NCBI GenBank assembly: GCA_951406725.2
Contig: OX597824.1
Location: forward strand, 26,908,001 to 26,972,000
DNA length: 64,000 nucleotides
DNA from: Octopus vulgaris
Taxonomy: Eukaryota
Direction of reading: 5' to 3'
Shown: positions 1-64,000 of the stretch, piece after piece
How positions within the stretch are numbered: position 1 is the first letter of the stretch
Layout: every line of letters starts with the position of its first letter
Program-made: the position numbers and the translations under genes
Notes under the pieces: model-generated
Seen by the model: the letters and a program-made list of their open reading frames with translations, nothing else
What the model was told of the DNA's origin: nothing
Database searches by the model: none

Positions 1-287
1 CACACACACACTTACTAAACATAGATACATACAACAGGAATACAAAATGCCAGATCATTAGTAAGGAGGGACACACATAAAAGAAAGAAATCAAAGGACC
101 ACTGATGAAGTCACAGAAGTGTGACGAAAGAACTCTCGCCGAAATACAATTAATATAAAATAAAGCTGAAGCAATTGAACGCCAAATATACAGTGCGTGT
201 GATTTTATTGGCTAAACTGGCAACATAACCATCCCCAAATACAATATATAGTAGAAGATACTTGCCCAAGGTGCCACGCAATGGGAC

Positions 288-670
288 TCAACCACACGTT
301 TCCGGGTTCAGTCCCACTGCGTGGCACCTTGGGAAAGTGTCTTCTTCTATAGCCTCGGGCCGACCAAAGTCTTGTGAGTGGATTTGATAGGCGGAAACTG
401 AAAGAAGCCCGCCGTATATATGTATATGTATATGTATATATATGTGTGTGTGTATGTTTGTGTGTCAGTGTTTGTCCCCGCAACATCGCTTGTCAACCGA
501 TGCTGGTGTGTTTACGTCCCTGTAAATTAGCGGTTCGGCAAAAGAGACGGATAGAATAAGTACTAGGCTTACAAAGAATAAGTCCTGGGGTCGATTTGCT
601 CGACTAAAGGCGGTGCTCAAGCATGACCACAGTCAAATGACTGAAACAAGTAAATGAGTAAAAGAGAGAA
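288..670 (+). mobile_element. SINE-A, 5'-truncated, preceded by an inverted piece of itself (251-287)
   Basis: Homology to 38298-38718. Confidence 0.85.
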
Positions 671-672
671 TA

Positions 673-741
<69 letters not shown>

Positions 742-748
<7 letters not shown>

Positions 749-923
749 TTGTATACTGTCAACTTAACCTGACAGTCCTGTAAGGGAATTACCACACCGC
801 TGTTTAGCCCTAGGAAGGATCGACATCGACGCTTCTTGTCGGCCTTGCTTCCTAGGGCTAAACAGCGGTGGTGTAATTCCCTTACGGGACTGTCACGTCA
901 AGTTGACAGTATACAACCACTCT
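742..923. repeat. Foldback element with approx. 75-bp near-perfect inverted arms
   Basis: agagtggttgtatactgtcaactt...gccctaggaag pairs with cttcctagggc...aagttgacagtatacaaccactct around an approx. 30-nt spacer. Confidence 0.85.
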
Positions 924-974
924 ATCGCTCCACCACCGTACATATCTCTATGAGATATTTAGAAATTTAATATT

Positions 975-1037
<63 letters not shown>

Positions 1038-1166
1038 GACAAACATACGTAAACTGGTACAAACACACACAGGCATGTATGCTTCTACAAGTGTGTTTGG
1101 CTGCCCGCGCATACGCGTGTTAGCGCGTGTCCTTGCGCTTATGTTTGCTTCCAATATGAATGAGTA

Positions 1167-1206
<40 letters not shown>

Positions 1207-1263
1207 CACTATATATGATGTGGGAGAATATTTACTGTCTGTGCCTATATGTGCGTGTGTGTA

Positions 1264-1294
<31 letters not shown>

Positions 1295-1692
1295 ATGTGA
1301 CTGTTTTGTCGCTTTTGAACACAAACAAAATGATTGTTAAGACAAGTCACTTGCTTAGCAAAGAAGTATAACTGACCTCCATTTCCGGGTCACTGCTTTA
1401 ATAAGCAAAACACACACACATACACAGACACTGCCTTCACACAAACATATATACAATGCACGAAAACGGACACAGACGCACGCACGCACGCACGGACACA
1501 CAAGAGGGACGTGATGACCGTGTAGATAACATTATTACTACAGGGTGCGCCACTCTATTCCACTTTAATGCTTTGTCTTCTATTTCTTTTCATGTTGCAC
1601 CGATATCTAATTGGATAGATCGATTAAGCTGAACCAACGTTACACACACACGCACACACACACACAAACACACATACACACACACACACACT

Positions 1693-1735
<43 letters not shown>

Positions 1736-1766
1736 AAACACACACACGTGTATATATGTAGGTATG

Positions 1767-1903
<137 letters not shown>

Positions 1904-2026
1904 CACACACACACACACACAGACATATATATATGTTGTGTCAGTACAACCACGGCTAACTAAATGAGGCTGCTAAGTGACTAAATCAGTGTGAATAAGT
2001 GTGAATCTACACACACCATACACACA

Positions 2027-2120
<94 letters not shown>

Positions 2121-2274
2121 CGCAGGCGCAGTTGTGCTTTCCAGTCACACGTTTCCGGGGATCAGCCCGCTGCGTAGTACATTTGTCAAGTGGCTTTTAC
2201 TATAGCCGCGGACCGATCAAAGCTTTGTAAGTGGATTTAGGAGACGGAAACTGAGAGAAGCCCACGCCCCCTAC

Positions 2275-2500
2275 TCAGTTCAGGATCACAACACATGAAT
2301 ACACTGCAACACAATTTCTTTTCCTCAACAGGCTCTCTCCTATTTAATATTATCCCAAAACGGATCAAAGAGGAAAAAATCCCATCACCTTTAAACGGAA
2401 TCTGGACAAATTTCTTTAAGGGATACCAGATAACCCACCTATGCTTGGATATAACTTACTCAACAAGAACACCCGACTCGAATGGGCTATGATACCACAA
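2275..2500 (+). mobile_element. CR1/L2-like LINE ORF2 C-terminal relic
   Basis: NFFSSTGSLLFNIIPKRIK, then a frameshift to TFKRNLDKFL*GIPDNP. Confidence 0.6.
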
Positions 2501-2506
2501 AACTTG

Positions 2507-2877
2507 ACTTTTAGCCCGGGAAAACTTTTTCACCAGCTGGCTACCGACACTTTTAAAGCGACACACAGTCACTAATCTCGTGAAGAGAAAAATTACTAGT
2601 TTTACATCTCTGAGCGAGAAAACAAGCTGTTTTTCTCTCTACATGATCGGCAGCTGTGTTTCTCTTTAAAAGTATATATTGTGAGCAAGAGTGAGTGGCT
2701 GCTATCTTTAGCCTGCGGTTGTACTGTACCGACGAAGGGAAATTATCCAGAATCCATTGGTCTACAGGTATCTCTACCGCTAGAACGGGAGTAGTAGACT
2801 CCCTTGCTCACAGTATACGGACACAAATGGTGTGTTGGTAGCCTGCTGGAAAAGATGTTTTCCTAGGCCTAAAAAGT
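2507..2877. mobile_element. Foldback element with approx. 45-bp inverted arms and an internal degenerate hammerhead
   Basis: Arms 2507-2550 and 2832-2877; ctgta-CCGACGA-a-ggg...cca-GAAt-ccattgg-TC-tacag at 2724-2767. Confidence 0.55.
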
Positions 2878-3012
2878 AGTAACATCGTCCTACGTCTCTT
2901 GAGGTCTCTGGGTGAAACTTAGAGCCAGCTTGTGCAAAGGTAAAGCAAAAGTCAAACATAGAATAATAATAATAATAATGATAACAACAACAACAACAAC
3001 AATAACAATAAC

Positions 3013-3078
<66 letters not shown>

Positions 3079-3080
<2 letters not shown>

Positions 3081-3228
3081 CATCGAAAAATACCTTAGGA
3101 TGAGAACCAAGGTTCGAAATTTCCCCAAGACACTTCATGAAGGCTGGAGGGTATATCAGCCGAAACGTTGTGCTAACAACAAACAAGACGAGGACAAATA
3201 TCTGTCAAATGTAAACAATGTAAATAAA
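3079..3228 (+). mobile_element. (AAT)n-associated short element with a decayed minimal hammerhead
   Basis: gacac-ttcatga-a-ggctg...cagcc-GAAA-cgtt-gtgct; directly follows (AAT)n; second copy at 38165-38297. Confidence 0.6.
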
Positions 3229-3365
3229 GTAATATGGGTGTATAAAGGTTGAATGTGGATTCGTCCTTTAATCTGGAGGTTTTCCAAAAAGATTTCTAAT
3301 GTTGATTCTTCATACTTTGCTGGGTATTTAGAGGCGTAAATTTGCGAAGATATGAAAGTAGTATT

Positions 3366-3413
<48 letters not shown>

Positions 3414-3591
3414 AAGGGCGTCTTTCAGTTAATGTCTTCCCAATCCACTCGCTAGGCTTTGATCGGCCCCAGGCTATACTAGAAGAGAATTGCCCAAGAT
3501 GCAACGTAGTGGAACTGAACCCGGAACCATGTGATTGGGAAGCAAGCTCCTTACCACACAGCCACTCCTGCGCCTATATCTATCTATCTAA

Positions 3592-3672
<81 letters not shown>

Positions 3673-4068
3673 CTTATGTATCATTGCTGCACACATGTGC
3701 ATATAATTATAATATGAAAATTGATTTCTCTAGTTATTTATTTATTTATAATTTTCTTTTTTTATTCTGAAAAGAAAATTATGAGCAAAAAGCTTTTTAA
3801 AAGAGACATTTTTTAGTGAAATTTTCTGAAATAATAAGTGGAATATATGAAGTGGTCTTACACACACACCCACATGCACACATATGCATATACACACACA
3901 CACTCTCAACCTTCTCAAGCATTTACATACATACATCTATATACATACTCACACACACATATACACATATATACATACATATATAAGTTTAGTCGATTAA
4001 GTATAATTATGTGTAAGAATAATATGCATACACACACATAAAGATATATACATCGACGTTTATATATG

Positions 4069-4107
<39 letters not shown>

Positions 4108-5127
4108 TGTGCATATACATCATGTCATTATAGTCGGTCTCATATGCTGTTTACTTTTTTGCATTTTAAGTACTTTCCTTAAACTGTTTTTAATTAGTTT
4201 TTAACTCATCTCAGAAATGCATAAATCTATTTACTTTGACACCATAAAATAGTTCTTACAGTGCCATACGTCATCTGCTCCTCTTCCCACCACCGTCGCC
4301 GCTACTGCCACCACCACCACCACTACTACTTACACCACCGCCGCATGGATAATATTCAGTAGTCAGATTATCGTATTATATATTCACTGATGAAGTGGAT
4401 ATGTTAATCAAATATACGAAGGAAAAAATCGACATGCCTGAGTGGAATATCCTACGAACCGTATTGTAATACACTACACAAGTCTTAATAGATGCCCAGC
4501 GCAACTGACCGTTGCGAGAGCCAAGCAGTGGTGACGCTACTGAGAACTGGCCAAAACGAAGGTGACACGATAGACTATATTATTCTTGACAATTCTTCTA
4601 AATACATAGCTAAAGATTTCGAAAACACTCGCTCTTGCTTTCGTTAGTGTAGTACAAAACGTACAAATATGTTCATTCTACCACAGATACATTAAGACAC
4701 TATCAGACTCATCCCATATGTCATAGGGTAGGTGTGCACTGGATCTGGCTTTGATCGATAGGAATCAGTCAAAAGAGGAGTCAGTCATCACCAAATGGGT
4801 TGTCTGGGGTCCATTTGTTTCACATTCCGCTTCAGAATTTAGAGCAGTGATCCTCAACTGCGGCTTTCTGGGACGCATGCAGACTCCAAGTGTTCTTCCG
4901 GCGGTTCCCAGTGGTCTTCACTCTATAACTATAGTAAATATCTCTTTGATTATTTTGTGTTTTACTTATTTTAGTGCAGCCCCCTAAAAATATCCAGGTT
5001 TGGGGGTATGGTCCCGATAATAAAAATCTTAAGAACGATTGGTTTACATCGTTACTCTCTCTTGGGAAATATATTAAGTTGATGATCTAAACGGTTCCCT
5101 AATTATTAATGGTGTTTTTGATAGTCA

Positions 5128-5938
5128 GGCCTGGCAATATAGTAAAAAATCTTGTTTTCCGACCATGCGGTTTGGGTTTCAGTCCCATTGTGCAAAACTT
5201 CGGGCAAGTAGTTTCTTATTTCTTTATTGCCCACAAGGGGCTAAACATAGAGGGGACAAACAAGGACAGACAAAGGGATTAAGTCGATTACATCTACCCC
5301 TGTGCGTAACTGGTACTTAATTTATCGACCCCGAAAGGATGAAAGGCAAAGTCGACCTCGGCGAAATTTGAACTCAGAACGTAACGGCAGACGAAATACC
5401 TATTTCTTTACTACCCACAACGGGCTAAACACAGAGGGGACAATCAAGGACAGACAAACGGATTAAGTCGATTATATTGACCCAAGTGTGTAACTGGTAC
5501 TTAATTTATCGTCGCCGAAAGGATGAATGACAAAGTCGACCTCGGCGGAATTTGGACTCAGAACGTAACGGCAGACACAATTCCTATTTCTTTACTACCC
5601 ACAAGGGGCTAAACACAGAGAGGACGATCAAGGACAGACAAACGGATTAAGTCGATTATATTGACCCAAGTGTGTAACTGGTACTTAATTTATCAACCTC
5701 GAAAGGATGTATGGCAAAGTCGACCTCGGCGGAATTTGAACTCAGAACGTAGCGGCAGACGAAAAACCGCTAAGCATTTCGCCCGACGTGCTAACGATTC
5801 TGCCAGCTTCTCGCCTTCGGGCACGTAGTTTCTGCTGCAGCCCCGGGACGACTAATGACTTGTGAGTATATTTGGTAGACAGAAACTGAATGAAGCCCAT
5901 CGTATATATACATACACCCACACATTTCTATATATACA

Positions 5939-5973
<35 letters not shown>

Positions 5974-6220
5974 CTGTGCTTGTGCTTGTCGCACACCACC
6001 GCTTGACAACCATAGTTGGCTCGTTTACGTTTCCTTAACATAGCGGTTCGGCAAAAGAAAACGATAAAATAATATACCAGAATTCAAGAAAGCAAAACAA
6101 AACAAAACAAAAACAAGACAAAAAACAATTAGATCTGGGGTCGGGGTCGATTTGGTTGACCAAACCCTTCGAGGCGATGCCCCAGCATGGCCAGCGTCCA
6201 TTGACTGACGCTTATAAAAG
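5128..6220 (+). mobile_element. Diverged SINE-A interrupted by a SINE-B trimer
   Basis: Head 5128-5216; body resumes at 5815. Confidence 0.7.
5217..5817 (-). mobile_element. SINE-B (tRNA-derived): one full copy plus two head-truncated tandem copies
   Basis: 184-bp period (units start at 5217, 5401, 5585). Minus-strand head ...gctggcagaatcgttag...gagttcaaattccgcc. Flanked by near-direct repeat cttcgggca(a/c)gtagtttct (5198-5216, 5815-5833). Confidence 0.85.
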
Positions 6221-6737
6221 ACAGGAAATCATACACATTGCAATCCAACCGATTGTACTTTTGTTTTTACTTTAATTTCACTCTCCAAACATCATGGGCC
6301 CACGTCGCCAATAAAAAAAAAAAAAAAAAAAAAAAAATCTCATTATAATTACCATTCATATAATTTCCTTCAATATTTTCATCTGATGACAGGCGGAGGT
6401 GGGGCTGCGGACTGAGACAGCAACGGAGGAAAAAACCGAACTAAATTTATGTTATTTCACGCAGCCGAGTTCATATTTAACCATTCCTTCTTTTATCCTA
6501 TTTTTTTTTTATTGATGACACATTCCTTCCCCCACCACGTCTCATCTAAGCGTCGTCGAGTTAAGGAGTTTCAATAAGAAATAATATTTACTTCCATCAT
6601 AATTTCTCGCAGCGCGGCAAGAAGTATGCGATTGTTATCATCATTGCTTTTAGGCGTAAATATATATATGATGGCGATGATGAACACTATCAGTCATTAT
6701 CAGCGGCGTCCTTCGCCAACTTCTTTTTACTTTTTTT

Positions 6738-6798
6738 CATCATCATCATCATCATCATCATCACCACCACCACCAATACCACCACCACCACCACCATC

Positions 6799-6836
<38 letters not shown>

Positions 6837-7005
6837 TATCATCATCAACACCACCACCACCATCATCATAGTCATCATCATCATCATCCTCGCTATCACC
6901 TCCGAACACCACCGTCAGCACCATGACCACCCATCATCACCACCATCACCACCTCTATCACATCCCCACCACCATCACCACCACCACCACCACCACCACC
7001 ATCGC

Positions 7006-7061
<56 letters not shown>

Positions 7062-7228
7062 CCATCGTCATCAACACCACCACCACCATCATCATCCTCA
7101 TCATCATCCTCTCCATCACCTCCGAACACCACCGTCAGCACCATGACCACCTATCATCACCACCATCACCACCTCCATCACATCCCCACCACTACCACCA
7201 CCACCACCACCACCACCACCACCATCGC

Positions 7229-7289
<61 letters not shown>

Positions 7290-7390
7290 TTCTTCTTCTT
7301 CTTAGACGATGCTGCTGCTGTTGTTAAAGATACTGTTAATGTAATATTGAGAATATTAATAATCGTTATTATCATTATTATTAATCATTA

Positions 7391-7466
<76 letters not shown>

Positions 7467-7530
7467 CATTATTATTATTACTGTTGTTGTTGTTGTTATT
7501 GTTATTATGATTATTATTATCATCACCATT
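6738..7530. repeat. Compound (CAT)/(CAC)/(ATT) microsatellite with a 220-bp tandem duplication
   Basis: atcacctccgaacaccaccgtcagcaccatgaccacc repeated at about 6895 and 7115. Confidence 0.85.
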
Positions 7531-9424
7531 CTTATTCTTATTGACTGCCATTTTGGCAATTATCCCAGGAATTCTACGATTGATAATTGGTCAGAAATTG
7601 GTCTTATATTTCAAGAATATGAATATATCGTTTATGTTTAATTACTGGAAGTTGGTATGGCAGAAATGGTTGTTGTCAAAGAGTGTTGAAGAAAAAGCCA
7701 AAGAAAAAAAAATACAAATGATAATAGCAGCAAGAAGAACAACAGAAAAACAAAGAAAAACAATAAAATTTCTGAAGAAATTAACGTTTTTATGTATATT
7801 TCACGTATTATTGTACTTTCATTTTCCCCCTTTAATACGATACGATATAATTTTCTCATATCGCTCCAATGCTTCTAAGAGACATATTCTTCAATTAGCG
7901 ATCGTTTCCCTACAATTAAACATCTAGGATGTTTTGCTATTTTTGTAGAAGTAGTAGTAGTAGCTGTTGTTGTACTAATAGTAATAGTGGATCAGGAGTT
8001 GATGATGATGATGATGATGATGACGATGTTGAAGATGATGATGGTGCTGATGATGATGTTGATGATGATGAAGATGACGGCGAGGAGGAAGGTGGGTTTA
8101 TAATTTTACGGAGGCGTAATAATAGCAATTTTAGTGTGGATTTTTTTTTTACTTCAGCAAAGAGTGACTGTATGCATACTAGTTTTCATTTTATATTTCT
8201 GTTTTTTTTTCTTATTTATAATTTTTGAGAGTTTGGAGTTCCGAGTTCGATCAGCAGTAGTTCGGACCTTTTGTAAAAGTGGGAAATGTATGAATCTTTT
8301 TTACACGATGGAATTGCGATAGTTAGTATAGACCAGAGATGAGTTTATAAACTAGACACATACAATAGACAAAGTACAAAGACTCTTGAAACAGCTGAGT
8401 CGAGGCGGAGTAAGTTCAATTTCCGGGATGAACTTGTCGGCTGGCAGCATGAAAAAAAGTAAGGTATACAAAGTATCCTGCCAGAGCAGAAAACTGGGAA
8501 GTTTAATATATGAAATGGGGAATTGAATTCATGCTTGAATGGGTAAGATGTCTGCTTCATGACCTCGAGATCTCACATTTGATCTCAGTGCATAGCAACA
8601 TTTTGAAGTATCTTTTAGTATAACCACACGTGAACGGCAGTTCTGCGAGTAAAGTTGGATAGACGGAAATTGCAGAAAACGGTCAGATGGCTTGCATCTA
8701 TAAACCAGAGTACCAGTTCCTTACAAGCTACGTCACGTTGATTTCGTCTCAGGAATACTCTATCACATACATTTGTGTTATTCTTGATCCCCAACTTAAC
8801 ACGGCAGTTGTGTTAGAACATAGAATACTGCGTTACTTACCTTGAGATGATCTCACATAAAGACGTGTGGTACATAAAAGTACTTAATATTATATCGCTG
8901 ACAGACTAGAATTGGTACTGTCAGATCACGTGATTTCAGCCTGCTATAGATTCCTCAGTGACAGCTGCCCAGCAGCGACATAACAGCCGAAGGCCCCGAG
9001 ATTTTTCAGTAGAGTCTTCAGAGATCGAACAGCTAGCATGCTCATAATATTTCCTACCTCAGGCACAAGACTTGACATATTTGGTGGGGGGTGAGGGGGC
9101 ATCGACCCAAGTACCCTTCTGGTATTCCGACCTCGTCTGAATTTGAACTCAGAACGTTAAGACGGACCAAGTGCTGCTAAGCATTTTGCTAGGCGTCATA
9201 ACAATTATGCTAGCCTACCGTCTCGCCGCTTTTTTTAATAATAACAGCGATATTGCTAAAAAAAACAAAAATAAAAACTACAATAACAATCAACACATCG
9301 ACTTTAAAAAAATAAAACAATACATGAATTTTGACTCATTCAGTAACATAAAACTTTGAACCAAACGAAATATATTTAAGAATGTAGTGATGATGATGGT
9401 GAAAATGATGATGATGATGATGAT

Positions 9425-9455
<31 letters not shown>

Positions 9456-9715
9456 AACGTGAAGGTGATGAGGAGGAGAAGGTTAGGGAGCGGAGAGAAG
9501 AACAGTGACGACGACGAAGATGATGAAGTACACAACATAATGAAAATATTTACAATAAAAAGAAAAAAACAATGAGACCAACACAATGTAATAAATACTA
9601 CAACTACTAGCAACAACAACAATACTTATGTTTGTTGTTATATATATATAACATACGGGGGGTCAGCCATCTGAATGTGGCTGGCAAGGACACCGAGATT
9701 TATTATTGTTATATA

Positions 9716-10120
9716 CTCTTTTACTCTTTTACTCTTTTACTTGTTTCAGTCATTTGACTGCGGCCATGCTGGAGCACCGACTTTTTAGTCGAGCAAATCG
9801 ACCCCGGGACTTATTCTTTGTAAGCCCAGTACTTATTCTATCGGTCTCTTTTGCCGAACCGCTAAGTGACGGGGACGTAAACACACCAGCATCGGTTGTC
9901 AAGCAATGCTACGGGGACAAACACACACACACACATACACATATATACATATATATACATATATACGACAGGCTTCTTTCAGTTTCCGTCTACCAAATCC
10001 ACTCACAAGGCATTGGTCGGCCCGGGGCTATAGCAGAAGACACTTGCCCAAGATGCCACGCAGTGGGACTGAACCCGGAACCATGTGGTTGGTTAGCAAG
10101 CTACTTACCACACAGCCACA
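9716..10120 (-). mobile_element. SINE-A
   Basis: Near-identical reverse complement of 38298-38718. Confidence 0.9.
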
Positions 10121-10505
10121 TATATATATATATATATATTATTGAGCTCGAAAGAATGAAAGGCAAAGTCGACCTCGGTGGAATTTGAACTGAGAACGTA
10201 AATCTGGGCGAAATATCGCTAACCATTTTGCCCTATGTGCTAGCGATTCTGCCAGCTCGCCACCTTATATAATTATATTAATAATATGTTTCAAATTTTG
10301 CTAAAAGGGCAGTGGATTACTTCGACCCCAGTTCTCCAAAGGTACTTATTTTATCGATCTTGAAGTGGACGAAAGGCAAAGAAGACCTCGGCGACATTAG
10401 AACTCAGAACGTGATGATGGATGAAATGTTGCTGATAATAAGAATTGTAAGAAGCGAATGGATATCTGTAAAAGAACTCTGTCATAAAATATTTTTAAAA
10501 TTAGC

Positions 10506-10886
10506 TTACTCTTTTACTCTTTTACTGGAGCACCGCCTTCATCGAGCAAATCGAGCAAATCGACGCCAGGACTTATTCTTTGTAAGCCTAGTACTTATTC
10601 TATCAGTTTCTTTTGCCGAACCTCTAATGTTACACGGACGTTAACACATCAGCATCGGTTGTCAAACGATGTTGGGGTGGACGAACACAGACACACAGAC
10701 ATATACACACATACATATATATATATAAATACATATATACGACAGGCTTCTTTCAGATTCCGTCTACTAAATCCACTCACAAGGCCTTGGTCGGCCCGAG
10801 GCTATAGTAGAAGACACTTGCCTAAGGTGCCATGCATTGGGACTGAACCCAGAACCATGTGGTTGGTAAGCAAGCTACTTACCACA
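10506..10886 (-). mobile_element. SINE-A
   Basis: Homology to the reference copy. Confidence 0.85.
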
Positions 10887-13462
10887 AGAAAAGATTATTT
10901 ATGTTGCTTCAGTCTTATTAGTTGTGGGCTTTCCATTGTTTAAGCGCATACTCCACCAGATGAGGTAGTGGAAAGTTTTGTGTTTAGACATATTCAACCG
11001 TTTATGGTATGGGTGTGAAACAGGCATTTGCATAGTGTACAAGCTTTGCGAGCTTGTTACTTAAGGAGTTATAAGAGTGTTACAAATCTCACAGGTGCTG
11101 GCTTCTGTGTCAATATCGTAAAGAAAGGCGCCAGGAAATCATTTCCAAAAAAAAAGAAAGAAAAAATATTGATAAAATAAATAAACGAAACTTTAAAGCA
11201 ATGAAGAAATAAATATATACAAACATAGAATCAGTGTGATGTTTGTATGCAGATATTTAACACGCTCATTTGTAAATTTAAGAAAGAAAAAGAGAATGAT
11301 GGGGGGAAACATTAATTCGTGTATAAAAAATATACAGTACAAATAATAGCAGTAATAACATCAAAAAGAACATTCCAGTTATGGTAAATATCGTGAGTCT
11401 AAATGCGACATTCTACCAGTCAATCTAATCAAAACGAGAAGAAATGGGTAATGTATGTCACAAAGGCAGTGCGTCTTTGCCCGACGAATTTATCTAATAG
11501 GAGAATGATTACATAGTTCTGTATCTAATAAAAAACAGAGAGAACTTGTAACAGATGGTGCTAGCTCTGGCTGATGCGTGCTGCATCGACCTAGACAGAG
11601 CCTATGAGGATAGATATGGGATTATTGTGATTGCGGTCGAAGTGAACAGACAGACAGAGCTACGGCCCTAGACATCAGTCCTCACTCTGGTGCAGATGTA
11701 CAGGGATTGCAGGGATACTAAGAACATGACTGAAAACATTGATAGTCACGGCATTGGGCTTGGTATTTCGTGACTTTTGCGCAACTGTATGGATACTTGG
11801 CGGGTAAGAATGAAACTTAGTGCAGCATGCTTTAGGATACAATCTGAACACCTGGTGGTAAGAGTGTCCTTGAATATGTGAGCTTCATGAGTGATTGTAG
11901 TTGGCGGTATTAGGTCAGCATCATCCGTATATACACATAGAATTCTATACTCTGCTACACAATGCGCACAGACATTCATAGCTTCATCTCACTTTACTCC
12001 ACCGCAAATTTTCCACTCCCATTCGACATTATGTAAACCTCTACACAAATTATAATCTATCTTTTAAATGCACCCACTCACTTATCTGACAGAAATCATC
12101 ATTATCATCACTATGGGTATCATTTTCATCATCACCATCAGTATCATCCTTGTCGTTTGCATTATCATTATCATCATCATTATCATCTACACCATCATCA
12201 TCATCATCATTATCATCATCATCGTCATCATCGTCATCGCCATCGTCAGTCTCTTCTTCCTCGTCCTTTTACTCCCTCTTCTCTTCATCTTCCTCGTCTT
12301 CTTCCTCCCCCGTCTCGTCATCACCGTCATTGTCATCGCCCTCCCCCTCCTCCTTCTTTTATCACCGTGTCACAGATATGCTGATCGTTTACATCAAATC
12401 TACGCAAGTATTCAACGTCTCTTTCTCCTCTCTCTCTCTCTCTCTCTCCACACACGCACATATAATTGTAAATTTCTCCTGTGAATGCTGGAATTCGTAT
12501 TGCTATATCGTTTAAAAGTATTCGCTCAGAAGCACTGCTCTCTTTACGTGAGATAGGGAGATCTCTCAGTGTATCATACTGAAATTTACAAAAACACAGC
12601 TATTTTTCAAGTATCGTCTGCAAGCGAGCGGTCAAAAAAAATTCGCTAATAACGATGTCATCGGGGCTGACGTTTGACGCAGTAGGAATGATACGATGCA
12701 GCCATTACAAATATGGCGGCGGTGATGCTCAACCTGTCGTCTGCCTTGATAAATTCGCTTGTCAAAGTAAAAAGAAACTTCTCCCGAAGGTCTTTTTTTT
12801 TCGAGAAAATTTACAAAAAATATATGTACGTGTCATATTAACTCTGTCAACACCGGTAATGTCATGATGCAGCTTAGCAATGAAAGAAAACAGGAACAGG
12901 GAAAAGAACCATAAGAAGATGGAGAAAAATAACAGTAGCATTAAAAATTCAAAGAAATGTGGCAAGAAGAAGAGAAAATAACACAATATTCTGAGAAAAA
13001 AAAAACCCCATTGAAATGGAAGGTGGAAAATAAAATAATAATGATGTCAACAGCGACAGGTCCAACAAGAAAGATGTTGAGAATGTCACCGGAAAGTTGA
13101 ACGAAAAAGTGTCATAAATATCAACAACAGGAAAACAAATCAACAACGACCTCAAAAATAGGGAAAACAGTAACAAGCCTAAAGAAGAAAACATCGTCAC
13201 TAATAACTACAGCAGTAACAACAATACAGAAAACATTTGTGACAATAACAACAACTTACATCTATTCACGTTCATCACAGGTGTTTGGTTTCCCACCACC
13301 ACCACCACAAAGCACTGTAAATCAATGATAAATGAATAATTGAACTTATAGTTAAAATAGGTTTCGTTCCGCGACCCCAAGTTGTACTAAGTATTATGGA
13401 TGGCCGCGGGCGCGCTATTTTCCGGTCCTAGTGGTTTCTTCGACTGATCTCTTTTATCATAG

Positions 13463-13745
13463 ACTAGCAGTATCGCCCGGCGTTGCTCGGGTTTGCTTCG
13501 ACCCTTTAGAATTGGAATTTTTGAAAAGTAAAAATTTTGCATTCTGTAGCTTTAAGTGAACATTTTTCTGGTTGAAATACACCGAAAAATGGCGACACAG
13601 CAGTAAAAAAATCGTAAAAAATAGGGATTTTCATAGAAATAAAAGCACCTTTTTGATGTAATTAATTTTTAGTGTTAACTTGGTCCAATTTGAATTTTTT
13701 CTTCTACGAAAGGAAGAGCAAGCCTTCTTCTATCATACTCTCAAT
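13463..13745 (+). mobile_element. Helitron/Helentron-like non-autonomous fragment
   Basis: Starts actagcagtatcgcccggcgttgctcggg (terminal ACTAG plus GC-rich hairpin); interrupts a diverged approx. 200-bp repeat. Confidence 0.5.
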
Positions 13746-14897
13746 GAGCCTACCGTATTATCTAGATAAGTGATAAATCAATAATTGACCACATAGGAAA
13801 AATAAGTCTCATCCCGAGACCCCACGTTGCACCTTTGTGGATGATCACTGGGACGCTATTTTACAGTCCTCGTAGAATCTTTGATTGATTTTCGACCCCT
13901 ATTATCATAGACCAATTTGTGATAAGCGCAACACATTTCACAATGAGCGTACCGTGTTACCTAGATCAATGCTGAATTAACCAGTGGTAATCGAGGATAG
14001 ATGAGAAATACAGCAATATTTTCCAAAGGTAGTAATTCCTAGACTGTACACTCGCCTTTCTTTAGAAACAAATAAATGGGTGTAGAGAATAACCGAATAA
14101 GCAATCACTGGCGAGCGAGAGCGACTTTAAAACTTAAGCACTTATATGGAACTGATATTGGGTCCTCATTTTTGTCCCAGGAGCATATCCAGGATGTGAA
14201 AACTGAAGAGAAAGTGAGATGCGTCAGGACACGGTGGGTCGTCCTTTGCAGCCGAGTAGACTAAAGCAACATTGTCTATTTAAAATACATATTTTGAGAT
14301 ATATTAGTACTGAGTCTTGACCTCAATAATTGTACGTCATTGTTGCTTATGATCTCAGTAGTTTACAGCGAAAACTTTTAAGTAACTATTCTCAGTCCTT
14401 CGGCACATCATATACTTGCAACTTGTACAGCCACCATAGGAAGACAGGATAATTTAAAATGGGTAGTTTTTAATTTGTAAAATGATTGGGTAGAAGTGAT
14501 CGGATGATTGGAAATGATTTAACCCTTTCGAAACCAACCCACCCCTAGGCACCCTAAAATTATTTTGGTTAAGGTTACTGAACCACCCGTAGCCGTCCCA
14601 AATGAAATATTCATTTCTAAATTAGAATTTCAGCGGAAATCTCGTTAGTGGACTCGTGAAAACTCACGCTTTCAAAAGTAGGTTTAGAGTTATCACTTAG
14701 GCACTTTAAAATTCTTCTAAAATATTTTATTACATTTAAGTTTCTATCTTACAAACTGAAAACGGAGTTTGATAAAATTAACTAAATTAGCAAAGAATAA
14801 TGGTTTCGTTTTATGTTTTTTATAAATAAGATCTAAACTGTTAATATATGAATGCGAAAGAGAGTTGAATAACTGTAAACCTACTTTGGGGCTACCT

Positions 14898-14979
<82 letters not shown>

Positions 14980-15100
14980 TATACAATTCACTTACGCTGT
15001 CGGACACTATTCTACGTGACGAGATTATTTCTCGTTCTCTCTAAAGCTTATAAAATTCTTATGACTTCAATTTGTATATATATATATATATATCTATATC

Positions 15101-15133
<33 letters not shown>

Positions 15134-15145
15134 ATACACGACGTT

Positions 15146-15400
15146 AGCGTGGCTGCGTGGTAAGAGTGTTCCTAATTACACAGTTCCTGGTTCAGTCCCA
15201 CTGTGTACCACCTTGGGCAAGTATCTTCTACTATAACCTGGGGTCGACCAAAGCCTTGTAAGTGGATGTGGTTGACGGAAACTGAAAGAAATCCGTTGTT
15301 TATACATATATGTCTTTGTGTGTGTGTGTCTTTGTGTCTGTGCTCCCCCCGCCCATCACCGCTTAACAACCGGTGCTGGTGTGGTTACGTGCTGGAGCAC
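15146..15400 (+). mobile_element. SINE-A, partial
   Basis: Head and body homology. Confidence 0.75.
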
Positions 15401-15559
15401 CATCCCCTAATCTAGCAGGCATGTCAACATGAATATCCTTAGGGGTTAATCCCTTTTTTTCTGCACTTAATTGATAACACCACGATGCCAGATTGTGTTC
15501 ATTTTCAAGAGAAGTCTCTGGGGCCGGCCTTCAAGAATTTTTAATCGAATGAGTCGAAC

Positions 15560-16028
15560 CCAGCACCAGTTCTTAAGCCTGGTACTTATTCTATCGTCCC
15601 TTTCACGAACCGCTAAGTTACAGGGACGTGAACACACCAACACCAGTTATCAAACACATACACGCATACACACACATATGTACGACGGGTTTTCTACAAA
15701 ATCTACTCACAAGTCTTTGGTCGGCCTGAGACTACAGTAGAAGAAACTCGTCCGAGATGTCACACAGTGTTGCTGAACCCAAATCTATGCGGCTAAGAAG
15801 CAAGCTTCTTTATTTCATTACATTTGCCATGAAGGCAGTACATAGAGTAAAGTAGCTTTGCGGGCTGGACGAAGACATTTAATGAAATGAATGATAATGA
15901 AAGAAAGATGATAAGGATGGGAGAAGACAAAAAGCGCCCGCCGACTTCTGCTTCTCTAAAACATTGTTCTTTAAAACCAAACACAAACACAGAAGCAAGC
16001 TTCTTGCCACACAACCACATCTGTGCCA
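15560..16028 (-). mobile_element. Diverged SINE-A interrupted by the 180-bp retroelement fragment
   Basis: Head at 15991-16028, body at 15560-15810. Confidence 0.75.
15811..15990 (-). mobile_element. 5'-truncated second copy (3' end) of the ORF1-only element family, inserted in a SINE-A head
   Basis: Reverse complement aligns with about 40980-41136 (aaagaaca.tgttttagagaagc.gaagtcggcgggcgcttt...gtccagcccgcaaagctac...tggcaaat...aaataaa). 15-bp direct repeat agaagcaagcttctt at 15796-15810 and 15991-16005. Confidence 0.85.
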
Positions 16029-16431
16029 CGAATATTTCATTAAGTGATTTTATTTTGAGAAAACATCGTACCGGTACGAATGTAAGACATGCAGTTTCTA
16101 TAAGATTGTGCAATGTGTTACATTTAAATTCTTGAAATCTCTGGATATATCATAATATAGGCAAATCTGCCTCGAGTAAAAAACTAGTATAATGCCGTTC
16201 ACATTTGTTTCAATAACGTGAGGTGACCTAACACGCATTATGTCTATAGACATTGGGTATGATGACAATTTTCTCATACATATTATACGTTACATATCAT
16301 ATATATTCCTGTGGTAAAAATCTGGATTTTCTAATCACACCAAGCTTACTATATCTATCTAATTGTCTATCTGTCTGTCTTTCTTTCTGTCTATGTCTGT
16401 CTGTCTGTCTTTCTATCTGTCTGTCTGTATG

Positions 16432-16489
<58 letters not shown>

Positions 16490-16502
16490 CATCCATCCAT
16501 CC

Positions 16503-16565
<63 letters not shown>

Positions 16566-16610
16566 CACCCATCCATCTATCCATCCAACCATCCATCCAT
16601 CCATTCATCC

Positions 16611-16673
<63 letters not shown>

Positions 16674-16682
16674 CATCCATCC

Positions 16683-16768
<86 letters not shown>

Positions 16769-17410
16769 ATATATATAAGAGAGACCAGAAATGTGGCTTA
16801 ACATTTATGACAGCTCTTCCGGTAGAATTTTATTGATGTATACATAGGTTACATCATAACATATAATCCGCCATCTTCAGGTAAGAATTGAAACAAGTAT
16901 CAAACAACTGAGATTATACAACGATCGTGATGTATGTACATATAAATACATTTTTGCATGTTTGTTTGTTAGATGGTGTGTAACTGTGTGTGTGTGTAGG
17001 TATGTATATATAGGTGTTCGTAAAAAAGTCCAAATGTAATCCGAAGATTTTTTTTCCAACTTTATTAAAGTTTTGAGGGATTTGAGGTAGATCTGGCTGC
17101 CATCTCGAAACAACGAAGTTAAATCTTAAAGATATCAAGCTTTTCATCCAAGATGTAGATTTGAATAATGGCCAGCCATCAAGCTTGTTCCGAACATAAC
17201 ATGTAAGCTTATCCGCCAATGATTTTAAAGATAAGAACCACTTGTATATAAATTTTGTGGCTATAATTGAGACTTAAATGGTTTTGATTGGTTTGTTGCC
17301 GCAGGGTATATGTAACATAAAACAAATTTTTAAAATGTGTCCAATATTGTCCTGGCATATGTTATGTCTATATACACCTCCCTTCACTTGCGCATGTGTA
17401 TATATACATA

Positions 17411-17458
<48 letters not shown>

Positions 17459-17697
17459 CTATGCATATAGATAATACACACAAACATACACGCACATACA
17501 CATACATGTATTACACAAATGCACACATGCATAACTTCATGTACACTCACGCTCATACATATACATGCATACATATATTCATGCTTATTTATATGTATAT
17601 ATATATATACATATATATGTATGTTTGTATGTATGTATGTATGTATATATATATATATATATATATATTTATACATATTTATATATATATAAACATA

Positions 17698-17728
<31 letters not shown>

Positions 17729-17745
17729 GCACATATTTGTGTGTC

Positions 17746-17820
<75 letters not shown>

Positions 17821-18570
17821 ACACACACAGTCAGACATGTTATAAGCGAGACAAAAAGGGGAGAGAGAAGCAGCGATCTAGCGAGAAACAGGCACTCATA
17901 GACCCGCACACGCTCGCGCGGACACACATACGCAGATACACACATACACGTATATACATATAAAATATAAATCAAACACGCTGTTAAACGCATCAGTCAA
18001 CACATTACAGTCTAATGATATAACAAGTACCCTGTGTACAATTCTACATCTGGAGTCTACTTAGCAAAAGGAAGAGGTATGTGTCACTTTCATATAGAGC
18101 GCCATCTTGCTGTCATATCTAATTTTGTCATATTCGGCGACGGTTTCATTCAAAATAATTTGTTTCAATTAACATTCTGTAGTGATGTTTCTCTCTTTCT
18201 AAAAGCAGTCCATATTTGAAAGATGGTTTATATATCTCTCTGCTTCAAGGACTGGCATGTATTAATATGGAAAATTAGACATATTTAGAGATATATGCGT
18301 ATGTGTGTACGTAGGTTTATATGTATTTTCACACATGAATATGCGGAAGGTATCTACAATATGTAACTGTGTATATATACACGGTATTTTTTATGTATGC
18401 ATACGTGTATGTGTATGTCTTCAGTGGTTGTCGTTTATATATAACACGTAATTAAAAATAATTTAAATGTGTAAATGGTTTAAAATATGCATATCAATCA
18501 GTCCATCTATCTATCTATACATAAATATCTTGAGAGAGAGTGAGGGAAAAAGAGAGACAGAGTGATTTGT

Positions 18571-18678
<108 letters not shown>

Positions 18679-18748
18679 CAAAATGTAACTACGTGTGAAT
18701 CCTTGGCGATTTTCTTCCTCCGCCTTCTTTTCTATTGAACTTTCCTCT

Positions 18749-18783
18749 GTTTCTGAAGAAGAGCTTTGCTCGAAACGTTAAAC
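18749..18783 (+). ncRNA. Minimal type I hammerhead ribozyme (dimer type)
   Basis: gttt-CTGAAGA-a-gagc ttt gctc-GAAA-cg-TT-aaac; palindromic ACGT stem III; GUU triplet. Confidence 0.75.
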
Positions 18784-18993
18784 CATCTTTCTTTCCTTCC
18801 CTGAGCGTCTGTTAATACTTTACATGTACCACGTACTCGCATTGTTGGTTTTTGTATTTATTCTTCTTTTGTTGAATTTACTATATATACATATATATAT
18901 ATATACACATATACATACATGTGATCTCTTAAGCACCACCAGCTCAAATATTTTCTCCTCTGTCTTCCCTCCTTGGGATCTTTCCTTCTCCTT

Positions 18994-19028
18994 GTTTCCG
19001 ACGAAGAGCTCCGCTCGAAACGTTAAAC
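18994..19028 (+). ncRNA. Minimal hammerhead motif, CCGACGA core variant
   Basis: gttt-CCGACGA-a-gagc tcc gctc-GAAA-cg-TT-aaac; second unit of a 245-bp tandem pair. Confidence 0.6.
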
Positions 19029-19439
19029 CCTCCTTCCCTTCTTTCCTGAGCGTCAATAATACTTTAATTGTTCCACGTCCTGCGTTGCTGTGTTTTTTTC
19101 TCTTTTTTTCTGTGTTTTCTTGTTTGGATTAACTTTATATATATATATATATACATACATACCAGCAAAACATTCAAACACTGAGATTTGAAATCAGATG
19201 TCACTACTGTTCATATCCTCTGCGGATAAATTTTAAAATTGTTGATATCACCAGCAGTGACATAGGTGGTCACAGGCAAAATACCATTATATAGCTACGA
19301 ATTATAAAATTGCACGAAGCGTAATGATGCTTAACAATCATCTACCTGCTAGAAATAAGAGCTAAAGTATTAAATTAATCCACCGTACCGCACCAAGATG
19401 ACAGAGAAAAACAGTTTGCGTTGAAAATAGAAAGAATTT

Positions 19440-19712
<273 letters not shown>

Positions 19713-19718
19713 TATATG

Positions 19719-19785
<67 letters not shown>

Positions 19786-19790
19786 ATATA

Positions 19791-20175
19791 TATTATATTA
19801 AATTAAAGATAAAACCACTATTAGGCAAATCAAACAATGAGAAACTTAAGCCAATACATAAAATTAATTAATTTATATTATTTTAAATATATATCAAAAG
19901 TATTAAAAGATTAATAAAAAATAATGATTAAAACACTACGATCGTTTCATGGCTGTCCAATTCGTAATAATTCGAGTTATGGTTACAGTCAATCTTCAGG
20001 TGATTGAAATATTTATCTTAGCGAGGTATTGGCTTAAGTTTTTCATTGCTTGATTTTCCTAATAGTGGTTTTATCTCTAATTTAATATAATATAATATTT
20101 TACTATAAAATTGGATTCAATCCTAAATCTGATTTTTCCCTGTAAGTTTGGATTCATTCCCTAATATTTTATTAT
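19791..20175 (-). mobile_element. Hammerhead-bearing Penelope-like fragment with approx. 67-bp inverted repeat
   Basis: 19791-19857 is the reverse complement of 20026-20092; the hammerhead lies between the arms; (TA)n on both sides. Confidence 0.65.
19934..20002 (-). ncRNA. Type I hammerhead ribozyme, intact core
   Basis: Minus strand reads cac-CTGAAGA-ttgactgt...acagccat-GAAA-cgatcg-TA-gtg: palindromic stem III acgatcgt, GUA triplet, short stem I cac/gtg. Confidence 0.72.
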
Positions 20176-20176
20176 A

Positions 20177-20343
<167 letters not shown>

Positions 20344-20364
20344 ACTTACATATATATACCTATT

Positions 20365-20429
<65 letters not shown>

Positions 20430-21889
20430 AAACTGTCCCTAAAAGGTCGGGCGGAGGTGGCGAACACGTACATCGCGTCCGTCATCTACTACCGCCTGAC
20501 CGTCGTACCTTGTCCCGACCCTACCATCACCAAACTACAACGCATTCTCTTTCGCTTCTTGTGGAAAGGATGCGTCCCGATGGTCAGGCGATCCATTTGC
20601 TGTCAACACCCGTTAAAAGGAGGGCTGGGCATGCCGTGGTTGATGATGCGCAGACACGCGCTGAGACTGCGACATCTCTGGCTCTATGTAGACGACGGTG
20701 AACAGGTGTGGTCGCCGTTTGTGAGGCACGCTTTCCCGCAGCTCGTCTCCATGACCGAACTGCAGTCGTGGATCAAAAAGAGGCCGAAGAAGGGCGAATG
20801 GCACCGCGAGTGTCGCGTTGCTCTCAAGCAACTCTGCCGTCCTGGGTCGACCTTGAGTGACTTCAACACAACCAAAGCATTCTATAGGGGTTTAGTGGAG
20901 GGGAGGTACGACGACGAGCTCGGGGCGAACCTGGACGTCGACGAGGAGTACCTGACCCGCCTGTTCATGACGACTTTCGGGCCAGGGCCCATGGACAACT
21001 TCCAGAGATCCCTGGCCTGGCAGTGCTACCGAGAAGCGCTACCCGTTCGGGATAAGCTCTACAGACACGGCTCGAGAAACACGGGGCCGACCTGCCCGAG
21101 ATGCGGTCAGAGCGACGAAACCGTTCTGCACGCACTCGTGCAGTGTCCAACAATTTCCGACCTGTGGGCTTGTATCGAACAACTGCTGTCACGTGTGGGA
21201 CGAGTCGGTTTATCAGCTGAGTCTATCGTTAATATTGTCACGCCTCCCTCCTTCAAACGGGAAGGAAGAGCTATTTTCATCATCCTTGTGGCTATGGCGA
21301 AAGAATGTATCTGGTGGACGCGTCTGAAAGGATTGGAGACAAACACTTTCCTCTCTGGTCAATCTCTCATCAACTTCTTCAAGTACCACTTGAAAAGGAA
21401 AGTGAGAGTAGAGAGGCAAGTTTTGTCTAGCGAATGTTTTAAAAAAGATGGGTGAATGTAGCAAGAATGGCACGTATGAATGACGAAGCCACCTTGAGCA
21501 TGATCCTATGAACCCAGAAATTGAAAACAGAGAGTTGCTTATTTGCAAAAAAAAAAAAAAAAAGAAATATAACATGTAACTCCATTGACCGAGGTTACCG
21601 TGGTCTTTTCCGTAGGCTTTTCTTTCCACGGGTAAACCTCACCTGTCCTCCCCTTTACACTTCATATTGACATTTCTGTGATAACGATCCCTATTGATCA
21701 ATTTTTTTTTTTCCTCTCCCCCTTTTTTTTAACCCCCCTTTTTTTGTCCTATTTCTCTCCTTTTACGATCCCTTTTGATCGAAACTCCCCCTTCCCTTTT
21801 TTTTTTTTTTTTAAACCTTCAAAAGAAAAGCTCTACCTTGTAATTTGTTCTATCTGTGTGCAGCCCTGTGTGGCTAATAAAGAAACATA
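20430..21889 (+). mobile_element. 5'-truncated Tx1/L1-clade LINE: ORF2 C-terminus plus 3' UTR
   Basis: [23 protein letters not shown]...LFRFLWKG...KGGLGMP (post-RT region) and [18 protein letters not shown] (zf-RVT-type C-terminal knuckle). Frameshift near 21445, stop about 21511. Pyrimidine-rich UTR, AATAAA near 21876. Confidence 0.9.
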
Positions 21890-22320
21890 TCTAATGATCA
21901 TACATCATACACATATGCTTACGAATACATGTACACAAAAGCCAAATTTGAAAATATGCTTATGTATAATGAAAACGCTCTAGTCCCAGCCTTCTTCAGC
22001 TACAATTGACATCATGACTCAGCGCGCGCACAGACACACAGACACACATACATACATACTCAACAGAACTTCCTTTCAATTACCCCCTCTTCCGCAATCA
22101 AAACAGCTTTCATTCAAATTTTGCTGACATTTTGTGCCTTGCTTGTTTGTCTTGTTTCGGTTTGTTTTCTCCTAATCAGTGTAATAAATCAGATTTGATA
22201 AATTAATTTACTTGACTGGAAAATGGACAACAGACGAAACAACAATTTTTCTTTTCTTGAATCATGTCCCAGCCCGTACTCTCATTTACCTAAGTGTCTA
22301 TGTATGTATGTGTGTATGTG

Positions 22321-22481
22321 ATTGTTCAGTTTTATTTCAAGATTTTTTGCCAATAGAGAATGAATCGGTTTCTAACCTAGATCCATGGCTCCTCCATTGG
22401 AATTTCGACATCAACAACAGGTATTTTTGTTTACATGTATGTATGTATGTATGTATGAATGTATGTATGTATGTATGTATG

Positions 22482-22514
<33 letters not shown>

Positions 22515-22677
22515 GTGTGTGTGTGTGTATGTATGTATGTGTGTATGTATATATGTATGTATGCCATTATTCAGTTTTAAATTCAAGATTTCTTGCCAAT
22601 AGAGAAAGAACCGGTTTCTAACCTAGATCCAAGATTCCCTCATTGGAATTTCAACATCAATAACAGGGTATTTTGTT

Positions 22678-22709
<32 letters not shown>

Positions 22710-22770
22710 TGTATGTATGTATGTATGTATGTATGTACGTATGTATGTATGTATGTATATATGTATGTAT
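22321..22770. repeat. Duplicated approx. 115-bp unit, each copy followed by (TATG)n
   Basis: ttcagtttta.ttcaagattt.ttgccaatagagaa...ggtttctaacctagatcca at about 22325 and 22570. Confidence 0.8.
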
Positions 22771-23024
22771 GCAGATTTGTATATTTTGCTTTATGTATAT
22801 ATTATCATGCATATAGTTGCATATCTAGACATGCTCATATATATATATTTAAATTATAAACTTCTGGATAGTTTTCAGAGTTTTACGGTTCCAGTGATAG
22901 ATTGGAGCTGTAGTCTTCGAATTAGCTTTCTGCTTCCTCGTTTTGAGTATTCTCATAACTCAAGAATGGTATTTAGGCAGTGTGTTTATACCCCAGTGAT
23001 TACGGGTATGAACCTGAACTTGTA

Positions 23025-23055
<31 letters not shown>

Positions 23056-23679
23056 TGTATGTATGTATGTATGTATGTATGTATGTATGTATGTATGTAT
23101 GTATACATGCATGCATATATGTATGCATGTATGCAAACATCTATGCATGTATACATGTATGTATGAATGCATGCATCTATGTACGGGTATATGTATACAT
23201 GTATGCATACATCTATGCATGTATACATGTATGTATGAATGCATGCATCTATGTACGGGTATATGTATGCACGTATGTATGTATTCACGTGTGCATGTAT
23301 GTATGCATGCATATTTGTATGTATATATGCATGTGTCTATGCATGTATGCATGCATGAATGTATGTACATATGTAGGCATGTATGGATCTATGTATGTAC
23401 GTACGTATATATGTTTGCGACAATATGGTTCATGCGATTGTGTGTGTGAGGCTGTATGCGTGTCAACGCGTACACATGAGTGCATGGGTGTATATATTGA
23501 GAGCTGATTATGTATGTATGTATATGTAGCCATCCATCGATTTTTTCATCTCCCTGCCTACCTATCTACCTACCTACCTACCTACCTACCTACCTACCTA
23601 CCTACCTACCTACCTACCTATCTCTCTCTCTCTCTCTGTATATATATATATATACATCCTCTCCCTCTATCTTTATCTC

Positions 23680-23710
<31 letters not shown>

Positions 23711-24373
23711 CTCTGTTTACCCATATCCCTCTCTATGTACCCAACTATCTACATGTCTACATACCTACCTACCTACCTATCTATCTACCTACATACATAC
23801 ACACATACCTACCTAACTACTTCTCTCTCTTTCTCTCTCTCCTCCTCCTCCATCCATCCATCCATCCATCCATCAATCCATCCGTCTATCCATCCGCCCA
23901 TCCATGCATCTGTTTCTCAGTTTCTTATCTTTTTTCAATCTACGCAGCAAAAATTAAATTTGTCCCATTTATACATCTATTACAACATAAGTTTCATATA
24001 TATACCCTCAGACAACGATTTGGGCATAGAAACAAGGAATCCGCTCTCACAATTAGAACCTCGCTAATTTCTACTCTAAAAAAACTTCCATGATGCCTGT
24101 CTTCATTAGTCACGGTATGCAATTAAACGGAAGAGCCTCCTCTCCCCCATTTGAATTAGTCATAGAAGCAAAGGGCTGGACATCCCCCGACCACTTCCAG
24201 CCGCTCCTCCTTGGACATTTGTAACCCCATGTCACTTACCAGGGTGTTTGATTCATACAATGATATATGTATGCACTCGAGTAATATGATAGTACGCAAC
24301 TGTTGAATATTGTAGGGATACCTGCGAAGTTCTGCTAAACAACCTTACAACATTCGATGGAGAATGTGTGTAT

Positions 24374-24426
<53 letters not shown>

Positions 24427-24732
24427 AATGTGCGCATGCGCGTGTGTGACTATGTATGTGAGCATGCGTTTATCTAAGCATCTATCTATCTATACATACA
24501 TACATGCATATATAGATGTAAATATATATAAATTCATATATGCACACACATACCTTTATATATCTCTATATATGTAGAAAAGAGAGAGAGAGGAGGCATG
24601 CATATGCATATAAGCTTGTGTATATGTGTGAATGTGTGAATGTGCATACATATGTAAATATATAAATATATGCATATATGTATATATGTCTATATATACG
24701 CACACATAATTATATATACATATATAAACATA

Positions 24733-24774
<42 letters not shown>

Positions 24775-24839
24775 TATATAGATAGATAAATAGATAGATA
24801 GACAGACAGGTAGATAGATAGATAGACAGATAGATAGAC

Positions 24840-25009
<170 letters not shown>

Positions 25010-25339
25010 GGGAAATGCTAGGTATGTGCCTGTGTACAGACGTGCAAAGCAGTCTTCAATCTGGTTCCATCCAACCGTAACGGCGTCACACCTTAACTAA
25101 TGCTGTGTCTTGTTTCACTTTCACTGTTGATATTTCATCATTTCACCTTCACATGAATTATTACTCAATATTATTTTAGATCTGTATTTGTTGTGTTTGT
25201 GTTTGCCTCTTTTGTTTCAATATTTTTTTTTTTTACTTTCTTCTTCGAAAAGTTTTGTTATTAGGTGACTATAGTTATATGTTCGTGAGCATGACTATAT
25301 ATTCGTGTGGGCGCATATATATATATGCGTGTGTGTATG

Positions 25340-25406
<67 letters not shown>

Positions 25407-25848
25407 GTATAGAAATTAAATATAAAATATAAATTACAAAGTGGGACAAGAACGCAAAAACACACAAGGAGACGACACAAAAAAACAGACGGGTCACTCG
25501 AAGCCTCTAATTTTTCAGTAGGGAACCGGATCATCTTAGTAATTTCGGCTGTTTAATCTCGATATCACTCCGACCCGGCCAGCCCCAAGGAAAATCCAAG
25601 CCACAGGCATTGGATTTCTTGGAAAGAGGGTCGAATGTATACGGAACAAAGACAGGATGCCACACGAATATAAATACAAGAAACAAAAATATATATAAAA
25701 AACACGAATGGTGGACAGTACAAGGACAGGAGCGTCTTACGACTTTGGACAATTTTTAACTTATCTTGGCTGGCGTAAATGAAAAAAGCCTTCGACGGCA
25801 AAAACGAAAACAACGTGAGCGTGGCCGCGGTCAGGCCGAAATGACCAT

Positions 25849-25907
<59 letters not shown>

Positions 25908-25915
25908 TATATATG

Positions 25916-25957
<42 letters not shown>

Positions 25958-25958
<1 letters not shown>

Positions 25959-26171
25959 TCTCTTTCACTTGTTTCAGTCAGTTGATTGTGGCCATGTTGG
26001 AGCACCGACTTTAGTCGTGCAACTCGATCCCAGGACTTATTCTTCGTAAGCCTATCTGACTCTTTTGCCGAACCGCTAAATTACGGGGACGTAGACACAC
26101 CAGCATCGGTTGTCAAGCGATGTTGGGGGGGGGACACGCAAACATGTACGCACACACACACACACACACAG

Positions 26172-26213
<42 letters not shown>

Positions 26214-26406
26214 TTGTATATATATATATACATACATATATACGACGGGCTTCTTTCAGTTTCCGTCTACCAAATCCACTCACAAGGTTTATGTCGGCCT
26301 GAGGCTATAGTAGAAGACACTTTCCCAATGTGCCACGTAGTAGAACTGAACCCGGAACCATGTGGTTGGTAAGCAAGCTACTTACCACACAGCCACTCCT
26401 ACGCCT
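25958..26406 (-). mobile_element. SINE-A
   Basis: Full-length homology. Confidence 0.88.
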
Positions 26407-26417
26407 ATATATATATA

Positions 26418-26479
<62 letters not shown>

Positions 26480-26745
26480 GCGCGCGCGCAGTTTCTGTCA
26501 ACGAAATCCACTCGCAAAATTTTGGTCCTCGAAGCAGATCACTTGAAACTAGAAATAATAGCAGGTTACTTTTGGTTTGAGAAAACCAATATAATTTAGC
26601 TATTAATGTTTCAAAACAAAAATTAGTTCTCGTTCTCTCTAAAACTTATATAATTGTCATGTCTTCAATATACATACATGTGTGTGTATGTGTATGTGTG
26701 TGTGTGTGTGTTTGTATGTATGCATATATATACACATATATGTAT

Positions 26746-26800
<55 letters not shown>

Positions 26801-27730
26801 CATTGGCATGGCTGGGGATGTGTGCCAGTGTGCGTGGTTGTGTGTCTTTGTGTGTGTGTTTGTTCCCCACCACAGCTCGAGAAACGGTGCTGGTGTGTTT
26901 ACGTTCCCGTAAACTAGCGGTTCGGCAAAAGAATCCGATAGAACTAGGCTCTAAAACGTTACACGTATATATATATACATATACATATATACCTACATAT
27001 TTACTGACTTACAACACGATTAAAGGAATATGAAATACTATATACAAGATGAATTATTGAGTTATTCAAATTATAATCCAGTTTTCATCATTTTTGAAGA
27101 GAAGCAAATAAAGGTCCCGTGACCGACGATAAACGAAAAAGGGGGATAATTTCATGAATGAAGATGCCTTAGAAAATATCATGCACTTAACGAAATGACA
27201 TTCGGACCGTTCGAAGACTACAGGACAGTTGTGAAATCACACATATACAAGAATATTTGCATAGTGATGAGCAAAATTTGCCAACCAAGAAATGCTTCTT
27301 TAGATAACTCTTCATGAGAGGAAATAATTTAGAACACAGCAATCATGGCAATATATTAAATTGTTGTCAAACTATATTGTTTATTTCCGGTGTATCAGTC
27401 CGTGTTGTTTCCAAAGCGAATGTATTTCCGTGTTGACATCTCCAGCAACATATGAAGGACGATAAAACCCATGGTTATTCAATTTTAATAAAGAAAACTG
27501 TCAACTGCATTATATTATGTTTAGTGAATACTTTACTCTGATATCCTGTAGTTAAAAGAACATTATATAAAAGTATTTGTACACACGCCGTTTAGGCATA
27601 CACATACATAAATATATATACATAGACACACACACATATATGTACATACATACATACATATATACGAATATTTGTATATATATATGTATATATGTATACA
27701 TATCTATGTATATATATGTGTATATATATG

Positions 27731-27783
<53 letters not shown>

Positions 27784-27799
27784 ACACATGCATATATAG

Positions 27800-27841
<42 letters not shown>

Positions 27842-27909
27842 ATGTGTATATATATACATACTCATTGTATCACGAAATATATATTGAGTATATCTATCTA
27901 CATTTCTGT

Positions 27910-27961
<52 letters not shown>

Positions 27962-28316
27962 ATATCTATCTGTCTATCTATTTATCTGTATGTCTATCTG
28001 TCTGTCTATGTATGTATGTATGTATGTATGTATGTATGTATGTATGTATGTATGTATGTATGTATGTATGTATCTATCGATCTATCTATTTATCTGTCTG
28101 TCTATCTATCTATCCATCTATCCATATATATGTATGTATGTATGTGTATACATGCATATACATGTACTCTCACACACAAGCATACATATGCATACACACC
28201 AGCATTTAAAAAAAAGCATGTGCACGTCTGTATATGCGGGTGTTCGTATATGCGGGTGAATATCTGAATGCACACATAAGCATTCAGCTTATGTTTATAT
28301 AAATTTGTCCATTATG

Positions 28317-28474
<158 letters not shown>

Positions 28475-28633
28475 GGATGTTTCTGTGTGTGTGTGTGTGT
28501 GTATATATATTCATTTAACCTGCGTCACATGCATATCGAGTGTCAAAAAATAGAAAGTCCATTTGGCCTTATCGGAGCGGACAATATTTATAGTCGTTTC
28601 GGATTGACCTCCTGGTGCGCACATTCCACTGGT

Positions 28634-28691
<58 letters not shown>

Positions 28692-29078
28692 GCATATACA
28701 CCGTGGTACAGAGAGCACCCATGCTGGGTGATTATTAAAACAGCTACAAGCATATCTGATAGATAATTGTTATCATGAAACTAATACTGCAACTGTCAAC
28801 CTTGAAATTGTTCCTGTTGTGTAGACCAAGTTTATGATATTACTGGGCTCCCATAAGCTGTGATTATGGCTCTATGTTAACATGATAAACCCTGGGCATT
28901 TGATACTCTTGTCATTAACATTTACATATCATATATTATGGAATATCATATGTGTGTTATGCAGGAAGCGATGAGCACATCGAAGTGTGTATGTATGGGA
29001 TATTATGCGTTAGTACTTGTGTGCATGCATTTGTTTGTGTGTATGTGTGTGTGTGTGTGACAGAGTGAGAGATAGATA

Positions 29079-29110
<32 letters not shown>

Positions 29111-29654
29111 TAAAGTGGTATCTATTCTTTGATTAGATCTGATAGAGCAGATGTATGATGAAAGGTATTCAAAGCAGGGTCGTCTTACATAAATGCTTAT
29201 CACGGGTTGCACGGAAGGCGCGTAGCTTAGTGGTTTGGCTATACAGCTCAGGATCGTAGGGTCGTGAGTTCGATTCCCGCTGGTGTTTTGTGCTCTCAAG
29301 CTAGACACTTCACTTCACGTTGCTCCAGTCCACTCGGCTGGCAAAAATGAGTTGTATCTGTAATAGAAAAGGCCAGTCCTGTAATATTCAGTGTCGTGCT
29401 GGCTGTTCAGTTGATCAGATCAACTGGAACACGCATTGTCGTAACCAACGGAGTGCCAGATCAGGGTTTGATCAAATCGACTGTAGTTCTTATTTGTTTA
29501 AAGTCTGGTACTTAAAAACGAACCGGAAAGTTAAGGGGTCGTAAGTAAACCAAGACCGGTTTTCAAGCTGCAATAAGGGGTGTGAAAACAAATACAAACA
29601 CATATACATACACACACACACACACACACACACACGCATATTTTTTTTTTTTGT

Positions 29655-29920
29655 ACTTGTTTCAGTCATTTGACTGCGGTCATGTTGGAGCACCGCCTTT
29701 AGTCGAGCAAATCGACCCCGGGACTTATTCTTTGTAAGCCCAGTACTTATTCTATCGGTCTCTTTTGCCGAACCGCTAAATATACACGAAGGGCTTCCAC
29801 ACAGTTTCCACCTATCAACTTCACTCTCAAGGCATTGATCAGCTCGACTATGTCATTTGGCCAAGGTGCTGCGCAGTAGGACTGAACTTGAAACCATTCG
29901 TTGCAAAGTCAGCTTCTCAA
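29655..29920 (-). mobile_element. SINE-A fragments
   Basis: 3' part near identical to other copies; 5' part diverged. Confidence 0.7.
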
Positions 29921-29933
29921 CTTCCGTCTAGAA

Positions 29934-30227
29934 CAGTAGTTCTCAAAGTTGGCGATACCGCACCACTAGGGGCGGTGGAAAGTTCCTTCCAAGGGGGCAT
30001 TGAAGAAAAGTGAGGTGATAATGGGGTGGCCAAAAGTGGGGTCATGATGTAAAAACAACAATATAACAGGTTAATTACGTTAAGTTTTTTTGGGGGGGGG
30101 GCGGGGATTGCAGTTGCTTTGAATTTGCTTAAGAAAGAGGTCTATCTTTATGGTGGTGTGTTGGGGTGGGGGCGCTAGGAATGTAGCCTGGGTACCAAGG
30201 CAGCCCGAAAAAGTTTGGGAACCACTA
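29934..30227. mobile_element. hAT (Charlie-like) MITE
   Basis: TIRs cagtagttctcaaa / tttgggaaccacta; exact 8-bp TSD gtctagaa (29926-29933, 30228-30235) matching the NTCTAGAN preference. Confidence 0.85.
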
Positions 30228-30329
30228 GTCTAGAATATCGTCCACAATTTTTTTCTCAAGTAAGAGCTGTGGTATTCGTCTGGAGATAATATTTCTTATA
30301 GGAGGTACTTTGTTTAAAATCGAAATATA

Positions 30330-30760
30330 TCAGTAACAAATATTCCATCCAAAAATAAAAGAATCTTGAAAAATCAACTAAAAAATATCAACTAGATTAT
30401 GGCTGGGGATAACAGTTTACTCAGAGTAATCACCCTCGGCTTCGACTACAACCTCAAGAATCACTGTGTCCTTTCGAACAACTCCTTGATCTTGACCGCT
30501 AGCTCGGCCATAGTGTCTTTCCCACACATTCATTCATAGGATTACAACCAGAGGTAAAAGGGGGACTAGAAATTGTGGCGGGTGAAGTCATAGAAATTCT
30601 CCGACAATCACTTCTGATTCCTTCCGGAGGTATGGCAAGGTACCGAATTCTCCTGTCCCATCCAGCAGCAATCCTCTCCAGCTAGTGTTCAACCAAAGAC
30701 TCTAGCAACTTGACATAGTTGTCTGAACTGGGCTTATGATATTGTTCTAAGGTGTGGGGA
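30330..30760 (-). pseudogene. Decayed Tc1/mariner (DDD-type) transposase C-terminus
   Basis: Minus-strand remnants VPCHTSGRNQK-LSENFYDF followed by a decayed WPPxSPDxNPxD-like segment. Confidence 0.6.
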
Positions 30761-30994
30761 TGAACGCTAGAATGAAGACGCAGTTAGAACGCCTGCTGTG
30801 TCCCTTCCTGCTGATCACTATTCCGCAGTCTCCGCTGCTGCTGCCCATATCACGTCTGGCAGCCTGTTACTGTATTCACAGAGCATTGAATAACAGTTAC
30901 GATGTCGGCATTTTGATACTCAACGCGAATTACCATGATACAGGTAACTCTTTTCCTACATGTACAGATGTCTTCCATTACTCCATATAACCTA

Positions 30995-32170
30995 AGCTTT
31001 TTATTTCGTTTTTGGATTTGTTTTGCAAGATTCTTTATATGAGTTCGTGTGTTGAAGTATATTCTGTTGTGCCTGGGGAGAGTCATTTTCTTTTTGTGCC
31101 TTATTATGTAACACAAAATAAAACTATTGAAAAAGTTGCAAGACGCAACGAAAATTTTAGGACAATAAAAATAAGAAAAAAGTAGAAATTTTACCGGTGA
31201 GTGTGTTACATAATAAGGCACAAAAAGAAAATGACTCTCCTCAGACGCAACAGACTAATCTTTTTAACTACATCTTTAATTTTTAACCTCCCCAGCACCA
31301 TTAACAGTTCACTGATACATCGAGCTGTTACTGGAGGCGGAAAATGTAGATATTAAAATCAGCTTCTGCGCAAACACCCTGTACGATTTCAGTAAAAATC
31401 CCATAAAAGCATGAACTCGTAAATTAGTCATTACTACGAAATAACTTCAGTTTTTAATTGCTTGTTTACTTAGAAGGTCACTTGTAGAAAAAGAGTTAAA
31501 TTCTTAAACAATTAATTATTAGTAACTTAAGAAGCACTTATGATACGTGCAACTGCTTTCCTATGTGTATAGATGGCTTTCAGCACTCTATGTCACTAAA
31601 TTTTTTTCAGCTACGCCTATAATCTTCATGCTCTCCAACACCTTTGACAGGTCCCCAATACATCAGCTTCTGCGCAAACACCCTGTATGATTTCAGTAAA
31701 AGCCATACAAAATCAAGTAACGCTTTTCACCACATCAATATGGCTGTTCGACGTTACTACCGTTGTTAACCCCAGGAAGAGCCTCCTCCAATTGGCTATC
31801 GATGCAAACTGCAACCGGTATATATAAAAACATGAACTCGTAAAGTAGTAATTACTGTGAAATATCTTTAGTCTTAAATTATATTTTTTTATATTTCGTT
31901 TTTGGATTTGGTTTGCAAGATCCTTTATATGAGTTCGTGTATTGAAGCATATGCTGTTGTGTCTGGGGAGAGTCATTTTCTTTCTGTGCCTTATTATTTA
32001 ACACACTCACCGGTAAAATTTCCACTTATTTCTTATTTTTATTTTCCTAAAATTTTCGTTGCGTCTTGCAATCTTTTCAATAGTCTTGTTTACTTCGAAA
32101 GTATGCTGTAGAAGAAGAGTTAGATCATTAAACAATTAATTATGAGTAACATAAGAAGCACTTGTTAAAG
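30995..32170. repeat. Local duplication of an interspersed repeat, first copy partly inverted
   Basis: 31002-31113 matches 31892-32003; 31120-31255 is the reverse complement of about 31950-32085; 31359-31540 recurs split at 31663 and 31830-32165. Confidence 0.7.
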
Positions 32171-32705
32171 GATGCAATAATTTCTTTCAGGGCACTATTG
32201 AGATTTCGTAGTTCTAAATCGTTTACCCAAATTTTTGTTTCACTATTGGTATCACTGCAGCTGTTTCTGATAGTAGTAGTTTAAATTACATGTTTATTTG
32301 TTTTATATTTACATTATTGCTGTTGAAATTACGTCTGTGTGTGCGTACAAAACTCTAAATCATCATTAGAAATGTGTAATTTAAAGATAATTTAATATTT
32401 ATAATACGAACAAATATGTCTCCGCAAAACTACGTTGAGTTATATTTTCCCGATGTGTGTGTGTGTTTGTGTGCGTGTGAGAGTGAGAAAGAGAGACAGG
32501 GAGAGATTTAAAATTGCACTAAAACAACAAAACAAAAGACAGATTTATGAGGGAACAGCAAACAAGCTGTTTGGTGCTCAAGAAAATTGGAAGTCTTCGA
32601 CGTTTCGAGCCTACTCTTTTCCACAGGAAGAAATGACGAGAGAATACAAATGGAGAGAGGAAAGAAGAAACGGAGAAACAAAAAACTTGTCTCCATTATC
32701 TATAT

Positions 32706-33118
32706 AGGCGCAGGAGAGACTGTGTGGTGAGTAGCTTGCTTACCAACCACATGGTTCCGGATTCATTCCCACTGAGTGGCACCTTGGGAAAGTGTCTTCT
32801 ACTATAGCCTCGGGCCACCCAAAGCCTTGTGAGTGGATTTGGTAGATGGAAATTGAAAGAAGCACGTCGTATATATGTATAAATATATGTATGTGTGTGT
32901 ATATGCTTGTGTGTCTGTATTTGTCCCCCAACATCGCTTGATAACCGATGGTGTGTTTACATCCCCGTAACATAGCGGTTCGGCAAAATAAACCGATAGA
33001 ATAAGTACTAGGCTTACAAAAAATAAGTCCTGGGGTCGATTTGCTCGACTGAAGGCCGTGCTCCAGCATGGTTACAGTCAAAATGACTGAAACGAGTAAA
33101 AAGAGTAAAAGAGAGAGT
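32706..33118 (+). mobile_element. SINE-A
   Basis: Full-length homology. Confidence 0.9.
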
Positions 33119-33162
33119 AAGGATATATATGTATGTTCGTTCGATTCTAATTCTATGTATAC

Positions 33163-33197
<35 letters not shown>

Positions 33198-33231
33198 TGT
33201 ATGTATGTATGTATGTATGTATGTATCTATC

Positions 33232-33271
<40 letters not shown>

Positions 33272-33964
33272 CATTGTAATATATTTGTGTGTATAGATAA
33301 ACAGAGAGATAGATTGATATATATGAAACATACATTCATACATACATAGACACAAACACACACACACTGTAACTTTATGTGTATGTCTGTATGTATACAA
33401 ATTTGTGTATGTGTGCATGCCTCTGTGTGCGTGGGCGTGTGTGTTCATGCCTCTATGTGCGTGGACGTGTTTGTGTATGTGTATGCGTGTGTGCTTGTGT
33501 GTTGTGTGAACGCATGTAATCGAAGAGACAGAGGGCAGAAGACAATTAGAGGGAAGCTAAAGGAGCTGTGAAATAGATGTAATTAGCGGTTCTGTAAGGA
33601 CAAATACATCTAATGAGGTGAACCGCTCACACAATACATTTATATAATCGACCGTGTATCTAGATATTGTGCGCCCGCGCGCGGGTGCGGTGTGCGTCTA
33701 CGCTTTTGAGTGAGTGAGTGTGTATGCATGCGTGTGCGTGTATATAAACGCATGCTCACATACACACATATTGTGGTATCTCAGGAGGGTCGTTATGCCA
33801 ATATATTTATATATTAATGTTTGTATTTATGTGGTCATGATAAAAACAATTTAGCATTAATCGAATAATTACATAACTTTAGCAGAGTAAGTATAGATTA
33901 AGCTTTTACAAGAAGGGTGGCTGTGACTTCGTAGTTACACATACATGTGTGTATATATATGTGT

Positions 33965-34307
33965 GAAGGCGCATGGCTCAGTGGTTAGAGCGTGGAGCTT
34001 ACAATCGTGAGTTTGTGAGCTCGAATTCCGACCGGGAGCTGCGTGTTGTGTTCTTGAGCAAGACACTTTATTTCACGTTGCTCCAGTTCACTCAACTGTA
34101 GAAATGAGTTGCGACGTCACAGGTGCCAAGCTGTATCGGCCCCTTTGCCTTTCCCTTGGATAACACTGGTGGTGTGGAGAGGATAAACCAGTATGCATGG
34201 GCGACTGCTGGTCTTCCATAACCAACCTTGCCCGGACTTGTGCCTAGGAGGGTAAACTTTCTAGGTGCAATCCCATGGTCTGTGTCGTGACCGAAGGGGG
34301 TCTCAAA
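33965..34307 (+). mobile_element. SINE-C (tRNA-derived, approx. 340 bp)
   Basis: A box tggctcagtggttagagcg, B-box-like gagctcgaattcc, core cttgagcaagacacttta...gctccagttcactca. Confidence 0.85.
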
Positions 34308-34311
34308 TATG

Positions 34312-34355
<44 letters not shown>

Positions 34356-34359
<4 letters not shown>

Positions 34360-34689
34360 TCAGTGATTAGAGCGTCGACCTTACGATCGTGGGGTTGTGA
34401 GCTCGAATTCCGGACCTGGGGCTGCGTGTTGTGTTCTTGAGCAAGACACTTTATTTCACGTTGCTCCAGTTCACTCAGCTGTAGAAATGAGTTGCGACGT
34501 CACAGGTGCCAAGCTGTATCGGCCCCTTCGCCTTTCCCTTGGATAACACTGGTGGTGTGGAGAGGGGAGGCTGGTATGCATGGGCGACTGTTGGTCTTCC
34601 ATAAACAACACTGCACGGACTTGTGCCTGGGAGGATAACTTTCTAGGTGCAATCCCATGGTCTGTGTCATAACCGAAGGGGGTCTTAAA
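34356..34689 (+). mobile_element. SINE-C tandem second copy (diverged relatives at about 29214-29460 and 48403-48700)
   Basis: Colinear with 33965-34307, separated by (TA)n. Confidence 0.85.
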
Positions 34690-34696
34690 TACTTAC

Positions 34697-34774
<78 letters not shown>

Positions 34775-34894
34775 GTACATATTTAGTCGTGAGCAGAAAC
34801 AGAACTATACCGGTAACACAATAAATTCTACGAGATAAAAACCAAATTTGTCAAAGCGCAGATGGATGTAGGAGAGTTAATGGTTACTTTTTTG

Positions 34895-35100
34895 CTCTCT
34901 TTCACTTGTTTCAGTCATTTGACTGCGGGCATGCTGGAGCACCACCTTTAGTCGAGCAAATCGACTCCCAGGACTTATCCTTTGTAAGCCTAGTACTTAT
35001 TCTATCGGTCTCGTTTGCCGAACCGCTAAGTTACGGGGACGTAAGCACACCAGCATCGGTTGTCAAGCGATGCTGGAGGACAAACACAGGCACACAAACA
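34895..35100 (-). mobile_element. SINE-A 3' half
   Basis: Homology to the reference 3' part. Confidence 0.8.
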
Positions 35101-35104
35101 CACA

Positions 35105-35185
<81 letters not shown>

Positions 35186-36143
35186 CCATAAACAAATTTC
35201 TTATCAGCGTGTATGTTTCTATTAAGGCTTTATTAATAAATGTTACAATGGAAAATAAACCGACTAATACTTGCACAGAGAAATCAAAGCGGATCACAGA
35301 AAAGGGTCTCGTTTGTGGATAATGTCTTTGGACTTGATCATTTACCTGACCATCTTACCAAACTATTTTGGAGAGACTTGAAATGATAGTAATCGAATTT
35401 GGGGAAAGAATCAGTATACAGCGGTATGAGGGAATGAAAGAATGTAGGAGAGAGGAAGCCAGGGAGAGAGAGAAAGGGGGGGGACAAAGAGACAGACAGA
35501 CAGACAGACAGGCAGACAAACAGAGACGAGACGGAGAGTGTCTCTGTGTATGTTTACGTGTGTATTTGTGTGCGTGTGTATGGTGATAGAGGTTGAAATA
35601 TTTCGAAAGGTATGATAGATATTTTAGGAAAGGAAGGAGCGAATAAGTGACCGAGGGAGGAAAAGGCGGAGAGAGAAAGTGGGTGTACAAGTATGGAGGG
35701 GAAGTTGTAGGAGGTGGGTGAGAGAAAGAGAGAGAGAGAGAGTGAGAGAGAGACAGTAACAGAAAGAGAGTGGTGTGAATGATAGGGAGTGTGACGAGAG
35801 CTAAATACAGTGATGGCGTTTGATTGTGCAAAGTTATGTGTATCGAGAGAGTAATGAATATAGACAAACAATGAATGTATGCGTGTATTATTATGATTGT
35901 GTGTGTTTATGTGTGTGCGTACGTGTGTGCATACGTGCGCGTGTGTGAGTGTTTCAATGTGTGTGTGTGTCAGAGAGAGAGAGTGTGTGTGTGTAAGACA
36001 GGGCGAATAGAGTGTGGGTGAGAAATTTGTGAAAAATAGATGTTAACGATGAGGGGTAGTATGAGACGAAGTTACCTAGGAAGAAAGAAAGAGGGAGGGA
36101 AGGAGAATTCTAGAGAGTGTAAAAGAAAAAAATAAGAAATTCA

Positions 36144-36194
<51 letters not shown>

Positions 36195-36895
36195 GTGTAA
36201 GTAGGGAGAAAGAAATTAGATATGAAAATGAGTTAATAAGAGAAAGCAAGGAAATGAATGATAGAGTTAAAATATAGAGATAACAAGAGGGAGGAAGAGG
36301 GGAGAAAGAAAAAGAAAGAAACAAGAAAGAGAGGGAGAACAAGAGCAAGAAAGAGAGAGTGATGGAAAGAGAGGGAGTGGACGGAGGAGAAACGGAGATG
36401 AAGTTGTGCGCATGTGTATGAGAGTGAACGAGCAAGAAAATGCCTCTGTGAAGAGTGATAAAATGACAAGATCTCCAGAACCTTTATCAAAACACACAAA
36501 AGCCTCATTAGATGACCATTGAGAAATTGCTTTTCAATTGATTATGCCTCTAGCATCTCACTACACCTTATTTCATGCAGTACGATCATTCAGCAACTTA
36601 ATTTGCCGATCCGGGTTCGAATCTAGTTAAATCTACGCTTCATGACATGTTATTTTGTCGCAAATGTTTTCTTTGTCGTTGTCAGGTCCTGATTAACTAT
36701 TAATCAATCAATCAATCTAAGATCGTGATTAAGGCATTAAAGAGAAAAGGGGGCACTACTGGACTATTTTTTCCCAGTGTTTCTATTTATTATGCTTCAA
36801 AGGGTAAATCACAAGATACGAGATTTTTTTCCTTTTTCATTTTGAAAAGCGGTAATTGGGAAAGAGAGAAAAAAATAGTAAGAGAAAAAAATAAC

Positions 36896-36935
<40 letters not shown>

Positions 36936-36937
36936 AG

Positions 36938-36979
<42 letters not shown>

Positions 36980-36981
36980 AG

Positions 36982-37034
<53 letters not shown>

Positions 37035-37058
37035 GATAGATAGATAGATAGAGAGAAG

Positions 37059-37153
<95 letters not shown>

Positions 37154-37328
37154 CAGATAGAGAAATAGAGAGAGGGAAGAAGAGTGAGAGGGAGTGAGAG
37201 AGAGTGAGAGAGCGAGAGAAAGGCAGAGGGAGAGGCAGAGAGAAAGAGAGTGGCAGAGAGAGAGAGACACACACACACAGAGGTACAGAAAGAGATATGC
37301 ACAGAGATAGAGAGCGGCACAGAGTGAG

Positions 37329-37374
<46 letters not shown>

Positions 37375-37601
37375 ACAGAAGTATTGACAGAGAAGGAGAG
37401 AGACATAGAGAAAGTAAGTGGCAGAGACAAAAGAGGCACACAGAGAAGTACAGAGTGAAACAGAGAGAGAAGCTGAGACAGAGAGAGAAAGACAGAGAGA
37501 GGCAGAGAGAGGGAGAGAGAGAGAGAGAGAGAGGTAGAGAAAGAGAAGCAGAACGAGAGAGAGAAGCAGAGAAAGAACGAGAGGCAGAGAGACAAAGAGA
37601 G

Positions 37602-37636
<35 letters not shown>

Positions 37637-37971
37637 GAGAGAGAGTGAGAAAGAGAGACAGAAGGAGGGAATATGGGAATATTTTCGTCAAAATACTCAA
37701 ATGACGACATGTCCAGACACTTTACAGTAGTTTTGCATTTTGTATAGGTGAGATAGATCTTTTCCGTCCCTCAAAACAAAGACCTGGCCATAATGCTTAC
37801 ATCAGAGTGGACTTTACTACAGGTATTAAAGAGGTACGAATTTGCTCATTTTTCTTCTATTTGACACTCCATCGTCAGATATACAAGAAAAAAGCCTAAA
37901 TGTTGGGGGTTGGTAGCCTGCTCTCTTAACCATTATGCCATTCAGCGACCTGTAATAATAGTAATAATAAC

Positions 37972-38033
<62 letters not shown>

Positions 38034-38116
38034 CAACAAGTGCAAAAGATTGTCTTAAAAAATGAACGAACTATTGAGTTTGGTTTAATGGCGACCTGAA
38101 TAATAGTAATAATAAC

Positions 38117-38164
<48 letters not shown>

Positions 38165-38166
<2 letters not shown>

Positions 38167-38297
38167 CATCGAAAAATACCTTAGGAATGAGAACCCAGGC
38201 TCGGAATTTCCCCAAGACACATGATGAAGGTTGGAGGTTATATCAGCCGAAACGTTGTGTTAACAACAAACAAGATTAGGACAAATATCCATCAAAT
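38165..38297 (+). mobile_element. (AAT)n-associated short element with a decayed minimal hammerhead, interrupted by SINE-A
   Basis: gacac-aTGATGA-a-ggttg...cagcc-GAAA-cgtt-gtgtt (38216-38261); homologous to 3079-3228. Confidence 0.62.
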
Positions 38298-38718
38298 AGG
38301 CGCAGGAGTGGCTGTGTGGTAAGTAGCTTACTAACCAACCACATGGTTCAGGGTTCAGTCCCACAGCGTGGCATCTTGGGCAAGTGTCTTCTGCTATAGC
38401 CCCGGGCCGACCAATGCCTTGTGAGTGGATTTGGTAGACGGAAACTGAAAGAAGCCTGTCGTATATATGTATATATATGTATATATGTGTATGTGTGTGT
38501 GTTTGTGTGTGTGTGTTTGTCCCCCTAGCATTGCTTGACAACCGATGCTGGTGTGTTTACGTCCCCGTCACTTAGCGGTTTGGCAAAAGAGACCGATAGA
38601 ATAAGTACTGGGCTTACAAAGAATAAGTCCCGGGGTCGATTTGCTCGACTAAAGGCGGTGCTCCAGCATGGCCGCAGTCAAATGACTGAAACAAGTAAAA
38701 GAGTAAAAGAGTAAAAGA
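38298..38718 (+). mobile_element. SINE-A (tRNA-derived, approx. 420 bp), full-length reference copy
   Basis: A-box-like tggctgtgtgg, B-box-like ggttcagtccc, internal TA/TG microsatellite, (gagtaaaa)n tail; about 19 copies in the window. Confidence 0.9.
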
Positions 38719-39121
38719 ATAAATGTAAGTAAAGCTGAAATGCATTCAAATTTAGAAAATTTATGTAAAAATTGTAGCTGATGAATAGAACTACGTAAAT
38801 TCTTTCTACACAAGGGCTGAAATTTTCGGAGGGGACTAGTTGATTGCAAAGATCCCAGTGTTTCACTATTACTTAATTTATACATCCTGAAAGAATGAAA
38901 GGTAAAGTCGACCTCGGCAGAATTTGAAATCAGGACTTGGCGACGAGTGAAATACCGCTAAGCACTTCGTCGGCGTGCTAAGGATTCTGCCAACTCGCCG
39001 CCTTCATAGAACTGCATATATAAAATAAGATAAAATAAAATAAATAATTTAAAATTTAAAATAAAACACTGTGCCAAAAAAATAGGCACAGGAGCATCTG
39101 TATGGTAAGTAGCTTGCTAAC

Positions 39122-41136
39122 GCACATGCGCTGTTAGTCAGTTTCTTCCAGTTGAACCAGAGTGGACGTGAGCTTGCTAGCTCCGTCCAATTATAGAAAA
39201 AAGACCAAAAACAGAGAAAGTTGTCGAGGTAAGTGACTTTGTTGTGAACTGGGCATAATTTGTTGCGTGCGAATTATTTTTTCAGTAAATTGTGTCCAGC
39301 TCTAGGACAATTTCACCTGCTCTCGGCTGCTGCTGTTTTTGCGTTTATTGGAAAAAAAAACAGTGGAGGGGCGTATCCTCGTCCGAATGAATGGAACCCA
39401 ATACAGTTGAAGTTACCGTTGGCGGTGGCCAGTGCTGCTGTGGTCGATTTTGTTGGATTTATTTTACCATTGGACGGCCAGGAGTACCTTTTAGGCCGAA
39501 AACTTGATTCCTTTGTCGGATTTTGAACACTCTTCTTCGAGCTATCATTTATTTAAAAAAAAAAAGAACTTTCTTGAACTGTTAATTATTTTATTTCTTC
39601 TCTTCTGTTCTGTTATTCCTTCTCTCCTTTGTGTTTTATTTTATATTTTGAACTTTTTTGAACTAGTTTTTCAATGACAAAGGAATTTCTTGTGTGGGAG
39701 TTGACACCTCCAAAAAATATTTAAAAGAGCTGGAAAGGAAGACCGTGGTGTTGAGGACTTATTCGAAGTCGCTCTACACCATAGCCGTCTTCCCAAAGGC
39801 CACCATTTTGAACGAGCTGGCGGACTACATGCCAGCCGTTAAATTTATCTCGCGGGGAGTCAAATATGCAACGGTCTGGTTGCTATTTGACTCCCCACAA
39901 GAAGCTTGCGACTTTGCAAGCCAGCCCCTTGATGGCAAAGAAATATTATTCTTGCCAAATTACATGGAGAAAAAGCTATTAAAAGCTTGGATCTGTGGCC
40001 TACCACCCGGAGTTGAGCCCGAGTGGATAGAGGACTCTATCCGCCGGGGTCTGGGTGGTAGCAATACCAAGTTGCTGAGTGTTAACATGTTGCCTGCGGC
40101 TGATTGGGAGGGGTCGAAAGCTGTTTTGACCCTATGGACCCAATCAGCGGAAAGTCTGGTTTTTCCAGATTTCTTGAGGATGGACGGGTCCAGGTATCCG
40201 ATGATGCTTGAGGAACGCCCCCCCCCCCCCAAGTGTCACCTGTTCCTGGAGACCGGCCACATTAAGAAGAACTGCCCCAGGGACCAAAGTAGGATCCTGG
40301 AGCAGTTAATGGTGGAATCTCTCCCTGCTCCCCCAATGGAGGGAGAGAAGCAGAAGAGTGACGAGGAGGTTGTTACATCCTCAAAATGTAAAAGAAAGGT
40401 GGACAACAATGGTGACCCACCGAAAGACCCGGAGCTGCGGGAGAAAAAGAGGACCCGTTGTGTGCACCACAGGAACCTCAACCTCCCGCGGCCCAGGGAA
40501 AAAAGAAAAAAAGAAAAAAGAGAAACGGGACGCCGCCGGCGGATTGTGACACGCAGACGGCGTCTCCCGAGCCTCCTCAGGCGGATGTGCCGCCGGAGGT
40601 CAGTTATGTGGTCCTCTTCCACAAAGGAGGGACCATTGAGAATGAAATAAGGAAAATGAAAAGGAGGGGCCAATGGGAGGGACTTCAGTCCTGCACGGAA
40701 GACCCTAAGTGGCCTTCGCAGATAGCTGCGGAGGTCCTATGGGAAAATGATTTGTGCAGGATCGCGAATTCCTTCCCGGCGAACACCTTTGGATTTGTAC
40801 TAGTGTGGTCTGGCCTGGAAACGAGAGAGTGCTTCAATGAAGCAAGAGCGCTGGTCGGCCGGGTGACCTGAACTTTTTGTATATTTTGAAGGAACATTGT
40901 ATCATATTGAAACCTGAACTTTCTGCATATTTTAAAAGAACATTGTAAGAGGTTTATTGCCTCATTATGATTTGTTGAAAAAAGAACATTGTTTTAGAGA
41001 AGCGGAAGTCGGCGGGCGCTTTCGTCTTCTCCCATCATCATCTTCATTCCATCACCATCATTCATACCTTTAATGTCTATGTCCAGCCCGCAAAGCTACA
41101 TCTGTGTAATGCCCCTGTGGCAAATTAGATAAAATA
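39122..41136 (+). mobile_element. Non-autonomous ORF1-only (HAL1-like) L1/Tx1-type retroelement, apparently full length, inserted in a SINE-A head
   Basis: Flanked by a 15-bp direct repeat aagtagcttgctaac (39107-39121, 41137-41151). SINE-A head 39084-39121 resumes at 41137. About 550-bp 5' UTR, gag-like ORF1, short 3' UTR ending at AATAAA (41133-41138). No RT or endonuclease. Confidence 0.85.
39674..40871 (+). pseudogene. ORF1 (RRM-like region plus zinc knuckle) of the L1/Tx1-type element, frameshifted
   Basis: ORF 39694-40650 has LLKAWICGLPPGVEPEWIEDSI and ...PPKCHLFLETGHIKKNCP (CX2CX4HX4C with the second Cys lost). Likely ATG at 39674 is in another frame. C-terminus probably continues in ORF 40458-40871. 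Confidence 0.75.
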
Positions 41137-41500
41137 AAGTAGCTTGCTAACCAGCCACATGGTTCCGAGTTCAGTCCCACTGTGTTGTACCTTGGGCAAG
41201 TGTCTTCTATTTTAGCCTCGAGCCGACCTAAGACTTGTGAGTGGATTTGGTAGACGGAAACTGAAAGAAGCCCGTCGTATATATGTATATATATGTGCAT
41301 GTGTGTATATATGTTTGTGTGTCTGTTTGTTCCCCCAACATCGCTTGACAACCGATGGTGGTGTGTTTATGTCCCCGTAACTTAGCGGTTCGGCAAAAGA
41401 CACCGATAGAAAAAGTACTAGGCTTACAAAGAATAAGTCCTGGGGTCGATTTGCTCGACTAAAGCATGGTCGCAGTCAAATGACTGAAACAAGTAATAGA
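41137..41500 (+). mobile_element. SINE-A body (head displaced to 39084-39121)
   Basis: Starts exactly at the duplicated 15-mer. Confidence 0.88.
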
Positions 41501-41887
41501 GAGAGAGAGTGTGTTAAATCCATTAGATTAAAACTTTTTATTATTATGGCTTAAGCCGCAGCCATAGTGCAAAGTCCGTGCACAAAACTTCTCGAACCAA
41601 CTTCACTGACTCAATCAAGTTGTCGACGTGTGATGACAGTATCTTCTTCTTACATCACCATGAAGTGGGTTACACAAGACTAATCTGGTTGATTTCAGAT
41701 CAGGGTGGCGTACGCAGTGACCAGATATTCGCAACCGTCTTTGCGAATATACCTGATCCTGTCGCTGCCGAAATAAATAAATGAACGAATTTATCTGATA
41801 ACCTAATATTTGGTTCCTGAGATTCTTGACGTGAACTTGTGTCTTGAAACATTCTGCTGTGTATGGGGAGGCTCATTATGTCAATAA

Positions 41888-42088
41888 TCTTTTCTGCTAT
41901 AGGCACAAGGCCTGAAATTTTGGGAGAATGGGCAAGTCGATTACATCGACCCTGGTACTTAATTTATCGACCCCGAAAGGATGAAAGATAAAGATGACCT
42001 CGGCGGAAGTTGAACTCAGAACGTAGCGGCAGACGAAACACCGATAAGCCTTTCGCCCGGCATGCTAACGATTCTGCCAGCTCGCCAT
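41888..42088 (-). mobile_element. SINE-B (further copies about 9060-9230, 10140-10265, 10290-10430, 38885-39003, 48810-48955, 58130-58290 on minus; 45640-45735 on plus)
   Basis: gacctcggcggaa.ttgaactcagaacgtagcggcagacgaaa...ctaacgattctgccagctcgcc. Confidence 0.85.
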
Positions 42089-42523
42089 AAACACACGCAC
42101 TGGTTCTATTTTACTTCTTTTATTATTATTAGTTGACTGATTAAATGGTCAAAGAATTGACTAATGATATTAATGCAAGAATCTAAATACAGAAGGTATA
42201 ATATTTGATATTGCTGTAGGGTCTGACCGAAGAAATGACTCTGAATTAAGGAAAAATATTACTGCAAGGCACAATCTTGATGAATAAAGACTGGTGATTG
42301 ATGATTGATGATTGATGTATCTTACCTGAGCTAAACCATTGGCTAACTGTTAGTTGACAGACAATTGTAACTAATCTTCGCCAGTAATGTCTCCTTGTAA
42401 TGGGGGAAGTAGCCAAATGCTAGAACGAGAACTTCTTACACTTGAACAGCCAATATTCTTTAACATTCTCGAATTTGGTTTATGCCCTTGCTGCCGACAT
42501 CATCATCATTGTTGACATCATCG

Positions 42524-42560
<37 letters not shown>

Positions 42561-44187
42561 TATCACTACCACCACTACCACCTCCTCTTCCTCCACCATC
42601 TCCTCCTCTCCCCTTCCTTCTTCTCCTTCTCCTTCTCATCTTCCTCCCCCATCCCTTCCTTCTCTTCTTTTATCTTTTCCTCTACTTCTACCTCCTCTTC
42701 CTCCTCCTACTTATTGTTCTTCTCCCCCTCTTTCTCTCCCTCCCCGTCTCCCTTCCCCTTCTATCCTCACCTTCTCCTCCCTATCATTTCCCTCTTCCCT
42801 TTATTCTCTCCCTCTCTCCCGTTATCCTTTCCATCCACCGTCACCATTGTCTTTATCAGATCTTCCTCTTCCTTCTCAGCAACCACCACCACCACCACCG
42901 CCACCACCACCACAACCACCACTTCCTCCTCCTCCTCCTCCTCCTCCTCCTCCACCATCTCCTTCTCCCCATCTCCTCCTCCTCCGCCGCCGCCGCCGCC
43001 ACATCTTGTTCTTCTTTCACTCCCCCTTCTTCCTTTTCTCCTTCTTTCCATCTTCCTTCTCCGCACTTTCCTTCACTTCCATTAAGACTTTCCCTACTTC
43101 TACCTCCCCCTCCTCCTCCTCCTCCTTCTCTCCTTCCTCCGCTTCATCCTCCTCCTTTTTGTTTTTCTGCCCTCCTCTTCTTCCCCTCTTTCTCCTCTTC
43201 CCCTTCTCCTTTCTCTCTTCTTATTCTCTACCTCTCCCCCCGTTATCCCCTCCCTCCTCCCATTATCCTCTTCTTCCTCCCCTTCTTCATCCCCTTCTCG
43301 CACTCCTCTTCTTCGTTATCATCATCAATATCGACATTTTCCAACGGGAAGAAATAAATCTGAAAATTCTAAAAAAAAAAAAAAAGCAAGACAAACAAAA
43401 ACAAAAAGACCGCAGACCAACAAACAAATAAAATGTAAATAAAATAAAATAAAATAAAAATCGATGCTACGAAAGTCAAAAACCCCTTTGCTCCTATCCC
43501 TTTTCCATTGCTATATCACCTCTCTTAATTTCCCTACTCTCTCTCCTCCTCCTTCTCTTCTCCTTGATAATATTACCGCCGCCATCTTGACACGCCATCT
43601 TTAAACTAAGCCTATTGTATAAATGTGAATAGCAGCAATTAGATGAACGCTGCACTTCTCAAGCAGGTTTTATAAATCATGCATTTACTAAATAACCGGC
43701 ACTGTTTGGGGTCTGTTTCGTCTGTCTTTTATAACGCTATCTCTGCAGTATAAGTGTTGGTTGTTGTCTCCTATGGCGGTGCAAGTCGTGTTTAACTGTT
43801 TGTTTGTGTGCATGTGTATATGTGTAATGTGTTAGTGTGTATGTGTATGTGTATATGTTTGTGTGAGCATAGGTGTATATGTGCTTGAGTACGGGTGTTG
43901 TCGACGTTACATTTCTCAAGCTGATATATTTGCATATATTTGTTTTTCACCCATGCCCTGTATACATGTGTGTATATATATTTTATATATTAAACGAATA
44001 AGGTTACATATATGTGAATTCATGTATATATATATATATATATATAATTTATATACATGCGCGTGTGTAAAACTGAGTATATATAGTACAAATATCTTCA
44101 TCTATATATTTCTCTCTGTCTCTGTCTCTCTCTGTCTCTTTCATCCTCTCTGTCTGTCTGTCTATCCATCCACCCATCCATCCATCC

Positions 44188-44250
<63 letters not shown>

Positions 44251-44410
44251 CATCCATCCATCCATCCATCCATCTATCCATCCATCCATCCATCCATCCA
44301 TCCATCCGTCCGTCCGTCCGTCCGTCCATCCGTCAGTCTGTCTATCTATCTGTCTGTCTGTCTATGTATGTATGTATGTATGTATGTATGTATGTATGTA
44401 TGTATGTATG

Positions 44411-44500
<90 letters not shown>

Positions 44501-44510
44501 CCTATCTATC

Positions 44511-45585
44511 CGCTCCCTGTGAAAGGGAAGCGTTCCGATGGTTAGGCAATCCATTTACTGTCAACACCTGCTAAATGGAGAGCTAGGCATGCCGTGGTTG
44601 ATGATGCGCAGACATGCGCTGAGACTGCGACATCTCCGGCGTTTCATACACGACGGTGAACAGGTGTGGTCGCCTTTTGTGCGGCGCGCTTTCCCGCAGT
44701 TCGTCTCCTCGGCCGAACTACAATAGTGGATCAAACAGAGACCGAGGCTAGGCGAATGGCACCGCGACTGTCGCGTTGCTCTCAAGCAACTCTGCCGTTC
44801 GGGTCCAAATTTGTGCGACTTCATTACAAAAAAGGCGTTCTAAAGAGGATTAGTTGAGGGGAGGTGCGACGAAGTTCTCGAGCAGAATCAGGGCGTCGAC
44901 AACAGACACCTGACCCGCCTGTTCAGGACAACTTTCGAGCCGGGACCTATGGACAATCATCAAAGATCCCTGGCAGTGCTATCGAGAAGCATTACCTGTT
45001 CGGAATAAGCTCTACAGGCACGGTTCGAGACACACTGGACCGACTTGCCTGAGATGCGGTCAGAGCGACGAAATCGTTCTGCACGCACTCGTGCAGTGTC
45101 CATCCATTTCGGACCTGTGAGTTTATGCCGAACGGCTGCTGTCACACGTGGGATGAGTCCGCCTGTCGGCCGAGCCTATCTTCAAACTTGCACCGCTCCC
45201 CTCCCTCAACCGGGAAGCAAGGCAGTTTTCATCGTACTGGTGGCCATGGTGAAAGAATGTGTGTGGCGGACTCGAGCGAAAAGACTAGAGACAAACACTT
45301 ACCTCTCTGGCCAATCGCTCATCAACTTTTTCAAGTACCACTTGAAAAGGAAGGTGAGAATGGAGAGGCAGGTTTTGTCTCGTGAAAGTTTAAAAAAGAA
45401 GGTGGGTGAATGTAGCAAAGATGGTGCGTGCGAGTGACGAAACCACTTTGAGCATGATCCTGTGAATCGTAAAAGAGAGAGAGAGAGAGCACTTTGCTCT
45501 TTTGTGTTTATATCCTCCCTGCCTGAGGTTACCGTGGTCTTTATGCAAGCTTTTCTTTCCATGGATAAACCTAATCTTGTTTCTT
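44511..45585 (+). mobile_element. Second, more decayed copy of the same Tx1/L1-clade LINE 3' region
   Basis: Colinear with about 20550-21650 ([20 protein letters not shown]; [19 protein letters not shown]), with stops and frameshifts. Confidence 0.88.
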
Positions 45586-46336
45586 ACTCGTTAAAAATTT
45601 ATTCTGTGAAACACGATCATTTATTACGTGCGATGGTTTCGCTGAAGTGGTTTGGTTGTTGGATAGAATGCCCTACAGTATTAATTATGGCCCACTACGT
45701 TCTGAGTTCAAATCTCACCGAGGTCGACTTCTATTAGCCACCTCCTATCATTCCACAACAGTGGTTCTCAACCGGGATCCATATCAGAATTTGTTGACAA
45801 AATTTATCTGCAATAGATTGCTTGTACTTTTACAATTTACAGAATATTTTAAGAATTAAAAAAAAAATGCAATTGGTAATAATATATAATTCTATAAATA
45901 TATAGGGTTGTCTGGAAAGTTCGTGCCGATTTTTAAAGGAAAGGAAAAGGTTAATAACTACTTGTCATTATATTTTTAATCAACCATTTTGTTGCACAAT
46001 GCGTCTGCATCTTTCCTTTAACTTGAACATATATATACATGCACACATATATATATATACATAAATACACCTATCTATGCATATATATATATAATTGATA
46101 TAGGATAAAAAAATTTTCCCGAAAAAAAATTTATCCTATATCAATTATAAATAGATAAGTGTTCACTTCCGGATTCTATCACTCTGTGAAAGTTTCTAGT
46201 TCGAATCACACGTGTCTCGAGGTGCGCCGAAGATTTTTCTATTTTTGATATATTTGGGGTACTTAAGTCTGCTCGGGGCTTGGTGCTTGCTTCTTCCGTG
46301 GGTATGAATAAGTATTTCATTTATATCTCGCGTATG

Positions 46337-46395
46337 TGCCGCTGAAGAGGGGAAATTTTCTTGTGAATTAACCTCGAAATTGGACCAGTACGGTA
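46337..46395 (+). ncRNA. Type I hammerhead ribozyme, intact core
   Basis: Stem I tgccg/cggta; CTGAAGA 46342-46348; stem II gggg/cctc plus aatt/aatt; GAAA 46376-46379; near-palindromic stem III attggaccagt; GUA triplet ending 46390. Confidence 0.75.
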
Positions 46396-46515
46396 ATAAC
46401 GAATTTTTTAGAGATTTCTATCGGTTTGTTTCGAGACGCATAAATTTAATGGTTTTCGACAATTTTTTTGTTTCGGCGTATCTGGCATTAGAATTTTTCT
46501 TCTGCCCTTATCTTG

Positions 46516-46589
<74 letters not shown>

Positions 46590-46678
46590 TATATATAAAC
46601 ACATGTATATATACATGTGTGTATATGTATATATATGGGGAGAGAGAGAGAGAGACAGAGAAATTCATAGGTATGTAC

Positions 46679-46724
<46 letters not shown>

Positions 46725-46825
46725 GCATACACGTATATATGTATATATATATATATAATTATATTCATACTATATATACGTACATACCTCCCTCCCTCCT
46801 ATTCTCTTTCTTTCTCTCTCTCTCT

Positions 46826-46911
<86 letters not shown>

Positions 46912-47854
46912 ATACACATATACATACATACGTACATGCATGTATACATATACATATACATATACACATACATATGTGAGGTGAGTATGTGTTTGTGAAT
47001 GTATATTATATATATGCATGTGTCTTTATGCACGCGTTGTATGCGTATCAATATGCTCGTTTGTGTATACAGTACATTACAAATGCAAACCACCACCACC
47101 ACCACCACCCCCATCATGCAATACCATACCGAAACCACATCATATAACATGTCACATCTCGTTTGCAGGAGCACGACGGCTACATCAGGCGATAAAACGA
47201 CATCCACGGCGTCGCCGTCGGCTTCGTCTTCGACCTCGGCGTCATATTCCACACCATCGCTGCTTCTGTGTTTGCCACGCCCGAATATACAATATGAATA
47301 CGTAAGCATAAATAATAATATCATTACGAAGCAATACGTAAAAGTGTATGGTGAACCGTGTGATAATATGCAATACATGTTCTGCTCATGTAATGTTGAA
47401 ATCATTATAAGGTGTCTTTATTGCTTAATTTTTGCACCGATGCATAAAACGGTGCGTACATGCTCACATGTTCGTTATTGCATATGCAAACAGCAATTGT
47501 GCACCGGAATAAAAGTGTCTATGGAAAAGTGCAATCGTGCATGATATCGTCTTTGGCTACATTACTTACTTGAGAAGATCGAATGCTTATGCAGATTTTA
47601 CTAAAAGACTTTTGCACACAAGTCCAATCACATGCGTATCTAAACATACAAACAGACACTCATACATACACATGCACACATACTCCCCCATATGATATAT
47701 ATACACATGCATGCATACCCGTGTGTATGTATGTATGTGTGTGTGCGTGTGTATATATATATATATATACATACATACATATATATATATATACATATAT
47801 ACATATATACATATATACATATATACATATATATATATATACATATATACATAT

Positions 47855-47997
<143 letters not shown>

Positions 47998-48000
47998 TAC

Positions 48001-48063
<63 letters not shown>

Positions 48064-49049
48064 CATTTCATATGATCGTATGGTGACACAAACACTTAAA
48101 AGTTGATAGCACCCCTTTCTCTTACTATCTGTATTGTTTAATAGAAAACAGAAGGGGAAAAGCCTATAGACTTGTCTAACGTTGCAGTCGTTACTGTTCT
48201 AGCCCTAGGCCAGCGTTGACATAAGAGATCCATGATCAGAAGACATGCTAGCCGTGACCATCGCAACATTTGCTAATGTGTTCATTCCTACGTTATGTTG
48301 GAAATTGGAAACAATAATAACCGGTTGCTATTTTTAGCAAGCTGTGTGAACGAGCAGAAATTCCTTCGTAAAGTTTTCGAAGTCTGCGTCTATATCTATC
48401 GGCAAGGCATGTGGTTGAGTGGTCAGGGTATGAGACTTATAACTGTAGGGTCGTGAGTTCGATTCCCTGTAGCGTGTTGTGCCCTTGAGCGAGACACTTC
48501 ATTTCACTTTGCTCCCATCCACTCAACTGGCGAAAATTAATAGTTCCTATATTTCAAAGGGCCGCTGAATATTTCTGAGAACTGAGTTAAGGCTACACAT
48601 GTCTGTGGAGTACTCAGCCACTTGCACATCAATTTCACGAGCAGGCTGTTCCATTGATCAGATCAACTGGTACGCTCGTCGTCGTAATCGACGGAGGGTT
48701 AAACCATTTATCTATCTGCACATTTCCCTTTATAAGTGTTAGTGTATAACCACCTATGCGCATATTACATGTGTGTGCCTGTGTGAAAGAAAAGGAGAAA
48801 TCGGTTTATCCCCACAGCACTTGCTTCGTATTTTATTGACTCAAAGAGCTAAGTTGACCTCGGCGGGATCTGAACTCGAAATGTAAAGAGACAGAAGAAA
48901 TACCTCTAAGCAATTTTGCCCGATGTGCTAACGATTCTACCAACTCACCACCTTACGCAATTGACATGTTAGTGTATATATAAACCATAATATGTAAGGA
49001 GGCGTGAGACCAATTGACAACCTGTTTACGACCGTTTCGTATCCCAAGG

Positions 49050-49120
<71 letters not shown>

Positions 49121-49251
49121 TTTTTGAAAGAAAATCGGCACTTGCTTTCGCTGCCGAAAAAACCACGCGTGCGCGGTGAATTTTGAAGAATTATAACATA
49201 TAAACACGAGGCATGTTCTTTATCGCCTCGTCTTTATATTTTAGCCTTGGA

Positions 49252-49330
49252 TTCTTGCTGAAGAGAGCTTCGCCAATTGTAAATTATGTTATTTACAAAA
49301 GATTGCTTGAAACTATGCATAGTCCAGGAA
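49252..49330 (+). ncRNA. Type I hammerhead ribozyme, intact core
   Basis: Stem I ttcttg/caggaa; CTGAAGA 49258-49264; stem II gagc/gctt extended by ttgtaaat/atttacaa; GAAA 49309-49312; stem III is the perfect palindrome actatgcatagt; GUC cleavage triplet ending 49324. Lies in an approx. 350-bp unit between (TA)n tracts. Confidence 0.85.
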
Positions 49331-49463
49331 AAATAAGGTAAATGTTATTATTTTTCATTCCTTTCAGAATTACAACTATTAGTGGTTTGTAGTTTAACTA
49401 CTCTCTCTAGCGAATCAGATGGCCTGTACATGGCCATCTCTTATGTGTTTAAATGTACACTGA

Positions 49464-49511
<48 letters not shown>

Positions 49512-49785
49512 GTAACTTTTTAATTTTAAAAGCAAAATATATCTATCTTAGCTTCAGTGATAGAAGAAAGCATGAGAAATTTGCCAGTTTTCCCTTGATG
49601 ATAGAATCCGTACTTATTGGAATATCTCCATGTGACTGGCCTTCTGCGTATTTCTTCTGCAAGTTATGACTATTGCGATTATTACTCAAATTTGTGCTTC
49701 CTGAAACAGCTGTCGAGTTCAGGAATTCCATACCTTCATATTTCTCTGTATTTATGCGCTCCGTGTAAATATACGTGTATATTAT

Positions 49786-49822
<37 letters not shown>

Positions 49823-49832
49823 CATACGTACA

Positions 49833-49864
<32 letters not shown>

Positions 49865-50570
49865 CATATGCATACATACATACATATATATATATACATA
49901 TATATATGCACGGTTTGTATATAGATGTATATACATCTGTATACCTGCGTATATATGTCCATATGTGTATCTGTGTATATATGTGATGCATGTGTGAGTA
50001 GGGGAGCGTTTGTTATTTATGACTTTATTGCCGCTTATTTTCTCACAAAATAAATAAAATTCAATAGAATCAGTGATAACAACACAAAACTGAAACACTA
50101 GTCAGAACCTCAACAATAAGATTACCATAAAAAGCAGACTGGATAAGATTTGTGTGGAAAGTGGGTGGATTTGGAACATCTGTGATTTGTAACATCTGTA
50201 GAAGAGGAATGAAAACGTAAACAGTATCCTATGACTGTGTATAGATACATAAATACATGCATGCATACATACATACATACATACATACATACATACATAC
50301 ATACATACATACATACATACATACATGGATACATACATACATACATACTTACGTACAAGTGTATGAATATATACATATATATATACACATGCATATTGAT
50401 AAATGAATATACATATTTATATACATTTTTGCCTGCATCTTCCCTTATTATGTATATATATACATATACATATATATATACATATATAAACGTGCATATC
50501 GACAGATGAAAATACATATTTATAAACACTTTTGCTTGCGTATTCACACATATGTATACATTTAAATAGA

Positions 50571-51542
<972 letters not shown>

Positions 51543-51874
51543 TATATAAAGAAAAGTGAAAAGTGAGAAATATTGATTTACATCAAATATTATTTATTAA
51601 TTCAATACAAATAAACTGTGACAAATGAATGAATGAATGAATTAATAAATAATAATTTATGTAAGTCAATTATTGTTCATCAATATTTCTCTATTTTCTG
51701 TGTTCTTTAAATCTTGATAAGCCCATTTTAATCTTTGTTTATACCTATAATTTATCAGTATAATATGCTTGCATCTGTATGCCCATGGTTAAACATAAGT
51801 AATATACCGGTAGTTTAATGGATACTTGTATCCCTTAGACGGTTATCGTATCATCTAAGGTAAACTTATATATA

Positions 51875-51954
<80 letters not shown>

Positions 51955-52008
51955 GTGAATGGAAGAAATGGAGTTGAACGAAGATTGTACAGAATTCCTT
52001 TTATTACA

Positions 52009-52088
52009 TTCTACACATGTTTCAAAGGCCACAATTTTCCAAATTCTGATTAAATAAGGATACCATATTGCAGCTTTCTCTTCAGGAA
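52009..52088 (-). ncRNA. Type I hammerhead ribozyme, intact core
   Basis: Minus strand reads ttc-CTGAAGA-gaaagctgcaat...attgtggccttt-GAAA-catgtg-TA-gaa: long stem II, GUA triplet, 3-bp stem I. Confidence 0.65.
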
Positions 52089-52269
52089 AAACCAGGAATT
52101 ACGTTGTCAGAACAAAACAAAACAAAGGCGCAGCAAAGCAATTCGAACGAGGACGCTCCTTAAGAGCCCATGGGTATGTATATGTATATATAATGTATAT
52201 ATGTATATATTGTATTCTTTAACTTTTTTCAGTAATTCAAATTTGGCCACACTGGAGCACAATACACAC

Positions 52270-52344
<75 letters not shown>

Positions 52345-52952
52345 AACTTGTATATTTGCATGAATATATAAAATACATACATATATACATAAATGCATAT
52401 ATACGTACATATATGCATGCATGCATCAATCCATACGTACACACATAGATATATACATACTTACATACATACATGGAAGCATACTTACAAACCCATGAAC
52501 TGCCGACTTTATAAAGAAAGAAAAAAATAGCAACAATGCTCACGCGTTCTTCATTCACAGCCGCCATTTTGCAATGATTTACGTGGAAGAGATATAATTC
52601 GTAAGTGTTAATGGAGATTGAAATAATAGTTGTAGGAGATGCTTTTAGTTCGGGTTTCACGATAAAATGTTGTCTGGTTTGCATATATTATAGGATGAGA
52701 GGAAATAGAGGAAACACTAAAACAATATAAAGCTGTCAAAACTACGATAACAGTAAAGAACGATTAGAACCCTATTAAAATATAAAATGATAATAGTAAT
52801 AATAATGATGATGATGATGATGATGACCACGATGTCGACAACGATGATGATGATGTTGAGGATGATAATGATGATGATGATGACAACGACGTCGACGACG
52901 ATGATGATGAAGATGATGATGATGAGGATGACGATGACGATGATAATGAAGG

Positions 52953-52984
<32 letters not shown>

Positions 52985-53107
52985 GTGGTGGTGATGATGA
53001 TGATGGATGATTTCTTTTATTTGCCACCCGGGCGAACGATGCTGCCTGCATTACTACTGCTGCTGCTTCTGTTACTGCTACTGCTGCTTCTTCATGTTCC
53101 AGCAACA

Positions 53108-53166
<59 letters not shown>

Positions 53167-53216
53167 CATGTGTATTTTAACAAAAGAGATACTGATGATA
53201 ATCCTGATTGCGACAG

Positions 53217-53273
<57 letters not shown>

Positions 53274-53587
53274 CGACGATGATGAAGGTTGTGATTATGG
53301 CGGTGACGAGGACGACGCCAATGATGATGGTGATGATGGTGAACATAGTGATGAAACTGCCTCTATGAATCCTTCCTCATACAACGGGGTCACCATCTGG
53401 GCCTAGCCATATCTGTATGACTTCATGTATGCGTAAATATGAGTGTGCCCCAATATTGTTTCATTGTGTTTCTGTTGTAATTCTTTCTTACACATACATG
53501 CACTTATGTGTACACGCACACACACACATGTACTGACACATACAGATATACATATACATTCATATATATATATATATAATACATATA

Positions 53588-53637
<50 letters not shown>

Positions 53638-53656
53638 AATATATATATATAAAATA

Positions 53657-53692
<36 letters not shown>

Positions 53693-53872
53693 ATATATAT
53701 AAATATATACCGGAGTAAGCACGTAAATGTGAAACAAGGTGGAAGAAGAGTACTCAAATACCAGAGGTAGAGTAATACTGTCCGACGAACGGGAACGTGT
53801 GACTCCGAGTAACAGCTTTTGTTATATTTCTGCTGCTTTTAGATAAAGTATATAAATATATATACATATATA

Positions 53873-53917
<45 letters not shown>

Positions 53918-53953
53918 CATACATACATACTTATACATGTATATATATATAAA

Positions 53954-54130
53954 ATATTTGCCAGTTAAATGTGGCGGTCCTATAGACGAAGGTGCTACTG
54001 TTGTTATTAGCTCTTGGAGAACATCCCCTCCAGCCGGCTAACGACACAGACAGAGTCCGATTAGTATTTGGGGCTATAATCAACAGTAGCACCGTCCTGA
54101 ATAGGACCGCCACATTTAGTTGGCAAATAT
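53954..54130. repeat. Foldback element with approx. 60-bp inverted arms
   Basis: atatttgccagttaaatgtggcggtcctat...ggtgctactgttg (53954-54013) versus its reverse complement at 54071-54130. Confidence 0.8.
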
Positions 54131-54237
54131 ATTTAGTTGGCATGTATACATTCATACACACACATACGTACACACAAGCACACACACATACGCACATACG
54201 CACTCACACACACAGACACACACACAAACACATATAT

Positions 54238-54400
54238 AGGCGCAGGAGGGGCTATGTGGTAAGTAGATTGCTTAGCAACTACATGGTTCCTGGTTCAGTA
54301 GCACTGCGTGGTACCTTGGTCAAGTGTCTTCTACTATAGCCTCGAGCCCACCAAAGACTTGTCAGTGGATTTGGTTGACGGAAAATGAAAGAAGCTCGTC

Positions 54401-54463
<63 letters not shown>

Positions 54464-54710
54464 TATATATATGTATGTATGTATGTATGTACATATGTGC
54501 ATGTATGTTCATGTGTCTGTGTTTGGCCCCCCACCATCGCTTGACAACCGATGCTGGTGTGTTTACGTCCCCGTAAGTATGCTATTCAGCAAAAGCTTCT
54601 GATAAAATAAGTACTGGGCTTACAAACAGTAAATCCCGGAATCGATTTGCTCGACTAAAGGCGAGGCTCTAGCATGGCTGCAGTCAAATCACTGAAACAA
54701 GTAAGAGAAT
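54238..54710 (+). mobile_element. SINE-A
   Basis: Full-length homology. Confidence 0.85.
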
Positions 54711-55216
54711 AAAATAATATATATCTATGTGCATGTGTATGCAAATGTTTGTGCACGTGCCTATGTATGTGTTGGGTATACATGTGCATGTGCTTGAGTG
54801 TTAGTCAGTAACAGTATGGAATGGGAGGTGAGAGGGACAATAGGATACGGACTTTCATAGCTTTTAAATACATTATATCATGAGAACATTTTTATAAACA
54901 GCCGTACAGGGCTTTATGAGACGTACAGGGTTCAATTCTATGAAGTGGTTTGGTGGCCACGCACCCTCTCCATCTTGAATGGGTATTTGCACGAACTTCT
55001 AAGCTGTTTTCACCCCTATTCTGAGTCTGAGATTTCCCTTATTTTCTGCAAAATACGTTATATTATGTCTGAATTCCTGTCAGTCTGTCTGTACGTCTAT
55101 CCGTCTATCTGTATGCATGCATGCATATATGTATACATATACATACATATATACATACATACAAACACAGATGTATATGTATATATATATGTATATATAT
55201 ATACATATATATATAC

Positions 55217-55289
<73 letters not shown>

Positions 55290-55438
55290 GTATATATATA
55301 TGCATATATATATACGTATATATACATATACATGTGTGTTTGTATGTATGTATATATGTATGTATATGTATACATATATGCGTGCATGCATACAGATATA
55401 TAGGCGCATACAGATATATAAATATATATATATATATA

Positions 55439-55968
55439 TTGATAAAACGGTAAGATAACAAAAGAAAGAAAGAGACCTCAATATTATGTAAATAGAGGAA
55501 ATTTATCTATACAATATGTTACATTACTCGGTAGTCAAGATAAAACTCTGAGTTTCAGATGCCGAAGTGGAAATCCACAACACCATCTCTTCGGTTATCT
55601 GGCAATGCGTCCATATTAGATTCTTTTGTTTGTGAGAGTCCTCAACCGATGTTAGGCGATAATCCCAAAAAGGTCGTATTAGCTCTTAGTTGAGAATAAC
55701 GTCGTCCGGGAGGTGATTTATTGATAAAACGGTAAGATAACAAAAGAAAGAAAGAGACCTCAATATTATGTAAATAGAGGAAATTTATCTATACAATATG
55801 TTACATTACTCGGTAGTCAAGATAAAACTCTGAGTTTCAGATGCCGAAGTGGAAATCCACAACACCATCTCTTCGAAGATAACCGAAGAGATGGTGTTGT
55901 GGATTTCCACTTCGGCATCTGAAACTCAGAGTTTTATCTTGACTACCGAGTAATGTAACATATTGTAT

Positions 55969-55973
<5 letters not shown>
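55439..55973. mobile_element. Young Penelope-like terminal-repeat structure: 282-bp tandem repeat plus inverted partial copy
   Basis: gataaaacggtaagataac... at 55441 and 55723 is near identical. 55877-55973 is the reverse complement of the preceding unit. Flanked by (TA)n; contains hammerhead motifs. Confidence 0.75.
55877..55939 (+). ncRNA. Hammerhead motif, CCGAAGA core variant (also on the minus strand at 55538-55600)
   Basis: agataa-CCGAAGA-gatg...gtgga tt tccac...catc-t-GAAA-ctcagag-TT-ttatct; 6-bp stem I, stem III actc/gagt. Confidence 0.6.
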
Positions 55974-56009
<36 letters not shown>

Positions 56010-56019
56010 CATGTAAGTA

Positions 56020-56073
<54 letters not shown>

Positions 56074-56659
56074 TACCTACATGTGTATATATATATATAT
56101 GTGTGTGTTTACCACCCCTAAATATATACATACAAACGCACGTACATGCACACGCCTATATACACGCTCTCAGAATCAGGTCACGTGATTTTACTCTGTT
56201 ATGGCGAACAGCCATGTCTGAGGTGCAGATTTTGTGCTCTGTTTTAACTAAACTTTGATTTCCCCTAACTCTCACCTGACACTATTTCTAATCAGTTCCA
56301 ATCACCCCATGTAAAAACATGGATATCGATTTAATTTTTTTTTTTTTTGCCAACCATGTACGTACATGTATATTGATTCTTTTTCTGACCGTACTGCCTT
56401 ATACCCTTTGAAGAACGAATGCTTCTCATACCATATTCCTCTCTCCGATCCCTGGAGATAAGATTGGAACGTTGTGACACAATTATGATCTCTCACATCT
56501 CTACAAGTGTCTCGTGGAGAGTTACGTTATATTTTTGTTTTCCGTAATTAATTCTTAAATTAATATACATAATCAAATACATAGATACATAGTTACATAC
56601 ATGCATACATACATACATACATATATACATACATAAATACATACATACATACACATAAA

Positions 56660-56718
<59 letters not shown>

Positions 56719-56892
56719 TTATATATTGATGAGACAAGAAGCTTTGTCATAACTAATTAGCAATTAACTGCTATTACCACCATCAACACCACCACAACCA
56801 CAACCGCCACTACTCCTACAATTGATGATGACGATGATGATGATGATGATGATAATGATATTACTACTACTAACAACAACAACAACAACAAC

Positions 56893-56975
<83 letters not shown>

Positions 56976-57004
56976 CAATATTAATGATAATAATGATTAT
57001 AATA

Positions 57005-57550
57005 ATAATATGCCCTGATGCAGTACCAGGCAGTGGCTCTCATGACTTCTGATCTTAACTGATTGGAAGTGTCATCATGTACATTATTTTGTCTTGGTAT
57101 AAAAGATGGGCTACAGCAAATATTCGGCTCAATACCGCAGATTTGCTTGTCAGTTGCTTAACCTTAACTGGTGGCTGATGATATGTGCATCCCTGATCAC
57201 AAGCAGAAGTAGTGGGGAGTATCATAGCCATGTGTCGAGAGGGATTCTTTAGGGTTTGAATAATTCACCTCTGGAAGCACGGGTGTTTCGTTCAACATCC
57301 TTAAACAACCCTTATTCAGAGACCTTTTGAGCGGGATTGGTTACTCGACCAGGAGAAAATTCTAACTGGGCCCCACCTGCAAGGTTATGCGCTGTTTATC
57401 TTCATATGAGATCACCATGTCGCGCACATATGGTTGTGATGCATGGGTCTGGTGTACCCTTACCAGACATGTAGTCATGATGGGTATACTGGGCTTCGTA
57501 TGTTTTACCCCAGTGTCACTTTGATGGCATGAACTGCTCTCTCGCTCAAT
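57005..57550. mobile_element. Unclassified approx. 545-bp interspersed element within trinucleotide microsatellites
   Basis: Complex-sequence island of higher GC, sharply bounded by (AAT)n and (GTA)n; single copy in this window. Confidence 0.4.
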
Positions 57551-57551
57551 G

Positions 57552-57600
<49 letters not shown>

Positions 57601-57668
57601 GAGTAGTAGTAGTAGTAGTAGTAGTAGTAGGAGGAGGAGGAGGAGGAGGAGGAGGAGGAGTAGTAGTA

Positions 57669-57727
<59 letters not shown>

Positions 57728-57859
57728 GAGAAGGAGAAGAAGAAGAAGAAGAAGAAAGAGAAGAAGAAGAAGAAGAAGAAAAAGAAGAAGAAGAAGAAGA
57801 AGAAGAAGAAGAAGAAGAAGAACAAGAACAACAAGAACAACAACAACAACAACAATAAT

Positions 57860-58050
57860 CTAAAAACATTAGAGATACCCTACAATCTAGATGTATTGCA
57901 AAAGTCGACACTACTTGGAACTGCATGCATATTGCGTCAAGTATGGTCTGCCTGAGGTCCATGTTGTGACTTCACAAACAGTAAAAACCTCCAGTTAACA
58001 CAATATCTTCAATGCACAACTGCACGATATTGTATACTGTGCGACATCTA
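57860..58050 (+). mobile_element. 3' end of an R4/Dong-like (restriction-like endonuclease) non-LTR retrotransposon
   Basis: 57860-57955 reads LKTLEIPYNLDVLQKSTLLGTACILRQVWSA*, like the conserved QKxxxLGTAxILRxV C-terminus; flanked by AAT/AAC microsatellites. Confidence 0.7.
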
Positions 58051-58367
58051 TAACAGCAGCAACAACAGCAACAACAACAGGAATAACTATGATGATGATA
58101 ATGGTGATGATGATGATGATGATGGTAAATGTTTCTGCTATAGGCACAAAGCCTGGAATTTTGGGAAATGTGGTTAATCTTTTAGCATCGTTCGCAGTGC
58201 TCGTCTGCAGCATATTCTGCGGACACCGAAAGAATAAGAATCAAAGTCGATCAGAGCGGGTTTTGAACTCAGGGTGTGAAGACGGAAAAAATTCAATGAT
58301 GATGATGATGATGATGACGACGACGACGACGACGATGATGATAATGATAACAATTCTGCTGCTGCTG

Positions 58368-58446
<79 letters not shown>

Positions 58447-58569
58447 GAATATCATTATCTCTGTTATGTTTGTTGTTATTGTTGTTGTTGTTGTTAATTC
58501 TGTAGATTCTCTGATTTTAATTACCTGTATTTACTATACACTCTGACACAAGTGCACTCATACACAAAC

Positions 58570-58618
<49 letters not shown>

Positions 58619-58729
58619 TTTATATGTACACACAAATATATACGTGTGTAAAGGTGAGTGTAAGTGCGTGCATATTATTTATATATCAACATATACATAC
58701 ATATATACATGTATATATGTATATTTATG

Positions 58730-58766
<37 letters not shown>

Positions 58767-59001
58767 GCATTTGTATATATCACTCTGTACACACTCACAC
58801 AACACACAAAAACACACACACATATATGCATACATGCATACACATACATACATTTGCATACATATGGAATATTTGTGTGTTTGTGAATTGAATTTCAATT
58901 AAAACCGTGGTTTTAATTGCTGACTCAAGTTAATTAAAAGTGTGTAAAACTCAGTTCATTACAACGCGAAAAGGAACACCTAATAGATGCATGAGATAGG
59001 T

Positions 59002-59070
<69 letters not shown>

Positions 59071-59188
59071 GCGATAACAACATGAACACTATTAATAATG
59101 TTAATAATTATCATGATCATCATCACCATTATCATTATTATTATTATTGTTATTATTATTATTGTTATTATTATTATTATTATTATTA

Positions 59189-59235
<47 letters not shown>

Positions 59236-59263
59236 GTTGTTGTTGTTATTATTATTATTATTA

Positions 59264-59351
<88 letters not shown>

Positions 59352-59491
59352 CATTATTATTATTGTTATTATGGCTGTTATAAGCGTAATTATAAATGAA
59401 AGAAATTAATTATCTAAATAAGTTTATGAAGTTATTTTGATAACGAAATACGTTAAAAGCAACAAGAACCACAACAACATCGTCGTCGTCG

Positions 59492-59557
<66 letters not shown>

Positions 59558-60080
59558 ACATCATCACCATCAACAATAACAACAACATCAAAAATAACAA
59601 AAACAAATACAGAATGATATTTATCTGGATTATAATTTTGTTTAGAATCAATATAATTTTGTAATTATATTTCTAAAAGTCTTTCTCATTATTCGCGTAT
59701 TATTATTTATTATATATATTTATAAATACTTATATATATATATATACAAACAGCTAATGGGTTTTAGCTCATTAATAAATTGCCAATATTTATGTATGCA
59801 TGTTTGTATATATGCGTGTATATGTATGTACTCTGTATCTATGCATATATGTATGTATATATATATATATATATATATGTAGATGTGCAGATGTGAAGCA
59901 TGCGTTTTAACATTGGGTTAAAACATGTTATACAAGTTATATATGATTATATACACACACATATACATACAATATTTACGTAAGTATGTATATACACCTC
60001 ATTACTTCATTATAAAGGATTGCGCTAAAGCCGCTGCTAAAATGTATGCTGTACATCTGTATATATACAGTTACCTATAA

Positions 60081-60572
60081 ATACACACAATCTCATATAT
60101 ACACGCGCATAAACATACATACAAAGATGCATGTATGTATACAGACATACATGCATGCATACATACGTACTTACATGCATGCATACATACATTCACACAT
60201 ATACCTACACACAGACATACACACACATGCTCCCATATATGTATTAATACACACAATCTCATATATACACACGCATAAACATACATACAAATATGCATGT
60301 ATGTATACAGACATACATGCATGCATGCATACGTACATACATGCATGCATACATACATTCACACATATACCTACACACAGACATACACACACATGCTCCC
60401 ATATATGTATTAATACACACAATCTCATATATACACGCGCATAAACATACATACAAACATGCATGTATGTATACAGACATACATGCATGCATACATACGT
60501 ACATACATGCATACATACATACATTCACACATATACCTACACACTGACATACACACACATGCTCCCATATAT
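60081..60572. repeat. Tandem repeat, 166-bp period, 3 copies
   Basis: atacacacaatctcatatatacac at 60081, 60247 and 60413. Confidence 0.85.
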
Positions 60573-61159
60573 GTATGGCTACGTAGACACACTGTATATA
60601 TATACATATATATAAATATTCGCACACAAACGACCCTTGGTATATGTATATATGTGTGTGTATGTTAGTGTGTGTATGTGTGTATGCATGTGTGGGAGAG
60701 GGGAGAGGGGAGAGGGGAGAGCGAGACACATACGCATAAATTCATCTGTTAATTATGAAAATTACTCATATATTTAGCAGGTGTTTTCAGTTTCCAAAAT
60801 AAAATTTCTCTGTTTTATAAATATGTATTTGATCACACGCACATCTCTAATACACACATACACACAATCACGGAAGCTCGCACACATACACACTCACACA
60901 CAATCATGCACGACCTTCACCTCCTACACATATACGTACTCCCGTGCACACATATAAGAACCTCTCTCCACTTCATTCACAAATACAACATATACACATA
61001 TAAGACTCAATCACACATTCATATACACTAAACTCATTTTATAATCGTGTATAGCCAACATTGTAGAACTACTGCTAAACCTAAAAAAAATCTAGAAAAT
61101 GTACTCAATACATGCTGTAAAGAATTATTAATTATGGAATTACACGGTTTACATACATA

Positions 61160-61490
61160 CATGCCTGGCAGTGCGATATGAAGTTTGCTTTGCAACCAAA
61201 TGTTTCCGTGATCAGTCTCACTGTGCAGTATCTTCGGCAGGTGTTTCCTACTAAAGCCTCGGGCCCACCGAAGACTTGTGGGTGGGCCAGAAGAAGGAAA
61301 CTGAAAGAAGCCCGTCCTATATTTATACATATGTGTATGTATGTTTCTTCCCTATTACCAACTGACAACCGGTGTTGGTATATTTACGTCCCCGTCGCAT
61401 AACGGTTCATCAACAGAGACTAATAAAATAAGTACCAGGCGTTACAAACATGTAATCAGTACTGGGGTCGATTCGTGTGACGAAATTTCT
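61160..61490 (+). mobile_element. Old diverged SINE-A
   Basis: ggaaactgaaagaagcccgtc and tttacgtccccgt blocks retained. Confidence 0.65.
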
Positions 61491-62094
61491 TGCAGTATAA
61501 TGACTAGGATAGTATGATAGTCCCAATCAACTAGAAATCGAACCCGGATTACTGTACTCGATGCAGTAACAACTAGACAACACGAACGAGATTCAGTCAA
61601 TCATTGATGTCATTAAAAATTATAATGACCACTCAGATATCCGGTAAACAGGATTCCTGTAAACAATTTCATTCTTGACTGCTGTGTTTGATGAGGGTAT
61701 CAGCTTTATGTTTTGCTCGTATCAGCCACAAGCGAACAGAGTCGGAAGCAGCAGTGGCACACGCTTTTAACCGGTCGGTTACGACCGTTTTATGGCCCTA
61801 ACCTAAGAGCCAATGGCAATGACGACGATAACGGAGGTAACACAGCTTGACCAACTAGTTGCTAAAATCTCATGGCATTGGCGTTCATCATTCTTCATCG
61901 CAATAGGATCTCGTACAAACTTTGCGCTATCTCAATAGGATTAAACATTTTTTCCCTTATTCTTAGTAATGACAGTATACAGTTTGCTAACAATGAAAGT
62001 TTAACATCTATACGGAATTTGTGTCCTTTCCATCGACATAAGCTCGCCGTTGATTACAAAAATCGGAAATATTTTATCGTTATAGATTGATATT

Positions 62095-62152
<58 letters not shown>

Positions 62153-62263
62153 TACAGACAGATAGAAAGACAGATACATAGATATATATATATATCTCTC
62201 TCTCTCTCATTATATATATATATATATATATATATACAGACAGACAGATAGAGACAGACAGAC

Positions 62264-62371
<108 letters not shown>

Positions 62372-62844
62372 CAGACACATGATGCCTTGTTGTCAAGTCC
62401 AAAGAGGCCATTTTCCTATAAAGAACTGGATGATAAGTCTAAAATTGAATAAGCATTAAGTCTATAATTATTAGTTCGACAAAATATATATTGTTTCACT
62501 TATGGCTCTTCGGAAATACATACACTATATATTTTATAGTCATGGTATAGAGATGTTTAAAGAAACGGGTCCTCGGCCAGAATTTAGTGTAGGTAACTTT
62601 TGCTGTTCTAGCTTAATCTTTGAAGTTGAAAAGCTCATTCATGTGTTCTCTTTCCTCAGCATTTAATAAACTCCCTTCTTCGTTCCTGAATTTCTTTGAA
62701 CTATTTCTCAAGCAATCCAACAATTAAATATAGAACACCAAAAAACAACAACAGCTGCAGCAGCAGCAGCAGCAACAGCAGCAACAACAACAACCACAAC
62801 AACAACAACAACACAAGCTAAGAAATCACATAAAATAAAATAGA

Positions 62845-62950
62845 CAGGCATGGTCGTGTAGTAAAGAATCTCACTCTGCAACCAAATGGTTTCAGGTTCA
62901 GTCCCATAGCGCAGTGCATAATCTTCTACCATGGACCCTGTGTTAGCCCG

Positions 62951-62989
<39 letters not shown>

Positions 62990-63016
62990 TAGCTAGATAG
63001 ATTGATAGATAGATAG

Positions 63017-63061
<45 letters not shown>

Positions 63062-63258
63062 TGATTGTGTTTGTCCAGCCACTGCATGACAACCGGTGCT
63101 GGTTTATTTGCGTCTTCGTAACTTAGCGATACAATATGTAACATACTTTATTTTTATTAAAAAATAAAAGAAAAGCACTGGTGTCGATTTGTTTGACTAA
63201 ATCCTTCAAGGCGATGCTCCAGCATGGCCGCATTCCAAAAGCTGAAACAAGTAAACGA
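62845..63258 (+). mobile_element. Old diverged SINE-A
   Basis: ggttcagtccca head and aaggcgatgctccagcatggccgca tail. Confidence 0.7.
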
Positions 63259-64000
63259 AAATAGTTATAAAAAAAACAAAAAAAAAATCGTTCTGTGTGG
63301 GAGAAAATAAATAATTCCAACGTTTCATTTCAGTTTTGATGTTGTTATTGTAGTTATCCTTTTTTTTTTTTTTTGCGGCTGATTTAATTATTGTCCGTGA
63401 AAGAACTGTCATGTCCTCTGTACTCAGATGACTTAATCGACTTTAGTTTAAGGTTCAAAATGGCAGCAGCAACAGCAAAAGCGACTAAACAAAATAAGCC
63501 TCTGTCTGTAAGTAAACACGGATAACGTTTCACATCGTGTGATTGAGAAGTTTGATACATGGAAACTACGCTGGAAGTTATTTGGACTGTCTTCTGCACC
63601 TGTTCATATAACCGTGGCTTGTGTACTCGCTAAATACACAAACATGATGCCTCGTTTATCACTGATTCGTTTATCACTCATCCGGGATAATCCGCTATGC
63701 TTATGTGTGAAACATGCTATGCTTAAAACGGATTGATCTGTGATAAGCGTAACAGCGTAAAAACACAATGCTCAGCTACACAAAATCCATTGATTATCGC
63801 TTGTGTTTATATGACCGTGATGTGATGCTACGTAGTTTTTGTCACCAAGGAACAATATATTCGAAGGCGTCTGACTTTAACAAACGACAGAGATATGAGT
63901 ATTCTCTATAAGAAAGGGTAGATAATAAAAGAAATACGTAAGAGTGAAAGCTTTGTAGCCGTGAGCCGCGAGTTGATGTCAATGAAAATACCATTCGTTT

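Follow-up and report, generated by a model that had tools for sequence, protein, structure and literature searches.

The 64-kb window (the whole stretch of Octopus vulgaris DNA that was analyzed) contains two insertions into the head of a tRNA-like SINE (Table 1). A 2,015-bp insert on the plus strand is bracketed by two exact copies of the 15-bp direct repeat AAGTAGCTTGCTAAC, and a 180-bp insert on the minus strand by two copies of AAGAAGCTTGCTTCT. Both inserts split the SINE directly after GTGGT/GTGGC and lie in the orientation of the SINE, and the AATAAA of each overlaps target bases 1 and 2; eight copies of the SINE site in the window are uninterrupted. A first-pass annotation had reported both insertions with these exact repeats at one position and in one orientation of the SINE, which was confirmed. 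Similarity between the two inserts is restricted to the 3' tail (79.6% over 162 bp). Each represents a subfamily of its own, with numerous close copies at other places in the genome. The larger one, the flagged element, consists of a 5' untranslated region (UTR) of ~550 bp, a single ORF1 (frameshifted in this copy), and a conserved tail. The repeat flanking the 180-bp copy looks like a true duplication; both of its copies carry the TTCT variant of this host SINE. At 39107, the true duplication may be shorter than 15 bp and the left repeat partly element borne.

Table 1. Features of the two SINE-head insertions, in window coordinates
Feature	Position	Strand	Basis
5' part of host SINE head, decayed A-box-like sequence	39084..39106	+	aligns with empty SINE 38298-38320 and with heads upstream of other insertions
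Left target repeat	39107..39121	+	exact repeat; duplicated host bases, the last few bases inferred from the element's 5' leader
Full-length ORF1-only (HAL1-like) non-autonomous non-LTR element, 2,015 bp	39122..41136	+	5' start same as in L040, L041, and the C13 array; no ORF2 match inside
5' UTR, subfamily specific, internal promoter presumed	39122..39673	+	5' UTRs differ between subfamilies; no Rfam ribozyme family
ORF1: two predicted RRM domains, CCHC knuckle, low-complexity tail; frameshifts in flagged copy	39674..40871	+	open frames 39667-40650 and 40416-40871
Conserved 3' tail: GAGAAGC/CTTCTC hairpin and terminal TGCC-N5-GGCA stem (41110-41122)	40980..41136	+	last ~30 bases resemble the end of the autonomous LINE
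Right target repeat, host SINE bases	41137..41151	+	exact match to left repeat
Remainder of host SINE: B-box-like GAGTTCAGTCCC, body, microsatellite, tail	41152..41509	+	84% to copy 289-668; 87% over first 132 bp
Second host SINE head, 5' part	16006..16027	-	SINE head split by the insert
5' copy of 15-bp target site duplication, second insertion	15991..16005	-	exact repeat
180-bp 5'-truncated copy, second ORF1-only subfamily	15811..15990	-	95-99% to 39 other genomic copies; ORF1 in longer members
3' copy of 15-bp target site duplication, then decayed SINE body	15796..15810	-	exact repeat

Target specificity was assessed genome-wide in the 2.8-Gb assembly by selecting 3' ends on the sequence of the element only and then reading the downstream flank. 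In a hand tally of the pooled ends, 166 of 171 were located at one base of the tRNA-like SINE head, GTGGT^AAGWAGCTTGCT, in the SINE's orientation; some of the 171 ends are non-independent (inverted duplicates in the C13 cluster and neighbors in tandem arrays). On-target ends were found at 28 of 30 loci of the flagged copy's subfamily (30 loci out of 40 listed matches); 18 of these 28 ends run into the SINE body and 10 into the 5' end of another element. The second short subfamily gave 28 of 30 (L051 to L080), ends with the exact tail pattern 13 of 13, one of them degenerate (13 of 30 loci were new to the tally), and ends reached via ORF1 protein matches 19 of 20, these 20 having been picked among 114 matches for their open frames and their spread. 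For an autonomous LINE, 78 distinct 3' ends (batches of 30, 24, and 24) were read, and every one was on target. Only five ends were off target (L024, L027, L060, L065, and L359, the last with a disrupted tail), and the sites of L024, L060, and L065 still start with AAG. An exact filled-junction pattern had 574 matches genome-wide (reversed control, 0), and 30 loci selected by junction were left out of the 171-end tally. Exact empty sites numbered 53,949 of the AAGTAG type and 3,269 of the AAGAAG-TTCCC type (~57,000 together), and ~1% of well-preserved sites are filled. With 1 million targets, a random insertion would hit one with a probability of ~2e-4, versus the 166 of 171 seen; the choice of site is not due to chance.

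The flagged element is not itself the autonomous LINE. No ORF2 match was found inside its 2,015 bp, and it is instead a non-autonomous, ORF1-only element that is HAL1-like by design. In all 20 sampled ORF1 matches the 3' tail was reached within ~0.55 kb of ORF1, which leaves no space for an ORF2. The flagged copy's ORF1 has 66 to 77% identity to its counterpart in P0001, a natural copy, and 24% to the ORF1 of the autonomous LINE; short-element and autonomous ORF1s compared at 27% identity (E = 2e-18). The sole database homologue of the short-element protein is from Octopus sinensis (62%), and no Pfam family was found for it. ESM Atlas matches were to CCHC and ZCCHC3-type RNA-binding clusters (0.88 to 0.92), which we treat as leads only; a connection between ZCCHC3 and Tx1 was considered and dropped after a literature search gave no supporting paper. 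A fold model of a natural relative (12 sequences; pLDDT 75.5, pTM 0.64) matched tandem-RRM proteins (best E = 3e-5; TM 0.23 to 0.38 among matches with E < 0.001), and the CCHC knuckle lies C-terminal to the predicted tandem RRMs. Many ORF1-only subfamilies exist, with 50 to 85% protein identity and exchangeable 5' UTRs, and many genomic short copies have open frames of ~400 to 430 codons with 55 to 70% identity to P0001. In one subfamily pair compared over 100 codons, 47 of the 88 differences (hand count) were at third positions, 23 at first positions, and 18 at second positions; this third-position excess points to apparent purifying selection on the short-element ORF1. Descent from mammalian L1, as for HAL1 proper, does not agree with the CCHC knuckle, the lack of a Pfam match, and the restriction of the homologue to O. 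sinensis. As to an origin by loss of ORF2, the ORF1 homology (27%) and the similar last ~30 bases were found; among the loci examined, none was an autonomous element whose ORF1 closely resembles that of the short elements.

ORF2 sequence was present in several of the first 30 filled junctions, and L111 is a full-length 5.45-kb copy of a LINE. The autonomous ORF2 partner predicted in the first-pass annotation was thereby found, with an ORF2 of the APE-reverse transcriptase (RT)-zinc finger type. At least 40 copies are 97 to 100% identical over ORF2, exact autonomous 3' ends number 104 genome-wide, and in L161 to L163 both ORF1 and ORF2 are open; an open ORF2 has a length of 1,133 amino acids. 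Pfam domains above cutoff in the LINE were Exo_endo_phos (PF03372), RVT_1 (PF00078), zf-RVT (PF13966), and zf-CCHC (PF00098), and the best PDB match of ORF2 was human L1 ORF2 (E = 1e-66; 228 bits, versus 72 bits for R2). The nearest database proteins were one at 63% identity and a group at 38 to 44%, all unnamed; no Tx1-named protein was among the homologue, cluster, and Atlas results. The LINE has the APE endonuclease, the RT, and the C-terminal zinc finger in ORF2, with ORF1 upstream, that characterize the L1 group, and it shows the target-sequence preference typical of many Tx1-clade members (78 of 78 ends). It is a putative, though likely, member of the Tx1 clade. The autonomous family is young, and older relatives were seen only as fragments of 75 to 86% identity, at the same site. 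Target variants were split between the families: all 78 autonomous sites were AAGTAG, whereas in the second short subfamily A was present at position 4 in 27 of 28 on-target sites, from which we infer that older LINE relatives probably moved this subfamily.

Likeness between the autonomous and short 3' ends is confined to approximately the last 30 bases. A TGCC-N5-GGCA stem and then AATA close the 3' end of the LINE and of the short elements alike, the stem comprising 4 pairs without covariation; two-sided changes were seen in 1 of 18 consensus pairs of the 3' tails, and the tails folded no better than shuffles (z = -1.7 to +0.4). A 3'-end structure common to the LINE and the short elements is thus a weak candidate. 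The 5.45-kb LINE is the likely mobilizer of the flagged 2-kb element.

The junctions differed between truncated and full-length copies. Duplication lengths in truncated autonomous copies were 16 bases in L245 and L273 (one mismatch in the latter), 13 to 16 in L242, 10 in L152, 6 to 7 in L222, and 1 in L227, L238, and L243; L247, L275, L277, and L279 were rearranged or unresolved and gave no duplication length. The 5' junctions of full-length copies ended in TAACC in all 59 cases (one of them, L271, at a locus edge), including all 21 in which target position 13 of the host is T. Around positions 9 to 13, an additional base was present in 14 of 25 host-mismatched copies versus 5 of 34 host-matched copies (P = 0.0015, Fisher test). 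Likewise, L041, of the flagged subfamily, has TAAC in the left repeat versus TTAC in the host; L343, outside the 59, is a counterexample, with the host-type TTACC at a full-length junction. The left repeat of full-length copies is therefore partly an element-borne leader and not all target site duplication. A uniform true 15-bp duplication was rejected, since duplications in truncated copies range from 1 to 16 bases and TAACC overwrites the host base; the 15-bp duplication proposed in the first-pass annotation appears to hold for the truncated 180-bp copy and not for full-length copies, in which it is partly leader (21 of 21 informative autonomous copies). L242 is inserted ahead of the leader of a second element, at a long distance from any B box, which indicates that a nearby B box is unnecessary. 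Three autonomous copies form an array at C9:2.66-2.68 Mb, and mixed arrays occur elsewhere. No Rfam ribozyme family was detected in two 5' UTRs at E values up to 5, a search that divergent ribozymes may escape; given this, an internal promoter that fires a few bases upstream is our guess. One sequencing contig (X16 record 9) spans a SINE-head/LINE junction with >31 bases on either side; it was not counted as support.

We consider it highly probable (roughly 85%) that the 2-kb insert represents a retrotransposon with ORF1 alone, copied to a fixed base of the SINE head, likely by the ORF2 protein of the 5.45-kb LINE. The APE domain would recognize the SINE-head sequence and nick the bottom strand at that base, after which ORF2, bound to the common 3' end of LINE or short-element RNA, would prime reverse transcription at the nick. 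The top strand would be cut ~16 bases downstream and often trimmed back (hence duplications of 1 to 16 bases in truncated copies). Full-length RNAs likely start within the target; the cDNA end would then be target-like and anneal to the overhanging top strand, where second-strand synthesis could be primed, and a usable target would be rebuilt ahead of every full-length copy. A site rebuilt in this way would account for the head-to-tail arrays. For R2, an RNA that starts in the upstream 28S target is described and pairing of the cDNA with the overhang is postulated (PMC3774820). The short elements would likely keep ORF1 to package their own RNA. The specificity of the endonuclease, the mobilization in trans, and the 5' end of the RNA are all read from genomic copies and are proposed on that footing.

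The targeting step might be achieved otherwise, by tethering to a Pol III factor at the SINE promoter or by pairing of read-through RNA, rather than by endonuclease recognition. The insertion point is immediately downstream of the A-like box; host-factor tethering near tRNA genes is described for TRE5-A (PMC3706591), and the overlap of AATAAA with the target would let a read-through RNA pair. However, insertion is precise to the base, in contrast to the landing of tethered elements at a distance (PMC3706591), L242 sits at a rebuilt target without a nearby B box, and decayed SINE copies were also hit (L061 and L068). Also against these routes are the AAG retained at three of the off-target sites and L136, in which a host variant at position 1 is retained on both sides. 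We therefore regard these routes as unlikely and favor recognition of the site by the APE endonuclease.

The SINE head contains an A-like (TGGCTGTGTGG) and a B-like (GGTTCAGTCCC) box at tRNA spacing, with the insertion point right after the A-like box. OK and OR1 are published octopus SINE families. OR2 is named as an octopus SINE (PMC4758252). The first-pass annotation had offered the parental tRNA as a possible target, in which case a tRNA gene family would be the true target and the SINE copies look-alikes or a fallback after tRNA divergence. Small-RNA genes are indeed hit by Tx1-clade and Dada elements (PMC3706591 and PMC4494074), and the head has a tRNA layout and aligned locally, albeit weakly, with 27 distinct genomic tRNA sequences (z = -0.1 to 5.9, best for Lys). 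Neither ARAGORN nor Rfam called the head. Nevertheless, the target combined with a canonical GGTTCGAWTCC B box had 0 matches genome-wide, and in a partial sample of 30 tRNA genes (Arg, Ala, Thr, Cys, Lys, and Glu) none carried the target within 3 mismatches. In addition, the flanks that were read run on into SINE sequence or into the leader of a further element. Because no target with a canonical B box is present in the assembly and none of the sampled tRNA genes carries the target, the present-day target is the SINE, and a tRNA gene family as the true target is unlikely, although an ancestral tRNA target may have preceded the SINE. Insertion parts the A-like from the B-like box in the copy hit, where it may disable the SINE promoter as put forward in the first-pass annotation; little effect on the SINE family is expected since only ~1% of well-preserved sites are filled, and the safe harbor of that annotation would be a candidate role of the SINE.

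The insertions of the family are independent of each other. In 28 autonomous copies (378 pairs; two C9 tandem copies excluded), the last 230 element bases were 99.4% alike versus 90.2% for the next 110 SINE bases, and upstream flanks varied among the copies. Host-private variants were duplicated on both sides in L136, L045, L068, L245, and L274. That a chimeric SINE-element-SINE unit was spread by retrotransposition or segmental duplication is refuted for the family and very improbable overall: near-identical local duplicates do occur in the C13 cluster (L007/L008 and L018/L019) and the 5' junctions of full-length copies are uniform, but element tails are far more alike than the adjoining SINE bodies, upstream flanks are unlike, 5' truncations occur at many points, each with its own duplication, and several subfamilies with unalignable 5' UTRs share one base with the autonomous LINE. 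The on-target counts and the divergent SINE halves exclude the two cases that the first-pass annotation had named as damaging, mixed flanks and a single chimeric master, and its claim that an L1/Tx1-type system inserts at a specific site of the SINE head, each time independently, is supported (166 of 171 ends; 99.4% versus 90.2%).

Known Tx1-clade targets include Tx1D, Mariner-N4_AMi, LTR elements, U2, microsatellites, 5S, and tRNA spacers, and non-autonomous passengers occur in tandem with clade members (PMC4494074, PMC3706591, PMC4640811, and PMC3747384, as far as their available text goes). Named target-specific LINEs of the clade are Tx1L, which inserts into Tx1D, Tx1-Mar, which inserts into Mariner-N4_AMi, and Keno, Mutsu, Dewa, Kibi, and Koshi (PMC4494074 and PMC3706591). 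The octopus LINE resembles these in its APE-type ORF2 and in a repeated target that may be a transposon (PMC4494074 and PMC3706591), and the octopus system shares with the clade the target-sharing non-autonomous passengers (such as SINEU-3) and the tandem copies parted by a target repeat. It differs in that the target is a SINE head and the fidelity is high (78 of 78), the clade name being putative here, and in that the octopus passengers are 2-kb protein-coding elements whereas those described for the Tx1 clade are SINEs. Like mammalian HAL1, the octopus short elements are non-autonomous, ORF1-only elements and putative derivatives of the L1 group (PMC5753468); unlike HAL1, they are found in an invertebrate, insert site specifically at a junction without poly(A), encode an RRM-RRM-CCHC ORF1, and comprise many subfamilies with swapped 5' UTRs and only 27% ORF1 identity to the present partner. 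R2 shares with the octopus elements an RNA that starts upstream, within the target (PMC3774820), which for the octopus is proposed from the junctions. R2 has a restriction-like endonuclease (PMC4640811) and an HDV-like ribozyme, whereas the octopus LINE is of APE type, with a leader of ~4 to 8 bases and no Rfam ribozyme match. HeT-A, together with TART and TAHRE, is similar to the octopus short elements in encoding Gag (ORF1) without transposition enzymes and in forming head-to-tail arrays with an RT donor at a specific location (PMC5537684), but it targets chromosome ends, where its Gag guides its partners (PMC5537684), whereas the octopus target is an internal DNA sequence.

An annotation of O. 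vulgaris lists 13 active L1-Tx1 families with 421 insertions and 2,288,644 bp (PMC13282606). The mean recently active "L1-Tx1" insertion is thus 5,436 bp (our division from Table 1 of that paper), near 5.45 kb, and the words "target" and "nested" are absent from its main text. PMC9115989 concerns an RTE element, and no SINE-targeting LINE was found in the available text of PMC4758252, PMC8869645, or PMC9004415. In the open literature, as far as its accessible text reached, a SINE target common to a LINE and an ORF1-only radiation was not found (Repbase and subscription papers were outside the search). The class of mechanism is already known and the SINE as a type of target was not found in print; of the undescribed status suggested in the first-pass annotation, the SINE target survives, while Tx1 elements that target transposons are already published (PMC4494074).

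More tentatively, and at well below even odds, we propose that a clan of APE-type LINEs adopted the SINE as a multicopy landing pad, that target-carrying RNA 5' ends rebuild the site in an R2-like manner reached independently, that a long-lived ORF1-only radiation may keep selected ORF1s as working parts in the way of HeT-A Gag, and that all of this might be undescribed even in Repbase. With these findings, the SINE head joins the targets on record for sequence-specific LINEs. Of interest for site-specific gene insertion is a natural APE endonuclease whose apparent fidelity is very high (78 of 78) and whose frames are open. How APE-type LINEs prime the second strand is poorly understood, and the question can be tested from sequence here, since host variants are known for hundreds of natural junctions. 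For the annotation of cephalopod repeats, elements nested in SINEs and in each other have likely been misassembled into chimeric repeat models. Finally, the HAL1 life style is extended to an invertebrate, which opens the question of why a non-autonomous element retains ORF1.

The 5' UTRs of many subfamilies of the short, ORF1-only elements that use the same SINE-head base as the autonomous LINE open with GCGCATGCG-like palindromes, and those of others with CCGGTTCCGG or TGACGT motifs, in each case right after the leader, the target-like bases carried at the 5' end of full-length copies. These openings look like putative NRF1, ETS and CRE sites, which would suggest promoter swapping. A short derivative at four loci (L067, L071, L076, and L101; about 490 bp in all but L071) combines a common, CGGAGGGAGGAG-like 5' start with the family tail and is possibly a third, non-coding passenger tier.

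Rearranged copies were also found. At the 5' junction of one truncated autonomous copy (L279, G000:C10:87096320-87102320), a short segment is inverted, a pattern that resembles twin priming. In the window, a SINE at 225-294 has, in place of its head, a second copy of its B-box region in inverted orientation, a hairpin-like rearrangement.

Features located in the window and in contig C13
Feature	Position	Strand	Remarks
5'-truncated ORF2 fragment	window 20433-21446, tail to about 21885	+	61% protein identity to autonomous LINE
5'-truncated ORF2 fragment	window 44511-45401	+	40% protein identity to autonomous LINE
Tandem repeat	window 60076-60606		period about 166 bp, 92-97% identity
Tandem cluster of short elements	G000:C13:23042000-23080000 (L031-L036)		contains near-identical duplicates in inverted orientation, spaced about 13-28 kb

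Both ORF2 fragments in the window are directly preceded by (TATC)n microsatellite runs, and the more upstream one ends 3' in TGTGGCTAATAAAG. The two may represent a sister lineage of the autonomous LINE with microsatellite targets, a preference that would resemble that of Kibi/Koshi. Among more distant ORF2 relatives, four Coilia grayii proteins (P0103, P0105, P0196, and P0197) have near-consecutive locus tags, and the contig that carries them has the same length in each case, a hint that a further target-specific element is tandemly arrayed there.

The AAGAAG-TTCCC variant of the SINE target accounted for 5.7% of exact empty sites versus 23 of the first 100 filled junctions listed. One short subfamily was almost confined to this variant (27/28), and the young LINE did not use it (0/78). 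This excess at filled sites, together with the split between subfamilies, suggests successive waves of elements tracking SINE subfamilies, or a shifting specificity.
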